A stretch of 62,785 nucleotides of DNA, from the NCBI GenBank assembly GCA_034002925.1, contig JAVEZP010000005.1, positions 1 to 62,785 of the forward strand, read 5' to 3'. How positions within the stretch are numbered: the first letter of the stretch is position 1; every line of letters begins with the position of its first letter. Source of the DNA: Patescibacteria group bacterium. GTDB lineage: Bacteria > Patescibacteriota > Patescibacteriia > Patescibacteriales > UBA12465. The translations under genes were made by a program, and so were the position numbers. Of this stretch, positions 1 through 62,785 are shown piece after piece. The notes beneath the pieces were generated by a model. The model saw only the letters and a program-made list of their open reading frames with translations, was not told the DNA's origin and did not search any database.

Positions 1-26
1 ATGAAGGGAATAATAGATGGGAAAAC

Positions 27-52
27 AAAAAAAGGCTAAAAAGCCTTATTTT
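27..52 (-). terminator. probable intrinsic terminator (AAGGCT/AGCCTT hairpin)
   Basis: Short hairpin with a T-run on the minus strand, downstream of the minus-strand genes. Confidence 0.45.
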
Positions 53-64
53 ATGTATATTAAT

Positions 65-92
65 ACTTCGCATAATGTATATTAATACACCC
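65..92. other. dif/Xer-like site (intact left arm and central hexamer, degenerate right arm)
   Basis: ACTTCGCATAA-TGTATA-TTAATACACCC compared with E. coli dif GGTGCGCATAA-TGTATA-TTATGTTAAAT. Confidence 0.35.
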
Positions 93-134
93 TTTAATTT
101 ATTTCATTACTAACTATTAGCATTCAATTAGCAA

Positions 135-275
135 CTAATATATTACCAATCCCAATAAATTTATTTCCGGATAAAACATAAGCAGTATTTTTATAATTAA
201 TAAAAATACGCCCACACTAATTAAAGAAAATAAAAATACCGCTAAAGAAAACAAAATTTTAAAAGTTTTTTCCAT
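135..275 (-). CDS. small hydrophobic membrane protein, 46 aa (not in ORF track)
   Basis: Manual translation MEKTFKILFSLAVFLFSLISVGVFLLIIKILLMFYPEINLLGLVIY; ATG lies 10 nt after the ftsQ-like stop. Confidence 0.55.
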   Translation of the reverse strand: MEKTFKILFSLAVFLFSLISVGVFLLIIKILLMFYPEINLLGLVIY

Positions 276-285
276 ATATAAATAA

Positions 286-1173
286 TTATTTAAAATAAAT
301 TAAATCGCCAAAGCGCAAATCAATATACTCAAGCTGTAAAAACTCATCATCGCTTTGTTCTTGGCGAATAATAATAAGTTTATTAACTTGCTTTAATAAA
401 TCTTCTTTCGTGTTAAAAATAATATTAGGACCATTAGCTAAGTCCATAATCAAACTATTACGCTCATTACTTAAAATAAATCTAGCAGGAGCTAAGTCTT
501 GATGACTAAGAAGAGTTTCAAAAAGTTCAATTAAGGCATTAAAATATTGTTGATCCAAATCTAGGCAGTTATTCGGGTTAAGATATTCTATTTCTAACTC
601 ACTTTCTAAAATTGGATATTTAGAAAAGGCTTCATCATTTATAATAGCTTCATTGATTAAGCAACCTTGATTATCGCTAAAAATATTAATATTTTGTTGA
701 CGCCAAATAAAAGCTAAATTTCTTTCTCTTATTTCCAATTTAATTGTTTTGGGAAACCTCTTAAACACCCGCACCTCTTCAAAACGAAATTCTTGATTAA
801 GGACTTGGCGCAAATCTTCCACATTAAAAAAGATCAAATTATTTTCTGGAAAAATTAAAAAATGCTTTTTATTAGTTTGAGTTTTAACTAAGTCTCTAAT
901 CAATTCTACTTTAGTCCTTTCTAAGCCTTCTATATCAATATTTTTAATTTTAAAAAAAGATGAAAAAGCTACAAAATATATTAATAATCCCAAAATAACA
1001 CCACTTAAAATTAAAAATAAATATATTTTTAAGCGACTATTATTTTTGCGCATTTTTTTCTTCTGTCGTGCACGAAAAAAGGGATTATTTAAGACTTTGT
1101 GTTGATAATCCTTGCGAATTTTCTTCCGATGCTTCCCTGTTGTATGATATTTTGTTCTCTCTCTAATCATCAT
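286..1173 (-). CDS. ftsQ: FtsQ/DivIB-type POTRA domain cell division protein
   Basis: Basic N-terminus, one TM helix, FKIKNIDIEG POTRA start, KRFPKTIKLEIRER, C-terminal YIDLRFGDLIYFK. Confidence 0.8.
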   Translation of the reverse strand: MMIRERTKYHTTGKHRKKIRKDYQHKVLNNPFFRARQKKKMRKNNSRLKIYLFLILSGVILGLLIYFVAFSSFFKIKNIDIEGLERTKVELIRDLVKTQTNKKHFLIFPENNLIFFNVEDLRQVLNQEFRFEEVRVFKRFPKTIKLEIRERNLAFIWRQQNINIFSDNQGCLINEAIINDEAFSKYPILESELEIEYLNPNNCLDLDQQYFNALIELFETLLSHQDLAPARFILSNERNSLIMDLANGPNIIFNTKEDLLKQVNKLIIIRQEQSDDEFLQLEYIDLRFGDLIYFK

Positions 1174-1181
1174 AAATTATA

Positions 1182-2327
1182 TTATTTGTCAATAATAGTT
1201 CTTCTAATATTAGCCTGTAGTTTGACTAATACCTCATAAGGTATTGTTCCTTCTAAGGCCGCTAATGAGGCAATGGAATTACATTGCAACTGATTAGGTG
1301 AAATTAATTCTACTTCCCTGCCTACATAATTTTCTGTGCTATTTCCTAAAGACAAGCAAGTCATATTCATACAAACATTACCAGCGATTTTATAATATTT
1401 ATCAGCTATTTTAAATTGTGCTTGATTAGAAAGACGACGATCAAGACCTTCGTAATAACCAAAAGGAATAACTGCTATGTTCATTGGTTTTTTAGCTTTA
1501 AAAGTATAATTATAAGACACTCCTTCATCTGTATTTAAAGACTGCTGAGAAATAACCTTGCTATACAAAGCAAGAGCCGCTTGTAATTTGGATGCCACTT
1601 TAAAACGAGGATGAGATTTAGGTAAGGGATTATAACCATAACAAGCTAAGCCAGGACGAAAAGCATTTAAACGTGGGTGCTTCACACTAAAAGCACCCGC
1701 GCTATTTGCTAAGTGAACATATTCAAATTTTAAGCCCTGACTTTCAAAAAAATCTAAGGCTGATAAAAATTGCTTTAATTGCATTTCATTAGACTTACCA
1801 TCGCCTTCCCCGTCTGCTAAATGAGAGCACAGACCATTAACTTTTAACTTATTTAAATATTGACTATTATTTAAATAAAATTTTTTAACATCTTTAATTC
1901 CCTCTCGATTCATGCCGGAATTAATAAAAAGATGTATTTTTACACCTGGATAAAATTTAGCTAAAAAAACTAAAGTCTGAGTATTGTATACACAAACTTC
2001 AGTTCTTTTCCAATTTAAATAGGCATAAGCTTTTAAAGGTAATTCTCCAATTAAAAGAACTTTAGCGCGAGAATAACGATAAGCAATTTGAGCCTCCGGA
2101 AAAGAATCCACCGCTAACATTTTTATATCAGCTGTATTTAAAATCCTAGCTATTTCTGCTAAACCATGGCCATAAGCATTAGCTTTTAAAACGGGGATGA
2201 TTTCGTTATTAGCCTGTTCTTGTCTGAGTAACTCTAAATTAGCTAAAATAGCTCGACGATTGATTTCAATCCGATTTAAAGTATCATACTCTGGCTTCAA
2301 TAATTGTTTCAAGCGTTGTATAAACAT
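1182..2327 (-). CDS. alr: alanine racemase
   Basis: VLKANAYGHG PLP lysine motif, SGMNREG, HLANSAG, RPGLACYG, GYYEG, IPYEVL. Confidence 0.95.
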   Translation of the reverse strand: MFIQRLKQLLKPEYDTLNRIEINRRAILANLELLRQEQANNEIIPVLKANAYGHGLAEIARILNTADIKMLAVDSFPEAQIAYRYSRAKVLLIGELPLKAYAYLNWKRTEVCVYNTQTLVFLAKFYPGVKIHLFINSGMNREGIKDVKKFYLNNSQYLNKLKVNGLCSHLADGEGDGKSNEMQLKQFLSALDFFESQGLKFEYVHLANSAGAFSVKHPRLNAFRPGLACYGYNPLPKSHPRFKVASKLQAALALYSKVISQQSLNTDEGVSYNYTFKAKKPMNIAVIPFGYYEGLDRRLSNQAQFKIADKYYKIAGNVCMNMTCLSLGNSTENYVGREVELISPNQLQCNSIASLAALEGTIPYEVLVKLQANIRRTIIDK

Positions 2328-2328
2328 T

Positions 2329-3396
2329 TTATTCAGGTAATACTTGACCTTGATTACGATTTAAACGATCAGCTGGCAAAGAAGAATCAAGATCTTCTAA
2401 ACTACGACTTAATTCCACCCCTGTCCACGAATCATCAGCGTAATAATTAATATTTGTTAAAATCATAGCATTTTTCCCTATTTGTTCGGTAGTAGGTGTT
2501 AATTGTAAGGCTAGATTAGCAATATAATTACCATTACTACTATCTAAACTGTCTATTTTCCAAATTAAACGCCTATTTGATTTATCATAGACAAGCTCAC
2601 CAGCCAATAAACTATAATCTTCACTTAATTCCACTTCTGGAGCTAATTGAGCACTAAAAATAAAATTATTCAGCACATTGCCATTATTATCAGCCTTAAC
2701 AATCAGCCAATATTTAGTCGGTATAGCCACAACTGGCGGGACGGGGCCAATACCTAATTGATCACCTTGTAAACTATGATAAAATAGATTGGCAGACACA
2801 TTTAAATCACTAATAATTTTAATAATATCTAAAGGAATAATTTGTTCATACTTATTATTCATTGACTCAGCTTTTGCCGTCATTACTAAAGCTAGACTAC
2901 GAGGCGGATTAGACTGGAGGACGCGCCAATTCAGATTTAACATTAATACACCTTGATCTCTAGGCGCAATATTGCTTAGTTTTAATTTATTATTTTTTAT
3001 TTCAGCTTCTCCTTGTTCCAAGGTCAAAGAATCAAGCGCAAAGGCGGCACTATTAAAAGCAAAATCTAATTCTAATGTCTTTAGTTCAAAATCACTTTCA
3101 TTATGATAAGTAATTTTCCAAACAAGCTTCTCTTCTAATTTAACAACATCTTCTACAGCTTCTGTTGTTAAAGATAGCTTTATTACTTCCTTGTCTTTCG
3201 TGGAGGTGGCGTTATTAAAAATAGGATTAGAGATAATATTAATAAATTCGGGATGATACGTGCTTAATCTAATGCTAATAGCCGCTAAAATAATAAGAAT
3301 AACAAACAAGCTAATATCTACTACTAAATGCCATTTCTGACGACGATAAAAACGTTCGCGACGTTTGTGCCAAAAGTTTAAGAAATGTTTATGCAT
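2329..3396 (-). CDS. membrane-anchored beta-rich (DUF11/Ig-like) protein
   Basis: N-terminal TM helix; GIGPVPPVV..TKYW motif shared with 39183-41186. Confidence 0.6.
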   Translation of the reverse strand: MHKHFLNFWHKRRERFYRRQKWHLVVDISLFVILIILAAISIRLSTYHPEFINIISNPIFNNATSTKDKEVIKLSLTTEAVEDVVKLEEKLVWKITYHNESDFELKTLELDFAFNSAAFALDSLTLEQGEAEIKNNKLKLSNIAPRDQGVLMLNLNWRVLQSNPPRSLALVMTAKAESMNNKYEQIIPLDIIKIISDLNVSANLFYHSLQGDQLGIGPVPPVVAIPTKYWLIVKADNNGNVLNNFIFSAQLAPEVELSEDYSLLAGELVYDKSNRRLIWKIDSLDSSNGNYIANLALQLTPTTEQIGKNAMILTNINYYADDSWTGVELSRSLEDLDSSLPADRLNRNQGQVLPE

Positions 3397-3426
3397 ATAT
3401 GTAAAATATAAATTTACAAAAAGAAA

Positions 3427-5430
3427 TTAAAATTCAGAGATACCGACAGCAATTTCTGCTTGACCAAAGCTATTAGAATAAGAAATAGAAATAATATTTT
3501 GAAAACTCTTATCAAAAGGACTAAAGCTATCACGTAATTCACCTTTTAAATTAAAACTTTTAACTTGAGAAAAATCTTTAGCAGGATTGGTAATAATTTC
3601 TGCCAGACCATCACCATCAAGATCGCCGGCCGCCACTTGCACTCCTGTTCTTAAATCTTTATCATAAGCAAAAAAATGATTTATAAACTCTCCACGATGA
3701 TTAAAATATCTTACATGAGGACCACCCCCAGCCCCAGCGCCAGTAATAATTTCTGCTCTACTATCACCATTAATATCAGCCGCCGCTACATTCACTCCAC
3801 CGCGGAACATTGGATCATAAGCAAAAAAATTAAGTAAAGAACGTCCAGAAAAATCAAAAACCCTGACCTGAGGACCCCCACCACGACCAGCGCCAACAAT
3901 AATTTCAGCTTGACCATCACCATTAATATCCGCTACCGCCAAAGAAGCTGAACCTTTAAAACCAGCAGCAAAAGGCCTAAGTGACCAAACTATTTCACCG
4001 TCTCGTTGATAATTCAAAACACCTTTATGAAAATAGATATAATCAATCTTATCACTTAAAAACTTACCCATAACCACCACACTACCCGCTGGCAAAGAGG
4101 TGATATATGAAAAATAGCCATTACGCAACTGCTCTCCCTGCTCATTGAAAATTCTTAAAAATGAACCATTTATAAAGCTGCCTCCCTGCCAAGCATTCAT
4201 TTTTTTAAGTAATACAATCCCATCTTGAGGCTCTAAACGTAAATAATTTATTTTCAAGCCATTATTAACATCAGGATCTTGTTGTCCTTTAATTTTTTCA
4301 AACTCCTCTTTACTAAAAAAGAAATTTTGTTGCTGATCAGTAGAATTAAGAATAACTAAACCATGCTCAAAATCTCGACGCCATAAACCTGGTTCTAAAT
4401 CTTTACTACCATTTTTTAAAATATTATAAGCTGGTGATTGAGCTAAACCTAAATTTACATCATATTCATCATACCACCATAATTGACCATGATTTGTAAC
4501 ATCATAGTCAAAGCTATAATATCCATCTCCTAACAAAGCACTGGCTAAACCGAAGCGAAAACGACGATAATTTTCTTGATTCTTTTCGTAGATATTGATA
4601 ATAGGTAAAACTGGGCTTTGATTAAATTGCGGTAATTTAAAATAAGAAGTCATAGAACCTGACCAAGAACCACCCGCTTCCCAAGAAGAAGGAAAATTTT
4701 CTAACATCATGCCATTAAGCAAGTGTTGATAAGGCCAATGAATACGACCATTACCAACTACCAAAAAATCATCTCCGCATAATTCTTTAGTCAACTTTAA
4801 CATCTTGCTATAGCCCTCTTCCCATAGAATGTTGGCTGCCACAGGATCATCTTTTTTTAAATCTTGATCAACATCTAAATCACCAGCATTCACCCAGGCA
4901 ACGTCGCCCCAAGCATTATCATAAAAAACTCCATCCCAGAGACCACTAGCTAGAATTTTATCTCTGACAAAGCGAGGTAAAAATTCGTTAAAGAGCAAGC
5001 CATCTTGATTAGGTCCGGCTAAATTACTGAGATTAAGCATTGAAGTAAAAGGCCAATTAACAACCGCTTTACCTTGGCTATCCTTTAAATACCACTGGGG
5101 ACTTAATTGGCTAGACAAGTCTTGACGCAACCAGGCATTATTGTAGTATTGAGGCTCATCAATAATTTCCTGAGAAGTAATATAGGCTAATATTTTGACA
5201 TCTGGATTAATCTCCCTTATCTTTCTTATCATATCAGGATTATTTTCCTGATTTTCCATATCTAAAATTACTAAATCCCAGCGTGCTAACTCCTTGGCTT
5301 CATTTTCATTTAGTTCCCAGCGTAAATAATAATTAGCTAAGCGGGGATAGCTATTCTCCGCCCTAACTGCAGGAACTAAAATAAATAACAGAAGAAAAAA
5401 TATAATGGATGGAAAGAGTAATTTTTTCAT
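3427..5430 (-). CDS. secreted putative glycoside hydrolase (GHL15-like) with C-terminal FG-GAP repeats
   Basis: Signal peptide, WDGVFYDN, WYDEYD, LWRRDFEHGLVILN, three DxNGDG/DLDGDG..EII repeats. Confidence 0.7.
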   Translation of the reverse strand: MKKLLFPSIIFFLLLFILVPAVRAENSYPRLANYYLRWELNENEAKELARWDLVILDMENQENNPDMIRKIREINPDVKILAYITSQEIIDEPQYYNNAWLRQDLSSQLSPQWYLKDSQGKAVVNWPFTSMLNLSNLAGPNQDGLLFNEFLPRFVRDKILASGLWDGVFYDNAWGDVAWVNAGDLDVDQDLKKDDPVAANILWEEGYSKMLKLTKELCGDDFLVVGNGRIHWPYQHLLNGMMLENFPSSWEAGGSWSGSMTSYFKLPQFNQSPVLPIINIYEKNQENYRRFRFGLASALLGDGYYSFDYDVTNHGQLWWYDEYDVNLGLAQSPAYNILKNGSKDLEPGLWRRDFEHGLVILNSTDQQQNFFFSKEEFEKIKGQQDPDVNNGLKINYLRLEPQDGIVLLKKMNAWQGGSFINGSFLRIFNEQGEQLRNGYFSYITSLPAGSVVVMGKFLSDKIDYIYFHKGVLNYQRDGEIVWSLRPFAAGFKGSASLAVADINGDGQAEIIVGAGRGGGPQVRVFDFSGRSLLNFFAYDPMFRGGVNVAAADINGDSRAEIITGAGAGGGPHVRYFNHRGEFINHFFAYDKDLRTGVQVAAGDLDGDGLAEIITNPAKDFSQVKSFNLKGELRDSFSPFDKSFQNIISISYSNSFGQAEIAVGISEF

Positions 5431-5435
5431 GGCTA

Positions 5436-6698
5436 CTAAATCTTATTATCATCAGGATAAATGAACTCTGGTTGTCCTGGCAAATAAGAGCGTAACACTT
5501 CAGGGATCTTCACTGAAGAATCTGCTTGTTGATTTTGTTCTAAAATAGCTGGTAATAATCGACTAGTAGCTAAACCAGAACCATTTAAAGTATGAACAAA
5601 AACATTATTACCACTTGCATCTTTAAATCTTGTTTGCCCTCTACGTGCTTGATAATCTAAAGCATTGGAAACACTACTAACCTCTTTATATATTCCCATA
5701 CTAGGTAACCATACTTCTAAATCGTAAGTCTTAGCCATAGCAGCACTGCAATCTCCAGCGGCTAATTTACTAACCTGATAATGCAAACCTAAACCACTTA
5801 ATAATTCTTTAGCATGTTCCAGTAGTTCATCAAATAATTGCCAAGAATCTTCGGGGCGACAAAAAATAAACATCTCCACTTTATTAAACTGATGACCACG
5901 AATCATTCCTCTTTCTTCCTGACGATAACTACCTGCCTCTCTACGGAAACAGGGAGAATAGGCATAATATTTTAAAGGTAGATTTTTTAAAGGTAAAATC
6001 TCGTTACGATGATAATTACCCAACATCATTTCACTAGTCGCATTTAAACACAGTTTATCTTGGGTCCAAAACAAATCATCACGAAATTTAGGCAAATGTC
6101 CAGAAGTATAGGCTGACTCTTCTGATAATAAAAAAGGTGGAATTAAAAATTGATAACCTTGAGCTTGGTGATAATTAATAAAATAAGAAATTAAGGCCCA
6201 TTCTAACAGAGCCCCCCAAGAACGATAGCACCAAAAACCAGAGCCAGACATTTTGGCCGCCCTTTCATAATCAATTAAACCTAAACTTTCAGCTAAATTT
6301 ACATGATCTTTAAATTCAAAATTAAATTTAGGCTGATTGCCAAAAGTGAATATCACTTCATTATTTTCTTTACCACCAGCTACAACATCATCTGCCGGAA
6401 AATTAGGTAAAGCGGATAATTTTTCTTGAATTTTATCACTTAAATTTTTAAGCTCTGAGTCAATTTGTTTAATCTCTTCACCAATTTGCTTCATAACGGC
6501 AATAGTTTCAGCATCAGGTTTTGCTTTAGAAGCTTGATTACGCTGAGATTTTAAAGCTTCGCTTTTAGTAATTAACTCTTTACGATTATCATCTAAAGCA
6601 ATTAACTCCTCTAAATTAAAGCTATCAGCGGGCAGTCGTTTTAATAAAGCGGCTTGACTAGCTGCTAAATTTTCTCTAATAAATTTTAAATCTAACAT
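5436..6698 (-). CDS. serS: seryl-tRNA synthetase
   Basis: MLDLKFIREN start, ATSE, CFRREAG, RGHQFNKVE, HTLNGSGLA. Confidence 0.97.
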   Translation of the reverse strand: MLDLKFIRENLAASQAALLKRLPADSFNLEELIALDDNRKELITKSEALKSQRNQASKAKPDAETIAVMKQIGEEIKQIDSELKNLSDKIQEKLSALPNFPADDVVAGGKENNEVIFTFGNQPKFNFEFKDHVNLAESLGLIDYERAAKMSGSGFWCYRSWGALLEWALISYFINYHQAQGYQFLIPPFLLSEESAYTSGHLPKFRDDLFWTQDKLCLNATSEMMLGNYHRNEILPLKNLPLKYYAYSPCFRREAGSYRQEERGMIRGHQFNKVEMFIFCRPEDSWQLFDELLEHAKELLSGLGLHYQVSKLAAGDCSAAMAKTYDLEVWLPSMGIYKEVSSVSNALDYQARRGQTRFKDASGNNVFVHTLNGSGLATSRLLPAILEQNQQADSSVKIPEVLRSYLPGQPEFIYPDDNKI

Positions 6699-6704
6699 AA
6701 ATTT

Positions 6705-8333
6705 TTATAAAGCTTCTCCTCCAAAATTAGCTAATAAATTTCCTAAAACACCATTAGAATCTGCAGACTTATTATCCTTTTTAGATTCTAAATCATCAGT
6801 GGAACTAGTGTCAATCTGCGACGTATAATTTAGATCTGATTCCACAGGCACATTTTCTGCTAACTCCAACTTTTCATCTAATAAAGCCTCAATTTGTACA
6901 GGACTAGCGAATAACTCAGAGAGAGTATTTTCGGTAATCGCCTTAATGCTTGGACTATTGACACGATCTCGATGAAACTTATATTTAAAACTTAAAGCAA
7001 GTAAGCCCTTGTCTAAATTACCAGGTACACAATTTTGGAGAATAAAAGACAAGGAGTGATTATGCTTTTTGATTTTTAACAACAATTCAGGCCATTTATC
7101 CATCACTGCCTCTGCGCTTAAATTTATCACTGGGCCTTTGTTAATTGTTGGTTTATCAATTATCTCTACGGACTTGCTTTCTGGTTGTACAGACGGACCA
7201 GTGGAAAGTTTAGCGCTCACATTTTTTATAGGGCTTGATTGTAAATCAAGGCACAATTCAGCTATCACAATTTCTAAGGATAATTGATCAAGCTGACCAG
7301 CTTGATTATGCATTAATGCTAAAAACTTTTTTAAATAATTTACAATTATATTTAAAGGTAAATCTTTAGCAATTCTATTTAACTCTAATTCAATTGATTC
7401 CCCTAAATCTAAACCTAATTTTTCGGCTAAACCAGGTTGTAGAGACTGCAACATTAATTTTCGCAAAAAGAGCAACAGTTCATCTAAAAAATTCTTAAAA
7501 TTAGCACCGTTATCCGCTAATTGATTAACTGCCAAAAGTGCCGCTCCCGCATCCTGACGACTTAAAGCTGCAATTAAACTAAGAGCTTCTTGGTGATAAT
7601 GGGGCGATAATACTAAAGCAGCTTTATTTAAATCAATTTTTTTCTCACCTAAGGCTAAAATTTGCCCAAACAAACTTTCAGCATCACGCAAATGACCCCC
7701 AGATTGTTTCGCTATACTTTCTAAAACAGGCAGATCAACTTCAACCCCCTCAGACTGAGCAATAATTTTCAATTTTTTGATAATTTCAACTGGACTAATT
7801 CTTTTAAAATCAAAGCGCTGACAACGAGAAATAATAGTAGCTGGCACTTTATGAGCTTCAGTGGTACAGAGAATAAATAAGACATGACGAGGAGGTTCTT
7901 CCATAATCTTTAATAAGGCATTAAAGGCGGAAATAGATAACATGTGCACCTCATCGATAATAAATACTCTCATCTTTAAACTACTAGGCGTTAAACGCGC
8001 CGAAGCAATAATATTATCACGAACATTATCTACACCGGTATTAGAAGCGGCGTCAATTTCCATCACATCTAATGCCTTACCCTGTCTAACACTAATACAA
8101 GCCGCACATTCACCACAAGGCTCGGATTCTCCAGCTTGACGACGTTCACAATTAACAGCTTGAGCTAAAACACGAGCCATGCTGGTTTTACCCACTGCCC
8201 TAGGACCACAAAATAAATAAGCATGAGCTAAAGACTCAGTCGCTAATTCATTTTGCAAAGTAATTTTTAAATGATTTTGTCCTAAGATGTCATTAAATTT
8301 TTGAGGACGATAATCACGATAGATAACTGCCAT
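6705..8333 (-). CDS. dnaX: DNA polymerase III subunit gamma/tau
   Basis: YRDYRPQKF, GPRAVGKT, EPCGECAAC, EIDAAS, IIDEVHML, TIISRCQRF. Confidence 0.97.
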   Translation of the reverse strand: MAVIYRDYRPQKFNDILGQNHLKITLQNELATESLAHAYLFCGPRAVGKTSMARVLAQAVNCERRQAGESEPCGECAACISVRQGKALDVMEIDAASNTGVDNVRDNIIASARLTPSSLKMRVFIIDEVHMLSISAFNALLKIMEEPPRHVLFILCTTEAHKVPATIISRCQRFDFKRISPVEIIKKLKIIAQSEGVEVDLPVLESIAKQSGGHLRDAESLFGQILALGEKKIDLNKAALVLSPHYHQEALSLIAALSRQDAGAALLAVNQLADNGANFKNFLDELLLFLRKLMLQSLQPGLAEKLGLDLGESIELELNRIAKDLPLNIIVNYLKKFLALMHNQAGQLDQLSLEIVIAELCLDLQSSPIKNVSAKLSTGPSVQPESKSVEIIDKPTINKGPVINLSAEAVMDKWPELLLKIKKHNHSLSFILQNCVPGNLDKGLLALSFKYKFHRDRVNSPSIKAITENTLSELFASPVQIEALLDEKLELAENVPVESDLNYTSQIDTSSTDDLESKKDNKSADSNGVLGNLLANFGGEAL

Positions 8334-8340
8334 ATTTAAT

Positions 8341-10881
8341 TTAATTATTATTTAATTGCGACTTATTTATCTCTCGTAGCACCACCCCTCTACGAGCAAT
8401 ATTAGCCTCGACTATAGCACGATCCTGACCAAACTTCAAACGGCTTAAAGCGCGAATTTTCTCTGACATCGTCTCTCGAGGAACCCCTAAAAGAGGCCAA
8501 ATAGTTTTAATAGAGAAAGGTCTAGTAGAGCTGTTATCGACTAATAATTTAAGATAAGCTGTACCTTTATCAATATTAATCAAATCATATTCATTAAAAA
8601 CAGGGGAAAATTCTTTAACCAAAAATTCGGCGTCTTCAGTACCAATTTTAAAACTAATCATAGTACCGACATTACCGAACACCGCATCTTTAATTTCTGT
8701 ATTATTATTCTTACTCAACTGACCGACATACTGATGGGCAATCACTAAATTAAGAGCATATTTACGTGCCTCAGATAAAATCTGACAAATTGAAGTAGTG
8801 GTGAAATTTTGAAATTCATCGATATAAAGATAAAAATCTTTTCTCTCTTTAGCGGGCATATCTGTACGAGATAAAGCCGCCATTAAAATTTTACCCACAA
8901 TAATCATACCTAATAAATAGGCATTCATTTCTCCAACCACGCCCTTAGGTAAATCAATTAAGAGAATTTTCTGTCTATCCATTAAATCACGAAAATTGAA
9001 AGAACTTTTTTGTTGGCCAATAATCGGTCTCATCATGTCATTGGAAATAAAAGCGGTTAATTTGGAAGTAATATAAGGCACTATGTTAGCCAGGGCGGCG
9101 TCACCTCCCGCTTTTTCGGCCTCTTTATTCCAAAAATCAACCACAGTCTTATTTTGACAACGAGATAATTTTAGCTTACGAAAAGCTTCATCAGATAAAA
9201 CCTTAGGTATTTCCATTAAAGTAGAGCCACTTTCAGGATCTTCCATGATTAACAATAAAGCATTGCGCATGTATTGCTCAAACATCGGCCCACCAGTTTG
9301 TTTTAAATCATATAACTTATCAAAAATACCAATCATTTCATTAATAACAAAGCTTTTTTGCTCAGGATATCGCGGGTCATATTCTAATAAATTCAACGCT
9401 AAGGGACGTTCTGTATCAGCTGGAGAAAAGACAATCACATCCTCAGCTCTTTCTGGTGGTATACGTTGTAAAATGTCTTCAATTAAATCTCCATGAGGAT
9501 CAAGTACACAAACCCCTTCCCCATTTTGAATATCTTGAACCGCCATATTAGTTAGCAAGACGGATTTACCCACACCAGATTTACCAATAATGTAAGTATG
9601 TCGCCTTCTATCCTCTCTTTTAATCCTCACCTCTTTACTGACGCCTCGATAGATATTATTACCCAATAACAAACCTTCGCTCGGCAACTCTGAAGGAGCA
9701 GCTGCGCTTTTAGCAGTTAACCATAAAATATTAGGCGTCTCCATGTGACTTAAAGGTAAATGAAATAAACTAGTAAGCTCTTCGGTGTTCAGTAAAGAAG
9801 ATCCATCTTCTCGAAAACGACGATAAATAAAATCTTTCACTTGTCTTTCCTGTTGATTTTTTAAAGCTCGAGAAAAATGATTGCCATAACTATAATTATT
9901 ATATTCCGTAAAAGCACTAGCCAGATTTTCTAAATATGCCGCTGCTTTTTCTCGAGTGATTGCAGTAACAATAAGACGCACATTTACATCCAAACCAGCT
10001 CGTAAATTTTTTTCCTCAATACTTTTTACCGTTTCCTCCTCAACAGCTGACAATCTTTTAATGTTCTGACTTTCTCCTTGTTCTGACTTAGATGTGGTTT
10101 GAAAAATATCGCCTAAGTTGTTAATTAATTGCGTCCACGCTGAATCTTGAATGCCGCCACTAACGGAATTTTTGGTTTGAATACGACGCACAATTTTGCG
10201 CACTCGACCATGCCAAGAACCATTAGCACTTCGTACTAAATATTGAATAGCCATGCTTTCATCTTTATCTAACTTAGACATGACATTAATCATGGAATTT
10301 AATGGATCTACTTCCATTTTTTGATAAGTGCGCAAAGGTAAAGCATAGCTTTTTTTAGTTTTTAAATAGGCTGCTAGGACCTGACTTTTGGGCTGAAAAA
10401 GATTATAATCTTCAATTTCTTCAATCACTGCCTCTGGATAATGGGCATTGATTTGTTGCTCCAAATAACGAGCCATTGATCTAGGAGCGGCCGCATAAAA
10501 AGCAATTTTATTACCATGAGCGACAATTTCAAACGAAAAATGATCATTACGACCAAATAACCAAGCAAAAATTCCTTTTTGAGCCTTGAGCCCACCAATG
10601 CTAGAAAAAATAGTTTCACCTTTAGCGATTTCTTCCTTCATCTCTTGCAAAGAATCTTCATGCTTCTCGTCTTGCGGTTTCTCTTTTGGTAATTTAATTA
10701 AAAAAATTTGATGATCAAAATAATGATTATCACTCATCAACTTTCTCACAATAAATCTTAAAAAATACAGCACAGCTGTTAAAAATAGAAAGCCGAATAA
10801 TAAAATTACAACAATAAAAACAAAATAGCCAAAACTACTTTGAAAAAAAGGTACAGATTCTTGCCAAGCGCTTAAAGACAT
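8341..10881 (-). CDS. membrane-anchored HerA/VirB4/TraD-like P-loop ATPase
   Basis: DRRRHTYIIGKSGVGKS Walker A, LDPHGD, LYIDEFQNF Walker B, EARKY..AHQY; long N-terminal domain after a TM helix. Confidence 0.85.
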   Translation of the reverse strand: MSLSAWQESVPFFQSSFGYFVFIVVILLFGFLFLTAVLYFLRFIVRKLMSDNHYFDHQIFLIKLPKEKPQDEKHEDSLQEMKEEIAKGETIFSSIGGLKAQKGIFAWLFGRNDHFSFEIVAHGNKIAFYAAAPRSMARYLEQQINAHYPEAVIEEIEDYNLFQPKSQVLAAYLKTKKSYALPLRTYQKMEVDPLNSMINVMSKLDKDESMAIQYLVRSANGSWHGRVRKIVRRIQTKNSVSGGIQDSAWTQLINNLGDIFQTTSKSEQGESQNIKRLSAVEEETVKSIEEKNLRAGLDVNVRLIVTAITREKAAAYLENLASAFTEYNNYSYGNHFSRALKNQQERQVKDFIYRRFREDGSSLLNTEELTSLFHLPLSHMETPNILWLTAKSAAAPSELPSEGLLLGNNIYRGVSKEVRIKREDRRRHTYIIGKSGVGKSVLLTNMAVQDIQNGEGVCVLDPHGDLIEDILQRIPPERAEDVIVFSPADTERPLALNLLEYDPRYPEQKSFVINEMIGIFDKLYDLKQTGGPMFEQYMRNALLLIMEDPESGSTLMEIPKVLSDEAFRKLKLSRCQNKTVVDFWNKEAEKAGGDAALANIVPYITSKLTAFISNDMMRPIIGQQKSSFNFRDLMDRQKILLIDLPKGVVGEMNAYLLGMIIVGKILMAALSRTDMPAKERKDFYLYIDEFQNFTTTSICQILSEARKYALNLVIAHQYVGQLSKNNNTEIKDAVFGNVGTMISFKIGTEDAEFLVKEFSPVFNEYDLINIDKGTAYLKLLVDNSSTRPFSIKTIWPLLGVPRETMSEKIRALSRLKFGQDRAIVEANIARRGVVLREINKSQLNNN

Positions 10882-10892
10882 AAAGAAAAAAC

Positions 10893-11366
10893 TTAAAGAT
10901 TGTTTTTTATTTTAATAATTTTATCACTTTTAATTTTTGCTTCTTGTTCCAGAAAAAAACGATTAACCCCAGGAATAAGCTGCAGCCAACGACTAATTAA
11001 CTTAATAACTTTACTAGCTTCTAATTTGGCTTTTTTGAATAAAATATTAATTTTCTTAGCAGTTTTTTCCCCCTCCTCTTTAAATTTTTTCTGCTCTTTG
11101 GGACTCATCTTTAAAAAAGCCTGATCCAAACCAGCGGACATGATCTCTTCAATAGCTTGAATCCGCCTATCCTCATAAGAAACATCACTATTCGAGACAC
11201 TAGGTATAGCAACAGCTGGGTTGCTAATCTTTAGTCTTTCAGCCTGATTTGTCTTCTGCTCTAATGACTGTTTTTCTTTTTCAAAAGATTGTTCGCTAAC
11301 AGACTCTGATTTTTCTGCTTTATTTTCTAAAGTAGCTTGAATTTTTTCTAAATTAATTTCTGGCAT
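10893..11366 (-). CDS. conserved hypothetical protein (start revised to MPEINLEK)
   Basis: Upstream TTG start overlaps the ferredoxin gene; C-terminal WLQLIPGVNRFFLEQEAKIK. Confidence 0.7.
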   Translation of the reverse strand: MPEINLEKIQATLENKAEKSESVSEQSFEKEKQSLEQKTNQAERLKISNPAVAIPSVSNSDVSYEDRRIQAIEEIMSAGLDQAFLKMSPKEQKKFKEEGEKTAKKINILFKKAKLEASKVIKLISRWLQLIPGVNRFFLEQEAKIKSDKIIKIKNNL

Positions 11367-11371
11367 ATGAA

Positions 11372-11542
11372 TTAAATAGCAATAGCTTGAACGGGACAAT
11401 TATCCGCCGCCTTAGAAACACACCCATTATCTGTTTGGGCAATAACTTCCGCCTTATAATCTTCATTCATTTGAAAAGTGTCAGGACATAAACTGGCGCA
11501 CAAACCACAACCAATACATGCTTGTTGATTAACTTTTATCAT
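11372..11542 (-). CDS. ferredoxin, 56 aa (not in ORF track)
   Basis: MIKVNQQACIGCGLCASLCPDTF...NCPVQAIAI; CxxCxxC plus distal CP. Confidence 0.93.
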   Translation of the reverse strand: MIKVNQQACIGCGLCASLCPDTFQMNEDYKAEVIAQTDNGCVSKAADNCPVQAIAI

Positions 11543-11688
11543 AAAAAAATAAGAAAAATCTAGTAAACTAGCTTTCTCGCTTAATTATTTAACTATATTA
11601 ATGATTATAGCATAATTTTAAAAAAATTACAGCCTATTTTTCAGAACAAAAAGAAAAATTTTTGACCTAATCCTTCACAAAAAATCAT

Positions 11689-11717
11689 TTGACAAGGAGA
11701 AAATATTTTGTTATATT
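11689..11717 (+). promoter_or_regulatory. sigma70 promoter of rpmA
   Basis: TTGACA-17 nt-TATATT with an extended TG. Confidence 0.7.
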
Positions 11718-11801
11718 AGCTACATTGATTTATAAATCATTAATGAGAAAAGGTTAGCCGTTTTCTTTTTATTTAAAGAAAGCTAATCCTCGAACACCTG
11801 T

Positions 11802-12077
11802 ATGGCACATAAGAAAGCCGGCGGCTCAACCGCCTTAGGCCGTGATTCAGAAAGTAAGCGCTTAGGCGTTAAGCTCTCAGACGGCCAAAAAGCTAAATCT
11901 GGCAATATTATTATTCGCCAACGTGGAACCAAATACCATCCGGGCGAGAATGTACGTCGCGGTAACGACGATACTCTTTTCGCAGTGGCGGAAGGCTTGG
12001 TGAAATTCAGCACTAAAAAACTCAAAAAGTTTAACGGACAATTAAAATCCAGTAAAATTGTTAGTGTAGTAAAATAA
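11802..12077 (+). CDS. rpmA: 50S ribosomal protein L27
   Basis: [28 protein letters not shown]. Confidence 0.98.
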
Positions 12078-12094
12078 ATTTATACTTCCCTATT

Positions 12095-12124
12095 AAAAAA
12101 CCTCGCAGAAAAGCGAGGTTTTTT
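12095..12124. terminator. bidirectional terminator between rpmA and pyrG
   Basis: AAAAAA-CCTCGC-AGAAAA-GCGAGG-TTTTTT. Confidence 0.85.
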
Positions 12125-12144
12125 GTATATAATAAAAGTTTAAA

Positions 12145-13836
12145 TTAATCTTTATACTTTAATTGTAGAGATGCTTTTACAAACTCAACAAATAAAGGAT
12201 GAGGGGCTAATGGACGAGAAATATATTCCGGATGAAACTGCACACCCACAAAGAAAGGATGATCTTTAATTTCTACTGCTTCTACAATCTGATCATCAGG
12301 AGAGGTTCCGCCAATTACTAAACCTAAATCCTCAAAGCGTTGTCTATAATCATTGTTAAATTCATAACGATGACGATGGCGCTCTGAAACAATGTTATTT
12401 TGAGAATATCGCTGATAAGCAGTGGCAATCTTGGTATTTTTCTTAAGCTGACAAGGCCACGCCCCTAAACGAATAGTGCCTCCATAGCCTTTTTCCGCAA
12501 TGAGTTTTTCTTGTCCAGGCATAATATGAATCACTGGATCTGGAGTTTTAGGATTAATTTCGGCAGAATTAGCCTCTTTTAGTCCAGCAACATTACGAGC
12601 AAATTCAATCACTGCCATTTGCATGCCATAACATAAACCAAAATATGGTAATTTATGCTTACGACAATACTCTATCGCTTTAATTTTTCCCTCAGAACCA
12701 CGGCCACCCCAACCTTGAGGAATAATAATGCCATTCATTTTGGCTAATACATTAGTTCCTTCTTTCTCTACCTCTTCTGCGCTTAACCAATGTAACTGGA
12801 CCTTAGCATGATTAGTAGCCGCTGCATGTTTTACAGCCTCAATAACAGAAATGTAAGAGTCTGACAAAGAAAAATCTCCAGTTTTAAAATATTTACCAAC
12901 AATACCAATATCAACAGTTTTTTTCTGATTCTTAGTAGCAGCTACAAACTTTTTCCAGTCTTTATTATCTAACTCTTTAAGGCGTGGCTTTAAATGTAAT
13001 TTTTCTAAAATACGACTACTTAAATTGTCTTTTTCAAAATTTAATGGAATATCATAAATTGAATCAGCGTCAGGAGCGGAAATTACATCTTCAATAGCAA
13101 TATTACAGTGTAGAGCTAATTTTTCTTTACGCACATAATCAATTGCTTGTTCACTACGAGCAATAAGAAAATCCGGTTGAATACCAGCGCCATTAAGACT
13201 TCTTACCGCGTGCTGAGTCGGTTTAGTCTTCATTTCGCCAATTTTACTAGGTAGAGGCAGATAAGAAACCATAACAAATAAAACATCTTTAGGATTATAT
13301 AATTTCATCACTCTGGCTGCCTCTAAAAATAATAAATTTTCATATTCACCTACTGTGCCACCAATCTCAATCGTCATTATTTCTGCTTGAGTTTTAGCCG
13401 CTGCCCTTTCAATGCGATCACGGATTTCCATAGGAATATGCGGCACCACTTGCACACACTTACCTTTATATTCTAAATTACGCTCGCGATTAATAACGGT
13501 CTGATAAATTCGTCCGGTGGTCATGTAGTTCTCTCGATAAATATTCTTATTCAAAAAGCGCTCATAATTACCTAAATCTTGATCAGTTTCATCACCATCA
13601 TCGGTCACAAACACCTCACCATGTTCAATAGGGTTCATGGTACCAGCATCCACATTAATATAGGGGTCTATTTTAATAGCACTAACATTGTATCCCTGAG
13701 CCTGTAAAATTTGACCGATAGAAGCTGTACTAATACCTTTCCCTACCCCAGACATAACACCGCCAACGATAAAAATATATTTGACGCTTTTTTTATTTTC
13801 TTTTTTATCAGAAAGAATATTTTTTTTCTTATCCAT
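12145..13836 (-). CDS. pyrG: CTP synthase
   Basis: GGVMSGVGKG, KIDPYINVDAGTM, GLCYGMQ, ERHRHRYE, QFHPE. Confidence 0.98.
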   Translation of the reverse strand: MDKKKNILSDKKENKKSVKYIFIVGGVMSGVGKGISTASIGQILQAQGYNVSAIKIDPYINVDAGTMNPIEHGEVFVTDDGDETDQDLGNYERFLNKNIYRENYMTTGRIYQTVINRERNLEYKGKCVQVVPHIPMEIRDRIERAAAKTQAEIMTIEIGGTVGEYENLLFLEAARVMKLYNPKDVLFVMVSYLPLPSKIGEMKTKPTQHAVRSLNGAGIQPDFLIARSEQAIDYVRKEKLALHCNIAIEDVISAPDADSIYDIPLNFEKDNLSSRILEKLHLKPRLKELDNKDWKKFVAATKNQKKTVDIGIVGKYFKTGDFSLSDSYISVIEAVKHAAATNHAKVQLHWLSAEEVEKEGTNVLAKMNGIIIPQGWGGRGSEGKIKAIEYCRKHKLPYFGLCYGMQMAVIEFARNVAGLKEANSAEINPKTPDPVIHIMPGQEKLIAEKGYGGTIRLGAWPCQLKKNTKIATAYQRYSQNNIVSERHRHRYEFNNDYRQRFEDLGLVIGGTSPDDQIVEAVEIKDHPFFVGVQFHPEYISRPLAPHPLFVEFVKASLQLKYKD

Positions 13837-13890
13837 AGAAAAATAGAAAAATACAGCTGAGATGATAAACAGCTCAATATTTAACTCTTT

Positions 13891-15129
13891 TTATTTATTG
13901 TTTAAAATTAAATCTATCGCTTTGTCTAATTGCGGATCGCGCTCCGCATTAACATCTTCCATTGTTAATTCCACTGCTACATCCGGCTCTATCCCCTTAT
14001 CGTTAATATAGTCACCGCCAGGAGTTAGCCATTGTGCTACAGTAACTTTTAAAGAAGAGCCGTTGCTCAAATCTCTTAAACCCTGAACTGAACCCTTGCC
14101 AAAAGTTTTCTCTCCTACTAGAGTGGCTTTTTTGTAATCACGTAAAGCTCCGGCCACAATTTCTGAAGCTGAAGCACTGCCACCGTTAATTAAAATAACT
14201 GTCTTAATGTTTTGCAAAGGAGCGCCACCAAGAGCAAAATATTCTTCCCGACGACCTGCGCCAAATTGCTCCACTACTACTGGGCCCTCTGGCACCCAGG
14301 CGCTAGCCACCGCTACCGCGGTATCAAGATAGCCACCCGGATTATTACGTAAGTCTAAAATAATACCTTTAGGATTATTCAATAAAGCAGTTTGTAAAGT
14401 ATCACGGAACAAACTTAAAGTATCATCATTAAAATTACTAATAGTAATTAGCAAAACATCATTATCTAAGATTTCAGATTTAACACTTTTAACAACAATC
14501 ACGCCTCGAATAATACTAATCTCTAAAGGACGATCCTCCTCATCGCGAATCACAGTTAAAATTACTTCAGAACCTTTATCTCCTCTAATTTTTTTAACAG
14601 CTTCATCCACATTCATGCCTAAAGTACTTTCACCGTCAATCGCATAAATTCTATCCCCTGCTCTTAATCCGGCCTTTTCTGCTGGCATACCCGCCAAAGG
14701 AGCAATAATGGTAATAATGTCATTACGCATACCAACTTCTGCACCAATACCTTCAAAAGTGCCAGACATATCATTGGCAAATTCACGGGTTTCTTCAGGA
14801 TCCATAAAAATAGTATAAGGATCATTAACAGATTCAGCTAAACCTTTTAAAGAGCCATAAAACATTTCCTTATCACTAATCTTATTCTTATCAACATAAT
14901 CTCGTTTTAATTGATCCCAAACTTCCCAATATAAATTAAAATCAAAACCTGGCTGCTGAGTTAAAAGTTGTGCTTCAGGCGAATAAGCTAAATAGCGCTC
15001 TAAAACACTTTTTTCACTACCTTGTTTTTGCCACCAAAAACCCATCGCAAAAGACATGATCATTAATACAAAGATCACTAAATAAAAAGGTAATTTTTTA
15101 TTATTATTCTGATTGTATGATAAATTCAT
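13891..15129 (-). CDS. ctpA: S41 C-terminal processing peptidase with PDZ domain
   Basis: FEGIGAE, DLRNNPGG, SASASEI, TFGKGSVQ. Confidence 0.9.
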   Translation of the reverse strand: MNLSYNQNNNKKLPFYLVIFVLMIMSFAMGFWWQKQGSEKSVLERYLAYSPEAQLLTQQPGFDFNLYWEVWDQLKRDYVDKNKISDKEMFYGSLKGLAESVNDPYTIFMDPEETREFANDMSGTFEGIGAEVGMRNDIITIIAPLAGMPAEKAGLRAGDRIYAIDGESTLGMNVDEAVKKIRGDKGSEVILTVIRDEEDRPLEISIIRGVIVVKSVKSEILDNDVLLITISNFNDDTLSLFRDTLQTALLNNPKGIILDLRNNPGGYLDTAVAVASAWVPEGPVVVEQFGAGRREEYFALGGAPLQNIKTVILINGGSASASEIVAGALRDYKKATLVGEKTFGKGSVQGLRDLSNGSSLKVTVAQWLTPGGDYINDKGIEPDVAVELTMEDVNAERDPQLDKAIDLILNNK

Positions 15130-15142
15130 AAAATATTAATTA

Positions 15143-15742
15143 TTAAGCTCTCAATAATTTAATGCAAGCATTTTCATCTAAAGATATAAGGCGAGAGGCT
15201 TTTTTTGTTTTTTTATTCTTCGTTTCTACTAAAACTAAAGCTGGGCGTGGTGCTGTTTGAAAAAAATCAGCTGCCTCGGCAGCGCTCAAAGGAAATTCAC
15301 CACTGCGATTAAAACTGGTAGAAACTAAAGGCGCTCCCACTGCTTTTATCATTTTACGCAAAAAAACACTTTTGGGCAAACGCACTGCTAAGTACGGACT
15401 ATTAGCATTTAAAACTGGGGGCAAAAGAGATCGATGTTTTAACAAAACAGAAGTTGGTCTTGATTCTGACCAAATTTTTTTTAACTTTTCGCTTTGTTTT
15501 GTATTTAAGTAACAATATTGACGAGCCATTCTTAAACTAGAAACAAGAATTAGTAAAGGTTTACTAAAATCGCGATCTTTCATTTGAAATACTTGTCTAA
15601 TAGAACTCTCTCTGTCCGCACGCGCAGACAGGCCATCAATAGTATCAGTTGGTAATAAAACTATTTTACCCTGCTTTAGTAATTTAACACTTTCTTGATA
15701 TAATTCTTTTTCATCGGCTGTAGAGAAATATTTTATTTTCAT
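15143..15742 (-). CDS. tsaC: L-threonylcarbamoyladenylate synthase (TsaC/Sua5 family)
   Basis: PTDTIDGL, KDR..KPL, AVRLP, STSFNRSG. Confidence 0.85.
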   Translation of the reverse strand: MKIKYFSTADEKELYQESVKLLKQGKIVLLPTDTIDGLSARADRESSIRQVFQMKDRDFSKPLLILVSSLRMARQYCYLNTKQSEKLKKIWSESRPTSVLLKHRSLLPPVLNANSPYLAVRLPKSVFLRKMIKAVGAPLVSTSFNRSGEFPLSAAEAADFFQTAPRPALVLVETKNKKTKKASRLISLDENACIKLLRA

Positions 15743-15744
15743 AC

Positions 15745-16260
15745 TTACACTAAAGACTGTAATGCCTTCAAGGCTTCTGGTAAGATAGGCATCACTAAAT
15801 TAACCATTTTCAAAAAGAAAGGCGCCACCTGTGAAGACACTAGTTTGTCTCCAAATAAAGTACCGATCCAAGCGTAGCGAGAAATTACAAATAAAATAAT
15901 ACCAATAAACAAAGAACCTTCAACGAAACCTAAGGCTGCTCCTAAAAGACGATTTAATAACTTAGTAAAAGGAATAATAGAAATGAGTTTAAAGATTTTC
16001 TCTATAATAATAAAAACAAAATCAACTGCTAAGGTGACGGCAATAAATACAATAATAAAGGATAATACTTTGCCTAAATTTTCCCTACCCGCAAACCAAG
16101 TTTCTGCCCAGGTATAAAATTGCAAATAAAAGCGACTAGCAATAAAAATCCCAAAAATTAAACCCACAATATTACCTAATAATCTAATCAAGCCTTTACT
16201 AAAACCATTCAAGGTAAAGGCGGCAACAATGATAATAAGGGCAATGTCAAAATAGGACAT
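15745..16260 (-). CDS. cvpA: CvpA family membrane protein
   Basis: MSYFDIALIII, G..KGLI, LNRLLGAALG..EG, S.VAPFF. Confidence 0.85.
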   Translation of the reverse strand: MSYFDIALIIIVAAFTLNGFSKGLIRLLGNIVGLIFGIFIASRFYLQFYTWAETWFAGRENLGKVLSFIIVFIAVTLAVDFVFIIIEKIFKLISIIPFTKLLNRLLGAALGFVEGSLFIGIILFVISRYAWIGTLFGDKLVSSQVAPFFLKMVNLVMPILPEALKALQSLV

Positions 16261-16265
16261 ATATT

Positions 16266-17720
16266 TTAATTATTTTTATGTGTTTCTAAACGAGGAAAAA
16301 GAATCTCAGATTTAATAATCTGTTTTTGAGTAAATAAATTAATAATTTTTTGCGCAGTCACTGGCAAAAAAGGTTGCAATAAAGCAGCAATTTCTAAAAT
16401 TTTAGCCGCTAAAGGTTTTAATATCAGACTAATTTCTTCTCTATTATCTAATTTCCACGGAGCCTTATTAGTTAATTCTTCATTACAAACGGCTATCTCT
16501 TGCCAAATAAATTGCAAGGCGCGATTGAACTGATATTTTTCTAAATGACTCTCTGCTTCTAAACGCTCCAAAATTTTTTTAGAATCTATTTCTAAATTAG
16601 TTTCAATTTGATTTTTTTCTAATAAATTAGAAACCCGAGCCACTAAATTACCAAGACCATTAGCTAAGTCAGCATTGTACTTAACTTTTAAACGCTCTAT
16701 AGAAAAATCACCATCTTCAAAAGGAGGAATTTCAGTTAATAAATAATAGCGCACAGCTTCTGCTCCAAACTCATCAACTAAGATAAAAGGATCAATGCTA
16801 TTACCTAAACTCTTGCTAATTTTTTGACCATCAACAGTTAAAAAACCAAACACTAAAACTTGTTTTGAGGGACTCAAACCAGCTGACATTAACATAGCTT
16901 GCCACATTGCACTTTGTTGACGTAAATTATCCTTACCACAAACTTGAATAGCTGGCCAAAAAGCATTAAATTGTTCTTCACTATTAGGCCAACCAAGAGT
17001 AGAAATATAATTAACCAAAGCATCAAACCAAACATACATTACTTGTTTGTCGTCCCCTGGAACTGCCACCCCATTCGGCATTTTTTCTCTTAAACGAGAA
17101 ATACTAAAATCTTGTAAACCAGCGGCTACAAAATTACGAATTTCATTAAAACGATGGCTCGGCACTACAAACTCTGGATTAGCTTCATAAAAATCTAAAA
17201 GCGCCTGTTGATACTTAGAAAAACGAAAAAAATAATTTTCTTCTTCAATTAATTCCAAAGGACGATTGGGATGTAGTGGACATACGCCATTTTCTAATTC
17301 GGAATCAGTTTTTTCCATTTCGCAACCCACACAATATTTAACCTTATAATTTTTTTTATAAATATCTCCTTTAGCTTCGCAAAGACGCCAAAATTCCTGG
17401 GCCGCTTTTTCGTGAGCCTCGTCGGAAGTTCTAATAAAATTAGTAAAGCTAAGATTTAGAGCTTCTTTTAAAGCATAAAAATGCTGAGCCAAGGGATCAC
17501 AATATTGACGCACAGATAAATTAGCTTTCTCAGCTTCTTGCTGTATTTTAGATCCATGTTCATCGGTTCCGGTATTAAAAACCACTTTCTTTCCTTTTAA
17601 TAATTGATAACGAGCAATCACATCCGCTTTAATAATTTCCGCCGCAAAGCCAATATGCGGCTGAGCATTAGTATAAGGCAAAGTAGTGGTGATATAAAAA
17701 TTTTCTTCTCTATTCATCAT
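16266..17720 (-). CDS. metG: methionyl-tRNA synthetase (short form)
   Basis: PHIGF HIGH-like motif, GTDEHG, YVWFDAL, KISKS. Confidence 0.96.
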   Translation of the reverse strand: MMNREENFYITTTLPYTNAQPHIGFAAEIIKADVIARYQLLKGKKVVFNTGTDEHGSKIQQEAEKANLSVRQYCDPLAQHFYALKEALNLSFTNFIRTSDEAHEKAAQEFWRLCEAKGDIYKKNYKVKYCVGCEMEKTDSELENGVCPLHPNRPLELIEEENYFFRFSKYQQALLDFYEANPEFVVPSHRFNEIRNFVAAGLQDFSISRLREKMPNGVAVPGDDKQVMYVWFDALVNYISTLGWPNSEEQFNAFWPAIQVCGKDNLRQQSAMWQAMLMSAGLSPSKQVLVFGFLTVDGQKISKSLGNSIDPFILVDEFGAEAVRYYLLTEIPPFEDGDFSIERLKVKYNADLANGLGNLVARVSNLLEKNQIETNLEIDSKKILERLEAESHLEKYQFNRALQFIWQEIAVCNEELTNKAPWKLDNREEISLILKPLAAKILEIAALLQPFLPVTAQKIINLFTQKQIIKSEILFPRLETHKNN

Positions 17721-17721
17721 A

Positions 17722-18423
17722 TTATTTAATTTTTCTTAACAATAAAACAAATTCTCCTTTTTGCATGTCGAGATCATTTTGCAATTTTTCTAACAATTCT
17801 TCCGGCTGACCATAATACACGCTTTCATGCATTTTAGTTAATTCCCGAGCAATCATTAATTCAACCTTTACATTTAAATCTTGACTCATCACAGTTAATT
17901 CTTTTAAACATTTAGCTAAACGATGCTTAGATTCATAAAAAACTACTGGATAATTACTAGCAAATATTTCTTTCATCATGCTTTGTCTACCCTTCTTGTG
18001 AGGCAAAAAACCAAAAAAAGAAAAGCGTTCGCAAGGCCAACCAGAAATAGAAACGGCACTAATTAAAGCACTAGCCCCCGGTAAAGGAACGATTGATAAC
18101 TCAGCACCATACCTCTTTAAAGCAGCTGCAATTAAAACAACTCCAGGGTCAGAAATACCAGGCGTACCAGCGTCTGACACTAAAACCAATTTCTTGCCCT
18201 CTGCTAAATAATCAAGTAGTTGCTGAATTTTAGCCGGACTAGAATGCTGATGATATGAGATGCTAGGAATTGTTAATTCATAACGATCCAACAAGCGCTT
18301 AGTAGTGCGCGTATCTTCACATAAAATATAGTCAGCTTCCTTTAAAATACGTAAAAACCTTAAAGTTACGTCTTCTAAATTACCAATAGGCGTGGCTGCC
18401 ACATAAAGAATACCTAAAGCCAT
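17722..18423 (-). CDS. rsmI: 16S rRNA C1402 2'-O-methyltransferase
   Basis: ATPIGNLED, CEDTR, SDAGTPGISDPG, RELTKMHE. Confidence 0.96.
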   Translation of the reverse strand: MALGILYVAATPIGNLEDVTLRFLRILKEADYILCEDTRTTKRLLDRYELTIPSISYHQHSSPAKIQQLLDYLAEGKKLVLVSDAGTPGISDPGVVLIAAALKRYGAELSIVPLPGASALISAVSISGWPCERFSFFGFLPHKKGRQSMMKEIFASNYPVVFYESKHRLAKCLKELTVMSQDLNVKVELMIARELTKMHESVYYGQPEELLEKLQNDLDMQKGEFVLLLRKIK

Positions 18424-18425
18424 AA

Positions 18426-20150
18426 TTAAACCATGTTATCTTTTCTTTCTTTAATATATTTAGTCCAATCCTCAGCAATATCAACAAGAATCTTAAAGGG
18501 AGCTTCAATAATAAAATCAAAAATAAAGATAAAAATATTAACTTTAGAAATATTACCAGACAACCATTTTCCTGCCATAATAATAGGCATGTAAAAGAGA
18601 TCTAAAAGGAATGAAAAAAGATTTTCTTTCTTTTCAATCACTAATAGTTCTTTTACCCCTTTTGTGACAATAATACTAAAGAAACTGACAAAAGCTAAGA
18701 AGAATAAGAAAATTACAATACTCACCCAATTAAAATTAACTTGAGTCAAAAACCAAACAATAAAATAAATAGATACAAAAAAAGTAGCAGTATAAATCAA
18801 ATTAAAAATCGTATTAACAACGCGATTTCTTTTCTTGGGATTACGTAGTTTAATTGGATTACGGCGCTCTGCGCCTAAGAGAGAAATTTCTGTTACCCCT
18901 TCTACAATACGCTCTGTGTTCGCCTCACCTGGCACCCGAGTAAAGGTTACAATAAAAAATAATAAAATTGCTGGAAAAGCAATATTCACAGCCAAAGCAG
19001 CTTGATTTAAGGGTTGATTAAACCAATGAATAGCTGGAATCTCAATTAAAAAGACAAAAATTGACTTGGTCAGAAAAATATAAATTATACTGCGAGTAGC
19101 TGCTCGCCATAAACGAGCTTTAGCTTTTTTATATTTTTGATTACACACTTTGCGCACTCCATTAAAAAAAGTTTTTGGATTTTGCTTAAATTCATTATAA
19201 ACTTTAGCTGGATCACTAGCAATTACTTCTTGCAAAACAGTAAAATACAAAGCATAACGACGCACTATCTTATCTAATTGTTTTTTAAGAGGATGCTTTA
19301 ATTGAAAATCTATAGCTGATTTTAGATCATAAATACTATTAGCTACAGCTAAAATTTTCTCATCACTAGGCCTAAATAATTTATCTACCCTATCATCAAT
19401 CCAACCTTGGTTATAATATTTAAACAACACAAATGACAACATGTCTTCATCAAAACGAGAATAAGTACGACTAATACTTAAATAAATTTGAATATCAAGA
19501 TCACGTCCATAAGGCAGCTCAGGAGGTAAAACAAGCTCTTGACGCAAAGTGTCAAACATCACATTCACCATCGCTTGTTTAGTTTGACTACGCACCAAAC
19601 TATCTTCAATCTCACAAGCAGCCAAAGTTAAAACCCATACCACTATTTTGCTTTTATCCTGTAAAACATTCTTAGCTTTTTTCAGATCCGTCTTAAGACC
19701 TAAATTAGCATCAAAGCTTTTTAAAGCTTCTTGTTTCAAGCGTAAGTATTTGTCTAAAATTTGAGCCACTTCTTTAATTTTAGCTTCTGGTAAAGTATTG
19801 TTAGGTAAATAACTAGCTCTAATTAACTCTGCCAATAAATGGTGAGCTAATTCTTCAGTCGTAGAAGCCTTTAATAAACCTTCTATGCGGACTTGGCGTT
19901 TTAAAATACGCGCAATAGCATTTTTACGCAACAAGTGGTCTTCATCATAATCAACAGCATTTCTCACTTTTTCGTAAAAGAAAGCCATTTTTGAGATTAG
20001 CTCAGAAACTTGCAGTCGTGGCGATTCATCATCTTTATCACTAGAACGATTCAAATCATTATAAATGGCTTGAAATAATTTCTTCGCATTATCATTAAGT
20101 TCTTCGCTGCCACTATTAATTTTTTTAGTAGCTAAATTTGGACTAACCAT
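18426..20150 (-). CDS. conserved hypothetical membrane protein
   Basis: Large helical N-terminal part and four C-terminal hydrophobic segments. Confidence 0.75.
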   Translation of the reverse strand: MVSPNLATKKINSGSEELNDNAKKLFQAIYNDLNRSSDKDDESPRLQVSELISKMAFFYEKVRNAVDYDEDHLLRKNAIARILKRQVRIEGLLKASTTEELAHHLLAELIRASYLPNNTLPEAKIKEVAQILDKYLRLKQEALKSFDANLGLKTDLKKAKNVLQDKSKIVVWVLTLAACEIEDSLVRSQTKQAMVNVMFDTLRQELVLPPELPYGRDLDIQIYLSISRTYSRFDEDMLSFVLFKYYNQGWIDDRVDKLFRPSDEKILAVANSIYDLKSAIDFQLKHPLKKQLDKIVRRYALYFTVLQEVIASDPAKVYNEFKQNPKTFFNGVRKVCNQKYKKAKARLWRAATRSIIYIFLTKSIFVFLIEIPAIHWFNQPLNQAALAVNIAFPAILLFFIVTFTRVPGEANTERIVEGVTEISLLGAERRNPIKLRNPKKRNRVVNTIFNLIYTATFFVSIYFIVWFLTQVNFNWVSIVIFLFFLAFVSFFSIIVTKGVKELLVIEKKENLFSFLLDLFYMPIIMAGKWLSGNISKVNIFIFIFDFIIEAPFKILVDIAEDWTKYIKERKDNMV

Positions 20151-20219
20151 AGTTTTAATTAATTCTTTTTCATTTTATCCTGTTTACCCTGAAAAAGCAA
20201 CGCCCAACCTTAATCAGTC

Positions 20220-20248
20220 TTGACACGGCCAAGAGATTTCGGTAATAT
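20220..20248 (+). promoter_or_regulatory. sigma70 promoter of secE-nusG-rplK-rplA
   Basis: TTGACA-17 nt-TAATAT. Confidence 0.7.
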
Positions 20249-20308
20249 ATAAGCAGATATAAAAAGTAGCCGTAAGGGCTCTTTTTAGTATTTAATTTTT
20301 TATTTAAT

Positions 20309-20494
20309 ATGAGCAAAATTAAACGCTATATTCAAGAAGCAATTGAGGAGTTAAAAAAAGTATCTTGGCCCAGTAAAAAAGAAACCTATCAATATACTTT
20401 ATTGGTAATTGGTATTTCTTTAGCTGTTGCCGCTTTTTTAGGAGTTTTAGATTTCGGCTTCAATTTAGGTTTCCAAGAATTAATTATACAATAA
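20309..20494 (+). CDS. secE: preprotein translocase subunit SecE
   Basis: ELKKVSWPS motif, one TM helix, upstream of nusG. Confidence 0.95.
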   Translation: MSKIKRYIQEAIEELKKVSWPSKKETYQYTLLVIGISLAVAAFLGVLDFGFNLGFQELIIQ

Positions 20495-20549
20495 CTTATT
20501 TTTTCAACGCTTATGCTGAGTTAGATTCTAACTGAGCAGCGCTAAAAAT

Positions 20550-21095
20550 ATGGCAAAACAACTTTTAAATCAAGGCCGACGCTGGTATGTGCTCCATACT
20601 TATTCTGGCTATGAAGAAAATGTAGCACAAAATCTTAAACAAAGAGTAGAGTCTTTGGATATGGAGGATAAAATTTTTAATATTCTCATTCCTACCGAAA
20701 AAAAGATTAAAATTAAAAATGGTAAAAGAAAAGTAGTGGAAGAAAAAATCTTCCCTGGTTATATTCTGGTAGAAATGGAAGTAACTGATGAATCTTGGTA
20801 TGTAGTGCGCAATACTCCTAATGTCACTGGCTTTATTGGTACCGGCACCATTCCTACTCCTATTAGTGAAGAAGAGGTGAAAGGACTACAAAAAAGAATG
20901 GGTGTGGAAGATCCTAAATTCACCATTGATGTGGTAGTGGGCTCATCTGTGCAAATTAACGAAGGACCTTTTAAAAACATGGAAGGTAAAGTTACAAGTA
21001 TTGATGAAGCAAAAGGTAAAGTTAAAGTATCTGTATCCATGTTTGGTCGCGAGACTCCAGTTGAATTAGACTTTTTACAAATTAAAAAATCATAA
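20550..21095 (+). CDS. nusG: transcription factor NusG
   Basis: WYVLHTYSGYE, FPGYILV, KOW motif, FGRETPVELDF. Confidence 0.98.
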   Translation: MAKQLLNQGRRWYVLHTYSGYEENVAQNLKQRVESLDMEDKIFNILIPTEKKIKIKNGKRKVVEEKIFPGYILVEMEVTDESWYVVRNTPNVTGFIGTGTIPTPISEEEVKGLQKRMGVEDPKFTIDVVVGSSVQINEGPFKNMEGKVTSIDEAKGKVKVSVSMFGRETPVELDFLQIKKS

Positions 21096-21149
21096 GAGTT
21101 AACAAACTAGCTGAAAGGATTGCTTCTGCCGTTTCAGCCTAACAACAAT

Positions 21150-21575
21150 ATGGCTAAAAAACTAAAAACAAAAATTAAATTACAAATTCCTGGAGGTCAG
21201 GCGAACCCAGCCCCTCCAGTTGGCCCCGCTTTAGGGCAACATGGTTTGAATATTTCTGAGTTTTGTCAGAAATTCAACGAAGCTACCCGTGATAAAATGG
21301 GTGATGTAATTCCGGTAGAAATCTCGGTTTATGATGATCGTAGCTATGATTTTATTCTCAAAACCCCACCAGCAGCGGAATTATTAAAAAAAGCTGCTGG
21401 TATTAGTAAGGGCTCCGGTAAACCTCGTTCTGATAAAGTCGGAAAGATAACTAGCACCCAATTAGAAGAAATTGCCAAAACTAAAATGCCAGATTTAAAT
21501 GCTAAAGACATCCAAGCAGCCATGAATATTATCAAAGGCACTGCTCGTCAAATGGGTGTAGAAATTAAAGATTAA
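21150..21575 (+). CDS. rplK: 50S ribosomal protein L11 (start revised)
   Basis: [20 protein letters not shown]. Confidence 0.98.
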
Positions 21576-21585
21576 TTAAAATATT

Positions 21586-21612
21586 GTGGGAGCTTATTTA
21601 AGCGTTAACCAC
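21586..21612 (+). promoter_or_regulatory. L1-binding autoregulatory RNA element
   Basis: GTGG-GA-GCTT..AAGC-GTTAA-CCAC between rplK and rplA, resembling the Firmicutes L1 site. Confidence 0.75.
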
Positions 21613-21623
21613 GAATTAAAAAT

Positions 21624-22328
21624 ATGACTAAAAATACTGCAACTACTAAAAAAACAACCAAGAAAAAAGACTTATCCTCTATTTATGACAAACTTAAGAG
21701 TTATCGTCCTAATGAAGCGGTGGCAATCTTAAAAAAAATTAATCACAGCAAATTTGATCCTTCAGTTGAAGTTCATATTCGTTTAGGTATTAATCCTAAA
21801 AAAAGCGATCAACAAGTTAGAGGGGCGGTTAGTCTTCCTCATGGGACTGGTAAAACCGTAAGAGTTGCTGCCTTTGTTTCCGCTGAGAATGAAGAAGCTT
21901 GTAAAAAAGCTGGCGCTGATTTAGTAGGTAGCGAAGAACTAATTGCTCAAATTAAAAAAACAGAAAAAACTGATTTTGAAGTAGCTATTGCTGAACCATT
22001 AATGATGAAAAATTTAGCTGTCATTGCAAAAATATTAGGTACTAGAGGTTTAATGCCCTCTCCTAAAAATGACACCGTTTCTCCTAATCCCGCTAAAGCC
22101 GTAGAAGAGCTCAAAAAGGGTAAGATTAGCTTTAAAAACGATGATACCAGTAATTTACACGCTGTTATCGGCAAATTAAGCTTTGATGATCAAAAATTAT
22201 TAGAGAATTTTCAGGCTTTAATTGATAATATCCGTAAAGTCAAACCATCATCTGCTAAAGGTTCATATATTAAAAGCGTGGCTATTTGCTCTTCTATGAG
22301 TCCTAGCGTCAAAGTTGAACTTTCTTAA
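21624..22328 (+). CDS. rplA: 50S ribosomal protein L1
   Basis: KFDPSVE, VRGAVSLPHGTGK, LGTRGLMP. Confidence 0.97.
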   Translation: MTKNTATTKKTTKKKDLSSIYDKLKSYRPNEAVAILKKINHSKFDPSVEVHIRLGINPKKSDQQVRGAVSLPHGTGKTVRVAAFVSAENEEACKKAGADLVGSEELIAQIKKTEKTDFEVAIAEPLMMKNLAVIAKILGTRGLMPSPKNDTVSPNPAKAVEELKKGKISFKNDDTSNLHAVIGKLSFDDQKLLENFQALIDNIRKVKPSSAKGSYIKSVAICSSMSPSVKVELS

Positions 22329-22333
22329 GACTC

Positions 22334-22362
22334 TTGACTTATTATAGAAAAAAGCTTATTAT
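22334..22362 (+). promoter_or_regulatory. sigma70 promoter of the RRM gene
   Basis: TTGACT-17 nt-TATTAT. Confidence 0.7.
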
Positions 22363-22386
22363 CAAAGAGTAAGTTTTGTTAGAAAC

Positions 22387-22520
22387 ACGAGCGGCTAGTT
22401 CGAATCGATTCAACTGAAACGAGACGAGCTAGCCGTTTGTAGTTTGTAGGCAACAAAGGTCGCCTTACAAATTTGTAAAGTTCAATTCCCTGCCTCTCTT
22501 GAAAAATAGAGATTGGGAAT
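22387..22520 (+). promoter_or_regulatory. structured 5' leader (three stem-loops) of the RRM gene
   Basis: 16-bp stem 22387-22402/22425-22440; TTTGTAGGC/GCCTTACAAA; ATTCCC/GGGAAT. Confidence 0.6.
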
Positions 22521-22528
22521 CCAAAAAA

Positions 22529-22786
22529 ATGAAAAAATTATTTGTTGGTGGCTTATCATTTAAGACCACTGAGCAAGTTTTAGCGGATGCTTTCGCTAAA
22601 GCCGGTAACGTAGTTTCAGCTGTTATCATTCAAGATAGAATGACTCAACGTTCTAAAGGTTTTGGTTTCGTAGAAATGGAAACTGAAGAAGAAGCACAAG
22701 CAGCTATTGCTATGTGGAATGGCCAAGAATTAGATGGTCGTCGCGTTGCTGTAAACGAAGCTCGTCCTTTAGAGAAGCGTTTCTAA
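22529..22786 (+). CDS. RRM RNA-binding protein (start revised)
   Basis: RNP2 LFVGGL and RNP1 KGFGFVEM. Confidence 0.95.
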   Translation: MKKLFVGGLSFKTTEQVLADAFAKAGNVVSAVIIQDRMTQRSKGFGFVEMETEEEAQAAIAMWNGQELDGRRVAVNEARPLEKRF

Positions 22787-22803
22787 GCTTATCTAAAACA
22801 ATT

Positions 22804-22839
22804 AAAAAACTTCCACTTGATAAGAGTGGAAGTTTTTTT
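22804..22839. terminator. bidirectional terminator
   Basis: AAAAAACTTCCACT..AGTGGAAGTTTTTTT. Confidence 0.85.
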
Positions 22840-22856
22840 GTAACTATCTATTTAAA

Positions 22857-23663
22857 CTATTTTAATAAAGTAATATTTTCAATCACAATATCTTCTAGAG
22901 GATGATCATTGGCATTAACAGCAGCTGCTTCAATTTGTCTAACTATTTCCATACCAGACACCACTTGACCAAAATTAGTATGAGCACCATCTAACCAAGG
23001 GGTAGCTGGAGCGGTCACAATAAAGAACTGGGAACCATTTGTGCCAGGACCACTATTAGCCATAGCCAAAGAACCAGCTACTAATTTATTACTATTGATT
23101 TCATCTTTAAAGGCATAACCAGGACCACCAAAACCGTGTGTGGACCAATCAGCGCTTTTACTATTAGGATCACCACCTTGAACCATAAATCCGTCAATGA
23201 CACGATGGAAAATAGTACCATTATAAAAACCGGCTTGAGCAAGATTCATAAAATTATTCACTGTTACTGGAGAATCAGCCTTATAAAATTCTAACTCAAT
23301 ATCACCCAAATTAGTCTGCATAATCGCACGACTATATTGAGATATTAAATCAATTTGCTGGTCTGGTGGCAAAACTTTTACACTTGTAGTTTTTTCGTTA
23401 TTTTCACTAGTTTGATTATCCATATTATTTGAGTTAGTTTTAGTTTGAGAAATATCTTGATTAACGGGCGCATCTTCAACTTGTAATTCACCATAATCTA
23501 CTTTGGACGCACTTTGATTATTAGTGTTATTAGCACTATTAAGTGGAGGCAAATTAACATTGTCATTAACATTAGGAGTTTCCTCTGTTGTACAAGCTGA
23601 CAAAGTAAACGCAAAGATGAATAAAGCACCAATAGTAATTAATAATTTATAATTTTGTTTCAT
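22857..23663 (-). CDS. cyclophilin-type peptidyl-prolyl isomerase, lipoprotein (start revised)
   Basis: Lipobox LSAC, N-rich linker, FHRVIDGFMVQGGD, AMANSGP.TNGSQFFI. Confidence 0.92.
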   Translation of the reverse strand: MKQNYKLLITIGALFIFAFTLSACTTEETPNVNDNVNLPPLNSANNTNNQSASKVDYGELQVEDAPVNQDISQTKTNSNNMDNQTSENNEKTTSVKVLPPDQQIDLISQYSRAIMQTNLGDIELEFYKADSPVTVNNFMNLAQAGFYNGTIFHRVIDGFMVQGGDPNSKSADWSTHGFGGPGYAFKDEINSNKLVAGSLAMANSGPGTNGSQFFIVTAPATPWLDGAHTNFGQVVSGMEIVRQIEAAAVNANDHPLEDIVIENITLLK

Positions 23664-23679
23664 ATGATTATTTATTATA

Positions 23680-25143
23680 TTAAACTTTAAATTTACGTTG
23701 TAAGTTATGATCCTCGTCCTCTCTAGTCTCTTCAATTAAAAGACGAGCCTTAGATCTTAAATCTTCTAAATTCATTGATAATAGTAATTTTGCTTGTTCT
23801 AATAAAATTTCTTTAGTGTTTAAATTAGGATTTTCTAAAACTTGAGCTAATAAAACATCTAAAATTGCCCCTAATCTTGGTCCTGCCTCTACTTCTAAAA
23901 TTGACATTAAATCATGACCATTAACAGCCAACATTTTCACAGAAACTGGATCATGTTGCACCTTTTCCATCATGTATTGTAAATGACGCAATTTATAAGG
24001 CATGGCCTTAGGCGTGCCAGAACCCAGACGATCAGCTACGCGTAAATAAATTAAATCTTGCAGATTATCTCTACCCACCTTGCTAATTAAACGCCTTACT
24101 GAAGCAGCAGTTACTTCCCCCACATTATAATAAAACATGTGATTTTTGACTAGATTAACTACTCTCTCCCTGTCTTCATTCTTAAATTTCAAACGAGTCA
24201 TGATTTTATCCACCATTTTAGCCCCTAAATACTCATGATTATAAAAAGTAGCTTGACCATTAATAATTCTTTTAGATTTTGGCTTAGCTACATCATGTAA
24301 AAGTGCCGCTAAGCGTACAGGCCACTCCGGACTGGGACAATATTTAAGAGATAAAAGATTATGCTTAAAAACAGGATAAATATGATGATGATTTTGCTTC
24401 ACCCCCACCCCTTGTTCTAGCTCTGGAATAATATATTGCAACAATTTAGTGTTATGTAGGGCTAAAATGCCATCAAAAGGTCGATCTGAAGACAAAATTT
24501 TGATTAATTCATCTTTAATTCTTTCTTTCGCTACAAATTTAATACTCCCTGCTAATTTTACAATCGCTCTTTCTGTTTTCGGTTCTAATTCAAAATCAAG
24601 TTGAGCAGAAAAACGAATTGCCCTCATCATTCTTAGAGCGTCTTCTTTAAAACGATCAACCGGCTCGCCCACTGCTCGAATAACCTTCTTTTTTAAGTCT
24701 TTTTGACCACCAAACAGATCAATTAATTTGAATTGCTTATCATCTATTCTAATTTCACCCTCATCAGACAAGGCTAAAGCCATAGCATTAATAGTAAAGT
24801 CTCGTCTTTCTAAGTCCTTGTCTAATTCGATTTCAAATTTAATTTCGTCAGGGTGGCGAAAGTCAGAATATTTGTTTTCGCTACGATAAGTCGTAATTTC
24901 AATAACGCTAATTAATACTTCATCTAATTTAACTGGTATTAAGACTGTTCCGAATTCATTTTCATATTTAGCTTCTGGAAATAATTTCAAAATTTCCTCT
25001 GGTCGAGCACTAGTGGTTAAGTCCCAGTCTTTTGCCTCTTTCTGTAAGAGTAAATCACGCACACAACCACCAACTAATTCTACACTAAAACCAGCGCTTT
25101 GTATGCGCTTTAAGATGTCTAAAATGTAATCAGGAATATGCAT
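23680..25143 (-). CDS. cca: CCA tRNA nucleotidyltransferase with HD domain
   Basis: VGGCVRD, DWD, RRDFTINAM, EDALRMMR, LLHDVAK. Confidence 0.9.
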   Translation of the reverse strand: MHIPDYILDILKRIQSAGFSVELVGGCVRDLLLQKEAKDWDLTTSARPEEILKLFPEAKYENEFGTVLIPVKLDEVLISVIEITTYRSENKYSDFRHPDEIKFEIELDKDLERRDFTINAMALALSDEGEIRIDDKQFKLIDLFGGQKDLKKKVIRAVGEPVDRFKEDALRMMRAIRFSAQLDFELEPKTERAIVKLAGSIKFVAKERIKDELIKILSSDRPFDGILALHNTKLLQYIIPELEQGVGVKQNHHHIYPVFKHNLLSLKYCPSPEWPVRLAALLHDVAKPKSKRIINGQATFYNHEYLGAKMVDKIMTRLKFKNEDRERVVNLVKNHMFYYNVGEVTAASVRRLISKVGRDNLQDLIYLRVADRLGSGTPKAMPYKLRHLQYMMEKVQHDPVSVKMLAVNGHDLMSILEVEAGPRLGAILDVLLAQVLENPNLNTKEILLEQAKLLLSMNLEDLRSKARLLIEETREDEDHNLQRKFKV

Positions 25144-25146
25144 GCT

Positions 25147-25908
25147 TTATTTTTTTTCTGCCAAACTTTGATAGAGTTTATATGAATAAATTAAGAGAAA
25201 AGGAGTGGTTAAAGTACTTAACATATTAACTAAGAAGTTATATATTTCTTTGCCAGAATCACTTAAATAACTTAGTGGTAAACTAATCAAGCCAACAAAT
25301 AAAGCATAAATTAACGCTATGAGAATAAAACGCCCAGCCACTGGCCACCAATATCCTTTAACTAATTGCCTGCTACGTTTCATGGCTGCTTTAGGGGTTT
25401 TGATATTTTCAACCATCACTAACATAGTAGCAAAAGCCCAATAACAATAGAAGATAAGACCAGGGATAATTAAAGCTAAAAACAAAAGAAATAATAAAAT
25501 GCCCACTACAAAGCTAACAATAATATAAGATTTAATAAAAGACACGCTCTTTTGAAAGGCCTCTTTTGGTTTCAATTCAGGATGAATTAATAACAACCAA
25601 ATACCAATATGAGCCCGAATACCATAATAAATTGCCCACAGTGCAGCTAGAACAAATAATACTAACGCAATTATTAATAACCAAGCATAAGAATTAAGTA
25701 ATGATACAAAGAAAGCATTAAAGCTATAAGCTATAACAACAAGCACAAATAAAGGTATTGAACCAAGTAAACCCCAAAGATACATTTCCACAAAATCTAA
25801 GAAATTTTTACTAAAAACTGTCCAAGATTCTTTAATTAAAGCAATTGGACTAATTAAAGGTGGTCTTAAGTATTTAGTTTCTTGATTGTGAGATTGAATT
25901 TTATCCAT
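25147..25908 (-). CDS. multi-pass membrane protein
   Basis: Several TM helices, IIPGLI, S..LVKGYWW motif. Confidence 0.7.
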   Translation of the reverse strand: MDKIQSHNQETKYLRPPLISPIALIKESWTVFSKNFLDFVEMYLWGLLGSIPLFVLVVIAYSFNAFFVSLLNSYAWLLIIALVLFVLAALWAIYYGIRAHIGIWLLLIHPELKPKEAFQKSVSFIKSYIIVSFVVGILLFLLFLALIIPGLIFYCYWAFATMLVMVENIKTPKAAMKRSRQLVKGYWWPVAGRFILIALIYALFVGLISLPLSYLSDSGKEIYNFLVNMLSTLTTPFLLIYSYKLYQSLAEKK

Positions 25909-25927
25909 ATATTTATAAATAATAAAA

Positions 25928-26935
25928 TTATTTTAATTTAGCCGCTAAAAAAGCTAAATCAACTAAACGACAAGCATAAGCCCATTCATTGTCATACCAT
26001 GCAACCACTTTTACCAAATCACCATCCACTACTTTAGTATTTTGCAGATCAACAATAGCACTATGGCTATCACCAATAATATCGGTTGATACCAAGTCTT
26101 CATTAGAGGCTAATAAGATTCCCTTTAATTTAGTAGTAGCCGCTTTCTTAAAAGCGGTATTAATCATCATAGGATTAGTTTTTTTACTAGCTATAAAGAC
26201 AATATCACACAAAGAAGCTACCGGGGTTGGAACCCTCACCGCCAAGCCATCAAATTTAGCCTTTAAAGATGGGATAGTTTCAGCCACAGCAATAGCTGCG
26301 CCAGTAGTGGTAGGAATCATATTAACAGCTGCCGCTCGAGCCCGTCGAGGATCTTTATGAGGACCATCTACTAAATTTTGATCAGCTGTATAAGAATGGA
26401 TAGTAGTCATTAAAGCTTTTTTAACTCCTATTTTTTCTTTTAACACCGCCATTACTGGTGCTAAACAATTAGTTGTACAAGAAGCATTAGAAATAATGCG
26501 ATCACTCTTTTTTAATTGTTTTTCATTCACGCCCAAGACAATGGTTTTTACCTTTCCCTGTTTGGCTGGAGCTGAAATAATTACCTTTTTCGCACCAGCT
26601 TGTAGATGTAAAGAAGCCCCTTCTTCATTGGTAAATCTGCCAGTACATTCTAATACAATATCTACTTTTAATTTACCCCAAGGTAGTAATTGTGGCTCTT
26701 TCTCTGAAAATACTGGAAAACGACGACCATCGACTAAAAAACCTTTCGCATCACCACTTACTTCGCGATGATAGCGACCATAACAAGAATCTCTTTGCAG
26801 CAAAGAAGCTAAAGTTTTATTATCACTTAAATCATTAATAGCTACTACTTTCAATTCCGGATAATGATCTAGGATGTTTTTAAAAGCAGCTCGGCCAATA
26901 CGACCGAAACCATTAATGGCGACATTGATAGACAT
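25928..26935 (-). CDS. gap: type I glyceraldehyde-3-phosphate dehydrogenase
   Basis: INGFGRIGR, ASCTTNCL, WYDNEW. Confidence 0.98.
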   Translation of the reverse strand: MSINVAINGFGRIGRAAFKNILDHYPELKVVAINDLSDNKTLASLLQRDSCYGRYHREVSGDAKGFLVDGRRFPVFSEKEPQLLPWGKLKVDIVLECTGRFTNEEGASLHLQAGAKKVIISAPAKQGKVKTIVLGVNEKQLKKSDRIISNASCTTNCLAPVMAVLKEKIGVKKALMTTIHSYTADQNLVDGPHKDPRRARAAAVNMIPTTTGAAIAVAETIPSLKAKFDGLAVRVPTPVASLCDIVFIASKKTNPMMINTAFKKAATTKLKGILLASNEDLVSTDIIGDSHSAIVDLQNTKVVDGDLVKVVAWYDNEWAYACRLVDLAFLAAKLK

Positions 26936-26995
26936 AAATTTTTTATTATTCCTTATAATATTTAGATAATTATATTATAACATATTTTTAACTCT

Positions 26996-27017
26996 AAAAA
27001 AGCCCCCAATTGGGGCT
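26996..27017 (-). terminator. terminator after ricT
   Basis: AGCCCC/GGGGCT stem with a T-tail on the minus strand. Confidence 0.65.
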
Positions 27018-27029
27018 CAAAAATTTGAG

Positions 27030-27869
27030 TTATCTTTTCTTTTTGAAATTTTTCTCCTTATTTAGCTTATTATTTAATTGTTTTAAATCAACTCGCAAAA
27101 TTAAGTCGCGCTCTCCGTGTCTATCGCTAACAAAACGAACATCTAAGCTCTGTTTTAAAATATGTCTACCAATAATTGTTCCCACTTTACCCTCAACTTT
27201 AATTTTTTCACCAATGGCTGGTAATTCTTTAGCTAAATCTTTATAGCCCTCATATTCAAAACTTAAGCAACACATCAAACGTCCACACATCCCAGAAATA
27301 CGATCGCTACCCCGATGAACCACCTGCTGAGCTTCCGCCATGTCTGATGTGACTGAAGAAAAATCACGTACAAAGGAACGACAACATAAAGATAAACCGC
27401 AAGGACCACAATCACCCTGACAACGAGCTTGATCCCGAGAGCCAATTTGAAATAAACGAACATTAAGATTAAAGGTTGAGCTTAAATCTTTTACTAAATC
27501 ACGAAAATCAATTCTATTGTCAGCTACAAAGGCAAAAGTTAAACGATTAGCTGTTAAAGAAAAACGAGCGTCAATTAATTTCATCTTTAAGCCGTGACGC
27601 GCAATTATTTCCTGACAACGATGTAAAGCTTCTTGACGCTTATTTTTATCAAAGACTTGACGTACTTCGCTATCACTCGCTAAAGACAAAACAGGTTTTA
27701 ATTCAAGATTATTATCATTTTTTTCAACAAATGAAACAATTCTGCCAATTTCTTTTCCTAATTCTGTATCAACAATTACAAAATCATTCACTTCAGCTAA
27801 AATATGACCGCCTAAGCTAAAGCTATAGATTTTGTCCCAAGCCGCAAATTGTACTTGTGCAATTTTCAT
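27030..27869 (-). CDS. ricT: RicT/YaaT (PSP1 domain) Fe-S protein
   Basis: RIDFRDLVKDL, QIGSRD, GPCGLSLCC, SGMCGRLMCCL.FE. Confidence 0.9.
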   Translation of the reverse strand: MKIAQVQFAAWDKIYSFSLGGHILAEVNDFVIVDTELGKEIGRIVSFVEKNDNNLELKPVLSLASDSEVRQVFDKNKRQEALHRCQEIIARHGLKMKLIDARFSLTANRLTFAFVADNRIDFRDLVKDLSSTFNLNVRLFQIGSRDQARCQGDCGPCGLSLCCRSFVRDFSSVTSDMAEAQQVVHRGSDRISGMCGRLMCCLSFEYEGYKDLAKELPAIGEKIKVEGKVGTIIGRHILKQSLDVRFVSDRHGERDLILRVDLKQLNNKLNKEKNFKKKR

Positions 27870-27875
27870 AATAAG

Positions 27876-27910
27876 AGAAAGCCTCGTGATAATTAAAGAC
27901 GAGGCTTTCT
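27876..27910 (-). terminator. hairpin/terminator after tsf
   Basis: 12-bp perfect inverted repeat AGAAAGCCTCGT/ACGAGGCTTTCT. Confidence 0.65.
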
Positions 27911-27929
27911 AAAACATATTCCTAATAAT

Positions 27930-28724
27930 TTAAAGACTGAAACGCAAGAAAGCCACAACCTTTGTATCCCCTAATAAATCTTTAATTTTCTTCTTATCAT
28001 CTTTAATATATTCCTGTTCAATCAAACAAACCTCACTATAATATTTAGCCATTTTACCAGTTAAAATTTTCTCTACCATTTCCGCTGGCTTTCCTTCTTT
28101 TAATAATTGTTCACGATAAATATCTTTTTCTTTTTCTAGCTCACTAGGATCTACTTCAGATGATTCTAGATATTTAGGATTAGCAGCCGCTACTTGCATA
28201 GCAATTTCAGTAGCTAATTCCTCTTTACCAGCTTGATCTAAAGCTACCACAACGCCAATCTTGCCACCTAAATGAGAATAAGCAGCCACACTAGCACCAT
28301 CTAAACGAGCAAATTTTGCTAATTCCATTTTTTCACCAATTGTACCGCTTAAATTATCTAAATCCTCCTTTACGCTTCCCTGTTCAAGAGGTAAGGCTAA
28401 CAAAGATTCAAGATTATCCACTTCATTTTTCATAGCAACTGCCATGACCGCTTCAGCAAAGGCTTGAAACTTTTCATTTCTAGCTACAAAGTCAGTTTCT
28501 GAAGTAAGGCTTAAAATATAAGCCTGATTGGCTGATTCATTAATAGCAACCTTTACTACACCCTCGTTGGTTTCTCGATCAGTGCGTTTTGCTGCTTTGG
28601 CAATGCCTTTTTTACGTAATAATTCTACTGCTTTTTGTAAATCGTTGGCGGTTTCATCCAAAGCCTTTTTACAATCAACCATGCCAGCGCCAGTAATTTC
28701 ACGTAATTGTTTGATTAATTCCAT
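27930..28724 (-). CDS. tsf: elongation factor Ts
   Basis: LREITGAGMVDCKKAL, ETDFVA. Confidence 0.98.
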   Translation of the reverse strand: MELIKQLREITGAGMVDCKKALDETANDLQKAVELLRKKGIAKAAKRTDRETNEGVVKVAINESANQAYILSLTSETDFVARNEKFQAFAEAVMAVAMKNEVDNLESLLALPLEQGSVKEDLDNLSGTIGEKMELAKFARLDGASVAAYSHLGGKIGVVVALDQAGKEELATEIAMQVAAANPKYLESSEVDPSELEKEKDIYREQLLKEGKPAEMVEKILTGKMAKYYSEVCLIEQEYIKDDKKKIKDLLGDTKVVAFLRFSL

Positions 28725-28755
28725 ATAATTTTAATTTAAATTTTAAATGCTGCTA

Positions 28756-29451
28756 TTAACTTTTTAAGTCTTTTTTAGCATCAATGATGGCTGATTGAAT
28801 TACTTCCATCAATAGCTTAACTGTTTTAGTGGCATCATCGTTAGCAGGAATAGGATAATTTACTTCTTCTGGATTAACATTAGTATCACACACTCCAATC
28901 ACTGGAATATTTTTTTTATGAGCTTCTGCTACTGCTGTAGCTTCTTCTTTAATATCCCAAACAAAGAGAGCGTCAGGCATTTTTACCAAAGAAGTTAAAC
29001 CGCCCACTCTTTCGTGTAAACGTTTAATTTCGCGATCAAAATCTAAACGTTCTTTCTTGGTATATTTACTTAATTTACCAGTTTCACGTTTTTCAACTAA
29101 TTCCTGATATTTCTTAACCGATTTTTTAACAACACTAAAATTAGTTAAATAGCCGCCTAACCATTTGCCCACAATGTATGGTTGCCCAGTCATTTCAGCC
29201 ATTTTTTTCATTGGTTCTCTTACTTGACTTTTAGTGCCAACAAATAACACGTGCTTCCCTTCTTTAATTAAAGAAGACATAAACTCTAAAGCTTGGCCGA
29301 GCATTTCTCGACTCTTTTCTAAATCAATTACATAAATACCATTCTTAGCGGTAAAAATGTAAGGTTTCATTTTTGGATGCCAACGATGAGTGCGATGACC
29401 AAAGTGCATACCGGCTTTTAACATCTCTTCTAAACTTGGTAGTTTAAACAT
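28756..29451 (-). CDS. rpsB: 30S ribosomal protein S2
   Basis: AGMHFGH, WLGG.LTN, DTN, PANDD. Confidence 0.98.
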   Translation of the reverse strand: MFKLPSLEEMLKAGMHFGHRTHRWHPKMKPYIFTAKNGIYVIDLEKSREMLGQALEFMSSLIKEGKHVLFVGTKSQVREPMKKMAEMTGQPYIVGKWLGGYLTNFSVVKKSVKKYQELVEKRETGKLSKYTKKERLDFDREIKRLHERVGGLTSLVKMPDALFVWDIKEEATAVAEAHKKNIPVIGVCDTNVNPEEVNYPIPANDDATKTVKLLMEVIQSAIIDAKKDLKS

Positions 29452-29464
29452 AAATTTTCTTTGT

Positions 29465-29546
29465 CCCTCAATAAAATGAGGCTTCCGCCCATATAATTTA
29501 TATCTTTTGTTTCGATATAAACCAAGAAAAATTAAATAGACGTGAC
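29465..29546 (-). promoter_or_regulatory. rpsB (S2) autoregulatory leader
   Basis: CAC-GTCTA...TGGGC-GGAAG outer stem, TTTATATC/GATATAAA inner stem, CCTCA/TGAGG hairpin. Confidence 0.6.
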
Positions 29547-29629
29547 AGATTAATTATAAAAATTATTAAATATTAAACAAAAAAAGACTAATTTCTTAGT
29601 ATTTTAACTAAGTTCTTAATCTATCTTAT

Positions 29630-29658
29630 ATAATAAAGGAAAGGCTAAAAAGTGTCAA
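29630..29658 (-). promoter_or_regulatory. sigma70 promoter of rpsB-tsf
   Basis: TTGACA-17 nt-TATTAT on the minus strand. Confidence 0.75.
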
Positions 29659-29695
29659 GCCTATTTTAGAGTGATATTTGCTAATAAAAGATAAA

Positions 29696-31174
29696 TTATT
29701 GCTGATAAAAAGCTTTATAACCACTGTTAAAATCGGCTACCGCTTGATTATAATCTAAGACCATTGCTTGATACAAATTTAGCTCTGCTTGATAATCAGC
29801 CACCAAATCATTATAAAGCGGCACCATTTGATTATAAGCACTAATATTACCCCCTTCTTTTAAATTTTGTAACTCAACTTGTTTGGCTAATAATTGATTA
29901 TATTGTAAATCAATAGCTGCGGATTTAAGGTCTAAATTAGATTGTAAATTATCAAGATTTTCTTTTTTGTTTTTAAGGCTAAGCACTTCTCTTTTTACTG
30001 CCGCTACTCCTTGAAAAATACGTCCTTTAGTAGCTTGCTTTATCTCCATTCTACCTAAGGATAAAATAGAAAATAAATTATCAAAACTGGTATTATTTCC
30101 CTGAGCTTGACCATCTTTTAAGGCAGCAGGTACAACACCAATAGGAAAGTAGTTAGTAGTTTCCACATAACAATAACCAGAATTATTTAAAGAATCTAAT
30201 AATGGACAAGCAATACCAACTGCCGAATGATTACTATCTGGAAAATCTAAAATAGCCGCTCCATAACCCAATTCTCGCAACCACAAAACTGCTAAAAAAG
30301 TGGTGTCAGAGCAAATACCTCGTTGTAAATATAAAGTTTCAAAAGGATAATTAGCCTGAGTGCTTGTTTTTGCAGCTTTAATGTGATCATACTCTAAATA
30401 TTGCACAAAAGATAAGACAAAAGCCGCTCGCTCATCTGGACTTAAACCCAAGTCATTAGCCTGCTGTTTTAAGCGCTCAAGTAATGCTAAAGTTTGCTGA
30501 TCCTCTTGTTTAGTTTGTAAAAATAAAGAATAGAAAGCATCTCTAATATCTTCCGGTTCTTGTCCTAAATAATAACTATATGTTTTAGGTGTCCCTTGAT
30601 AAATCTGATAAAGCTCAGGATTTAAAGCAAAATCTAAACTATAATCTTGATTACGATATCGCCAACGATATGTTTTATTAGTATTAACCTGCGTATCAGG
30701 AATGTCATTTTCACTTTTAACATTTATATTGGCAACAATTTGTTCTAAATCATCATTTTTAATGCCTAGACCAAAACGACGCATCACTTCAAAAGCATCA
30801 CTCGGTCGTCCTAAATAATACAAACGACTGTCACTAGGATTAACGTAATAAGCTTCTCCTTGAGCTCTAACACGTAAAAGAATTCTACCTTTTAATCTTT
30901 CTGCCCCCTCTTTTTGAAAACGCTCATAATCTAATTCACTCACCCCTAAACCTAAAGAACGCATCAGCTCAAAAGCATCACTCGGTCGTCCTAGATAATA
31001 TCTTTTTAAATCAAGTGGATTAATATACCAAGCCTCACCTACAGATTCTACTTGAAGTAAAATTTTTCCCGATAAACGCTGAGCTAAATCAGCCGCATAA
31101 CTAGGTTGACCAAAACTTAACAAAACAAAGATAATAAAAAAATATGAAAAATAGATTTTTAATTTCATATTCAT
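29696..31174 (-). CDS. secreted protein: two ~60-aa repeats, transglutaminase-like domain, coiled coil
   Basis: Repeats G.ILL.V...GEA.Y.NP....YYLGRPSDAF..MR..GLG; GICSD, NHSAVG, YVETT. Confidence 0.75.
   Translation of the reverse strand: MNMKLKIYFSYFFIIFVLLSFGQPSYAADLAQRLSGKILLQVESVGEAWYINPLDLKRYYLGRPSDAFELMRSLGLGVSELDYERFQKEGAERLKGRILLRVRAQGEAYYVNPSDSRLYYLGRPSDAFEVMRRFGLGIKNDDLEQIVANINVKSENDIPDTQVNTNKTYRWRYRNQDYSLDFALNPELYQIYQGTPKTYSYYLGQEPEDIRDAFYSLFLQTKQEDQQTLALLERLKQQANDLGLSPDERAAFVLSFVQYLEYDHIKAAKTSTQANYPFETLYLQRGICSDTTFLAVLWLRELGYGAAILDFPDSNHSAVGIACPLLDSLNNSGYCYVETTNYFPIGVVPAALKDGQAQGNNTSFDNLFSILSLGRMEIKQATKGRIFQGVAAVKREVLSLKNKKENLDNLQSNLDLKSAAIDLQYNQLLAKQVELQNLKEGGNISAYNQMVPLYNDLVADYQAELNLYQAMVLDYNQAVADFNSGYKAFYQQ
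30789..30993. repeat. 25-nt exact direct repeat, 180 nt apart, within the repeat domains
   Basis: TCAAAAGCATCACTCGGTCGTCCTA at 30789-30813 and 30969-30993. Confidence 0.85.
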
Positions 31175-31846
31175 TTAATCTGTTAAGGTTAAAAATAAAT
31201 CTTCTAAAGGAGTTTCCGGTAAATGATTAACATCATTAATATAAGCAACTTTTACATAAGCGTCTCTATCAATCACCAACTTACTGACTGAGGCCTGATA
31301 TATTTCTAAAGACAAAAATCCAATTACGTCAGCATTAATAATACTCGTCAGAACACTTTTAATAATATTGCCATGACAAACTAAAGCTATCTTCTTACCC
31401 TTATTTTGACGAAAAATATCAGTTAAAACACGACGCATTTCTGCTTGCGTGCGATTTAATTGCTTATCTAACTTATTGTAATCTTTTAAATGCTGTTTAC
31501 GCCGCTCTTCGGAGGTGCGAAAATATTTAACTCGACGCCAATCTTTCCAATCAATTTCATTTAATCTCTCATCAACGATAATGGGTAATTTTTTAGCTAA
31601 AGCCACCGCCGTTTCTTGCGCACGAGCTAATTTGCTCGTATAAACAACATCCAGCTCTGTTTTTCGAAAATGCTTAGAGATGGTCTTGGCTTGCTTTTTA
31701 CCGATAGCTGATAATGGCATTAAAGCGTCCCCTAATTTCTTTTGTAAACGATAATTAGGGTGAGCGTGTCTAATTAAATATACTTCAGTGTAAGGTTCGC
31801 GTGTCTTAGGTTGAAGTTTGGAATAAGGATTTTTATTCATAAACAA
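31175..31846 (-). CDS. histidine phosphatase family protein
   Basis: YLIRHA, S.L.RA.ETA, LNE, VCHG. Confidence 0.85.
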   Translation of the reverse strand: MFMNKNPYSKLQPKTREPYTEVYLIRHAHPNYRLQKKLGDALMPLSAIGKKQAKTISKHFRKTELDVVYTSKLARAQETAVALAKKLPIIVDERLNEIDWKDWRRVKYFRTSEERRKQHLKDYNKLDKQLNRTQAEMRRVLTDIFRQNKGKKIALVCHGNIIKSVLTSIINADVIGFLSLEIYQASVSKLVIDRDAYVKVAYINDVNHLPETPLEDLFLTLTD

Positions 31847-31849
31847 AAA

Positions 31850-32446
31850 TTATAAACCAGCTTGTTTAGCGGCAAAATTCCAATTAAATAAATTTTTGAA
31901 TACAGCCTCTACAAAATCTAAACGTTTATTCTGATAATCTAAATAATATGAATGTTCCCAAACATCTAAAGCTAAAAGCGGCTTTGCTCCATCTAAGAAA
32001 GCGGGCCGCCCATTAGCTGTTTTTGTCACCATTAATTTATCATTTTTTAACACTAACCACACCCAGCCACTACCAAATTGAGCCGCTGCTTCTTCTTTAA
32101 AACGAGCTAATAAATTATCAACTGACTCAAAATCTCTTTCAATCATGATTTTTAAAGCGCTTGGCATTTCTTTTTTAGACGCTACCGGAGACAGGCTAAG
32201 CCAGAAAATTTCGTGATTATAGTGTTGACCGGCATTATTAAAAATAGCCGTCTTCTCAGGCTGATTATTAATCTTTAATAATAATTCTTCTAAAGACATA
32301 GTCTCCATGTCAGTGCCAAGTACTAATTTATTAAGATTATCAACATAAGCTTGGTGATGCTTACTGTAATGCAGTTCCATGGTTTGAGCAGAAATATATG
32401 GAGCTAAATCTTGATAATTATAAGGTAAGGGGCTAATTTTAAACAT
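31850..32446 (-). CDS. sod: Fe/Mn superoxide dismutase
   Basis: HYSKHHQAY, NHEIFW, FGSGW.W, DVWEHSYY. Confidence 0.96.
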   Translation of the reverse strand: MFKISPLPYNYQDLAPYISAQTMELHYSKHHQAYVDNLNKLVLGTDMETMSLEELLLKINNQPEKTAIFNNAGQHYNHEIFWLSLSPVASKKEMPSALKIMIERDFESVDNLLARFKEEAAAQFGSGWVWLVLKNDKLMVTKTANGRPAFLDGAKPLLALDVWEHSYYLDYQNKRLDFVEAVFKNLFNWNFAAKQAGL

Positions 32447-32465
32447 ATGTTTTAAGTAAATTAAT

Positions 32466-32517
32466 TATAATATATAAACCTAAATGATATTTTATCACTT
32501 CAGGTTTATATATTATA
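32466..32517. repeat. long inverted repeat in the divergent sod promoter region
   Basis: 16-bp perfect arms TATAATATATAAACCT/AGGTTTATATATTATA enclosing TGATA-TTT-TATCA. Confidence 0.75.
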
Positions 32518-32626
32518 TCAAAAAAAACCTTAATTACATAATTTAAAAAAAGCTATTATTTGACATAATAACAAATATATGACAATATACTCGATAATAG
32601 CACTTTCACAACAAACTTTTAAGACC

Positions 32627-33529
32627 ATGAAAAAAATCATGATTTTTAATCCAAAAAATTATTCAGGACTGCTGTTAGCAGCTGCTGCCTTAAAAGCTGA
32701 CTATCAACTAATTTCATCTTTTAAGCCTTCATTGTTTTTAGAGAACAATCCTGTTGAGATTGTTTTACTTAATATTCATCCAAAAAATATTACTAACTCT
32801 AATGAATGTCACCCCGATTTGTCTCATTATTTGCATACTAATATAAAAGCTATTAAAGCTTTTATTTTTAGCCCTTTAATCGAAAAAGATGTAATGAACT
32901 TAAAAATTGATAATATTATTTATTTTCATTACTTAATTAGTCAAAAAATAGGGTTAACTGACGAAGATTTATATAACTGGGAATTTAGTCAGAATTCTTT
33001 GGCTCGTTATTATGCTCGCGCCTTACATGCCGCTAGAGTAAAAAGTAGAGACGCAAACTTGGATGAGTATGAATCTCTATGGATAGAAATTCTAAATGAT
33101 TTAGATGAGCGCTTTCACGGAAAAAAAGTTTCTCATAATTATCTCATTGAAAGCTATGTTCATCATTACGAAAGAGTAAAAGAAATAACCAAGCAAGCTT
33201 TTAAAAAAATCAAGCTGGACGAAACTATTAAATTTCCTTATCGTCATGTTGCTTTTGCTTATCTTGATAATATTTCTCAATATCTAGATTTAGCTCAGCT
33301 GAGAAAGCTCTGTCTTGAAACCTATCCCTATCTCTGCATTATTCAATACAGAGAAAATGATCAAGAATTAACTTGGTTCTTATCTAACAAAAAACTACAA
33401 GTATCTCAATTTTTTGAATTACCAAAAAGCAATCACGATTATGAGGCGTTAATTAATTTTCCTCATAATAAGATGTTAGAGCATATCAAAAGAGTAATTA
33501 TTGAGATTACCACTCTCCAACCGTCATAA
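32627..33529 (+). CDS. hypothetical protein, possibly a degenerate DHH-like fold (start revised to MKKIMIF)
   Basis: Long ORF; a TTGACA lies just upstream of the track start at 32579, favouring the later ATG. Confidence 0.6.
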   Translation: MKKIMIFNPKNYSGLLLAAAALKADYQLISSFKPSLFLENNPVEIVLLNIHPKNITNSNECHPDLSHYLHTNIKAIKAFIFSPLIEKDVMNLKIDNIIYFHYLISQKIGLTDEDLYNWEFSQNSLARYYARALHAARVKSRDANLDEYESLWIEILNDLDERFHGKKVSHNYLIESYVHHYERVKEITKQAFKKIKLDETIKFPYRHVAFAYLDNISQYLDLAQLRKLCLETYPYLCIIQYRENDQELTWFLSNKKLQVSQFFELPKSNHDYEALINFPHNKMLEHIKRVIIEITTLQPS

Positions 33530-33544
33530 AAAGACGGTTTTTTT
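33519..33544 (+). terminator. terminator
   Basis: AACCGTC/GACGGTT followed by a T-run. Confidence 0.7.
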
Positions 33545-33545
33545 A

Positions 33546-34565
33546 TTAATTAATCTTATTTACTTTCTTAGCGGCTAATTGCCCACAAGCCGCGCCAATG
33601 CTTTGACCTGGGCTGAATCGAGTAGTAACAGCTACGCCTGATTGCTCAAGAATTTTTTTAAAACTTTCAATTCTTTGAGCTGAGGAAGGCTGAAAATTAC
33701 CAGTTGGATTATAAGGAATAAGATTTAATAAATATAATTTTTTATGCATTAATTGTGCTAAAACCTGAGCGTCATCATCTCCGTCATTAACATTTTTTAA
33801 CATAATATATTCAAACATCACACGACGACCAGTTTTTGCAATATAAAAATCTACCGCTTTAAATAAACTAAATAAAGAATATTTTTGCGCTATAGGCATT
33901 AATTGACTACGTAATGAATCTAAAGGCGCATGCAAAGAAATAGCTAAATTGATTTGTAATTTTTCAGAAGCTAATTTTTTAATACCTTCAACAATCCCTG
34001 CTGTAGAAACAGACATGCGTCTTGAGCCAATGTTATATTTTTCAGGATTATGAAAATTATAAACCGCCTTAATAAAATTATCATAATTTAAAAATGGTTC
34101 ACCCATGCCCATAAAAACTAAATTATCTATTTTTTCTCCTTTATTTTCAACTACTAAATGTCTAGCCCAAAATAAATATTGTTGCTCAATTTCTTCCGCG
34201 CTTAAATTGCGCTTAAACCCAGCCTTACCGGTAGCACAAAAGCTACAAGCTAAGGCGCAACCTGCTTGTGAAGACAAACAAAGAGTATGCCTGCCATCAC
34301 GATGACGAATTAAAACCGCCTCCACGCTAATGCCATCACTAAAAGTAATTAAAGCTTTTTCTGCTCTTTTGTCGTTTTTATCTTTCACAATCACTCCCTG
34401 AATATCCAAGGGACATTCTTTTATTAAACGTTCACGCAGAGATAAAGGCAAAACACTAATTTGTTGCCAATCACTAATATAATCTTGATACAAAGATTGA
34501 TAGACTTGTTTAAATCTAAATTTTGCTTCTCCTTGTAGTATTTGTGATAATTTTGATAAATCCAT
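33546..34565 (-). CDS. rlmN: 23S rRNA A2503 C2-methyltransferase (radical SAM)
   Basis: CLSSQAGC...CSFCATG, FMGMGEP, SLHAP, AACGQL. Confidence 0.96.
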   Translation of the reverse strand: MDLSKLSQILQGEAKFRFKQVYQSLYQDYISDWQQISVLPLSLRERLIKECPLDIQGVIVKDKNDKRAEKALITFSDGISVEAVLIRHRDGRHTLCLSSQAGCALACSFCATGKAGFKRNLSAEEIEQQYLFWARHLVVENKGEKIDNLVFMGMGEPFLNYDNFIKAVYNFHNPEKYNIGSRRMSVSTAGIVEGIKKLASEKLQINLAISLHAPLDSLRSQLMPIAQKYSLFSLFKAVDFYIAKTGRRVMFEYIMLKNVNDGDDDAQVLAQLMHKKLYLLNLIPYNPTGNFQPSSAQRIESFKKILEQSGVAVTTRFSPGQSIGAACGQLAAKKVNKIN

Positions 34566-34569
34566 AAAT

Positions 34570-35667
34570 TTAAGAAGCCTTAACTAAGTTGATTAAAACT
34601 ACTTCAGAACGAGTAGCTAAACGTAAAGGAGGTCCCCAAGTACCAGCTCCTACATTTACCAATAAATTAAAATCGCCTAAACGATAAAGTCCAGCCGCGA
34701 AACCACGATATAATAATTTAGCCACTAAATTAAAAGGAAACATTTGACCGCCATGAGTGTGACCTGATAATTGTAAATTAATTCCCAATTCTTTAATAAC
34801 TGAAACATCTTTAGGTTCATGATACATCAAAATACTAGCTTGTTTAGACTGATATTTCATTTCGTCTATAATCTTATGACGGACATCTAAACCGCCCTCA
34901 TAATAACAGCTTAAACCTAAAATTTGCAAATCATCAACGACCATTATTTCATCATCTAAGATAGTAATCCCGGAATCTGCCAATAATGACTTGACTCTCA
35001 TCCTTCCTAAGATGATGTCATGATTACCAAAAGAATAATATACTCCTTTTGGAGCAATAAGCTTTCTCTTATGAAACCAAGAAAAATCAGTATCCATGCC
35101 ATCAAAAAGATCGCCAGTGATTAAAATTGCTTCTGCTTGTAAAGCGTTAATCTTAGCAACTAAAGAATCAAAAAAACGTTGGCGCCAAATTGGTCCTAAA
35201 TGCACATCAGAAAGGTGTAAAATGTTTTTATTATGCCACGCTTCTGGTAGATTTTTAATTTTAACAGTTATCTTTTTAACTTTAATTGTTTGAGCCAACC
35301 AAGCTTCTGGCAATAATAATAACAATGGCAACAAGATAATATAAACAGTCTTTAATTTCGCGCTATTTATAAAATCAATCCCCAAAAAATTTAACAAGAA
35401 AAAAATGATTGCAAACAAGACTGTATTCAACATGAATCCTGCCCACAAAGCAATACTAAGATACAAAGAACGTGTCCAGATGTTATCACGCCAATGAATT
35501 AATAAAGGAGCAATAACTGTTAAAGCTAAAAACATCAATAAAACAGCGGCAGCAGCAATTTGCACATAAATATTATTGAGTGGTAAAAAGTGCATCCAAA
35601 TAAAAAACAACAAAAAGTGTGCCCCTAAATCCATAATAATATTAAGAGTGAAAAAAATATATTTCAT
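34570..35667 (-). CDS. membrane-bound metallophosphoesterase (YkuE-like)
   Basis: N-terminal TM helices; SDVH, TGD, GNHD, SGHTHGGQ. Confidence 0.9.
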   Translation of the reverse strand: MKYIFFTLNIIMDLGAHFLLFFIWMHFLPLNNIYVQIAAAAVLLMFLALTVIAPLLIHWRDNIWTRSLYLSIALWAGFMLNTVLFAIIFFLLNFLGIDFINSAKLKTVYIILLPLLLLLPEAWLAQTIKVKKITVKIKNLPEAWHNKNILHLSDVHLGPIWRQRFFDSLVAKINALQAEAILITGDLFDGMDTDFSWFHKRKLIAPKGVYYSFGNHDIILGRMRVKSLLADSGITILDDEIMVVDDLQILGLSCYYEGGLDVRHKIIDEMKYQSKQASILMYHEPKDVSVIKELGINLQLSGHTHGGQMFPFNLVAKLLYRGFAAGLYRLGDFNLLVNVGAGTWGPPLRLATRSEVVLINLVKAS

Positions 35668-35675
35668 AAATAATT

Positions 35676-36959
35676 TTAAGCTTGAAAAGGAAATTTAGCA
35701 TACTCTGCCCTATCCCCCAACTCTTGAGCAATCTCTAACAGACGATTATATTTCGCTGTTCTTTCTCCACGACCAGGTGCTCCAGTTTTAATTTGCCCAC
35801 TACCCATAGCCACTGCTAAATCAGCAATAAAAGCATCATCAGTCTCACCACTTCTATGGGATATAATAGTGGTAAAATTATTAGCTTTCGCTAAATTGAT
35901 TGCCTTAATAGTTTCAGTTAAAGTACCGATTTGATTTAATTTAATTAAAATAGAATTGCTACTTTTTTCTTTAATCCCCCGTTGTAAACGATCAACATTA
36001 GTGACATACAAATCATCGCCGACAACTTGAGTATTAGGCATTTTGGCTGTAAATGCTTTAAAACCAGTCCAATCATCTTCAGCCAAAGGATCTTCAAAAG
36101 ATAAAATAGGATAATTCAAACTTAAAGAATGATAAAAATCAATCATCGCCTCAGTAGATAATAATTTTTCTTCTTTGTGCAAATTATATTGATTATCTTG
36201 ATAAAATTCAGTGGCAGCGGCATCAATAGCTAATACAAAATCTTTAGCTAAAATATAATTTGCTTTTTCAATGGCAGTGCGCAGAAATTGAAAAGGCTCT
36301 TCATTATTCTTAAAATTAGGAGCAAAGCCACCCTCATCACCAACACTAATAGCTAAAGAATTATCCTTTAAAATTTGCTTTAAACTATGATAGACCTCAA
36401 CGCCCATTCTAATAGCTTCCGTAAAATTAGAAGCTCCAACAGGTAAAATCATATATTCTTGAATATCAGTCGCCCAGTTAGCGTGCTTGCCGCCGTTTAA
36501 TAAATTCATCATTGGCACTGGTAGAATATATTTTTCTTTAAATTCTGGGTTAAATTGACTGAGGTATTGATATAGAGGTATTTGCTTAGCATTAGCAGCT
36601 GCTCGGGTACAAGCCATAGAAACAGCTAAAATCGCATTAGCGCCTAAATTTTCTTTATTAGTTGTCGCATCTAAATCAATCATTATCTGATCTATTACCT
36701 CTTGCTGAGTGACATCTTGAGCAATTAAGGCTGGGGCAATTTTCTCTTCTATGTTAGCAATAGCTTTTAATACGCCCTGACCGTGATAACGAGACATATC
36801 CCCATCTCTTAACTCAACTGCTTCATAAGCACCCGTCGAAGCTCCTGACGGCACAGCTGCTTGACCTGTAATACCATTGTCTAATATTACAGTTGCGGAG
36901 ACAGTGGGGTTTCCGCGAGAATCTAAAATTTCTAAAGCTTTAATTGCTTTTATCTTCAT
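35676..36959 (-). CDS. eno: enolase
   Basis: DSRGNPT, PSGASTG, GDEGGFAP, SHRSGET. Confidence 0.98.
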   Translation of the reverse strand: MKIKAIKALEILDSRGNPTVSATVILDNGITGQAAVPSGASTGAYEAVELRDGDMSRYHGQGVLKAIANIEEKIAPALIAQDVTQQEVIDQIMIDLDATTNKENLGANAILAVSMACTRAAANAKQIPLYQYLSQFNPEFKEKYILPVPMMNLLNGGKHANWATDIQEYMILPVGASNFTEAIRMGVEVYHSLKQILKDNSLAISVGDEGGFAPNFKNNEEPFQFLRTAIEKANYILAKDFVLAIDAAATEFYQDNQYNLHKEEKLLSTEAMIDFYHSLSLNYPILSFEDPLAEDDWTGFKAFTAKMPNTQVVGDDLYVTNVDRLQRGIKEKSSNSILIKLNQIGTLTETIKAINLAKANNFTTIISHRSGETDDAFIADLAVAMGSGQIKTGAPGRGERTAKYNRLLEIAQELGDRAEYAKFPFQA

Positions 36960-36972
36960 ATATTTAAATTAA

Positions 36973-38004
36973 TTAATGAATGAGATTACTTTTATACATA
37001 CTAAATTCTGTCCTTTCAATTACTTTGCGCAACATTTTAACAGCTGCTAGGGGATATTCACCAACCGTTGTTTCATCAGATAACATAATCATATCAGCGC
37101 CATCATAAACAGCGTTGGCAATATCAGATACCTCTGCTCTAGTGGGATGTGGATTCTTAATCATAGAGGTCATCACTTGAGTGGCAATAATAACCGGACG
37201 ATTATGCCAATGAGCATGACGAACTAAATTTTTTTGAATAATTGGTAATTCTTCTATCGGTGTTTCTATGCCCAAATCTCCTCGCGCTATCATAATCATA
37301 TCAGAACTAGCAATAATTTTATCAATATTTTTTAAAGCCACTCCTCGTTCAATCTTAGAAATTATTTTGACTTTATTATTCTTACCTAAAAGACGACGCA
37401 GACGCTTAACATCATCAGCTGATTGTACAAAGGATAAAGCAATATAATCCATACCAGTCTTTAAACCAAATTTAACATCTTTTATATCCTTAGCTGTCAT
37501 GCCGCCTTTTTTGATAATTGTATCAGGCACATTAATACTTTTACGAGAATTTAAAATACCACCATTTAATACTTCCGCTTTAATCACCTTTTTATTAACT
37601 GATAAAACTTTTAATTCAATCGCGCCATTACATAAAAATAACATCGCACCTTTTTTCATGTGTTTGTATAAGTCTGGGCTATCAATCGGAATGTAATCAC
37701 CTGGCTGACGATAGGCCTGACGACTATAGATAAATTCATATATTTCAGCTTCATGCATCAAAATCCCATCTTTAGGCATTTCCCCCACTCTAATTCTGGG
37801 CCCTTGCAAGTCAAGCATTATTTTAACCTCCTTATTATGCTTGGCATTATATTTATCTACAATCTTTTTAATCTGACGATATTGTTTATAATTAGCATGA
37901 GAAAAATTAACACGCACCACGCCAACACCAGCTTCAAGTAGAGTTGTTAATTCTTTTTCAGAATCACTTTTAGGACCAATAGTGGCAACAATTTTTGTTA
38001 ACAT
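36973..38004 (-). CDS. pyk: pyruvate kinase lacking the C-terminal domain
   Basis: TKIVATIGP, NFSH, DLQGP, KIE, ARGDLG, PTRAE, MLS.ET; only 343 aa. Confidence 0.93.
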   Translation of the reverse strand: MLTKIVATIGPKSDSEKELTTLLEAGVGVVRVNFSHANYKQYRQIKKIVDKYNAKHNKEVKIMLDLQGPRIRVGEMPKDGILMHEAEIYEFIYSRQAYRQPGDYIPIDSPDLYKHMKKGAMLFLCNGAIELKVLSVNKKVIKAEVLNGGILNSRKSINVPDTIIKKGGMTAKDIKDVKFGLKTGMDYIALSFVQSADDVKRLRRLLGKNNKVKIISKIERGVALKNIDKIIASSDMIMIARGDLGIETPIEELPIIQKNLVRHAHWHNRPVIIATQVMTSMIKNPHPTRAEVSDIANAVYDGADMIMLSDETTVGEYPLAAVKMLRKVIERTEFSMYKSNLIH

Positions 38005-38014
38005 AATTTTATTA

Positions 38015-39181
38015 TTATTTATTATTTTCTCTATTTATCTTCTTTAATTCTAAAATTAGATTTTGATAAAATTCTAAATTATTTAAAGTAGCTAATTTTT
38101 GGCCAAAAGGTTCTTTTAAACGAAACAAATGGTGGAGATAGGCCTTAGTATAATTTCTTAATTCTGGAAAACGACTATTGGGATTAATGGCTGAAAAATC
38201 TTTCTTAAAAATAGCTTGACTAATATTGATACTATGATAAAAATCCGGAAATTTATCAACTGGTCCCATTTTTTTAGGAATTTTTTTAAAACCTTTAAAT
38301 TTAGCTTTAAAATAAAAAAGTTTAGCATGTCTTCCCTCTCTAGTAGGGATAACGCAATCAAACATATCCCAACCCATTAAATAACAACGATAAATATCTT
38401 CCGGTAGTCCAATACCTAAGGCAAAACGCAGAGAATTATCAGGTAAATATGAGGCTGTCTTATATAAAGTATCAGCTAAAAAATTACCCTGTTCATCAAT
38501 CGGACGAGCGCCAAAACCATACGCATCAAAACCAATTTTAATTAACTCTTGAGCACAATGATAGCGCAAATCTTCATAATCACCACCTTGAACAACAGCC
38601 ATTAATATTGGTTTTTTGGTGGCTGTTAATTTGCGTTTCTTCAGCTGACGTAGATATTCTGCCTTACAACGACGTGCCCAAGTAATACTTCTCTCCACGG
38701 CTTTTTCTAATTTTGGTCGAGGCCAATCATTAGGTGGGCAATCATCTAAACACACCATTAAATCAACTCCTAAATCAAATTGAATTTGAATAGATTTTTC
38801 TGGACTTAGTTCATGCCAAGAACCATCAAGTGGCGATTTAAAAGTCACTTGATTGTCATCAACTTTACCCATACCCTGACGACGATGAACTAAAGAAAAA
38901 ACTTGAAAACCACCAGAATCTGATAATAAAGGGGCTGACCAATTCATAAATTTATGCACACCCCCCGCTTTCTTTAATATCTCTAAACCAGGCTGTAGAT
39001 ATAAATGAAAAGTATTGACCACCAGTGCTTCAGTGCGACTATGTTCTAAATCAGAAGCGCTAAGACCTTTAATAAAAGCTCTGGTGGCATCAGGCATAAA
39101 AATAGGGCTAAGCAAACGACCATGAGCAGTATCTACCTGTAAAGAACGTAAATAAGAAGGGCTTTTTTTCTTTTTGATCAT
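38015..39181 (-). CDS. tgt: tRNA-guanine transglycosylase
   Basis: NTFHL, DSGGFQVFSL, VQGG, DMFDCVIPTR. Confidence 0.92.
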   Translation of the reverse strand: MIKKKKSPSYLRSLQVDTAHGRLLSPIFMPDATRAFIKGLSASDLEHSRTEALVVNTFHLYLQPGLEILKKAGGVHKFMNWSAPLLSDSGGFQVFSLVHRRQGMGKVDDNQVTFKSPLDGSWHELSPEKSIQIQFDLGVDLMVCLDDCPPNDWPRPKLEKAVERSITWARRCKAEYLRQLKKRKLTATKKPILMAVVQGGDYEDLRYHCAQELIKIGFDAYGFGARPIDEQGNFLADTLYKTASYLPDNSLRFALGIGLPEDIYRCYLMGWDMFDCVIPTREGRHAKLFYFKAKFKGFKKIPKKMGPVDKFPDFYHSINISQAIFKKDFSAINPNSRFPELRNYTKAYLHHLFRLKEPFGQKLATLNNLEFYQNLILELKKINRENNK

Positions 39182-39182
39182 A

Positions 39183-41186
39183 TTATTCTACTCTACCATT
39201 ATTAGACAATCCAGCAATCTCATCATCTTCTAATTTAGTAGTCTTAGCGCTAGTTTTATGAGAAATTTCTGCTCTTGTCACCGCATCAATAGCTTTAACA
39301 GTGCTACCAGCAGAAATAACTAAAATTTTATCTCGATCACTTTCATTAGGTTTTAAATTAAGACTAAATTCTGCATCAGCTCGATATACAGAAAGAGGTA
39401 AATAACCTAAACGCCAAGTTACTAAACGACTAGCATCATCATAACTAATACGACCAACATTAGTATTTACCTCCCCTGACCAATTAATACCAGCTGGTAA
39501 AACCATATTTACTTCTAAGTCCTCCAAATCATGTAAATTATTTTTAATTGTCCAAAAAACCCTAACACTAGTTGTTTCTCCAACTTGAGGAGGCAGCGGA
39601 CCGGAACCGACTGGAATATTATCTTCATTAAAATATAAAATCTTTTCTGTTAAAGATAAATCACTATTAATTAAACTACGAATTGTATTACTCTTTCTAT
39701 CTTCATTAATCTCTTCCGCTTGCTCAGTATCGGCAGCTAAATTATATTGAGAATAAGCAATGATTTCATTATCGCTACCAATATTAGCCACAGAAAAATC
39801 TTTCACTTTTAGGGTAAAAGTAATTTCTCCTGATTCTCCAGGCGCTAATTCAGCTAAAGCTGGAACTTGTTCCTTGCTCCAAACAATAGAATTACCAGCC
39901 GCAGTCGCATTCAAAGATTCGGCCAATGTATTCCAATCAACCGCCCCCTTAACCACCGCCATTAAGACTACATCATACAAAATTGCCTCTCCATTATTTG
40001 TATAAAGAAGACGGTAATTTAAATTAGAACCAAAATTAACTGCTTGATCAGTTTTTTCGTTATTTAAAAACAACTCTAAATTAAAATCACTCTTTACCAC
40101 TTCTAACGCTAAATTTTTTTCCCATAAAGTTAGCTCTTTAGCATCGGCTTCTTTTTTAAATAAACGTAAGTATATTTCTTCAGTCTCCGCTACTTTATCT
40201 TTAAAAGTGAAATTAATAGAAGCAATAAAACGATCATTGCTGACATTAGGTAAAGCACTAATTAACCAACGACCATCGCCAATATTTTCAACTATTAAAC
40301 CACTCTCTTCAGTGGACGACTTAATCTCTAATTGATTTTTTAATTGTAAATTATCTGACCCCTTAATTTCTAAAATAAAATTATCAATATAATTATTATT
40401 AAATCCAGTTAAATTTAAATTTATTTCATTATTATTAGCAACTAAAGCGGTATTAACATAATCTAAATTCAATAAAAACCCTACACCAGAAACAAGGGTA
40501 TTGGCAGTTGCTTCTTTTTTAAATTCACTAGAAAAATTAGAAGGAATATAATTTAAACGTGCCGTTATAACATTAGCGGCATCGACTGGGGCTAAAAGAT
40601 GACCCTTTATTTCAATTCTCCCTATTTCTTCTGGGTAGATTGTGCCTAAACTCCAATTCTTAGATCCTTCACTAACAGGATTCGTTTCTGTGATTACAAA
40701 ATTATTAGGTAAAATAAGCTCCACTTCACTTTGATTTAAAGTTAAGCCGCTCTTATTCTCGTAAATAATATAATAGGAAAAATTTTCACCTGCACTGATT
40801 TTTTCCGGAGCCTCAATTCTAAACACTAAAGCATCGGAGCCAGCTGGTCTTTGAAAGTAGAAATAATACGCACCATAAAGTGCACAAGCAATAATTGTTA
40901 AAACAAAGATTTGCTTGAAAAAAACAATCAAGGCTAACCTTTTCTTTTTTTTAACTCGACTAACATCAACTGGCTCTCCTTTATTATCACTATAGATCGC
41001 AGACAAATCTTGTTCAGCCTCTTCCGATAAGACTTCTTTTTTAATTAAATCTTCAAAACGAGACACCTCCTCTGATTCTGGCAAGGGGCGCTCTAAAAAA
41101 GCATTCTTTAAGCTAGAATGGCTCTTTTTTTGTGCTTTTATAGTTTTGAAAGCAGATTTATTATTTTTCTTTTCTGATAATGACAT
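39183..41186 (-). CDS. membrane-anchored multi-DUF11/Ig-like protein
   Basis: One TM helix, repeated Y.I.Y.N modules, GSGPLPPQVGETT. Confidence 0.65.
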   Translation of the reverse strand: MSLSEKKNNKSAFKTIKAQKKSHSSLKNAFLERPLPESEEVSRFEDLIKKEVLSEEAEQDLSAIYSDNKGEPVDVSRVKKKKRLALIVFFKQIFVLTIIACALYGAYYFYFQRPAGSDALVFRIEAPEKISAGENFSYYIIYENKSGLTLNQSEVELILPNNFVITETNPVSEGSKNWSLGTIYPEEIGRIEIKGHLLAPVDAANVITARLNYIPSNFSSEFKKEATANTLVSGVGFLLNLDYVNTALVANNNEINLNLTGFNNNYIDNFILEIKGSDNLQLKNQLEIKSSTEESGLIVENIGDGRWLISALPNVSNDRFIASINFTFKDKVAETEEIYLRLFKKEADAKELTLWEKNLALEVVKSDFNLELFLNNEKTDQAVNFGSNLNYRLLYTNNGEAILYDVVLMAVVKGAVDWNTLAESLNATAAGNSIVWSKEQVPALAELAPGESGEITFTLKVKDFSVANIGSDNEIIAYSQYNLAADTEQAEEINEDRKSNTIRSLINSDLSLTEKILYFNEDNIPVGSGPLPPQVGETTSVRVFWTIKNNLHDLEDLEVNMVLPAGINWSGEVNTNVGRISYDDASRLVTWRLGYLPLSVYRADAEFSLNLKPNESDRDKILVISAGSTVKAIDAVTRAEISHKTSAKTTKLEDDEIAGLSNNGRVE

Positions 41187-41232
41187 GTCTTTAAAAAATT
41201 AATCACAGCTAAAAAAGTTGATGATTAAAAAA

Positions 41233-43791
41233 CTAATTTTCTAATAAAATAGCACGAAAAATATCTTTTTCTAAATTAAATTCCTGTTTTCTTTCTAAAC
41301 CTTGAGGATATGATTTTAACATTCGCCAAGTACTTGGCCAAAGGATATTCCATTGTACATTAATTGCTTTTGCGCCTGGTTGTTTTTGCATTAATAGTGA
41401 AAAAGGATAATGCTTAGCTCTGTCTCCAGCTAATGAATCAGCTAATTTGCCGTACCAAGTTTCAAGTTCTAAGTCTTTAGCTTCTAAACGAAAAGGCAAA
41501 CGATAACGTAAGCGCACTATTTGTAATTCACCTGGATCAGTCATCACCCAATTAGCAAAAACTGTCTTATTATTTTCCTGATATATTTTAGTTTTAGTTA
41601 AAGGATCACTCAGTGCTAAAGCTTCAGTCTCTGCAACTAATGGATAATCATCCCAATCAGTCTCTGGCTTTTCAAAATACTCTTGATCAGGTATTTCAAA
41701 GCCTTGAGCGGATAACAGGGTGCTTCCTAAAGGCACATACACTCGCAACCAATCAACGTTGCGCACACCACTCAAGATTTCATTTTTTTGACCTTGATGT
41801 TGGCGATAAATAGTTAAAGTATTAATAACACTTAAATCATCTTGAATTTCACTTAATAACTCAACGTGCTCATTAATGCGTCTATCTGTTTTCTGACCAG
41901 CAATATTAGTATGACTAATTAATAAATAATCATGTGGCGATGGCTTGATAGCAGCGTCTAAATTATAATTTTTTAACTTTGTCTGCAATGATTCATCTCG
42001 AAAGTATAAGAGAATATTTTTAGATGATAAATTTTTCTCAACAGCAGTTAAAAGAGCTGGTAGATTTTCTTTAGTTAAAACTTGGGGCAGACGATCCATA
42101 ATTTCCAACATCAAATCACCAATAATTTTTTTAGGCTCATTTACTGGACTGTCGGCTACATCAGCCACTAACTCAGGATGAGTTTTTTCAAGGTTAGGTT
42201 TTTCGACAATAGTTTGAATAATTTCCCAAAAATTATCCGCATTAACAGTCACTGCGTATTCATTCTCTAAACTAATTTCGCCACTAATTTTTAATAAATC
42301 AGCTAAAACATCCGGAGTAAAGCTAATTACACCATCAACAGTTGGTCCATCACTTTTTTCATAAAACCACATTAAAGAACGGGCACTACTAGGCCAATCA
42401 GGCCACCAATTTGCATCCCAAAAAAACCAACGCGGATTAACTAGCCATAAAGGCTCCGGTGATTTAATAAAAGAGCGCATGCCTGCTTCCGTGTCATAAG
42501 AACCGCCCGTTGGCACTTCTAAGGCCTTAATTTTACCATCACGAATATCAACCAAAGCATAACTACCAAAGAAGCCCCCCGCCCCTCTCATCTCAGCATT
42601 ATTTTGAAAAACTAATAAATAACGCTTGTCTTGACTAACACCTAAAAATTCTTTAATTGCTTGGGCGGAAGCTAATAATTGTGACAAAGCCTCTTCAAAC
42701 ATTGCGGCTTGTTGTTGCAAATTAACAAAATCTTCTCTATATTCACGAGGCAAAGCCTCTACTTTAATATCATCTAAATTAGAGCGCATTTCTTGAACAT
42801 GAATTAAAGCTGGGGTGCCGTGCTCCACAAAATTATCAATTAAATAGCCCCAGCTCTTCTCCTGATTATCATCAGAAAAAACAGCTGCTGCCTGACTTAA
42901 ATTTTTACCAACTTCAGTAGCACTTAAAGCGGCCGCTAGAAACTTTTTGCTCTGAGACGCCATTTTAATTTCTGGATCAGAAGCTAAACTAGCAACAGAT
43001 AGCAGCCAATTATCTACATACTGTAATCGATCTTGAGCAACAATCAGATTATTAGCCGCCTCATCAAAATTAAGCAATGCTTCATCCCAATTCAAACTAG
43101 AGGCTCCATCAGCAGCCGCAGCTAAATTTTCCAAAGCAGCTACAGAATTACCCAAAACATCACCTTTCATTTGCGGCAGATCTATTAAATTAAAATAAGC
43201 TAATATTTTAAAAGGTAAAATAATAAAAATTAAAACTAGGGCAAAGCTAAAAATTGAACGATAGAATTTCAACAAATAAAGATTCTTTTCCGTTCTTTCT
43301 TTCTGTTTTCTTTTTTGTTTGCCCAACAAATACGTCTGAAAATTTTTCCATGAATAATGATGTGAAGCTTGAAAATAGTAACGAAATTCTTTTAAATTAA
43401 ATAACTCTTTTTTATATTTTAATCTTTTACGCCAATGATGATAAAAAATTGGTAAAATAATAGGCCAAGGTGAACGCCAACTTCGTATTGATGGCTTTTT
43501 TTGTGTTTTTAAAGATAATAAACGCTTTAAATATATAAAAAAAGAATCTTTATTTTTATCTTGCTTCTTATGCTTTAACAAAGAAACGGGAACAGAAAAA
43601 GAAGATTTTAAAGAAGTTTTAACGAGATTACTCTGCTTCTTTTTTAATAATGTTTGTTTAGTTAAGTGCAATTCAGGTTTATTTTTTTGATCATTATTAA
43701 CAGTTGATCTTAAATCAACCACAAAAGAATCCGTCAAAGGGCGAATCGACTGATTATCACTATAATTCTTTGAAGAAAAAATATTTTTCAT
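41233..43791 (-). CDS. DUF4012 domain membrane protein
   Basis: YLLVFQNNAEMRGAGGF.GSY, DANWWPDWP, DGVI, WLRVYVP.G. Confidence 0.8.
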   Translation of the reverse strand: MKNIFSSKNYSDNQSIRPLTDSFVVDLRSTVNNDQKNKPELHLTKQTLLKKKQSNLVKTSLKSSFSVPVSLLKHKKQDKNKDSFFIYLKRLLSLKTQKKPSIRSWRSPWPIILPIFYHHWRKRLKYKKELFNLKEFRYYFQASHHYSWKNFQTYLLGKQKRKQKERTEKNLYLLKFYRSIFSFALVLIFIILPFKILAYFNLIDLPQMKGDVLGNSVAALENLAAAADGASSLNWDEALLNFDEAANNLIVAQDRLQYVDNWLLSVASLASDPEIKMASQSKKFLAAALSATEVGKNLSQAAAVFSDDNQEKSWGYLIDNFVEHGTPALIHVQEMRSNLDDIKVEALPREYREDFVNLQQQAAMFEEALSQLLASAQAIKEFLGVSQDKRYLLVFQNNAEMRGAGGFFGSYALVDIRDGKIKALEVPTGGSYDTEAGMRSFIKSPEPLWLVNPRWFFWDANWWPDWPSSARSLMWFYEKSDGPTVDGVISFTPDVLADLLKISGEISLENEYAVTVNADNFWEIIQTIVEKPNLEKTHPELVADVADSPVNEPKKIIGDLMLEIMDRLPQVLTKENLPALLTAVEKNLSSKNILLYFRDESLQTKLKNYNLDAAIKPSPHDYLLISHTNIAGQKTDRRINEHVELLSEIQDDLSVINTLTIYRQHQGQKNEILSGVRNVDWLRVYVPLGSTLLSAQGFEIPDQEYFEKPETDWDDYPLVAETEALALSDPLTKTKIYQENNKTVFANWVMTDPGELQIVRLRYRLPFRLEAKDLELETWYGKLADSLAGDRAKHYPFSLLMQKQPGAKAINVQWNILWPSTWRMLKSYPQGLERKQEFNLEKDIFRAILLEN

Positions 43792-43795
43792 AACA

Positions 43796-44983
43796 TCAAT
43801 TTTCTAACACGGAATGATAAATATCCCAAGTTTGTTGAGCGCAATCTCTCCAGCTATATATCTTTATCTGCTCTTTTCCCTTTTGCATTAAATCTTTTCT
43901 AAGAGCTTCATCCTGAATCATTTGTCTCACCTTTTGTTCCATTTCTGTGGTTTGATAGGGGTTAAAATAGAAGGCGGCTTCATTCATAATTTCAGGCAAG
44001 CTCGCCTGATCAGAAGATAAGACTGGGCAATCATGAGACATTGCTTCTAAGGGAGGCAAACCAAAGCCCTCGTATAGAGAGGGGAAAATATAAAATAAAG
44101 CTTGACGATAAAAAACTGCTAACTCTTCATCAGGCACATAACCAGGGAAAATAAAAAGTTCAGCCAGTGATTTATTCTCATGATTAATAGACTGGGCTTG
44201 TTTTTGTAAACGATTATAAAAATAATCCTCTTTACCAATCATCACTAAAGATAGATCAGGATAATCTAAACGTAATTTCTTAAATAATGGTAATAACGAT
44301 TCTAAATTTTTATGAGGATATGCATTGCCAACATACAGCACAAAAGGCTTTTTCACATGATAAGCATTTAAAACCTCAATATCGGATAAGATTAAATTAT
44401 TTTTTGCTAAATGTGACACCCCTTCATAACTAAGCACTATTTTATCAGCTGCAATCTTAAACTGATTAACAATATCTTGTTTAGTAAATTCGGAAACACT
44501 GATTATTTTTTTAGCTTTATGCAAGGCTCTTTTAATCACTATTCGATATGCTAGCTGTTTTAGCCAATAAATAGCCGCTGGCAACATAGAAGCTCGTCTA
44601 CTAGGGAAACGCGTTAAAATTAAATCATGAATCGTCACCACAAACGGAACTGGGCAAAACACAGGTACATTAAAATGCGGAAAGTGCATGAGATCTAATT
44701 TTTCTTTTTTAATAATACCCGGAAAAAATAATTGTTCTTGCCAAGAATACCAGCGCAAAGATATTAATTTTTTCTTCACTCTAGGAGAATTAGTTTTAAA
44801 TTGATCAAAATTATCTGGACTTAAAAATATAAGATACTCATCAACATTATTTTGTTGTTCATTTATTTGAATTAAATTATCAACTACTTCCTGCACATAA
44901 CGACCTAGACCCTTGCCTAAGGGACCATAGAAACGAGCGTCAATGCCAATACGATGAGATTTGTGTTCTAAGATATTATTCAT
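43796..44983 (-). CDS. GT4 glycosyltransferase
   Basis: VTIHDL, PHKN, PSLYEGFGLPPLEAM. Confidence 0.93.
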   Translation of the reverse strand: MNNILEHKSHRIGIDARFYGPLGKGLGRYVQEVVDNLIQINEQQNNVDEYLIFLSPDNFDQFKTNSPRVKKKLISLRWYSWQEQLFFPGIIKKEKLDLMHFPHFNVPVFCPVPFVVTIHDLILTRFPSRRASMLPAAIYWLKQLAYRIVIKRALHKAKKIISVSEFTKQDIVNQFKIAADKIVLSYEGVSHLAKNNLILSDIEVLNAYHVKKPFVLYVGNAYPHKNLESLLPLFKKLRLDYPDLSLVMIGKEDYFYNRLQKQAQSINHENKSLAELFIFPGYVPDEELAVFYRQALFYIFPSLYEGFGLPPLEAMSHDCPVLSSDQASLPEIMNEAAFYFNPYQTTEMEQKVRQMIQDEALRKDLMQKGKEQIKIYSWRDCAQQTWDIYHSVLEN

Positions 44984-46438
44984 TTAAACAAAAGGTAAAT
45001 TATCAGGAATAGAATTATCATCTTCCTGCCTAACACTGGCTGATTGTTCGTGATGATTAGCAACTTGTCGATCTTTATCTTGACTACCGGAAGATAATAT
45101 TTCTTGATTAAAAAATTCTGGAGCCGACCCAGCTAAGTCACTAACTAATGGCAAGGCTGATGGAGCGTCCGCTTTACGACCCGGTGCTTTTTGCACCATA
45201 GGTGCTTTCACGTTTGCTTCAATTGGAAAATGCCAGAGTGTGGCTAATTCTTCAATGCTAAACAATCCCGGATTCCTACCTGCTGTATCATCACGAGCAA
45301 TATAATTAGATATAATGGCATTCTTTTTTCTAATCAAGCGTTTACTTTTATTAAAATAAGCAGTTTTAGTCATTGTTACTTTCACATCAGGTTTAAGATT
45401 ATTTAAATCTAAAGCAATAAATTGTTTCATGTAACCGACTAAACCATTCACTGCCTTACTTCTAAACATTAAATCTTTCCGAGCAACATACACCGCTCTA
45501 ATTTTAGCTTCAAAGGCTAACTTTGAAGATTTATCTTGAATGGCCTCAATTTGTTTTTTTTGCTTAGGCGTCAACTCCATCATAGATAAGCCCTTATCAT
45601 CACTTTTAGCTTCAATATCTCCCCAAATACTATAAATCATTTCACTAGCCTCGCCTAACCATTCTACAAATTTTGATATATAACCGCTAGTTTTTTGTTT
45701 TTTACCCAGAATTTTATCCACCATTTTATCGCTTTCCGCTACCCAGTCAAAACCAGTAGGGATGACGATGATTTGCAACCAGAGATTTTCTCCTTCACGC
45801 AAAGAACTACACAAGTCCATTAAAGAGGCCATTGGATCTTTAAATTGAGTTTCGCTTGGTCCAAATTGATGTTCAAATTCTTTATAGGTTTTGATTGGAT
45901 AAGCCCAATGTTGAGCTTGCATAAACTCTGAACCCCAAATATCATATTCTTCATCCGGAAAACGCTTGGGCACTGTTTCCACATAATCTTCTACTTCAGA
46001 AATTTCAGCATCAGGATACTGAGAATATACTGAGGTTTCAATTAAATCCCGGAATTCAATTGGCGTTCTAATTAAAAACTGTGTATAGCCTTCTAAACTC
46101 ACTATTTCATAACTAAAAGAAACTTGAAACTTACCCTCAAACCATTTTTCAAAAAAATTAACTGAGCCATGCGCACCAGCTAAATAGGTAAACATATTTT
46201 CAACCGCTTTCGGTGATTGCTCATTACCTTTAGGAATATCAATGGCTAATAAAATATATTTTAAGTTATTAGCTGCCCAATAACTCCTTATTTGTTGTAA
46301 ATAAACAAGAGAAAGACCATACAACAACATGACCGCAATTAATATCCAGCCAATATTGATAAAAAAGACCCACAACATTTGATCAGCCGAAAGACTAATA
46401 AATTCCTCTAAACGAGTGGTATCAATAATGATTTCCAT
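44984..46438 (-). CDS. membrane protein homologous to the N-terminal domain of the 8341-10881 ATPase
   Basis: FSYEIV, YSQYPDAEISEVEDY, YPIKTY, DPM, EELATLWHFP. Confidence 0.7.
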   Translation of the reverse strand: MEIIIDTTRLEEFISLSADQMLWVFFINIGWILIAVMLLYGLSLVYLQQIRSYWAANNLKYILLAIDIPKGNEQSPKAVENMFTYLAGAHGSVNFFEKWFEGKFQVSFSYEIVSLEGYTQFLIRTPIEFRDLIETSVYSQYPDAEISEVEDYVETVPKRFPDEEYDIWGSEFMQAQHWAYPIKTYKEFEHQFGPSETQFKDPMASLMDLCSSLREGENLWLQIIVIPTGFDWVAESDKMVDKILGKKQKTSGYISKFVEWLGEASEMIYSIWGDIEAKSDDKGLSMMELTPKQKKQIEAIQDKSSKLAFEAKIRAVYVARKDLMFRSKAVNGLVGYMKQFIALDLNNLKPDVKVTMTKTAYFNKSKRLIRKKNAIISNYIARDDTAGRNPGLFSIEELATLWHFPIEANVKAPMVQKAPGRKADAPSALPLVSDLAGSAPEFFNQEILSSGSQDKDRQVANHHEQSASVRQEDDNSIPDNLPFV

Positions 46439-46511
46439 AATAAAAATATAAATTACGACACAAAATGTCGCAGGGAGTATTCTGTTATTATTTTAGCATA
46501 AAAATAAAAAT

Positions 46512-46539
46512 AAAAAAACCGCTATCAAGTAGCAGTTTT
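46512..46539 (-). terminator. terminator
   Basis: AACTGCTA..TAGCGGTT with a T-run on the minus strand. Confidence 0.65.
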
Positions 46540-46558
46540 CTTATTTTATAAACTAATT

Positions 46559-47602
46559 TTAAGCCTTTTGCCAATCCCTTAAACCATACATACCTCTTCC
46601 CGTTAAAACATATCTTTCATCTAAAATTAACTCATTATGAACAGTAGCTGGATTAGCCTTTTTTTGATCAAAAGCAACTTCATTAATTTTAGTCGCGATT
46701 TCTGTAAAATGTAAAGGTTGGCCAGAATTCTTTAACACTAAATAAATTTTATCATTAATAGTCTTTGGCTTTACTTCCTGCCAATCTGTTTTTCCCCAAT
46801 GACCAAATTTATTACGTTCAATATTCTTGACAGCTTGAAGAAAGGAGTACAAAGGCTTATATTTATTAATCAATTCAGCTGGATCTGGAAAAGTTTTGCT
46901 TTTAAAGATAGCACTAATATCCAAGTTCTTTCCCTTAGCTAAGCGTTCGCTGTGCCGTGAATATGATTCTAATTGTTGAATTAATTCTAGCAATTCATCA
47001 GTGCCTAAAGTTTTATTAAGAGACTCCACTTTAGCCAACAATTCTTGTGATAATTCGTGAAAATGATCTAAAGATTCATCTTTTAAAGAAATAGCTTTAT
47101 TAAAATGTTCTGATTCAGGCAAAACAGAAAAATCATCAGTTAGTAATTTAGAGAGCAAAAAATCAAAACGATTACGATAAACACGGCTATTTTTTTCATA
47201 ATCAGGATGAGTATTATCCATTTCATTACCCGCCTCTAAACTCATAACTGTTAAAATGTCTAACAAAAAATCTCGACGCAACAGACCACCATGTTCTTGT
47301 AATAAAGAATTAATTACACCTCTTAAAACTTGTAAATATTCATCAAGGTTATCTAAACGTTTAATCTTTTTAATGCTGGCATTTTCGATTTGGCGAACTC
47401 TTTCTCTGGTCAATTTATGCATTTGACCAATCTTCTCTAAAGTTTCATTCTTGTCTCCATTTAAACCAAAGCGACGAGTTAAAATATCGCGCTCACGTTC
47501 CATTAAATCAGAAAATAAACTATTAACTAATTGAATAGCATTTAATTTAGCAAGCTCCTCGGCGCGCTTTTCTTGTACAATTTTTTCTAAAATATTGTCC
47601 AT
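46559..47602 (-). CDS. sigma70 region-4 HTH fused to a C-terminal winged-HTH (HARE-HTH/delta-like)
   Basis: RRFGL...ETLEKIG....TRERVRQIE; PLHFTEI..., TVHNELI...YVL.GRG.YGL..W. Confidence 0.8.
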   Translation of the reverse strand: MDNILEKIVQEKRAEELAKLNAIQLVNSLFSDLMERERDILTRRFGLNGDKNETLEKIGQMHKLTRERVRQIENASIKKIKRLDNLDEYLQVLRGVINSLLQEHGGLLRRDFLLDILTVMSLEAGNEMDNTHPDYEKNSRVYRNRFDFLLSKLLTDDFSVLPESEHFNKAISLKDESLDHFHELSQELLAKVESLNKTLGTDELLELIQQLESYSRHSERLAKGKNLDISAIFKSKTFPDPAELINKYKPLYSFLQAVKNIERNKFGHWGKTDWQEVKPKTINDKIYLVLKNSGQPLHFTEIATKINEVAFDQKKANPATVHNELILDERYVLTGRGMYGLRDWQKA

Positions 47603-47666
47603 ATAAAAAAATAGCGGTGGCTATATTATATTTAACATTATTTGCACTTTATCATAATATTTTATA

Positions 47667-48605
47667 TTAGTCAAGTATATGTCTCTTAAAATTATATTTA
47701 AATAAAAATTTAGCTAAAAATAAAGAAAAAACAAAGAAAAATAGTTCTTGCAAACGAATCAAAAAACGAGATAAAAAGTCCTCTTGATGATAATATTTTT
47801 TAAATAAAATTTGCTGACCCTGAAATGACCAAATCCGAGACTGGCGACTACGACCCCTCCAAGCTTGATAAGTCGATAGCCAGTTTCCCTTTCCGGTCAA
47901 ACTACGATCATGATAAGCAAGGACCTCAGCTAAAAACAAACTTTTCAAGCCAAACTGATTTAAGCGATAAACTAAATCACAATCTTCTTTATACATAAAA
48001 AAGCGCTCATCAAAATACTGTTCCGATTTTTTAATTAACTTAAGCGCAGACAAACGAAATAAAGCAGCGGCTCCCGATGGTCCGGTAATAGCAGCCTTAT
48101 CATATTGACCGTGATCAATTTGGCCCTGCCCTAAATCGCTAAAACGTAAACCTGATTTTAGTATAATGCCACAAGAATCAATAATTTTTGTTTTCAATTT
48201 ATGCTCAAAATCCCATTGATAAATCTTTGGCGCAAAAGCTGCATATTGCGGATTAAGATCAGCGCCTTTAATTAACTTGATGAGAAAATCAGACTCTAAA
48301 ATCATGTCAGGATTAAGCATTAAAAAATATTCAACTTGATTTTTCTCCGCTATTTGCAATAGGCGATTATAAGCGGCGGCAAAACCAAGATTGCGCTCAA
48401 ATGATATCAGTTGCCAATTGATTGTTTTTGTTTGAAAATAGTTAGTAATAATCTGCTTATTATCATTTTTTTCACTATTATCACCAATAATGACTTGATA
48501 ATCAAAATTAAGATTCTGTAAATTCTGTTCTAAACTAGGCAAAAAATACTCCAAATAAGGAGCAGAAAATTCATTATAACAAAGAAAAGAAATAATTAAT
48601 TTCAT
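47667..48605 (-). CDS. GT2 glycosyltransferase
   Basis: NLGFAAAYN, LNPD, SGAAAL, FDERFFMYKED.DL. Confidence 0.9.
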   Translation of the reverse strand: MKLIISFLCYNEFSAPYLEYFLPSLEQNLQNLNFDYQVIIGDNSEKNDNKQIITNYFQTKTINWQLISFERNLGFAAAYNRLLQIAEKNQVEYFLMLNPDMILESDFLIKLIKGADLNPQYAAFAPKIYQWDFEHKLKTKIIDSCGIILKSGLRFSDLGQGQIDHGQYDKAAITGPSGAAALFRLSALKLIKKSEQYFDERFFMYKEDCDLVYRLNQFGLKSLFLAEVLAYHDRSLTGKGNWLSTYQAWRGRSRQSRIWSFQGQQILFKKYYHQEDFLSRFLIRLQELFFFVFSLFLAKFLFKYNFKRHILD

Positions 48606-48612
48606 GTAATTA

Positions 48613-49338
48613 CTAAAAAATCATTTTTTGATCTAATTTTTCTTTGGCAAAAATTTGAGCTTTGAGCAAACTATCAAAAGTACCGGCATCTAACCATTCA
48701 CCATTAACCATAGCTACCTCTAATTCTCCTTTTTTTAAATAAAGATTGTTTAAATCAGTAATTTCCAATTCCCCTCTAGAGCTAGGCGCTAAACTTTTTG
48801 CTAGTGTAACCACTTGTTGATCATAGACATAAAGACCGGTAACAGCATAATCACTTAAAAAAGTTTGAGGTTTTTCTACGATTTGCTCAGCTTTCATGTT
48901 GTCATCAAACTTTACAACTCCAAAACGAGCTGGGTCATTAACTTTTTTAGCAAAAACTTTAGCTCCTTTTTTAAAGTTAATAATATCTTGAGAAAAATCA
49001 TCTTCAAAAATATTATCACCTAAAATCATAGCCACGCTATCTCCAGCAATAAATTTCTCTCCAATTAAAAAAGCCTGGGCTAGACCTTCTGGCTTATCTT
49101 GAATTTCATAAGTAAACTTAACACCAAACTCTTTGCCACTGCCTAATAAATTAAGATAATCCCCTGCTCTTTCTGGGGCAACAATAATTAATATTTCTTT
49201 AATACCAGCTTTAATTAAAGTATTTAAAGGATAATAAATCATGGGACGATTATAAATAGGCAAAAGCTGTTTGCTAGTAATTTTTGTTAAGGGGCGCAAA
49301 CGAGTTCCGCTGCCACCTGAAAGAATAATGCCACGCAT
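48613..49338 (-). CDS. rfbA: glucose-1-phosphate thymidylyltransferase
   Basis: GIILSGGSGTRL.P.T...SKQLLP, LGDNIF, RGELEIT, WLDAGT. Confidence 0.92.
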   Translation of the reverse strand: MRGIILSGGSGTRLRPLTKITSKQLLPIYNRPMIYYPLNTLIKAGIKEILIIVAPERAGDYLNLLGSGKEFGVKFTYEIQDKPEGLAQAFLIGEKFIAGDSVAMILGDNIFEDDFSQDIINFKKGAKVFAKKVNDPARFGVVKFDDNMKAEQIVEKPQTFLSDYAVTGLYVYDQQVVTLAKSLAPSSRGELEITDLNNLYLKKGELEVAMVNGEWLDAGTFDSLLKAQIFAKEKLDQKMIF

Positions 49339-49342
49339 AAAT

Positions 49343-50221
49343 TTAATAATTATTTTCTGTTAAACTTTTTAAATATTCGTCTAAAGCTTCACGCCAAGAA
49401 CGTAACAAAGGTCGACGTGTATTGGCTAAGACGGAAAAATTGGGCCTTAAAGCCGCCCTAGGCCAATCTTCAGATTTTATTGCCTCTAATCTAAGCTCTA
49501 ATTTTAATTTTTGAAAAAGATATAAAGCCGCCTCGTGCCAAGTAGTAGCTTCGCTGTTACATAAGTGATAAATACCGCGAGGAGCTTGATCTTTATATAA
49601 TTGCCAAGAAGCTTGAGCTAAATCAGGAGTGTAAGTAAAACAACTTAATTCCCCATCAATTACCTGTAACGTATCCCGTTCTTTAGCTAATTTCATCATT
49701 AAGTCAAAAAAACTAGGCTTAACAAAATTACCAGATCCTAAGGGACCAAATAGTTTAGAGGTGCGGACTAAATAATATTCTAAGCCCAACAAAGCTCGTT
49801 TAGCAATTTCTTTTTCTCCCGCTACTTTACTACGACCATATTCATTAACGGGACAAGCCTGATCTAGCTCTTGATAGGGACGAGTAAGTCGATTATCACC
49901 ACCAAAGACATAATCAGTGGAATAGTGTATTAACTTAATTCCCTTTTCTAAAGCATAATTTGCTAAAAAAGCCGGTAAATCACGATTTAATTTATAAGCT
50001 AAAACTTTAGCCTCTTCATCGTTTTCACAATTATCAACCGCATTATAGGCTGCAGCATTAATAATTAAAGACGCCTGAGTTTTATCTAATTTTTTAGCTA
50101 AGAGTTTAAAATCCAAAAAATCAAAATCAATATGATCCCAAGCAGCCTCTAATTCATTAACAAAGGCTTTTTTTAATTGTTGCCCCAAGTTTCCTTGGGA
50201 ACCTAAAATAATAATTGACAT
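49343..50221 (-). CDS. rfbD: dTDP-4-dehydrorhamnose reductase
   Basis: GSQGNLG, AAYNAVD, STDYVF, YGRSK. Confidence 0.88.
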   Translation of the reverse strand: MSIIILGSQGNLGQQLKKAFVNELEAAWDHIDFDFLDFKLLAKKLDKTQASLIINAAAYNAVDNCENDEEAKVLAYKLNRDLPAFLANYALEKGIKLIHYSTDYVFGGDNRLTRPYQELDQACPVNEYGRSKVAGEKEIAKRALLGLEYYLVRTSKLFGPLGSGNFVKPSFFDLMMKLAKERDTLQVIDGELSCFTYTPDLAQASWQLYKDQAPRGIYHLCNSEATTWHEAALYLFQKLKLELRLEAIKSEDWPRAALRPNFSVLANTRRPLLRSWREALDEYLKSLTENNY

Positions 50222-50256
50222 ATAATGAGTATAGCGAAAATAAGGAAGAAAGCAAG

Positions 50257-50280
50257 AAAAAACGCCTTAATTATAAGGCG
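50257..50280 (-). terminator. terminator after murF
   Basis: CGCCTTA/TAAGGCG with a T-run on the minus strand. Confidence 0.7.
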
Positions 50281-50294
50281 CTTATGACTATCAA

Positions 50295-51578
50295 CTATTG
50301 CCAAATACTATCCTGGCGCACTAATAATTCACGCGCACGTTCTGGCTCTGCCATTAATTCTTTAACAATTTTTTCCATTCTCATGCCTTGAGAACCTTTA
50401 ATCAACAATAAATCACCTTCTTGTAAACGATTCTGCACAAAACGACCAGCTTCTTCAACATTATCAAAATGATAAATACAATCAGCACTCATACCAGCTT
50501 GTTTAGCTCCACGATCAATATCGCGTGATCTTTCACCTACGCTCACCAAATAGTCTATATTTAAATCACTAATTTCTTTACCAACGACACGGTGACCCTC
50601 TTCACTATAAGAACCTATTTCTAACATATCTCCTAAAATCGCATATTTTTTAGCTTGTCCAGATAAAGTCATAGACCCTAATAATTTCACAGCTGATAAA
50701 GTAGATTCTGGTGAAGCGTTATAGGTGTCATCAATAATAAAAGTGTGTTTTATCCCCGCTAACAAACTCATTCTTCCTGAAGGGGTTTGCAAACGAGGCG
50801 CTAAAGCGGCAATATCCATTAAATTCATACCATAATGTAGAGCGACTGCAGCAGCAGCTAAAAAAGCATAAACACCAGTTTCACTTAATAATTCAGGCAT
50901 TGAAACTGGCACTAAACTGCCTTGATAATTTAATTTAAAATTAATTCCAGAAAATTCATACGGAGTGGTTTGAAATTGATGTTTTAAATCTTGAGCTTTT
51001 AAATCCGCTCCTTCCTGAAAACCATAACTTAGCACCCTAGCTTTACTCACGCTTGCCATTGATCGCACATCTTCATTATCATAATTTAAAACGCTCAAAC
51101 CTTGACGACCAACCGCTTCAATTAAAACTTGTTTTTCTTTTTTAATATTCTGCAAACTCCCAAAATATTCCATGTGAGAATGACTTAAAGCGGTCATAAT
51201 AGCAATTTTCGGTGGCGCCAAACGCACTAAATAAGACATGTCTCCTGGACGATCTATACCCATTTCTAAAATTAAAATTTTAGGATAATTAGCTTGATAA
51301 AAAAATAAGAGCTTAAATGCTTGGAGAAATACTGCAAACCAACCATACAAAGAAGATCCCGGAGAATCAGCACCAATAATAGTGAGAGGCACTCCAATTT
51401 CATTATTATAATTTTTATGTGTCGCTCTCACCACAAAACGACTAGATAAAATTAAAGCCAAAGCTTCTTTAGCGCTAGTTTTGCCCACAGAGCCACTAAT
51501 TGCAATAATATCAGGCTGATATTTTTTTAAAATTAAACGACTCAGTAATTTTAATTTTAGTTGTAATAATTTACGCAT
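50295..51578 (-). CDS. murF: UDP-MurNAc-tripeptide--D-Ala-D-Ala ligase
   Basis: SGSVGKT, NNEIGVP, DDTYNASP, GDMLE.G, KGSQ. Confidence 0.9.
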   Translation of the reverse strand: MRKLLQLKLKLLSRLILKKYQPDIIAISGSVGKTSAKEALALILSSRFVVRATHKNYNNEIGVPLTIIGADSPGSSLYGWFAVFLQAFKLLFFYQANYPKILILEMGIDRPGDMSYLVRLAPPKIAIMTALSHSHMEYFGSLQNIKKEKQVLIEAVGRQGLSVLNYDNEDVRSMASVSKARVLSYGFQEGADLKAQDLKHQFQTTPYEFSGINFKLNYQGSLVPVSMPELLSETGVYAFLAAAAVALHYGMNLMDIAALAPRLQTPSGRMSLLAGIKHTFIIDDTYNASPESTLSAVKLLGSMTLSGQAKKYAILGDMLEIGSYSEEGHRVVGKEISDLNIDYLVSVGERSRDIDRGAKQAGMSADCIYHFDNVEEAGRFVQNRLQEGDLLLIKGSQGMRMEKIVKELMAEPERARELLVRQDSIWQ

Positions 51579-51581
51579 ATA

Positions 51582-53663
51582 CTATTCTGATCTTGTTTTA
51601 GGAACTTGATAATATTTTAACATAAAATCTGCCACATCATGCCATAAAGGCACTACTGTACTTTCTGCAAATTTTGCTCCTTGAGGAGCATCTAAACGAG
51701 TTAACATCACGATTTGCGGATCTTCAATCGGAGCAACGCCAATAAAAGTATGAATATATTTATCTGCACTATAACCACCAGCAATGGCTACCTGAGCAGT
51801 GCCCGTTTTGCCACCAATATAATATCCAGGAATTTGAGCGCCTTTCGCATGTCCATTCTCCACCACGTTAACCATCATTGCCAAGACTGTATTAGCTGTC
51901 TGACTAGATACTGCCCGACTCACTGCTTGTGGCTTCATAACATCGACTTTGCCATCACTATGTCTAATTTCTTGTACAATATAAGGTTTCATGAGCACTC
52001 CCTGATTGGCTAAAGCCTGATAAGACATTAACATCTGTAAAGAGGTCACAGCAATACCTTGACCAAAAGAGGCGGTAGCCGCATCAATTTCTCGTACACG
52101 ATTACGTAATAGATTATCAATATTGCCCGCACTTTCTGCTCCTAGCTCAATCCCACTTTTTTCACCAAAACCAAATTTTTTCACATAATCAGCAAAAACA
52201 TTAGGACCAATTTTCAACATCGCAAAGATAGAGCCTGTATTTAAAGAATTTTCTAAAACATAATTCATATCTACTAATCCATGTGGCCCCTTAGTACTAA
52301 AATCCGAATTGCTAATTGGCTTAGGCCAACCTTTAATCATAATTTGTCCTTCGTCGCGATAAGTTGTCGAGGGGCTAATTTGAGCACCATCAATGGCTGC
52401 TGCCATAGTCACTACTTTAAATACTGAGCCAGGTTCATATTGATATAAAATAGCAGGATTATTGTATAACGCAATATCCTCAACTTCGCGATAATTATTA
52501 GGATCAAAACTAGGTAAAGAGCAAATAGCTAAAATAGCTCCTGTTTTGGCCTGAACAGCAATAACAGTTCCACTTTCAGCTTGATGTTTTTCAATAGCTG
52601 CTTTTAATAATGCACAAGCTTGAAATTGCACCCCACGATCCATAGTTAAGATTAAATCACTACCACTCTGCGCCTTCACATATTCACGATCGTTTACAAT
52701 TACTGTATTAGCTCCGCCTCTTTCACTTTTTAAATAACCTGCTTTACCGGTTAATTCCGAATTGAAAAATTCTTCCAAACCGTAATTTCCAGTCATGCCA
52801 TCATCAGAAGCACTCACAAAGCCAACAATATTACCAGCTAATTCCTTTTCTGGATAAAAACGATGACTCTTAAGATGAAAAGAAATGCCAGGAAGAATTA
52901 ATTCACTTTCATCTTCTTTAATAATAATTTTTTCTAAACGCCTCTCTAAATCATTGGCTGAAATGACGCGATCATCACTAGAAGCAATTAAAGCATACAA
53001 GGCTAATAAATCTTCATCACTCACCTTGTCTTTAATCGGCTCATAAGGATCACCAGGCTTATCTAATCTCTTGAGATAATTAGGTAAAATTTCCTTTTTT
53101 TTAGCTTCTAGTTTTTGAGCAATTAAAGCTGATCTGATTTCTTGCCATTCCTTACTATTGCGTTTTGCCTGGGACAAAGATTCTAAATTTTTGATTTGAT
53201 TATCTTTTTCTTCATCATTAATATTCTCTTGTTTTTTAATAACAGCAATCTCTTGTAATAAAGAATCTAAATCTTGTTTATCTAATTCCTCTTCTAATTC
53301 TTTGATAATTTCTTTTTGATCAAAAACAATAAATAATTTTTCTGCAATCATGACTGGGTCTTTTACTTCTTGAGGAACTGCATAAATAAAAGCAAAATCT
53401 TTATTTGTCGCTAAGGGAAACAGATGATCTTTGCCATTTAATTGTTCATGCAACATAATGCTACCACGACTAGGATGCAATAAATTAGAAACAGAGTGTT
53501 GTCGAGAGGCCAAAGCATCATACCAATCACCTTGAGCAATTTGTAAAAAATATAAACGATAGATTAAAGCGCCTAAAAATAAAAAAATCAGCGTCGCGAA
53601 CAAACGCAAACGCGGATTCATTTTTTGTTTATTCTCTTTCTTAGGCTTATAATCGCGCCACAT
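51582..53663 (-). CDS. ftsI: class B penicillin-binding protein (FtsI-like)
   Basis: YEPGSVFK, SLN, KTGTAQ; position in dcw cluster. Confidence 0.88.
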   Translation of the reverse strand: MWRDYKPKKENKQKMNPRLRLFATLIFLFLGALIYRLYFLQIAQGDWYDALASRQHSVSNLLHPSRGSIMLHEQLNGKDHLFPLATNKDFAFIYAVPQEVKDPVMIAEKLFIVFDQKEIIKELEEELDKQDLDSLLQEIAVIKKQENINDEEKDNQIKNLESLSQAKRNSKEWQEIRSALIAQKLEAKKKEILPNYLKRLDKPGDPYEPIKDKVSDEDLLALYALIASSDDRVISANDLERRLEKIIIKEDESELILPGISFHLKSHRFYPEKELAGNIVGFVSASDDGMTGNYGLEEFFNSELTGKAGYLKSERGGANTVIVNDREYVKAQSGSDLILTMDRGVQFQACALLKAAIEKHQAESGTVIAVQAKTGAILAICSLPSFDPNNYREVEDIALYNNPAILYQYEPGSVFKVVTMAAAIDGAQISPSTTYRDEGQIMIKGWPKPISNSDFSTKGPHGLVDMNYVLENSLNTGSIFAMLKIGPNVFADYVKKFGFGEKSGIELGAESAGNIDNLLRNRVREIDAATASFGQGIAVTSLQMLMSYQALANQGVLMKPYIVQEIRHSDGKVDVMKPQAVSRAVSSQTANTVLAMMVNVVENGHAKGAQIPGYYIGGKTGTAQVAIAGGYSADKYIHTFIGVAPIEDPQIVMLTRLDAPQGAKFAESTVVPLWHDVADFMLKYYQVPKTRSE

Positions 53664-53667
53664 AGCT

Positions 53668-54000
53668 TTACTTCTTAGCTACCACGGCTGCTTGCGGATT
53701 GAGATATAAAATATTCTCCACCGCTACCATTTCTAAATCATCTAAACGAGGAGAAAGAGCTGTATAAGACTGTAAATGCAAAGCCTTAGCATGTAAATCT
53801 TGGTTTTCTTCTGCTAACACGCTCACTTTGTTTTTCAAATCTTTTAACTCAAAGCCCTTCACTGTTAAGTCATTCATGCCAATTAAATAGAAAATTCCTG
53901 AAACAAAGCACGCCATCACCAAAAAAACACTTAGTCCAGGCAACCAAAAAGATTTTCCTTTCTTTTGATTAGTTTGCAATTTATGATCGCGTATGTTCAT
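53668..54000 (-). CDS. ftsL: FtsL-like bitopic coiled-coil protein
   Basis: TM helix plus coiled coil, located between rsmH and ftsI. Confidence 0.6.
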   Translation of the reverse strand: MNIRDHKLQTNQKKGKSFWLPGLSVFLVMACFVSGIFYLIGMNDLTVKGFELKDLKNKVSVLAEENQDLHAKALHLQSYTALSPRLDDLEMVAVENILYLNPQAAVVAKK

Positions 54001-54042
54001 ATTTTTCTAGAAGCCGCTCAAACGGCTATTAAATGAAAATTA

Positions 54043-54978
54043 TCAAATTTTTTCAGCAATTCTCAACTTAGCACTACGGGAACGAGGATTATTTTCTAAC
54101 TCTTCTATCGTGGCAGTGATGGGTTTTTTATTAATTATTTTAAAACTAGCCTGATGCTGACAAACACAAAGAGGAATATTCGGTGGGCAGATACAATCTC
54201 GACTTTCATGACGTAAATAATTTTTTACCAGCCTATCTTCACCACTATGAAAGGAAACTACCACTAAACGTCCACCTGGTAATAACACTGCACGAGCAGC
54301 CTCTAAAACTTCTTTTAAACTATTAAATTCATCATTAGTTGCAATTCGTAAAGCCTGAAAAATCTTAGTGGCAGGATGGATTTTTTGCCCTCTTCTTAGT
54401 GGATTCACAGTTGTAATAATATTAACTAAGGTTTCCGTATCTTTGATTGGTTTTAATAAACGCTTTTTATAAATAGCCCGAGCGATTTGATAAGCCCTTG
54501 GCTCTTCACCGTATTCTCGAAATATTCGACTTAATTCATTAATACTAGCCGTATTTAATAAATGTTCTGTTTCTGATCCATCCACTCCAAAGGCCATATT
54601 AAGCGGTCTTTTACCCTGAAAAGAGAAACCCCTGCTTTCATCATCTAACTGAGCAGATGAGAGACCAAGATCAAGCACAATCCCGCTCACATTTCTCCCT
54701 ATCTCTAATTCTTCAATGATATCTTTTAAATGACGGAAATTATTATGAACTAAAACTACATTATCAATCTTTTCTTTTTTAAAAATTTTCTTAGCATTAT
54801 TAATTGCTAACAAATCCGCATCAATCGCAATTAACTTAGCCTTCTCTCCTATTGCCTTAGCTATAGCTGTGCTATAACCCGCCCCTCCTAAAGTACAATC
54901 AACATAACACGCCCCTTCTTTTAAGTTTAAAGCTTCTAAAACTTCATTTAATAAAACTGGAACATGCTTATATTCCAT
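54043..54978 (-). CDS. rsmH: 16S rRNA C1402 N4-methyltransferase
   Basis: HVPVLL.E, DLGLSS.QLD...RGFSF, FQALRI, NPRSRSAKLR. Confidence 0.97.
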   Translation of the reverse strand: MEYKHVPVLLNEVLEALNLKEGACYVDCTLGGAGYSTAIAKAIGEKAKLIAIDADLLAINNAKKIFKKEKIDNVVLVHNNFRHLKDIIEELEIGRNVSGIVLDLGLSSAQLDDESRGFSFQGKRPLNMAFGVDGSETEHLLNTASINELSRIFREYGEEPRAYQIARAIYKKRLLKPIKDTETLVNIITTVNPLRRGQKIHPATKIFQALRIATNDEFNSLKEVLEAARAVLLPGGRLVVVSFHSGEDRLVKNYLRHESRDCICPPNIPLCVCQHQASFKIINKKPITATIEELENNPRSRSAKLRIAEKI

Positions 54979-54981
54979 ATT

Positions 54982-55413
54982 TTAAATACCTAAATCACCA
55001 AGCTCTTCGGCAATACTATTACTATTTTTTTCTGCTTCTTGTTTATAATTTTGCCAAGCTTTTTCATCCCAAATTTCTAAATGATTATATAGACCAGCAA
55101 TAATAATACCTTTTTTTAAACCAGAAAACTGACGTAAATATTCTGGCAAAGTCACCCTGCCCTGATTATCAAAGCTAAGATCCATTGCTCCAGCTAACAT
55201 ATGACGAGCAAAAGCCCTAGCCTTAGCTTGGCTAATTGGCAAAGAGGCGAACTTCTGAGCAATTTTTTGAAACTGTTCTTTGGAATATAAAAATAAACAG
55301 TTGTCCAAACCTTTGGTAACAACTGCTCCTTTTTTTAAGACAGCTCTAAACTTAGCGGGAATCGCTAAGCGTCCTTTGTCATCTAAATTATGATTGTATT
55401 CACCGATAAACAT
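54982..55413 (-). CDS. mraZ: dcw cluster repressor MraZ (start revised to MFIGEY)
   Basis: DDKGRL.IP and DNQGRV.LP AbrB-like repeats. Confidence 0.97.
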   Translation of the reverse strand: MFIGEYNHNLDDKGRLAIPAKFRAVLKKGAVVTKGLDNCLFLYSKEQFQKIAQKFASLPISQAKARAFARHMLAGAMDLSFDNQGRVTLPEYLRQFSGLKKGIIIAGLYNHLEIWDEKAWQNYKQEAEKNSNSIAEELGDLGI

Positions 55414-55447
55414 AGGCCCGATAGTAGTGGATAAAGTGTCAACATCT

Positions 55448-55477
55448 ATTTCACCACTCTTCCCCACTTTTCACCTT
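55448..55477 (-). promoter_or_regulatory. MraZ-binding repeats
   Basis: AAGGTGAAAA-GTGGGGAAGA-GTGGTGAAAT, 10-bp period. Confidence 0.75.
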
Positions 55478-55486
55478 AATGATTTA

Positions 55487-55515
55487 ATTATACACCACTA
55501 AGCCCCTCGGGTCAA
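55487..55515 (-). promoter_or_regulatory. sigma70 promoter of the mraZ operon
   Basis: TTGACC-17 nt-TATAAT. Confidence 0.8.
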
Positions 55516-55609
55516 CCATTATAAATTATTTAATATAAGCATAAAAAATATAAAAAAACACCTTTTTCCACAAGGTATTTTAAAAAGCTTAAAAATTAAA
55601 CAAAAGTTA

Positions 55610-55981
55610 TCAACAGTTATTCTTAACAGCTATGCCGATATTAGGCTCAGAATCATAGACAGGCTGAACAGCCGCACCACCATCAAAAGGAATCGCTTTC
55701 ATGCCATTTATATCTTCAATAGGAATTTTTAAAGCATAAGCTAGAGCGTTCGCAGTTAAGACGCCAATTCGTAAAGAAGTAAAACCGCCCCCTTGAGCAG
55801 CTACTTTAATCAAAGTTAAATCAGACCAAGTCAAATTATGTTTTTCTAAAGTATTTAAAATTAGAGGCAATAATTTTTCTGATTGCAAACGCAAAGCTTT
55901 AACACGACGTTTAATTGAAATTTTTCCTTCTAATTTAAGATTAATAAAGTTATCTTCAGTTGTATCAATGGTTAAAGTCAT
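55610..55981 (-). CDS. tsaB: short TsaB (t6A biosynthesis)
   Basis: TIDT, QSEKLLP.I, GGGFTSLRIG...AN.LA; only 123 aa. Confidence 0.85.
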   Translation of the reverse strand: MTLTIDTTEDNFINLKLEGKISIKRRVKALRLQSEKLLPLILNTLEKHNLTWSDLTLIKVAAQGGGFTSLRIGVLTANALAYALKIPIEDINGMKAIPFDGGAAVQPVYDSEPNIGIAVKNNC

Positions 55982-55982
55982 A

Positions 55983-57386
55983 TTATATTTTTTTCACAAC
56001 TTGACCATCAGCACTGTCTTCAAGTAAAAAACCTTGTTTCGCTATTTGTTCTCGCAGCTTATCAGCTAATGCCCAATCTTTATTTAAGCGCGCCTCTTCA
56101 CGTTTGGTCAATAACAATTGAATATCATTAGGAAGCTTATCGATAATAACCATGCTTTCTTGCTGCTCTGCTCCTATTTTTAAAGATAAGCCTAAGACTT
56201 GATCAAAATCTAAAACCGTGGCTAATTTTATATCATTACTAAGCTGACTTTTTAACACTTTAAACAGCACGGCCAAAGCTTGTGGCATATTCAAATCATC
56301 ATTAATCGCTTGTAAAAATTCTTTCCTAAAATTATCATCAATTTCTCCCACTTGCATTCCTAAGGCATGGATTTGTTTATATAAAGAATCTAAAACAGTT
56401 TCTGCTTGCAATAAGGATTGTTCACTATACTCCATGGGTTTACGATAGTGCACCTGCAAAGCAGCTAAACGAAAAGCTAAAGGATTAATTTTTTTATCCA
56501 CTAAAGCTTTTTGTAAAGTCAAAAATCCCCCCTCACTCTTAGCCATTTTTTTACCTCCTGTAATATTTAAAAAAGCTCCATGTAGCCAATAATTAAAAAA
56601 CTTCTTACCAGTAGCCGCCTCACTTTGAGCAATTTCATTAGTATGATGAACGTTAATATGATCAATGCCGCCACAGTGAATATCTAATTTGTTTCCCAAG
56701 TATTTCAAACTCATCGCTGAACATTCTAAATGCCAACCAGGAAAGCCCAAACCCCAAGGGGATGGCCATTCCATTTGTCTTTTACTATCTGATGGAGAAA
56801 ATTTCCAGACAGCAAAATCGGTCGGATTTTTTTTCTCTGGATGTTTTTCAACACGAGCCCCTTCCTTTAGATCCTGTAAAGGTAAGTGGCTCAATTTATT
56901 ATATTGAGGAAATTTAGCTGTATCAAAATAAAGTCCATCAGTTGTTTTATAAATATAACCCTTAGCTTCTAAAACTTTAACTAACTCAATCTGCTCCTCT
57001 ATATTATCAGTTGCCTTACACCATATATCAGGTGCTAAAATATTTAACAACTTAATATCTTCTTTAAATGCTTCGGTATAATAAGCAGCAATATCCCAAG
57101 CACTACGTCCTTCTCTTATAGCTCCCGCTTCCATTTTATCCTCTCCTAAATCCATATCACCGCTTAAATGGCCCACGTCTGTAATATTCATGACTCGCTT
57201 TAAATGATAGCCATTATATAATAGAGTGCGTACTAAAAAATCTTCAAATAAATAAGTGCGCAAATTACCTAAATGCGCAAAATTATAAACAGTTGGACCG
57301 CAAGTATAAAGACCCACTTCCTGCGAATCAAGCGCAATAAATTTTTCTTTTTTTCTACTTAAACTATTGTATAAATATAAATCCAT
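55983..57386 (-). CDS. cysS: cysteinyl-tRNA synthetase
   Basis: YTCGPTVY..AHLGN, PGWHLEC, KMAKS. Confidence 0.97.
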   Translation of the reverse strand: MDLYLYNSLSRKKEKFIALDSQEVGLYTCGPTVYNFAHLGNLRTYLFEDFLVRTLLYNGYHLKRVMNITDVGHLSGDMDLGEDKMEAGAIREGRSAWDIAAYYTEAFKEDIKLLNILAPDIWCKATDNIEEQIELVKVLEAKGYIYKTTDGLYFDTAKFPQYNKLSHLPLQDLKEGARVEKHPEKKNPTDFAVWKFSPSDSKRQMEWPSPWGLGFPGWHLECSAMSLKYLGNKLDIHCGGIDHINVHHTNEIAQSEAATGKKFFNYWLHGAFLNITGGKKMAKSEGGFLTLQKALVDKKINPLAFRLAALQVHYRKPMEYSEQSLLQAETVLDSLYKQIHALGMQVGEIDDNFRKEFLQAINDDLNMPQALAVLFKVLKSQLSNDIKLATVLDFDQVLGLSLKIGAEQQESMVIIDKLPNDIQLLLTKREEARLNKDWALADKLREQIAKQGFLLEDSADGQVVKKI

Positions 57387-57387
57387 A

Positions 57388-58218
57388 TTAATTAATTTCA
57401 GACCAATTATTAATTACTGTTTTAAAATTATCAATGTTAGCTTGTAAAGAAGGGTCTAAATTAAGAGTCTCATAAGAAGATATTTGCTCTAACAAAGAAG
57501 TTTGTAAACGTGAAAAAATTACTTGTTCCGACTCATTTTTATCTTCACTTTCTAGACTATTAACTAAAGTCACTAACTCTTCTTTCTTTAAAGATAAATA
57601 AAAAGCAGGAATAGCTTTTAAGCTATCTCTTAATAAAGAACCATCCTGAAAACGAGCACCATATTTTAAACGAAAACCTCCTTTTAACATTTGTCGCTTA
57701 ATTTTTTCCTCTTTTTTACTTGGTCCTTGGTGATGACTACCCTCTATTACTTCATCAATACCACAAACGACATTACCGCTCACGCGATCTAAAATTAACT
57801 GATCTACACCATGATTATAATCATCATAAGCAGAAGCTCGTACCACTAAAAAATTCTTAGGTAAAAATTTATTTAACATTAAAGTTAAAGTCATTTCTGC
57901 TAAATTAGCTGGATTTCTTTCTTTGTCATGGCGCCACTGTGCTAAATCCTTACCGCTTTCTCTGGCCCATTGCTCTTCTTGTTGTCTCACTAAAGATTCA
58001 TCACTAGCACGATCTGGATGGTCAAAAAAATTCATCACCGCTTGATTATTTAACCAATTATCACCAACTAAATCATTATATTCTGCAGCCTGATCTTTTA
58101 ATAATTTTTGACAAATAGCTAATGCTTTTTCTGGCTGTAATCTTTCTTTTTCAGACTTAAAAGATGAGACATCAATCTTTGATCCTGGCTCTAAATTGTT
58201 TAAATAATCTATTTTCAT
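57388..58218 (-). CDS. conserved hypothetical protein
   Basis: Long coupled ORF with VVRAS.YDD...GVD.LI.D motif. Confidence 0.7.
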   Translation of the reverse strand: MKIDYLNNLEPGSKIDVSSFKSEKERLQPEKALAICQKLLKDQAAEYNDLVGDNWLNNQAVMNFFDHPDRASDESLVRQQEEQWARESGKDLAQWRHDKERNPANLAEMTLTLMLNKFLPKNFLVVRASAYDDYNHGVDQLILDRVSGNVVCGIDEVIEGSHHQGPSKKEEKIKRQMLKGGFRLKYGARFQDGSLLRDSLKAIPAFYLSLKKEELVTLVNSLESEDKNESEQVIFSRLQTSLLEQISSYETLNLDPSLQANIDNFKTVINNWSEIN

Positions 58219-58850
58219 AACTCAGGAGAGCTAGTTAATATAATGGGATAAGAAATTTGAGCATCGTGCTCAACTAAACCAGAAGGATTATCTTTGCGTA
58301 AAATTAATTCCCCAGATTGTTCTCTATCTATTTCAAAAATTAAATCTATCACAAAAGGCACCATTTCTGTAGTCATCCAATCAGACTCAGCTTGAGCGTA
58401 TGTTTCTAAAATCACATCACCTTGACTATTTTTTAGCACCACTGGAAAACTAGCTTCAAAATACCAGGACCCAGGAGCTTCGCCTGTTAACTGATAAGGA
58501 CTAGTTATAACTTGATTTAAATCAAAATTATTCAACTGAGGCCATACAGCAACAAGCTGATTAACTTCCGACAGTTCATCATCGTCTAGATTAATATTTT
58601 CATTCTTAACCATTTGCTCATCATTTTCATCATTAGTATTATTAAATATTGCATCTAATTCTTTTAATTCGATATCTATACTAAATTCATCTACGCAATC
58701 TTTTTTTGGTTTTGGCTTATTTGGCTCTCCTTGAGCCTGCCACTGCCCTTCACGACAAACCCAGCGATTTGATGGAGTAATAATAACTAACACCAAAGCG
58801 CTCATAATCATAATAACTAAAATAGCCAGAAGAAAATAAGATTTTTTCAT
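58215..58850 (-). CDS. Gmad2 immunoglobulin-like domain protein
   Basis: TM anchor, W.C..G.W...G.P, SP..L.GEA.G.W.FEASF, L.KDNPSG. Confidence 0.8.
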   Translation of the reverse strand: MKKSYFLLAILVIMIMSALVLVIITPSNRWVCREGQWQAQGEPNKPKPKKDCVDEFSIDIELKELDAIFNNTNDENDEQMVKNENINLDDDELSEVNQLVAVWPQLNNFDLNQVITSPYQLTGEAPGSWYFEASFPVVLKNSQGDVILETYAQAESDWMTTEMVPFVIDLIFEIDREQSGELILRKDNPSGLVEHDAQISYPIILTSSPEL

Positions 58851-58916
58851 ATCTATTGATAAAAACTAATATAATTGTAGCACAGACTAGTAAAAAATCT
58901 ATAACTTGAAAATATC

Positions 58917-58945
58917 TTGACATAAAATTAAATATATAGTATATT
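58917..58945 (+). promoter_or_regulatory. sigma70 promoter with no downstream ORF
   Basis: TTGACA-17 nt-TATATT. Confidence 0.65.
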
Positions 58946-58951
58946 TAATTC

Positions 58952-59048
58952 ACTCTTTTTAAAAGATCAAAATATTACCACTCGATAACCTTTGCTGCTT
59001 TTGGATTCGGTGGTAGGAGGGGGCGCTTATTAGCACCCCTCTTTTTTT
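58952..59048 (+). ncRNA. candidate small non-coding RNA (~95 nt)
   Basis: Own promoter, TACCAC/GTGGTA stem, GC-rich terminator with T7 tail, no ATG. Confidence 0.5.
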
Positions 59049-59050
59049 AT

Positions 59051-59081
59051 AAAAAAACTTTCTTAATAATTTAAGAAAGTT
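59051..59081 (-). terminator. terminator of the tRNA pair
   Basis: AACTTTCTTAA/TTAAGAAAGTT with a T-run on the minus strand. Confidence 0.6.
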
Positions 59082-59086
59082 AAAAG

Positions 59087-59160
59087 TGGTCGTTAGTGGA
59101 CTCGAACCACTGACCTCTGCGATGTGAACGCAGCGCTCTAACCAGCTGAGCTAAACGACC
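59087..59160 (-). tRNA. tRNA-Val(CAC)
   Basis: Cloverleaf GGTCGTT...CTGCG-TT-CAC-AT-CGCAG...GGTTCGAGTCC...AACGACCA; CCA not encoded. Confidence 0.95.
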
Positions 59161-59171
59161 TTAAATATTAG

Positions 59172-59255
59172 TGCCCGAAGGGGGACTCGAACCCCCACCT
59201 CTTTGCAGAGACTAGCACCTGAAGCTAGCGCGTCTACCAATTCCGCCATTCGGGC
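59172..59255 (-). tRNA. tRNA-Leu(CAG)
   Basis: GCCCGAA TGGCGGAATTGGTAGACGC, CTAGC-TT-CAG-GT-GCTAG, long variable arm; CCA not encoded. Confidence 0.95.
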
Positions 59256-59303
59256 TAAGACTCTATAAAATGAAGATTAGCGCAAGATATAAAATTTGTA
59301 AAT

Positions 59304-59329
59304 AAAAACCCGCTTAGTTTGGCGGGTTT
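59304..59329 (-). terminator. terminator
   Basis: AAACCCGC/GCGGGTTT. Confidence 0.7.
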
Positions 59330-59336
59330 ATTAATA

Positions 59337-59846
59337 TCAATCAAAATATAGAAGCGCTTCTTTTAAAACGCTAATAAATTTCTTTTGATATTTCTCGTAT
59401 ACAGGGCCAGGATAAACATCATCAGCCGTATAATACAGTTGCGCGTTCCCTGCTTCATCCCAGCTACCATTGAGCAATACATCAGAAAAAAAAGCTTCTT
59501 CTTTTAAATTCTCAGAGTTAAGGACACGAATTTGCAAAAAAGACTCATTAATTAAAGATGCCTCCTGACTCCTGTCGCTACAAGCATGGCAATAATAAGT
59601 CTTGCCTCGGTGCTTAAATGTCGCCCTTACTGTTCTGATATAAGGAGCGTAGGCATCAAAATCTCGCTCCACAAATTCTTTATCAGAATTTAATAAATGT
59701 GCGACCAGTTGACGGGAAAGCTTGACACCTTCAAGATCATTACGCCCAGCGGCCAAAAAAACATTTACTCCGACATTCATCATTTCCTGAGCCGATACTA
59801 AGAAGCTACAAGACAATAACAATAACATTAACACTGTTTTTTTCAT
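59337..59846 (-). CDS. secreted hypothetical protein
   Basis: Signal peptide MKKTVLMLLLLSCSFLVSA. Confidence 0.65.
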   Translation of the reverse strand: MKKTVLMLLLLSCSFLVSAQEMMNVGVNVFLAAGRNDLEGVKLSRQLVAHLLNSDKEFVERDFDAYAPYIRTVRATFKHRGKTYYCHACSDRSQEASLINESFLQIRVLNSENLKEEAFFSDVLLNGSWDEAGNAQLYYTADDVYPGPVYEKYQKKFISVLKEALLYFD

Positions 59847-59963
59847 GATTTCTGCTTTTTTATTTTTAATTTGTGAAAAGTACTAATCAAAGATTATTAT
59901 CACATTTAATATTATTTGTCAATACAATACATTTTAGACAATAATAATGCTACAATAAAATAT

Positions 59964-60629
59964 ATGTTAGATCTCAATTTAGAAAATCAATTATTCAAAC
60001 AGGGCTTTCCTTATGTTGCTGGCGTGGACGAAGCCGGCAGAGGTCCTTTAGCTGGTCCCGTGGTCGCCGCCTGTGTTATTATTGATCAAAATTTTAAAAT
60101 TGACACTGAAGATTTAGCCATGATTACTGACTCAAAAAAATTAAGTGCTAAAAAAAGAGAAAAGCTTTTTGCAATTATTAAAGATAAAACATTGGCGGTG
60201 GAAATCGGTGTAATTAATAACAATATAATTGATAAAATTAATATTTTACAAGCTTCTTTTTTAGCCATGCGCCAAGCCATTGATAAAATTAAAATAAAAC
60301 CAGATTACGTCTTAGTGGACGGCAATCAAGTAATTCCTCAACTAAAAATAAAACAAACAGCCATTATTGATGGTGACGCTAAAATCTTTGTCATCGCCGC
60401 TGCCTCTATTATTGCTAAAGTCGCTCGAGATTGGATTATGCACACAATGAATGATAAATATCCCAATTATGGCTTTAGTCAGCATAAAGGCTATGGCACT
60501 AAAATGCATTTAGAAAAAATAAAAGGATTGGGCCCCTGCCCTATACATAGACTAAGCTTTGCTCCCTTTAGTAAGAAAATAGAAAAGAAGTTAATAAAAA
60601 AGCGTCTTCTAAGAGAAAACGCTTCATAG
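59964..60629 (+). CDS. rnhB: ribonuclease HII (start revised)
   Basis: GVDEAGRGPLAGPV, DSKKL, VDGN, AASIIAKV.RD. Confidence 0.96.
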   Translation: MLDLNLENQLFKQGFPYVAGVDEAGRGPLAGPVVAACVIIDQNFKIDTEDLAMITDSKKLSAKKREKLFAIIKDKTLAVEIGVINNNIIDKINILQASFLAMRQAIDKIKIKPDYVLVDGNQVIPQLKIKQTAIIDGDAKIFVIAAASIIAKVARDWIMHTMNDKYPNYGFSQHKGYGTKMHLEKIKGLGPCPIHRLSFAPFSKKIEKKLIKKRLLRENAS

Positions 60630-60654
60630 ACACATTTTGTGTACAAGTTATTCA

Positions 60655-61317
60655 TTAATCTAGCAAATACTTTGCCTGAAAGACATCGCGCACATTTTTA
60701 AATATATAAGGTAACTTAACCCCAGCCCGTACAAACTCAGCTGTGCTATGTAGACCACTTAGAATCGCTACAAATTCAATGGCAGGCTGATGATTTTTAG
60801 CAGCCGCCAAATCATGTTCGATGCTGTCGCCAATAAAAATAGTCTTTTCCGGTCTAAAGCCGGCTCCATTCCAAAAATGATTAAATACTGCTGGATCTGG
60901 TTTGCCGGTTCCTAATTCAGGGGTGTGAATGTGAGTGAAGATATTAATATCTATACCCTGCTCCTTAAGGCGATACTCTAAACTAGCGCGATCACGATTG
61001 GTGGCAATCCCTAGTTTACAAATATTCGATAACCTCTTTAAATCATCGGATAGGCCTAGTTGAACAGGATATTTTTGAGCACAACTTATTTGGTAGAAAT
61101 GCTCAATCACTTCCCTGTCTTTTTTAAGAGGCCAATTCAATTCTTCCGCCAGTATTGGAATTAAAGAATGTTCAAAATTATGACCCCATAAATCTTGAAC
61201 CATTCTAAAAGTAGGGCGTTTTACACCAGCTACTTGAGCCGCTTTAATAAGCGAGTTAATGCCCACAGGAATTGAATCCACCAAGGGTCCGTCAAAATCA
61301 AAAATTAAATCTTTCAT
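60655..61317 (-). CDS. HAD family hydrolase
   Basis: IFDFDGPLVDS, KPDP, IGDS..HD. Confidence 0.88.
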   Translation of the reverse strand: MKDLIFDFDGPLVDSIPVGINSLIKAAQVAGVKRPTFRMVQDLWGHNFEHSLIPILAEELNWPLKKDREVIEHFYQISCAQKYPVQLGLSDDLKRLSNICKLGIATNRDRASLEYRLKEQGIDINIFTHIHTPELGTGKPDPAVFNHFWNGAGFRPEKTIFIGDSIEHDLAAAKNHQPAIEFVAILSGLHSTAEFVRAGVKLPYIFKNVRDVFQAKYLLD

Positions 61318-61346
61318 CTGCTTTGTATTTGATTGTAAATAACAAA

Positions 61347-61371
61347 AAGATTAACGATTTTCGTTAATCTT
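61347..61371. other. hairpin upstream of the HAD gene
   Basis: 11-bp perfect inverted repeat AAGATTAACGA/TCGTTAATCTT. Confidence 0.55.
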
Positions 61372-61478
61372 CTTTATTTAAACACACCAGTTTTTATTTG
61401 TCAAAATCCATATTCTAAGCAGTGCCCATAAAGATATTTCTATAAAACAATTAATCGTGAAAATAGCATTTTTTAATT

Positions 61479-61505
61479 AAAAAAGTAGACATTTCTGTCT
61501 ACTTT
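61479..61505 (-). terminator. terminator of the 133-aa gene
   Basis: AAAGTAGACA-GAAA-TGTCTACTTT with a T-run on the minus strand. Confidence 0.7.
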
Positions 61506-61513
61506 AAGAAGTA

Positions 61514-61915
61514 TTAGAACTCTGGAATTATTAATTTTGGATAATAACTCTTAGCCCAAACACTTCTTGTGCATACACCATATATCTGAGATACGGGCGT
61601 AGTATTTCCATTCGGGTAAACAAATGAATAACCCACCCTAATCCTAAGATATTGAATTTTTTGACGGGAAATATTGTATTCTTTACTTCCCCAGCCTTTC
61701 TTTTTTATCATGAAGTAAACTTCAGATGAAAATGAATCCGGCTTTTCATAGATCTTATACAGAGCCCCCGACTCTGTTTTGAAGACAAGCATGCTAAAGG
61801 CATCTTTTCCCAGCATGCCCGGACTAGCTAAGTCTTTTAAATCTAACTCTTGCAGCTCTCTCGCTACATAATAACCATAACCTTGTTTTGCGGTTACATT
61901 ATATATTTTTTCCAT
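61514..61915 (-). CDS. hypothetical protein downstream of the hammerhead and hairpins
   Basis: ORF with an AAGGA upstream of ATG and its own terminator. Confidence 0.7.
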   Translation of the reverse strand: MEKIYNVTAKQGYGYYVARELQELDLKDLASPGMLGKDAFSMLVFKTESGALYKIYEKPDSFSSEVYFMIKKKGWGSKEYNISRQKIQYLRIRVGYSFVYPNGNTTPVSQIYGVCTRSVWAKSYYPKLIIPEF

Positions 61916-61928
61916 GATCCTTTATTTT

Positions 61929-61998
61929 AGTTAAAAATTGAATTAGTTATTAAATCTACTAATTGTTTAATAAACTTAATAACTAACCCAATTTAACT
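61929..61998 (-). ncRNA. long RNA hairpin (28 contiguous bp with 5 G-U, plus 4 bp)
   Basis: 61935-61962 pairs with 61967-61994; the non-Watson-Crick positions are G-U only on the minus strand. Confidence 0.7.
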
Positions 61999-62058
61999 TT
62001 CTTGGCAATGAACTAATAGAATACTTAATTATATTAAATATTTTTTATTAACATCTCT

Positions 62059-62162
62059 ATAAACCCCCTAAAACCCATAGAGCTTAGTGAAGAATAAATC
62101 ATTTTAAGGAGAGAGTAATTAAAATAATTTATTCTTTGCTCTACGGATTTTAAAGGGCTTAT
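62059..62162 (-). ncRNA. long rod hairpin (25 bp + 18 bp)
   Basis: 62138-62162/62059-62083 and 62119-62136/62090-62107; 6 G-U pairs, all on the minus strand. Confidence 0.75.
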
Positions 62163-62164
62163 TT

Positions 62165-62215
62165 TCTTTTTCGTCCTTTTGGACTCATCAGGTGGAGCAC
62201 ACACTCCACGAAAGA
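62165..62215 (-). ncRNA. type III hammerhead ribozyme
   Basis: UCUUUC^GUGGAG-UGUGUG-CUCCAC-CUGAUGA-GUCC-AAAA-GGAC-GAA-AAAGA: complete core and stems I-III. Confidence 0.9.
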
Positions 62216-62415
62216 GAGAAGTTTTTAAACCATAGGATAACTTCTCGAACCAATGTAAGATTTTGCTTAGGTTCTTACAACCAGAAGGCTCTGCTTCCTT
62301 TTGGCTCACCACGTTGCAGGTGACGCAATCAGGTTGTTTTGGAAAGCTCAACCAAACTTAAGGATCTTTTAGTGAATTTCTCTTCACCTTAATCGGGGAT
62401 CAGCCGATGAAATTC

Positions 62416-62784
62416 CTAGTGTTTAGAAAACCTCTTAACGAGGTCTTCTATTTGATAATCTGCCACTTCGGATGGTGAAACTCTTTTCCACCAATCCCCA
62501 TAACAGATCCCCATAGGAATTTGAAATTTTTTTATTACCTCTGCTGCTGACTTTCTGTCAGCAGTTTTTTTTAGGATAATTTTCCACACTTTTGCGTGCT
62601 GGTTTCTCCAGCATTCCGTTTGATAGTAATCTACCACGATAAGGACTTCCTTATCGTAGTACATTATCTCCTTCCCGGCATAAATTTTGTTTTCAAGGTC
62701 TCCCTCGCCCACTCCCTGGGCACGGAGTTGATCGCCGATACCATCGAAGCTATCCACTTCGACGACAACTGAGTGAGAGATTTT
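62416..62784 (-). CDS. hypothetical protein, 5' end truncated by the window edge
   Basis: Frame stays open upstream of the GTG at 62757 to the window end. Confidence 0.6.
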   Translation of the reverse strand, partial: KISHSVVVEVDSFDGIGDQLRAQGVGEGDLENKIYAGKEIMYYDKEVLIVVDYYQTECWRNQHAKVWKIILKKTADRKSAAEVIKKFQIPMGICYGDWWKRVSPSEVADYQIEDLVKRFSKH

Positions 62785-62785
62785 T

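Follow-up and report, generated by a model that had tools for sequence, protein, structure and literature searches.

Clustered hammerhead ribozymes in prophages flank variable genes and gene blocks and are active in vitro, and the cutting of a long transcript into gene-length mRNAs was proposed for them in the accessible text of Perreault et al. (2011; PMC3088659). Retrozymes, as outlined in the available part of another account (PMC7761336), are non-coding elements with LTRs of ∼350 bp, a PBS, a PPT and TSDs. The role of bacterial self-cleaving ribozymes is described as largely elusive in the available text of Weinberg (2019; PMC6765202). The window analyzed here is the whole 62,785-nt stretch of a Patescibacteria contig, and one hammerhead is located near its end on the minus strand. 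We assign a probability of about 0.65 to the reading that this interval is the tail of a variable array, in which a hammerhead would cut, a rod with a leader-pairing loop would terminate transcription and a separate promoter-hairpin-gene unit would follow.

As read from the sequence, the array is composed of a TrmB-like gene, a divergent promoter, a leader, cargo genes split by a hairpin, a hammerhead and a boxA-like site, and a rod with the loop CUCUCUCC. A scaffold gap of 100 N marks the end of the window, and contig C5 continues beyond it for 1.6 kb. The true size of the scaffold gap is 286 nt, as given by one 7758-nt contig of run X5 that spans both sides, and completion across the gap yields a 189-aa product for the upstream cargo gene. 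Searches with the 189-aa protein returned only the protein itself. The features are listed from head to tail.

C5 from 64031: divergent TrmB-like gene, which runs onto contig C3 and is followed by a large ORF
C5 63790–63818: leader promoter, TTGACA-17-TATACT
C5 62886–63790, minus strand: structured non-coding leader of ∼0.9 kb, with GGAGAGAG at 63676–63683 and 63075–63082
62416–62785, minus strand: 3′ part (122 codons) of the 189-aa orphan cargo gene, whose start lies in the scaffold gap past the window
62326–62415, minus strand: trailer with two weak possible hairpins by folding; loose contig ends at 62412/62419
62254–62325, minus strand: uncatalogued small motif, defined by a comparative pattern, with no Rfam match
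62216–62246, minus strand: P0 hairpin, kept before nearly all hammerhead copies
62165–62215, minus strand: type III hammerhead (core and covarying family), last unit of the array, with no boxA-like site after it
62061–62160, minus strand: rod 1, array-closing terminator-like hairpin of 43 pairs with a weak U-run (3 U)
62108–62115, minus strand: apical loop of rod 1, CUCUCUCC, the complement of leader GGAGAGAG
62003–62033, minus strand: TATAAT (62028–62033) and boxA-like GTTCATTGCCA (62003–62013), with no good −35
61930–61997, minus strand: rod 2, an AT-rich hairpin in a 5′ leader; its family is a separate one that precedes unrelated small orphan genes
61918–61922, minus strand: AAGGA ribosome-binding site, outside rod 2
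61514–61915, minus strand: gene for a soluble, beta-rich protein of 133 aa, from a small family with no name
61482–61505, minus strand: intrinsic terminator-like hairpin of the 133-aa gene

The arrays resemble those of Perreault et al. (PMC3088659) in that several hammerheads flank variable genes, for which that account proposes a long transcript giving gene-length mRNAs. Unlike the arrays in its accessible text, they occupy a fixed place in the chromosome of Patescibacteria, start with a TrmB-like gene and a long leader, are punctuated by a hairpin-hammerhead-boxA-like unit and end in a closing rod that is complementary to the leader. The prophage and integrase context of that account (PMC3088659) is not shared, and no integrase adjoins the arrays here. 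The head-to-tail loop match is likewise absent from the account as far as its accessible text goes (PMC3088659). No paper on such arrays in Patescibacteria was found in a literature search with thin coverage of subscription journals, and the array architecture is real and apparently unpublished.

Integron cassette arrays contain variable orphan genes behind one promoter, with structured repeats between the genes and differences between strains. All of these properties are found in the present arrays, but the head is a TrmB-like gene, no integron integrase is present at the locus (PF00589 matches lie elsewhere) and the repeats, with their G-U bias, look like RNA elements rather than attC sites. 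In rRNA operons, boxA near the start supports NusB antitermination. The arrays would be analogous in having boxA-like sites near the start and after internal processing points in genomes that encode NusB (5/5 genomes), and would differ in ribozyme processing, in protein-coding cargo and in a site that is mostly absent at the last unit. Loop-loop antisense control is exemplified by ColE1 RNAI/RNAII, pIP501 attenuation and the C-rich loops of S. aureus RNAIII. The rod similarly presents a hairpin loop complementary to 5′ leader loops, but it is encoded kilobases downstream of the leader on the same strand, the match is only 8 nt and several leader copies are present.

The gap between the 133-aa and 189-aa genes (61916–62415, 500 nt) is the longest of the 57 gaps in the window, 53 of which are at most 250 nt, and stands out as the sequence-only reading had stated. 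The next-longest gap (486 nt) contains two tRNAs. The gap folds with a z score of −10.9, and none of 100 shuffles folds as well. The signal comes from rod 1 (z −9.9), rod 2 (z −9.2) and the hammerhead (z −3.5). The run of about seven hairpins proposed for 62216–62415 folds at chance level as a whole (z −0.9; 34 of 200 shuffles equal); comparative support is found for the 62216–62246 hairpin and the motif at ∼62254–62325, but not for the rest. The other elements that had been named, namely a hammerhead (type III core, covarying family), both rods, the AAGGA site, the 133-aa ORF and its terminator, are all present. Most of the listed parts exist, but together they do not form a single module that feeds the 133-aa gene. 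Rfam at the gathering threshold identifies only tRNAs in the window. SRP, twister, pistol, hatchet, HDV-like and 6S RNAs were compared by eye with the trailer and rods using consensus features and were rejected, with no Rfam support.

The hammerhead is built from stem III (UCUUU/AAAGA), the UUC site, stem I (GUGGAG/CUCCAC), CUGAUGA, stem II (GUCC/GGAC) and GAAA. The core CUGANGA, GAAA and an NUH site occur in the type III order, the three stems around the core covary and a core-adjacent mismatch is absent (criteria as in the available methods of PMC3088659). Cleavage is predicted after UUC, between 62210 and 62209. No other type III pattern match is found in the 820-kb genome. The RF00008 score is 23 bits, under the gathering value of 48.5, which is a curation cut-off and not a catalytic criterion; the best relative scores 45.2. 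The hammerhead family comprises 27 copies from 13 genomes and the near-identical strain locus L019, with 99.0% of 405 cells paired and two-sided changes at 10 of 15 pairs. Its covariation is 0.631, compared with 0.173 in shuffled alignments and at most 0.148 in slid ones, the shuffle contrast being inflated by the relatedness of the copies. Loops 1 and 2 of hammerheads can contact each other, and in the 27 copies a UG in loop 1 and the last A of loop 2 are invariant. Stem III of the window copy is short and A-U rich and is absent from the MFE fold. The core is intact and the family is real, and self-cleavage is predicted; comparable clustered hammerheads cleaved in vitro (PMC3088659, accessible text). 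Core variants are observed in L046, L047, L051 and L052, with CCGAUGA in several copies and long stem II inserts in some, and copy 1 of L019 has a G-U pair at the base of stem II.

Hammerheads recur in relatives in an ordered arrangement. RF00008 matches are found in 15 of 148 genomes of the family, often in tandem, and the unit model R1 matches 23 of the 151 genomes in the order, spread over eight families. Relatives in Patescibacteria contain up to five hammerhead units per array, and several hammerheads on one strand flank variable genes; this assembly contains a single copy. Nine of the ten regions that were read begin with a TrmB-like gene in divergent orientation and a leader homologous to the one here, and the punctuation between variable genes consists of a hairpin, a hammerhead and GTTC(A/T/G)TT. 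Cargo genes of L047, L048, L049 and L052 match Csx3-AAA, CorA-associated DHH, Csx16, STIV B116-like, Mvol_0529 family, MoxR/vWA and DEAH helicase proteins, and several cargo families recur across these genomes in different order. None of 15 congeners was matched by the hammerhead model, the TrmB query or the 133-aa family query.

By their titles, TrmB-bearing records come from Patescibacteria, including Falkowbacteria and Moranbacteria, and several carry a generic gammaproteobacterial label. In the group of L046, L047, L048, L049, L052 and L055, a large gene with a GNAT domain follows TrmB in several genomes and ftsK is located at or near the 3′ end of the array. Rfam at gathering returned only tRNAs and DUF805b in the regions of eight relatives. 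The DUF805b motif lies inside cassette leaders (L046:11266–11300 and L049:6475–6509), and a DUF805b-like copy near C5 62926–62950 was recognized by motif likeness, not by an Rfam run. DUF805b and other ribozyme-associated motifs may be described in Weinberg 2017, of which part was accessible (PMC5737381).

Strain comparison reveals a difference of one whole cassette. L019 is 98.2% identical to the window over 1470 nt and contains two hammerheads, located in an 88-nt direct repeat, that flank an extra 283-aa gene. This gene sits behind the leader piece that precedes the 189-aa gene in the window. The 283-aa gene was found neither in this assembly nor at this place in X5, and the 7758-nt contig of X5 keeps the order of the window without the cassette. 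The earlier statement that no second ribozyme is visible is thus true of this assembly but not of its near-identical strain. Contigs branch at the two edges of the repeat, 62164 (X1 and X2) and 62251 (X1), and at 62412/62419 (X1, X2 and X4); loose ends at 62168, 62205, 62025 and 62041 were set aside as possibly from other organisms (88% likeness). Judging by the sequences, strains of this species have either gained or lost an entire cassette flanked by ribozyme repeats. Hammerhead copies are more alike within genomes than between them (0.88 vs 0.71), but the nearest copy lies in the same genome for just 19 of 35, a pattern that suggests local duplication as well as exchange. Elsewhere in the window, at 61136–61292, runs X2 and X5 contain a diverged 155-nt segment of equal length in the 5′ part of a HAD gene.

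The P0 hairpin is 92% identical to that of G253, which belongs to another family; the locus was therefore probably acquired. The 62254–62325 motif consists of a GUCACC hairpin, a GGUGAGCC..AAGCAGAG hairpin and a hairpin with a YUAAGCAAAA loop, the last of which is common to G159. Its pattern occurs in 5 of 316 genomes and in none of the control, with a hammerhead downstream in three of the five (window; L118, L119, L121, L122). The trailer (62326–62415) has no homologue found outside the species. It accompanies the motif in strains with another upstream gene, and at 62412/62419 the contigs of X1, X2 and X4 have different sequence ahead of it.

BoxA-like sites are common after internal hammerheads and rare after the last ones. 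A match of at least 8/9 follows 30 of 46 non-terminal hammerheads and one of the seven terminal ones, against a background of 2.6%. The Fisher test gives p 0.016, a value that kinship among the copies makes too favorable, and two of the seven terminal copies are from this species; two of the 46 are stray pattern matches outside arrays, some copies were missed, and the scoring pattern was shaped on these loci. L019 has a boxA-like site after its internal hammerhead and none after the last. By analogy with rRNA operons, we infer that antitermination may be reloaded at the boxA-like site after each cut.

Rod 1 is found at the array end in nine of the ten relatives read. In its alignment, two-sided changes occur at 21 of 36 consensus pairs and the loop CUCUCUCC is fixed in 10/10 copies. 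The rod model R2, which favors the loop on which it was built, matches 15 of 151 genomes, all 15 with the CUCUCUCC loop and 13 of them outside the training set. The alignment cells contain 31 G-U and 6 A-C pairs and the sense fold is the more stable in 19 of 25 copies, which argues that rod 1 acts as RNA in the array direction. By eye, 22 of 25 rods end in at least four U, compared with three U in the window copy. Rod 1 likely ends transcription, judging from its terminator-like form. Of the 25 rods, four were found to be preceded by a hammerhead, 12 by a looser double-hairpin pattern and nine by neither element; a TG-extended −10 lies just upstream of five. The double hairpin (a P0-like stem and a YUUCC-stem-AGAAG internal loop) occupies the hammerhead slot 60–170 nt before rod 1 in L046, L048, L049, L050, L051, L052, L054, L055 and L106, and is a candidate processing element. 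R2 matched none of the 80 viral loci tested (120 listed), and matches to a loose rod pattern in viral contigs were dismissed as chance.

The rod loop is complementary to a leader motif at the opposite end of the array. Among the leaders, GGAGAGAG is the 8-mer with the widest occurrence (16 of 18), a rank it shares with the overlapping AGGAGAGA. In 18 kb of leaders, GGAGAGAG occurs 43 times in sense and twice in antisense orientation, compared with ∼0.3 expected (25 occurrences per 1.64 Mb in this genome). It lies in many leaders between stem arms that vary while the motif is kept, and the leader of this genome contains two copies. A duplex of CUCUCUCC with GGAGAGAG has a computed energy of −12.7 kcal/mol. 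L250 contains the sole rod with a changed loop (CUCUCUCU), and both of its leader copies are changed at the partner base (UGAGAGAG). The result is a U opposite a U, with both partners altered at one and the same end pair, which is thereby lost; the change is correlated, not compensatory, and no true compensatory change was found for the loop match. By local folding, the leader motif is mostly unpaired in only about half of the copies, and some leaders hold their own CTCTCTCC. G266 contains hammerheads and lacks GGAGAGAG in its leader. Among 20 distant TrmB loci examined of the 32 returned, 12 have no GGAGAGAG in the first 1.4 kb; the long-hairpin finder was too noisy for use on these 20. The pairing of the rod loop with the leader loop is the least certain step, and on this sequence evidence we rate it at slightly below even odds. 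A KOPS-like DNA site was considered for the 8-mer, with ftsK often after the arrays, and is disfavored by the hairpin-loop placement and the G-U bias.

An explanation that we regard as rather unlikely is that the two loop motifs are not partners. The GGAGAGAG loops would then bind a protein or ribosomes as Shine-Dalgarno decoys and CUCUCUCC would act alone, for example by targeting other mRNAs as part of an anti-Shine-Dalgarno small RNA, or by offering a protein-binding site on an ordinary terminator. AAGGAG is a frequent sequence of the leader loops and matches the 16S end of the genome (CACCUCCUUU) perfectly, but their conserved AGAG extension matches the rod and not the 16S end. One rod faces two to four leader copies, and the TG-extended −10 before five rods suggests that rods may be made alone. 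Against these points, both motifs are concentrated at array loci in opposed strand orientation and change together in L250.

In the preferred reading of a variable array, each cut would leave an upstream mRNA with a hairpin-capped cyclic-phosphate end and a downstream RNA with a 5′-OH and a stem at its very end, and every gene block would thus become its own stable mRNA. At the window locus, P0 would be the capping hairpin. These predicted products agree with the earlier proposal that cleavage would leave the upstream mRNA structured at its 3′ end and yield a 5′-OH RNA with a long duplex. The boxA-like site after an internal cut would reload NusB/NusE antitermination; with the site usually missing behind the last hammerhead, rod 1 would be able to terminate. 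Pairing of the rod loop with the leader loop would serve as an end-of-array signal, or a released small RNA would feed back on the leader. The repeats may also act as DNA recombination points.

The sequence-only reading had instead combined the hammerhead and both rods into the 5′ region of the 133-aa mRNA, as one regulatory module controlling a toxin or defense-type protein. The parts are adjacent on the same strand, and their order is retained in L019 and X5. Moreover, transcription may continue into the 133-aa gene at this locus, given just three U after rod 1 and the poor −35 that precedes rod 2. However, the hammerhead and rod 1 close TrmB-headed arrays in relatives without the 133-aa family: rod 1 is found in 15 and hammerheads in 23 of 151 genomes, but the protein family in one of 316. 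Rod 2 and the −10 and boxA-like site ahead of it are part of a different family, whose copies follow full promoters and precede unrelated genes. A rod 2 paralogue with 74% identity lies on C2 (G000 C2:68008–68109) right behind TTGACA-17-TATAAT, and homologues are found before unrelated small genes in G005 (two), G030, G010 and G006. The seven copies show two-sided changes at 6 of 25 pairs. The spacing from TATAAT to the boxA-like site is 12 nt here, compared with 11 nt in C2 and G005, and the −35 is poor here. A search with 531 nt against 61 genomes, of the kind suggested at the outset, recovered rod 2 and short pieces but missed the hammerhead family. Covariation is found in the RNA parts, but they are not linked to the protein. 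We consider one module improbable, and rod 2 and the 133-aa gene likely form a separate promoter-hairpin-gene unit, judging from their sequence context. Further loci of the promoter, boxA-like and AT-rich rod family are L002:1500–1600 and 2180–2250, L003, L004 and L005; in G005, the rod-2-type leaders lie amid other repeats beside tRNA-like genes. Rod 2, read by eye against the attC pattern RYYYAAC...GTTRRRY, has its ends in the opposite order.

The 133-aa protein gives no indication of a toxin or defense role. Homologue searches returned one close relative besides itself and 20 matches among cluster representatives. The predicted model is soluble and beta-rich (pLDDT 89.6), and a fold search gave a best Z of 4.4 and no match, a result that establishes neither a novel fold nor a role for the protein. 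No Pfam family above the cut-off, no PHROG, PADLOC or Atlas match, no viral match at E ≤ 0.001 and no viral locus were found for the protein, and traits of small hydrophobic toxins are absent.

RNA-mediated cassette mobility, in which hammerhead-to-hammerhead RNAs would be circularized, reverse transcribed and reinserted in a retrozyme-like manner, is difficult to credit. Unit-length RNAs with ligatable ends would arise, cassettes are gained or lost at repeats, and RT genes are found elsewhere in four of five genomes. However, RtcB was not found in any of the five, the RTs and tyrosine recombinases (four of five genomes each) are unlinked to the arrays, with none adjoining one, and many units have other punctuation or several genes. 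Plain recombination between the 88-nt repeats accounts for L019 and is the simplest mobility route. A retrozyme relic, as raised by the sequence-only reading, finds no support, with ORFs inside the units and no linked RT, integrase or RtcB. Beyond 62785, in C5 and then C3, where a check for such genes had been advised, there is no RT or integrase; the leader, promoter and TrmB-like gene are found instead. The likeness to retrozymes lies in type III hammerheads that, as direct repeats, would release unit-length RNA; the difference from the elements in the available text (PMC7761336) lies in the ORF-bearing units, the 88-nt repeat and the one locus with no other copy in the genome. The RT genes of G000 are located at C11:1948–3540, with a small upstream gene, and at C14:7640–8932, both unlinked to the array. 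The C11 gene with its small neighbor looks DGR-like.

A decayed prophage or island with an inactive relic hammerhead is highly improbable: the patchy distribution (0/15 congeners for the three queries) and the prophage linkage of clustered hammerheads in the accessible text of PMC3088659 speak for it, but the core is intact with compensatory changes, the architecture is fixed and adjoins ftsK and other host genes, the regions read contain no recognized integrase or virion genes, and no rod was found in the 80 viral loci tested.

A wider and tentative proposal, which we hold to be possible though doubtful, is that control of these arrays is exerted by RNA throughout. Ribozymes would cut, boxA would reload, a loop kiss would signal the end to the polymerase or leader regardless of the number of intervening cassettes, and the repeats would provide integron-like recombination without an integrase. 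The locus adds a head-to-tail loop match, a boxA contrast and strain-level cassette change to what is described. The fixed grammar of hairpin, hammerhead, boxA and closing rod, together with natural strain variants, consists of short RNA parts that are directly testable. The matches of cargo genes to CRISPR type III ancillary families hint at what host-dependent bacteria shuffle. If true, a loop match between head and tail, with 1 to 13 kb of variable genes in between, would regulate a variable-length operon in a new way.

Follow-up and report, generated by a model that had tools for sequence, protein, structure and literature searches.

The window analysed here is a stretch of 62,785 nt from a contig of a Patescibacteria genome of 0.82 Mb and 98% completeness, and at its far end a variable array of orphan genes lies on the minus strand, with a hammerhead motif between two of them. 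From the upstream gene to the downstream end, the features are:

62416..62785, minus strand: 3' portion of the orphan gene upstream (in P0003, 189 aa)
62357..62416, minus strand: stretch that folds behind the stop codon of the upstream gene and closes with a second boxA-like site
62255..62326, minus strand: motif X, a structured RNA without an Rfam listing
62164..62251, minus strand: 88-nt module of hairpin plus hammerhead, a direct repeat around an extra gene in metagenome contig L359
62216..62246, minus strand: hairpin with an 8-bp stem, abutting stem III of the hammerhead (predicted fold)
62165..62215, minus strand: hammerhead ribozyme of type III, with its cut predicted between 62210 and 62209 (core, fold, descriptor scan, covariation)
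62034..62351, minus strand: 105-aa open reading frame over the ribozyme, very probably no gene
62149..62160, minus strand: boxA-like motif AAGCCCUUUAAA, a degenerate member (8.4 bits)
62075..62146, minus strand: long A-U-rich hairpin, part of the 133-aa gene's leader
61935..61994, minus strand: second A-U-rich hairpin
61514..61915, minus strand: downstream orphan gene, 133 aa
61482..61505, minus strand: terminator-like hairpin closing the array (consensus match alone)

The window ends at 62785 against a 100-N scaffold gap (contig 62786-62885), which hides at least the first 67 codons of the upstream gene, so this gene is longer than written, and the gap could hide more units. No Pfam or PHROGs family matches the upstream gene above cut-off. 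A search of 5.8 billion proteins of near length gave the 133-aa protein a single homologue, at 72%, and its gene occurs in one of 101 related genomes, the window's own. Look-alikes of the 61935-61994 hairpin lie at G000:C2:68008-68081 and in G005, G006, G010, G030 and G052. Beyond the gap come about 1.1 kb of non-coding leader and then a divergent TrmB-family gene. A promoter-like site into the array (contig 63818, minus strand, 11/12, with TG) stands back to back with a 12/12 promoter-like site for the TrmB-family regulator; the region holds six such sites against 5.6 in shuffles, so only their quality and position count. A divergent pair of this kind is present at five of the six loci examined. 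Several hairpins and boxA-like sites are also found in the leader (L001 4000-5030, or G000:C5 63000-64030), and its regulator-proximal part is similar in L031, L036, L067 and L195. Two of these, L036 and L067, are records titled as Patescibacteria, and this likeness, like the small and nearly complete genome, agrees with the CPR-like chromosome suggested by the sequence-only reading. A TrmB-like gene lies within 2.5 kb at 15 of 80 GTDB loci among the matches listed, against about 0.02 expected from the density of the three TrmB-like genes in the window's genome. It is also found at 9 of 20 longer loci of the order, a count inflated by five positive loci that had seeded the profile (otherwise 4/15). 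Most array genes are without a Pfam family, and what flanks them is a TrmB-family gene, a HAD hydrolase and tRNAs rather than a prophage or integrase context; one flanking gene is presumably RNase HII-like. Among the 15 same-genus genomes searched, the eight with the HAD neighbour all have a protein of ~425 aa, which we take to be HisS-like, in place of the array. Two tRNA genes at 59087-59255 (minus strand) are the sole matches in the window at Rfam gathering level.

Read on the minus strand, 62215-62165 holds an intact hammerhead core (C3-A9, CUGAUGA; G12-A15.1, GAAA; U16.1-C17), with no mispair adjoining it and three stems around it, and the letters agree with the invariant core and stems of 6, 4 and 5 bp that the sequence-only reading had described. 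Stem I has 6 bp and the loop UGUGUG, in which a U.G pair could close a seventh; stem II has 4 bp and the loop AAAA; and the motif is type III because stem III, of 5 bp, is open-ended. An 81-nt region folds into a three-way junction at -17.8 kcal/mol (z -2.39; 3 of 200 shuffles equally good), which together with the open stem bears out the topology first proposed. A descriptor scan of the 820-kb genome gave five loose matches, with 62165-62215 the sole type III among them; no strict match arose in 20/20 shuffled genomes, which gave 0-4 loose matches each. The cleavage triplet is UUC, with C17 at 62210. A 5'-U in loop I and a 3'-A in loop II are present, as in 5/5 seed copies (the wider scans imposed these loops), and this sequence fits the sTRSV-like contact that had been suggested, as it is set out in the available part of PMC2632901. 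The rejection rules for hammerheads in the accessible text of PMC3088659 are not triggered by the window copy. Rfam Hammerhead_3 (RF00008), named earlier as a check, does find the motif, yet at 23 bits (E 0.044) it falls short of the gathering score of 48.5, and a gathering-level scan of the window misses it. The low score, and an open frame that spans the hammerhead, are what one would expect of a chance match within a genuine 105-aa gene. That frame, dismissed as spurious from the start, is very probably just that: it begins with TTG, has no Pfam match and is shortened to 80 aa by the extra cassette in L359. The broken frame and the shuffled-genome scan speak against a chance match, and covariation in relatives refutes it, leaving it extremely improbable. 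As far as its letters can tell, the hammerhead at 62165-62215 (minus strand) is confirmed as a real, sequence-intact type III motif. Its stem III is A-U rich and weak (duplex -1.2 kcal/mol; 17 of 149 are as weak or weaker). Its pairing probability is 0.04-0.08 when folded within 171 nt and falls to about 0.01 within 361 nt, against a family median that is itself no more than 0.09. GUC or AUC triplets are reported as fastest in the available part of PMC1636495, which does not treat UUC. The window copy may cleave only partly.

The covariation comes from two sets of relatives. Among 101 related genomes, RF00008 matched seven at E<=1 and none over the cut-off, and inspection of those matches added four copies with the same geometry, from three genomes; across these and the window copy, 11 of 15 pairs are changed on both sides, a number that 0 of 500 shuffles reached. 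A pattern that fixed only the loops, the core and the first stem II pair, and otherwise required no stem pairing, then matched at least 132 stretches in GTDB, and 128 of the 131 unique ones pass as type III among the matches listed. Among the 114 distinct 51-mers in these matches listed, stem I is fully paired in 113 (arm swap mean 5.2, max 12), stem II in all 114 (arm swap 39.5, with the first pair imposed) and a 5-bp stem III in 85 (arm swap 11.1). We read this as strong covariation in 114 distinct relatives, among the matches listed, and self-cleavage by the family, putative as it is, seems to us highly probable. Copies of the family reach 24-45 bits with RF00008, and many fall under the Rfam cut-off. 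By title, 60 of 80 GTDB matches listed belong to Patescibacteria groups, 11 to other taxa and 9 to a 'bacterium', a share that is biased since the pattern was built from seeds of that group. On viral contigs the same pattern matched at least 124 stretches, and 67 of 69 dereplicated ones are type III among the matches listed; the idea that the hammerhead is specific to Patescibacteria is thereby rejected, because phages carry the same geometry. By its sequence, the window hammerhead is a member of a large hairpin-plus-hammerhead family of Patescibacteria and phages. Within the order, our own model found it in 26 of 151 genomes and in 0 of 5 same-genus genomes, and RF00008 had no match in 15 same-genus genomes; the hammerhead is therefore dispensable. 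In all nine multi-copy genomes the copies lie on one strand and within 5 kb. Among the matches listed, and with a crude ORF caller, a same-strand frame lies upstream of 91 of 125 copies and downstream of 87 of 128, and the hammerhead follows the upstream stop at a median distance of 89 nt. One such array (L201, G136:C50) holds ADP-ribosylglycohydrolase, cytidylyltransferase-like, isochorismatase, adenylosuccinate synthetase and NrtR-like genes. Copies were also found in Saccharibacteria, including records titled Nanosynbacter, and at three of these loci (L039, L047, L063) the hammerhead keeps a conserved position, some 250 nt ahead of a 137-aa gene, which we assume to encode ribosomal protein S12; this looks like a vertically kept copy outside the variable arrays. 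Saccharibacteria are a group with cultured members, so the RNA ends can be mapped in vivo.

The hammerhead is part of a larger module. Stem III has a hairpin directly against it in 62 of 106 cellular copies (shuffles 15-26) and in 47 of 67 viral copies (shuffles 9-16), both among the matches listed. On the other side, 65 of 148 flanks hold a site of at least 6 bits for a motif learned without the window and without a prior consensus, AUGUUCUUUAAA; control windows gave 4 and 4. This motif resembles the boxA that the available part of PMC13753749 gives for B. subtilis and E. coli. The window's own site scores 8.4 bits, a value reached by 1.2% of random genome 36-mers, and the second site, at 62368, scores 9.0 bits; for the folded segment that it closes (62357-62416), no homologue was found beyond the same species. 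A strict boxA pattern had no match within 300 nt of the gene in four 16S leaders. With the learned motif, the best site in the genome's own 16S leader lies at -131 (9.7 bits), two other leaders have weak sites at -133 and -147 (6.1 and 5.9 bits) and the fourth has none there. At the 16S loci of G000 and G019 (L355, L356), terminator-like hairpins and an opposite-strand frame, and not tRNAs, come after the 16S gene, which suggests unlinked rRNA genes. The genome gave matches to NusB, RNase III, RNase J and RNase Y and none to Rho, RtcB or RNase E/G. The RNase J, NusB and RNase III matches fall within 7 kb (G000:C1:229133-235757), with NusB adjoining RNase III.

With the viral copies in view, one might suppose that the ribozyme is a passenger of phage-derived DNA, briefly kept and partly inactive, which cleaves poorly and has no role in the host. 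The same geometry and hairpin in 67 viral copies (among the matches listed) fit this, as do the patchy presence, the weak stem III, the UUC triplet and copies that look decayed, with A.G at 1.1-2.1 (G073), G.U at 10.1-11.1 (L359 copy 1) or a changed A9 (one L083 copy). Against a passenger, PHROGs matched only 1 of 24 array proteins, and a fixed boxA-like pattern follows 31 of 106 cellular copies and none of the 67 viral ones among the matches listed, as a host-specific addition would; strain changes at the ribozyme, moreover, preserve pairing. We regard a passenger as quite unlikely. The strain changes come from sequencing runs, 20 of 24 of which hold the stretch among the matches listed, mostly as landfill, wastewater or digester DNA. 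At least three DNA runs share a change at 62193 that turns a U-A pair into U.G and leaves stem I paired, and a contig of run X5 over 61288-62785 has six differences, this one included, among the matches listed. In run X2 a record aligns over 62217-62412 and continues with 42 unlike letters, and depth drops above 62410, a hint that this run has another upstream gene; depth differences over the ribozyme itself are not taken as copy number. The one RNA run holds 0.05 of the words and does not show this organism: the ribozyme is covered there by a single piece, which matches over 44 nt with 4 differences and is therefore another organism's hammerhead.

The clearest view of the module in DNA comes from L359, which matches the window at 98% over 1,470 and 224 nt. 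It carries two copies of the 88-nt module, with 86/88 and 87/88 identities to the window and 85/88 to each other, and an extra gene unit exactly between them, from which it follows that the module marks a junction of gain or loss. The insert holds a 283-aa orphan ORF along with a boxA-like site and a 114-nt element. In the window allele, the sequence 5' of copy 1 and the sequence 3' of copy 2 flank a single module, an arrangement that a crossover between the repeats would give. The polymorphism is seen in one contig, L359, and may be either a gain or a loss. From cut site to cut site the unit spans exactly 1,107 nt and would bear ligatable 5'-OH and cyclic-phosphate ends, and so it is also conceivable that RNA units from ribozyme to ribozyme circularise, to act as circular mRNAs or to be copied back into DNA in a retrozyme-like manner. 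Homologous recombination between the repeats yields the same 1,107-nt unit, however, the genome has no RtcB match and the window allele is single-copy; Perreault 2011 sought spliced or circular products and found none, according to the accessible text of PMC3088659. Circles are, in our judgement, very unlikely. In their variable stems, copies from one genome resemble each other more (0.73 over 30 pairs) than copies from different genomes do (0.44 over 10,266 pairs), and for the hairpins the difference is slight (0.37 vs 0.26). The 114-nt element of L359 is 97% identical to the leader of the window's upstream gene (L001 3888-4001, minus strand, or G000:C5 62887-63000), where Rfam DUF805b scores 42.6 bits, above its cut-off, at contig 62925-62959, just before the gene. 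In an alternative fold, this element forms a long hairpin overlapping DUF805b. DUF805b is above cut-off also in G010 and G033, each time just before an ORF, and look-alikes lie near the hammerheads of L089, L223 and L289. As a general partner of the hammerhead it was rejected, being above cut-off in 3 of 151 genomes.

We consider it reasonably likely that the ribozyme both splits the array transcript and doubles, in DNA, as a recombination repeat for gene units, and the transcript-splitting role on its own likely. RNA polymerase would start some 1 kb before the first gene and read through the array, and the ribozyme would cut the minus-strand transcript after UUC, into gene-sized pieces. Hammerhead cleavage leaves a 2',3'-cyclic phosphate and a 5'-OH (PMC6765202, in the part available). 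The upstream piece would thus end in the hairpin plus cyclic phosphate, a terminator-like end formed as transcription continues, and the downstream piece would begin with a 5'-OH in a base-paired stem, followed by the boxA-like site, at which NusB/S10 would be reloaded. Each gene would thus come to have mRNA ends and a half-life of its own, independent of the genes beside it; in the DNA, crossing-over between copies of the module would insert or remove entire units. Processing of a minus-strand transcript between two unknown genes, as the sequence-only reading had it, fits the orphan flanks and the promoter-like and terminator-like sites. That reading had not picked up the 5' hairpin, the boxA-like motif, the likely part as a cassette boundary or how common the motif is in this bacterial group and in phages. 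Set against our reading as a whole are the weak stem III, UUC in place of GUC, the decayed copies and the dispensability within the genus, and against its antitermination part the lack of a Rho match in the genome and the partial support from boxA in rrn leaders.

The cut could instead be a signal for decay. In glmS the 5'-OH cleavage product is handed to RNase J; if the same happened here, the ribozyme would damp expression of the downstream orphan genes. The genome offers matches to RNase J, RNase Y and RNase III, and none to RNase E/G, and differing stabilities of the products are named as an open possibility in the available part of PMC6765202. The downstream product, though, starts base-paired in stem I, and phage copies lie 20-30 nt before a ribosome-binding site and start codon, as would suit a leader that is kept. 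Decay is an unlikely reading beside transcript splitting with recombination at the module.

Between the module and the upstream gene lies motif X, which consists of a helix, a short CC/GG hairpin, AAGCAGAG and a hairpin whose loop can pair downstream, and which has no Rfam match. It occupies intergenic spacers of the same arrays, whether or not a hammerhead is present; similar sequence lies upstream of both L083 modules and directly upstream of the hairpin in G024. The motif was also seen in L083, L012, L035, L369, L373 and L467 and in viral L374, L378, L388, L406, L410, L422 and L444. Among 18 members, 13 share the same helix, three have compensatory versions and two are doubtful; by eye, pairing of the downstream loop with sequence further 3' is possible in four distinct versions of the sequence. 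The searches gave graded results. The motif X pattern had four non-self matches in 401 genomes against two for the reversed-pattern control, those of L369 and L373 being real by eye, and a model (R2) matched 33 of 151 genomes at E<=0.01, mostly weakly, with three that looked plausible by eye among the 17 inspected. A long exact pattern had no match in viral contigs, and 37 of 44 matches to a 5' pattern were without the 3' core. A 3'-only pattern gave 88 stretches on viral contigs, mostly coding chance matches, and the complementary 5' arm, which that pattern did not require, is present in 7 of 62 distinct viral stretches (shuffles mean 1.4, max 5). In three of nine viral loci scanned, tRNA genes lie near motif X. 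We weighed resemblances to group I intron P4-P7, c-di-GMP-I, SRP, HDV-like, twister, pistol and hatchet and set them aside, as Rfam gives no support for them. We present motif X as a candidate new motif or ribozyme, the ribozyme reading being the bold one. Its context is of the same kind as that in which twister, pistol and hatchet were found, going by the available part of PMC6765202, and the motif is cheap to assay.

If one speculates further, the arrays could form an integron-like cassette system of Patescibacteria with ribozyme junctions, in which a regulator-linked promoter would drive transcription, boxA sites would sustain it and hairpin-hammerhead repeats would cut the RNAs and swap orphan genes, with motif X as an undescribed class of self-cleaving ribozyme; we hold this extended view to be improbable. 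Among the ORFs scanned at the loci read, no integrase was noticed. Integron arrays have one promoter, orphan cassettes and repeated junctions, and in the RiboJ insulator and in RNase III processing of T7 early transcripts cleavage frees a gene from its upstream context. The junction here is a ribozyme and not attC or a protein-cut hairpin. With one genome copy and no RtcB match, the locus differs from retrozymes and viroid-like circular RNAs, whose marks are tandem ribozymes that yield a circular RNA, LTR-like repeats and dispersed copies.

The role of bacterial hammerheads is described as still open in the available part of PMC6765202. A lineage-wide family whose accessory parts are fixed, and a natural strain pair set apart by one gene unit between ribozymes, offer a testable answer at two levels, RNA punctuation and DNA shuffling of orphan genes, in streamlined genomes. 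Our literature search, with most subscription papers outside its scope, found no paper on hammerheads in Patescibacteria, and what is new here is a strain pair in which a gene unit was gained or lost between two modules, together with motif X. Compared with the sTRSV/CChMVd type (RF00008; PMC2632901, in the part available), the window copy has the same core, topology, loop I 5'-U and loop II 3'-A; it differs in being chromosomal and intergenic, with UUC and a weak 5-bp stem III, and in adding a 5' hairpin and a 3' boxA-like motif. The boxA or NusB-S10 sites of rrn and CRISPR leaders, to go by the accessible text of PMC13753749, have a similar consensus just 3' of a helix, and NusB is matched in this genome too; unlike those, the putative sites here repeat after ribozymes in mRNA arrays, in a genome without a Rho match. 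In the PeSL cassettes of T4-type phages (PMC2839356, in the part available), repeated expression modules allow recombination to shuffle orphan genes, as here, but PeSLs are promoter and terminator stem-loops, whereas our modules are hairpin plus ribozyme behind one upstream promoter in a bacterial chromosome. The closest parallel is with the prophage hammerheads of Perreault 2011 (PMC3088659, in the part available), which flank single changing genes, for which processing to single-gene mRNAs was proposed and which, where clustered, cleaved in vitro and in E. coli. Those clusters have at least two ribozymes flanking variable genes, as do L359 and nine genomes of our set, and the window has one. 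The arrays described here differ in being non-prophage, TrmB-linked and from Patescibacteria, in their gene gain or loss within a strain pair and in their boxA-like motifs, the consulted text of that paper mentioning neither boxA nor terminators.
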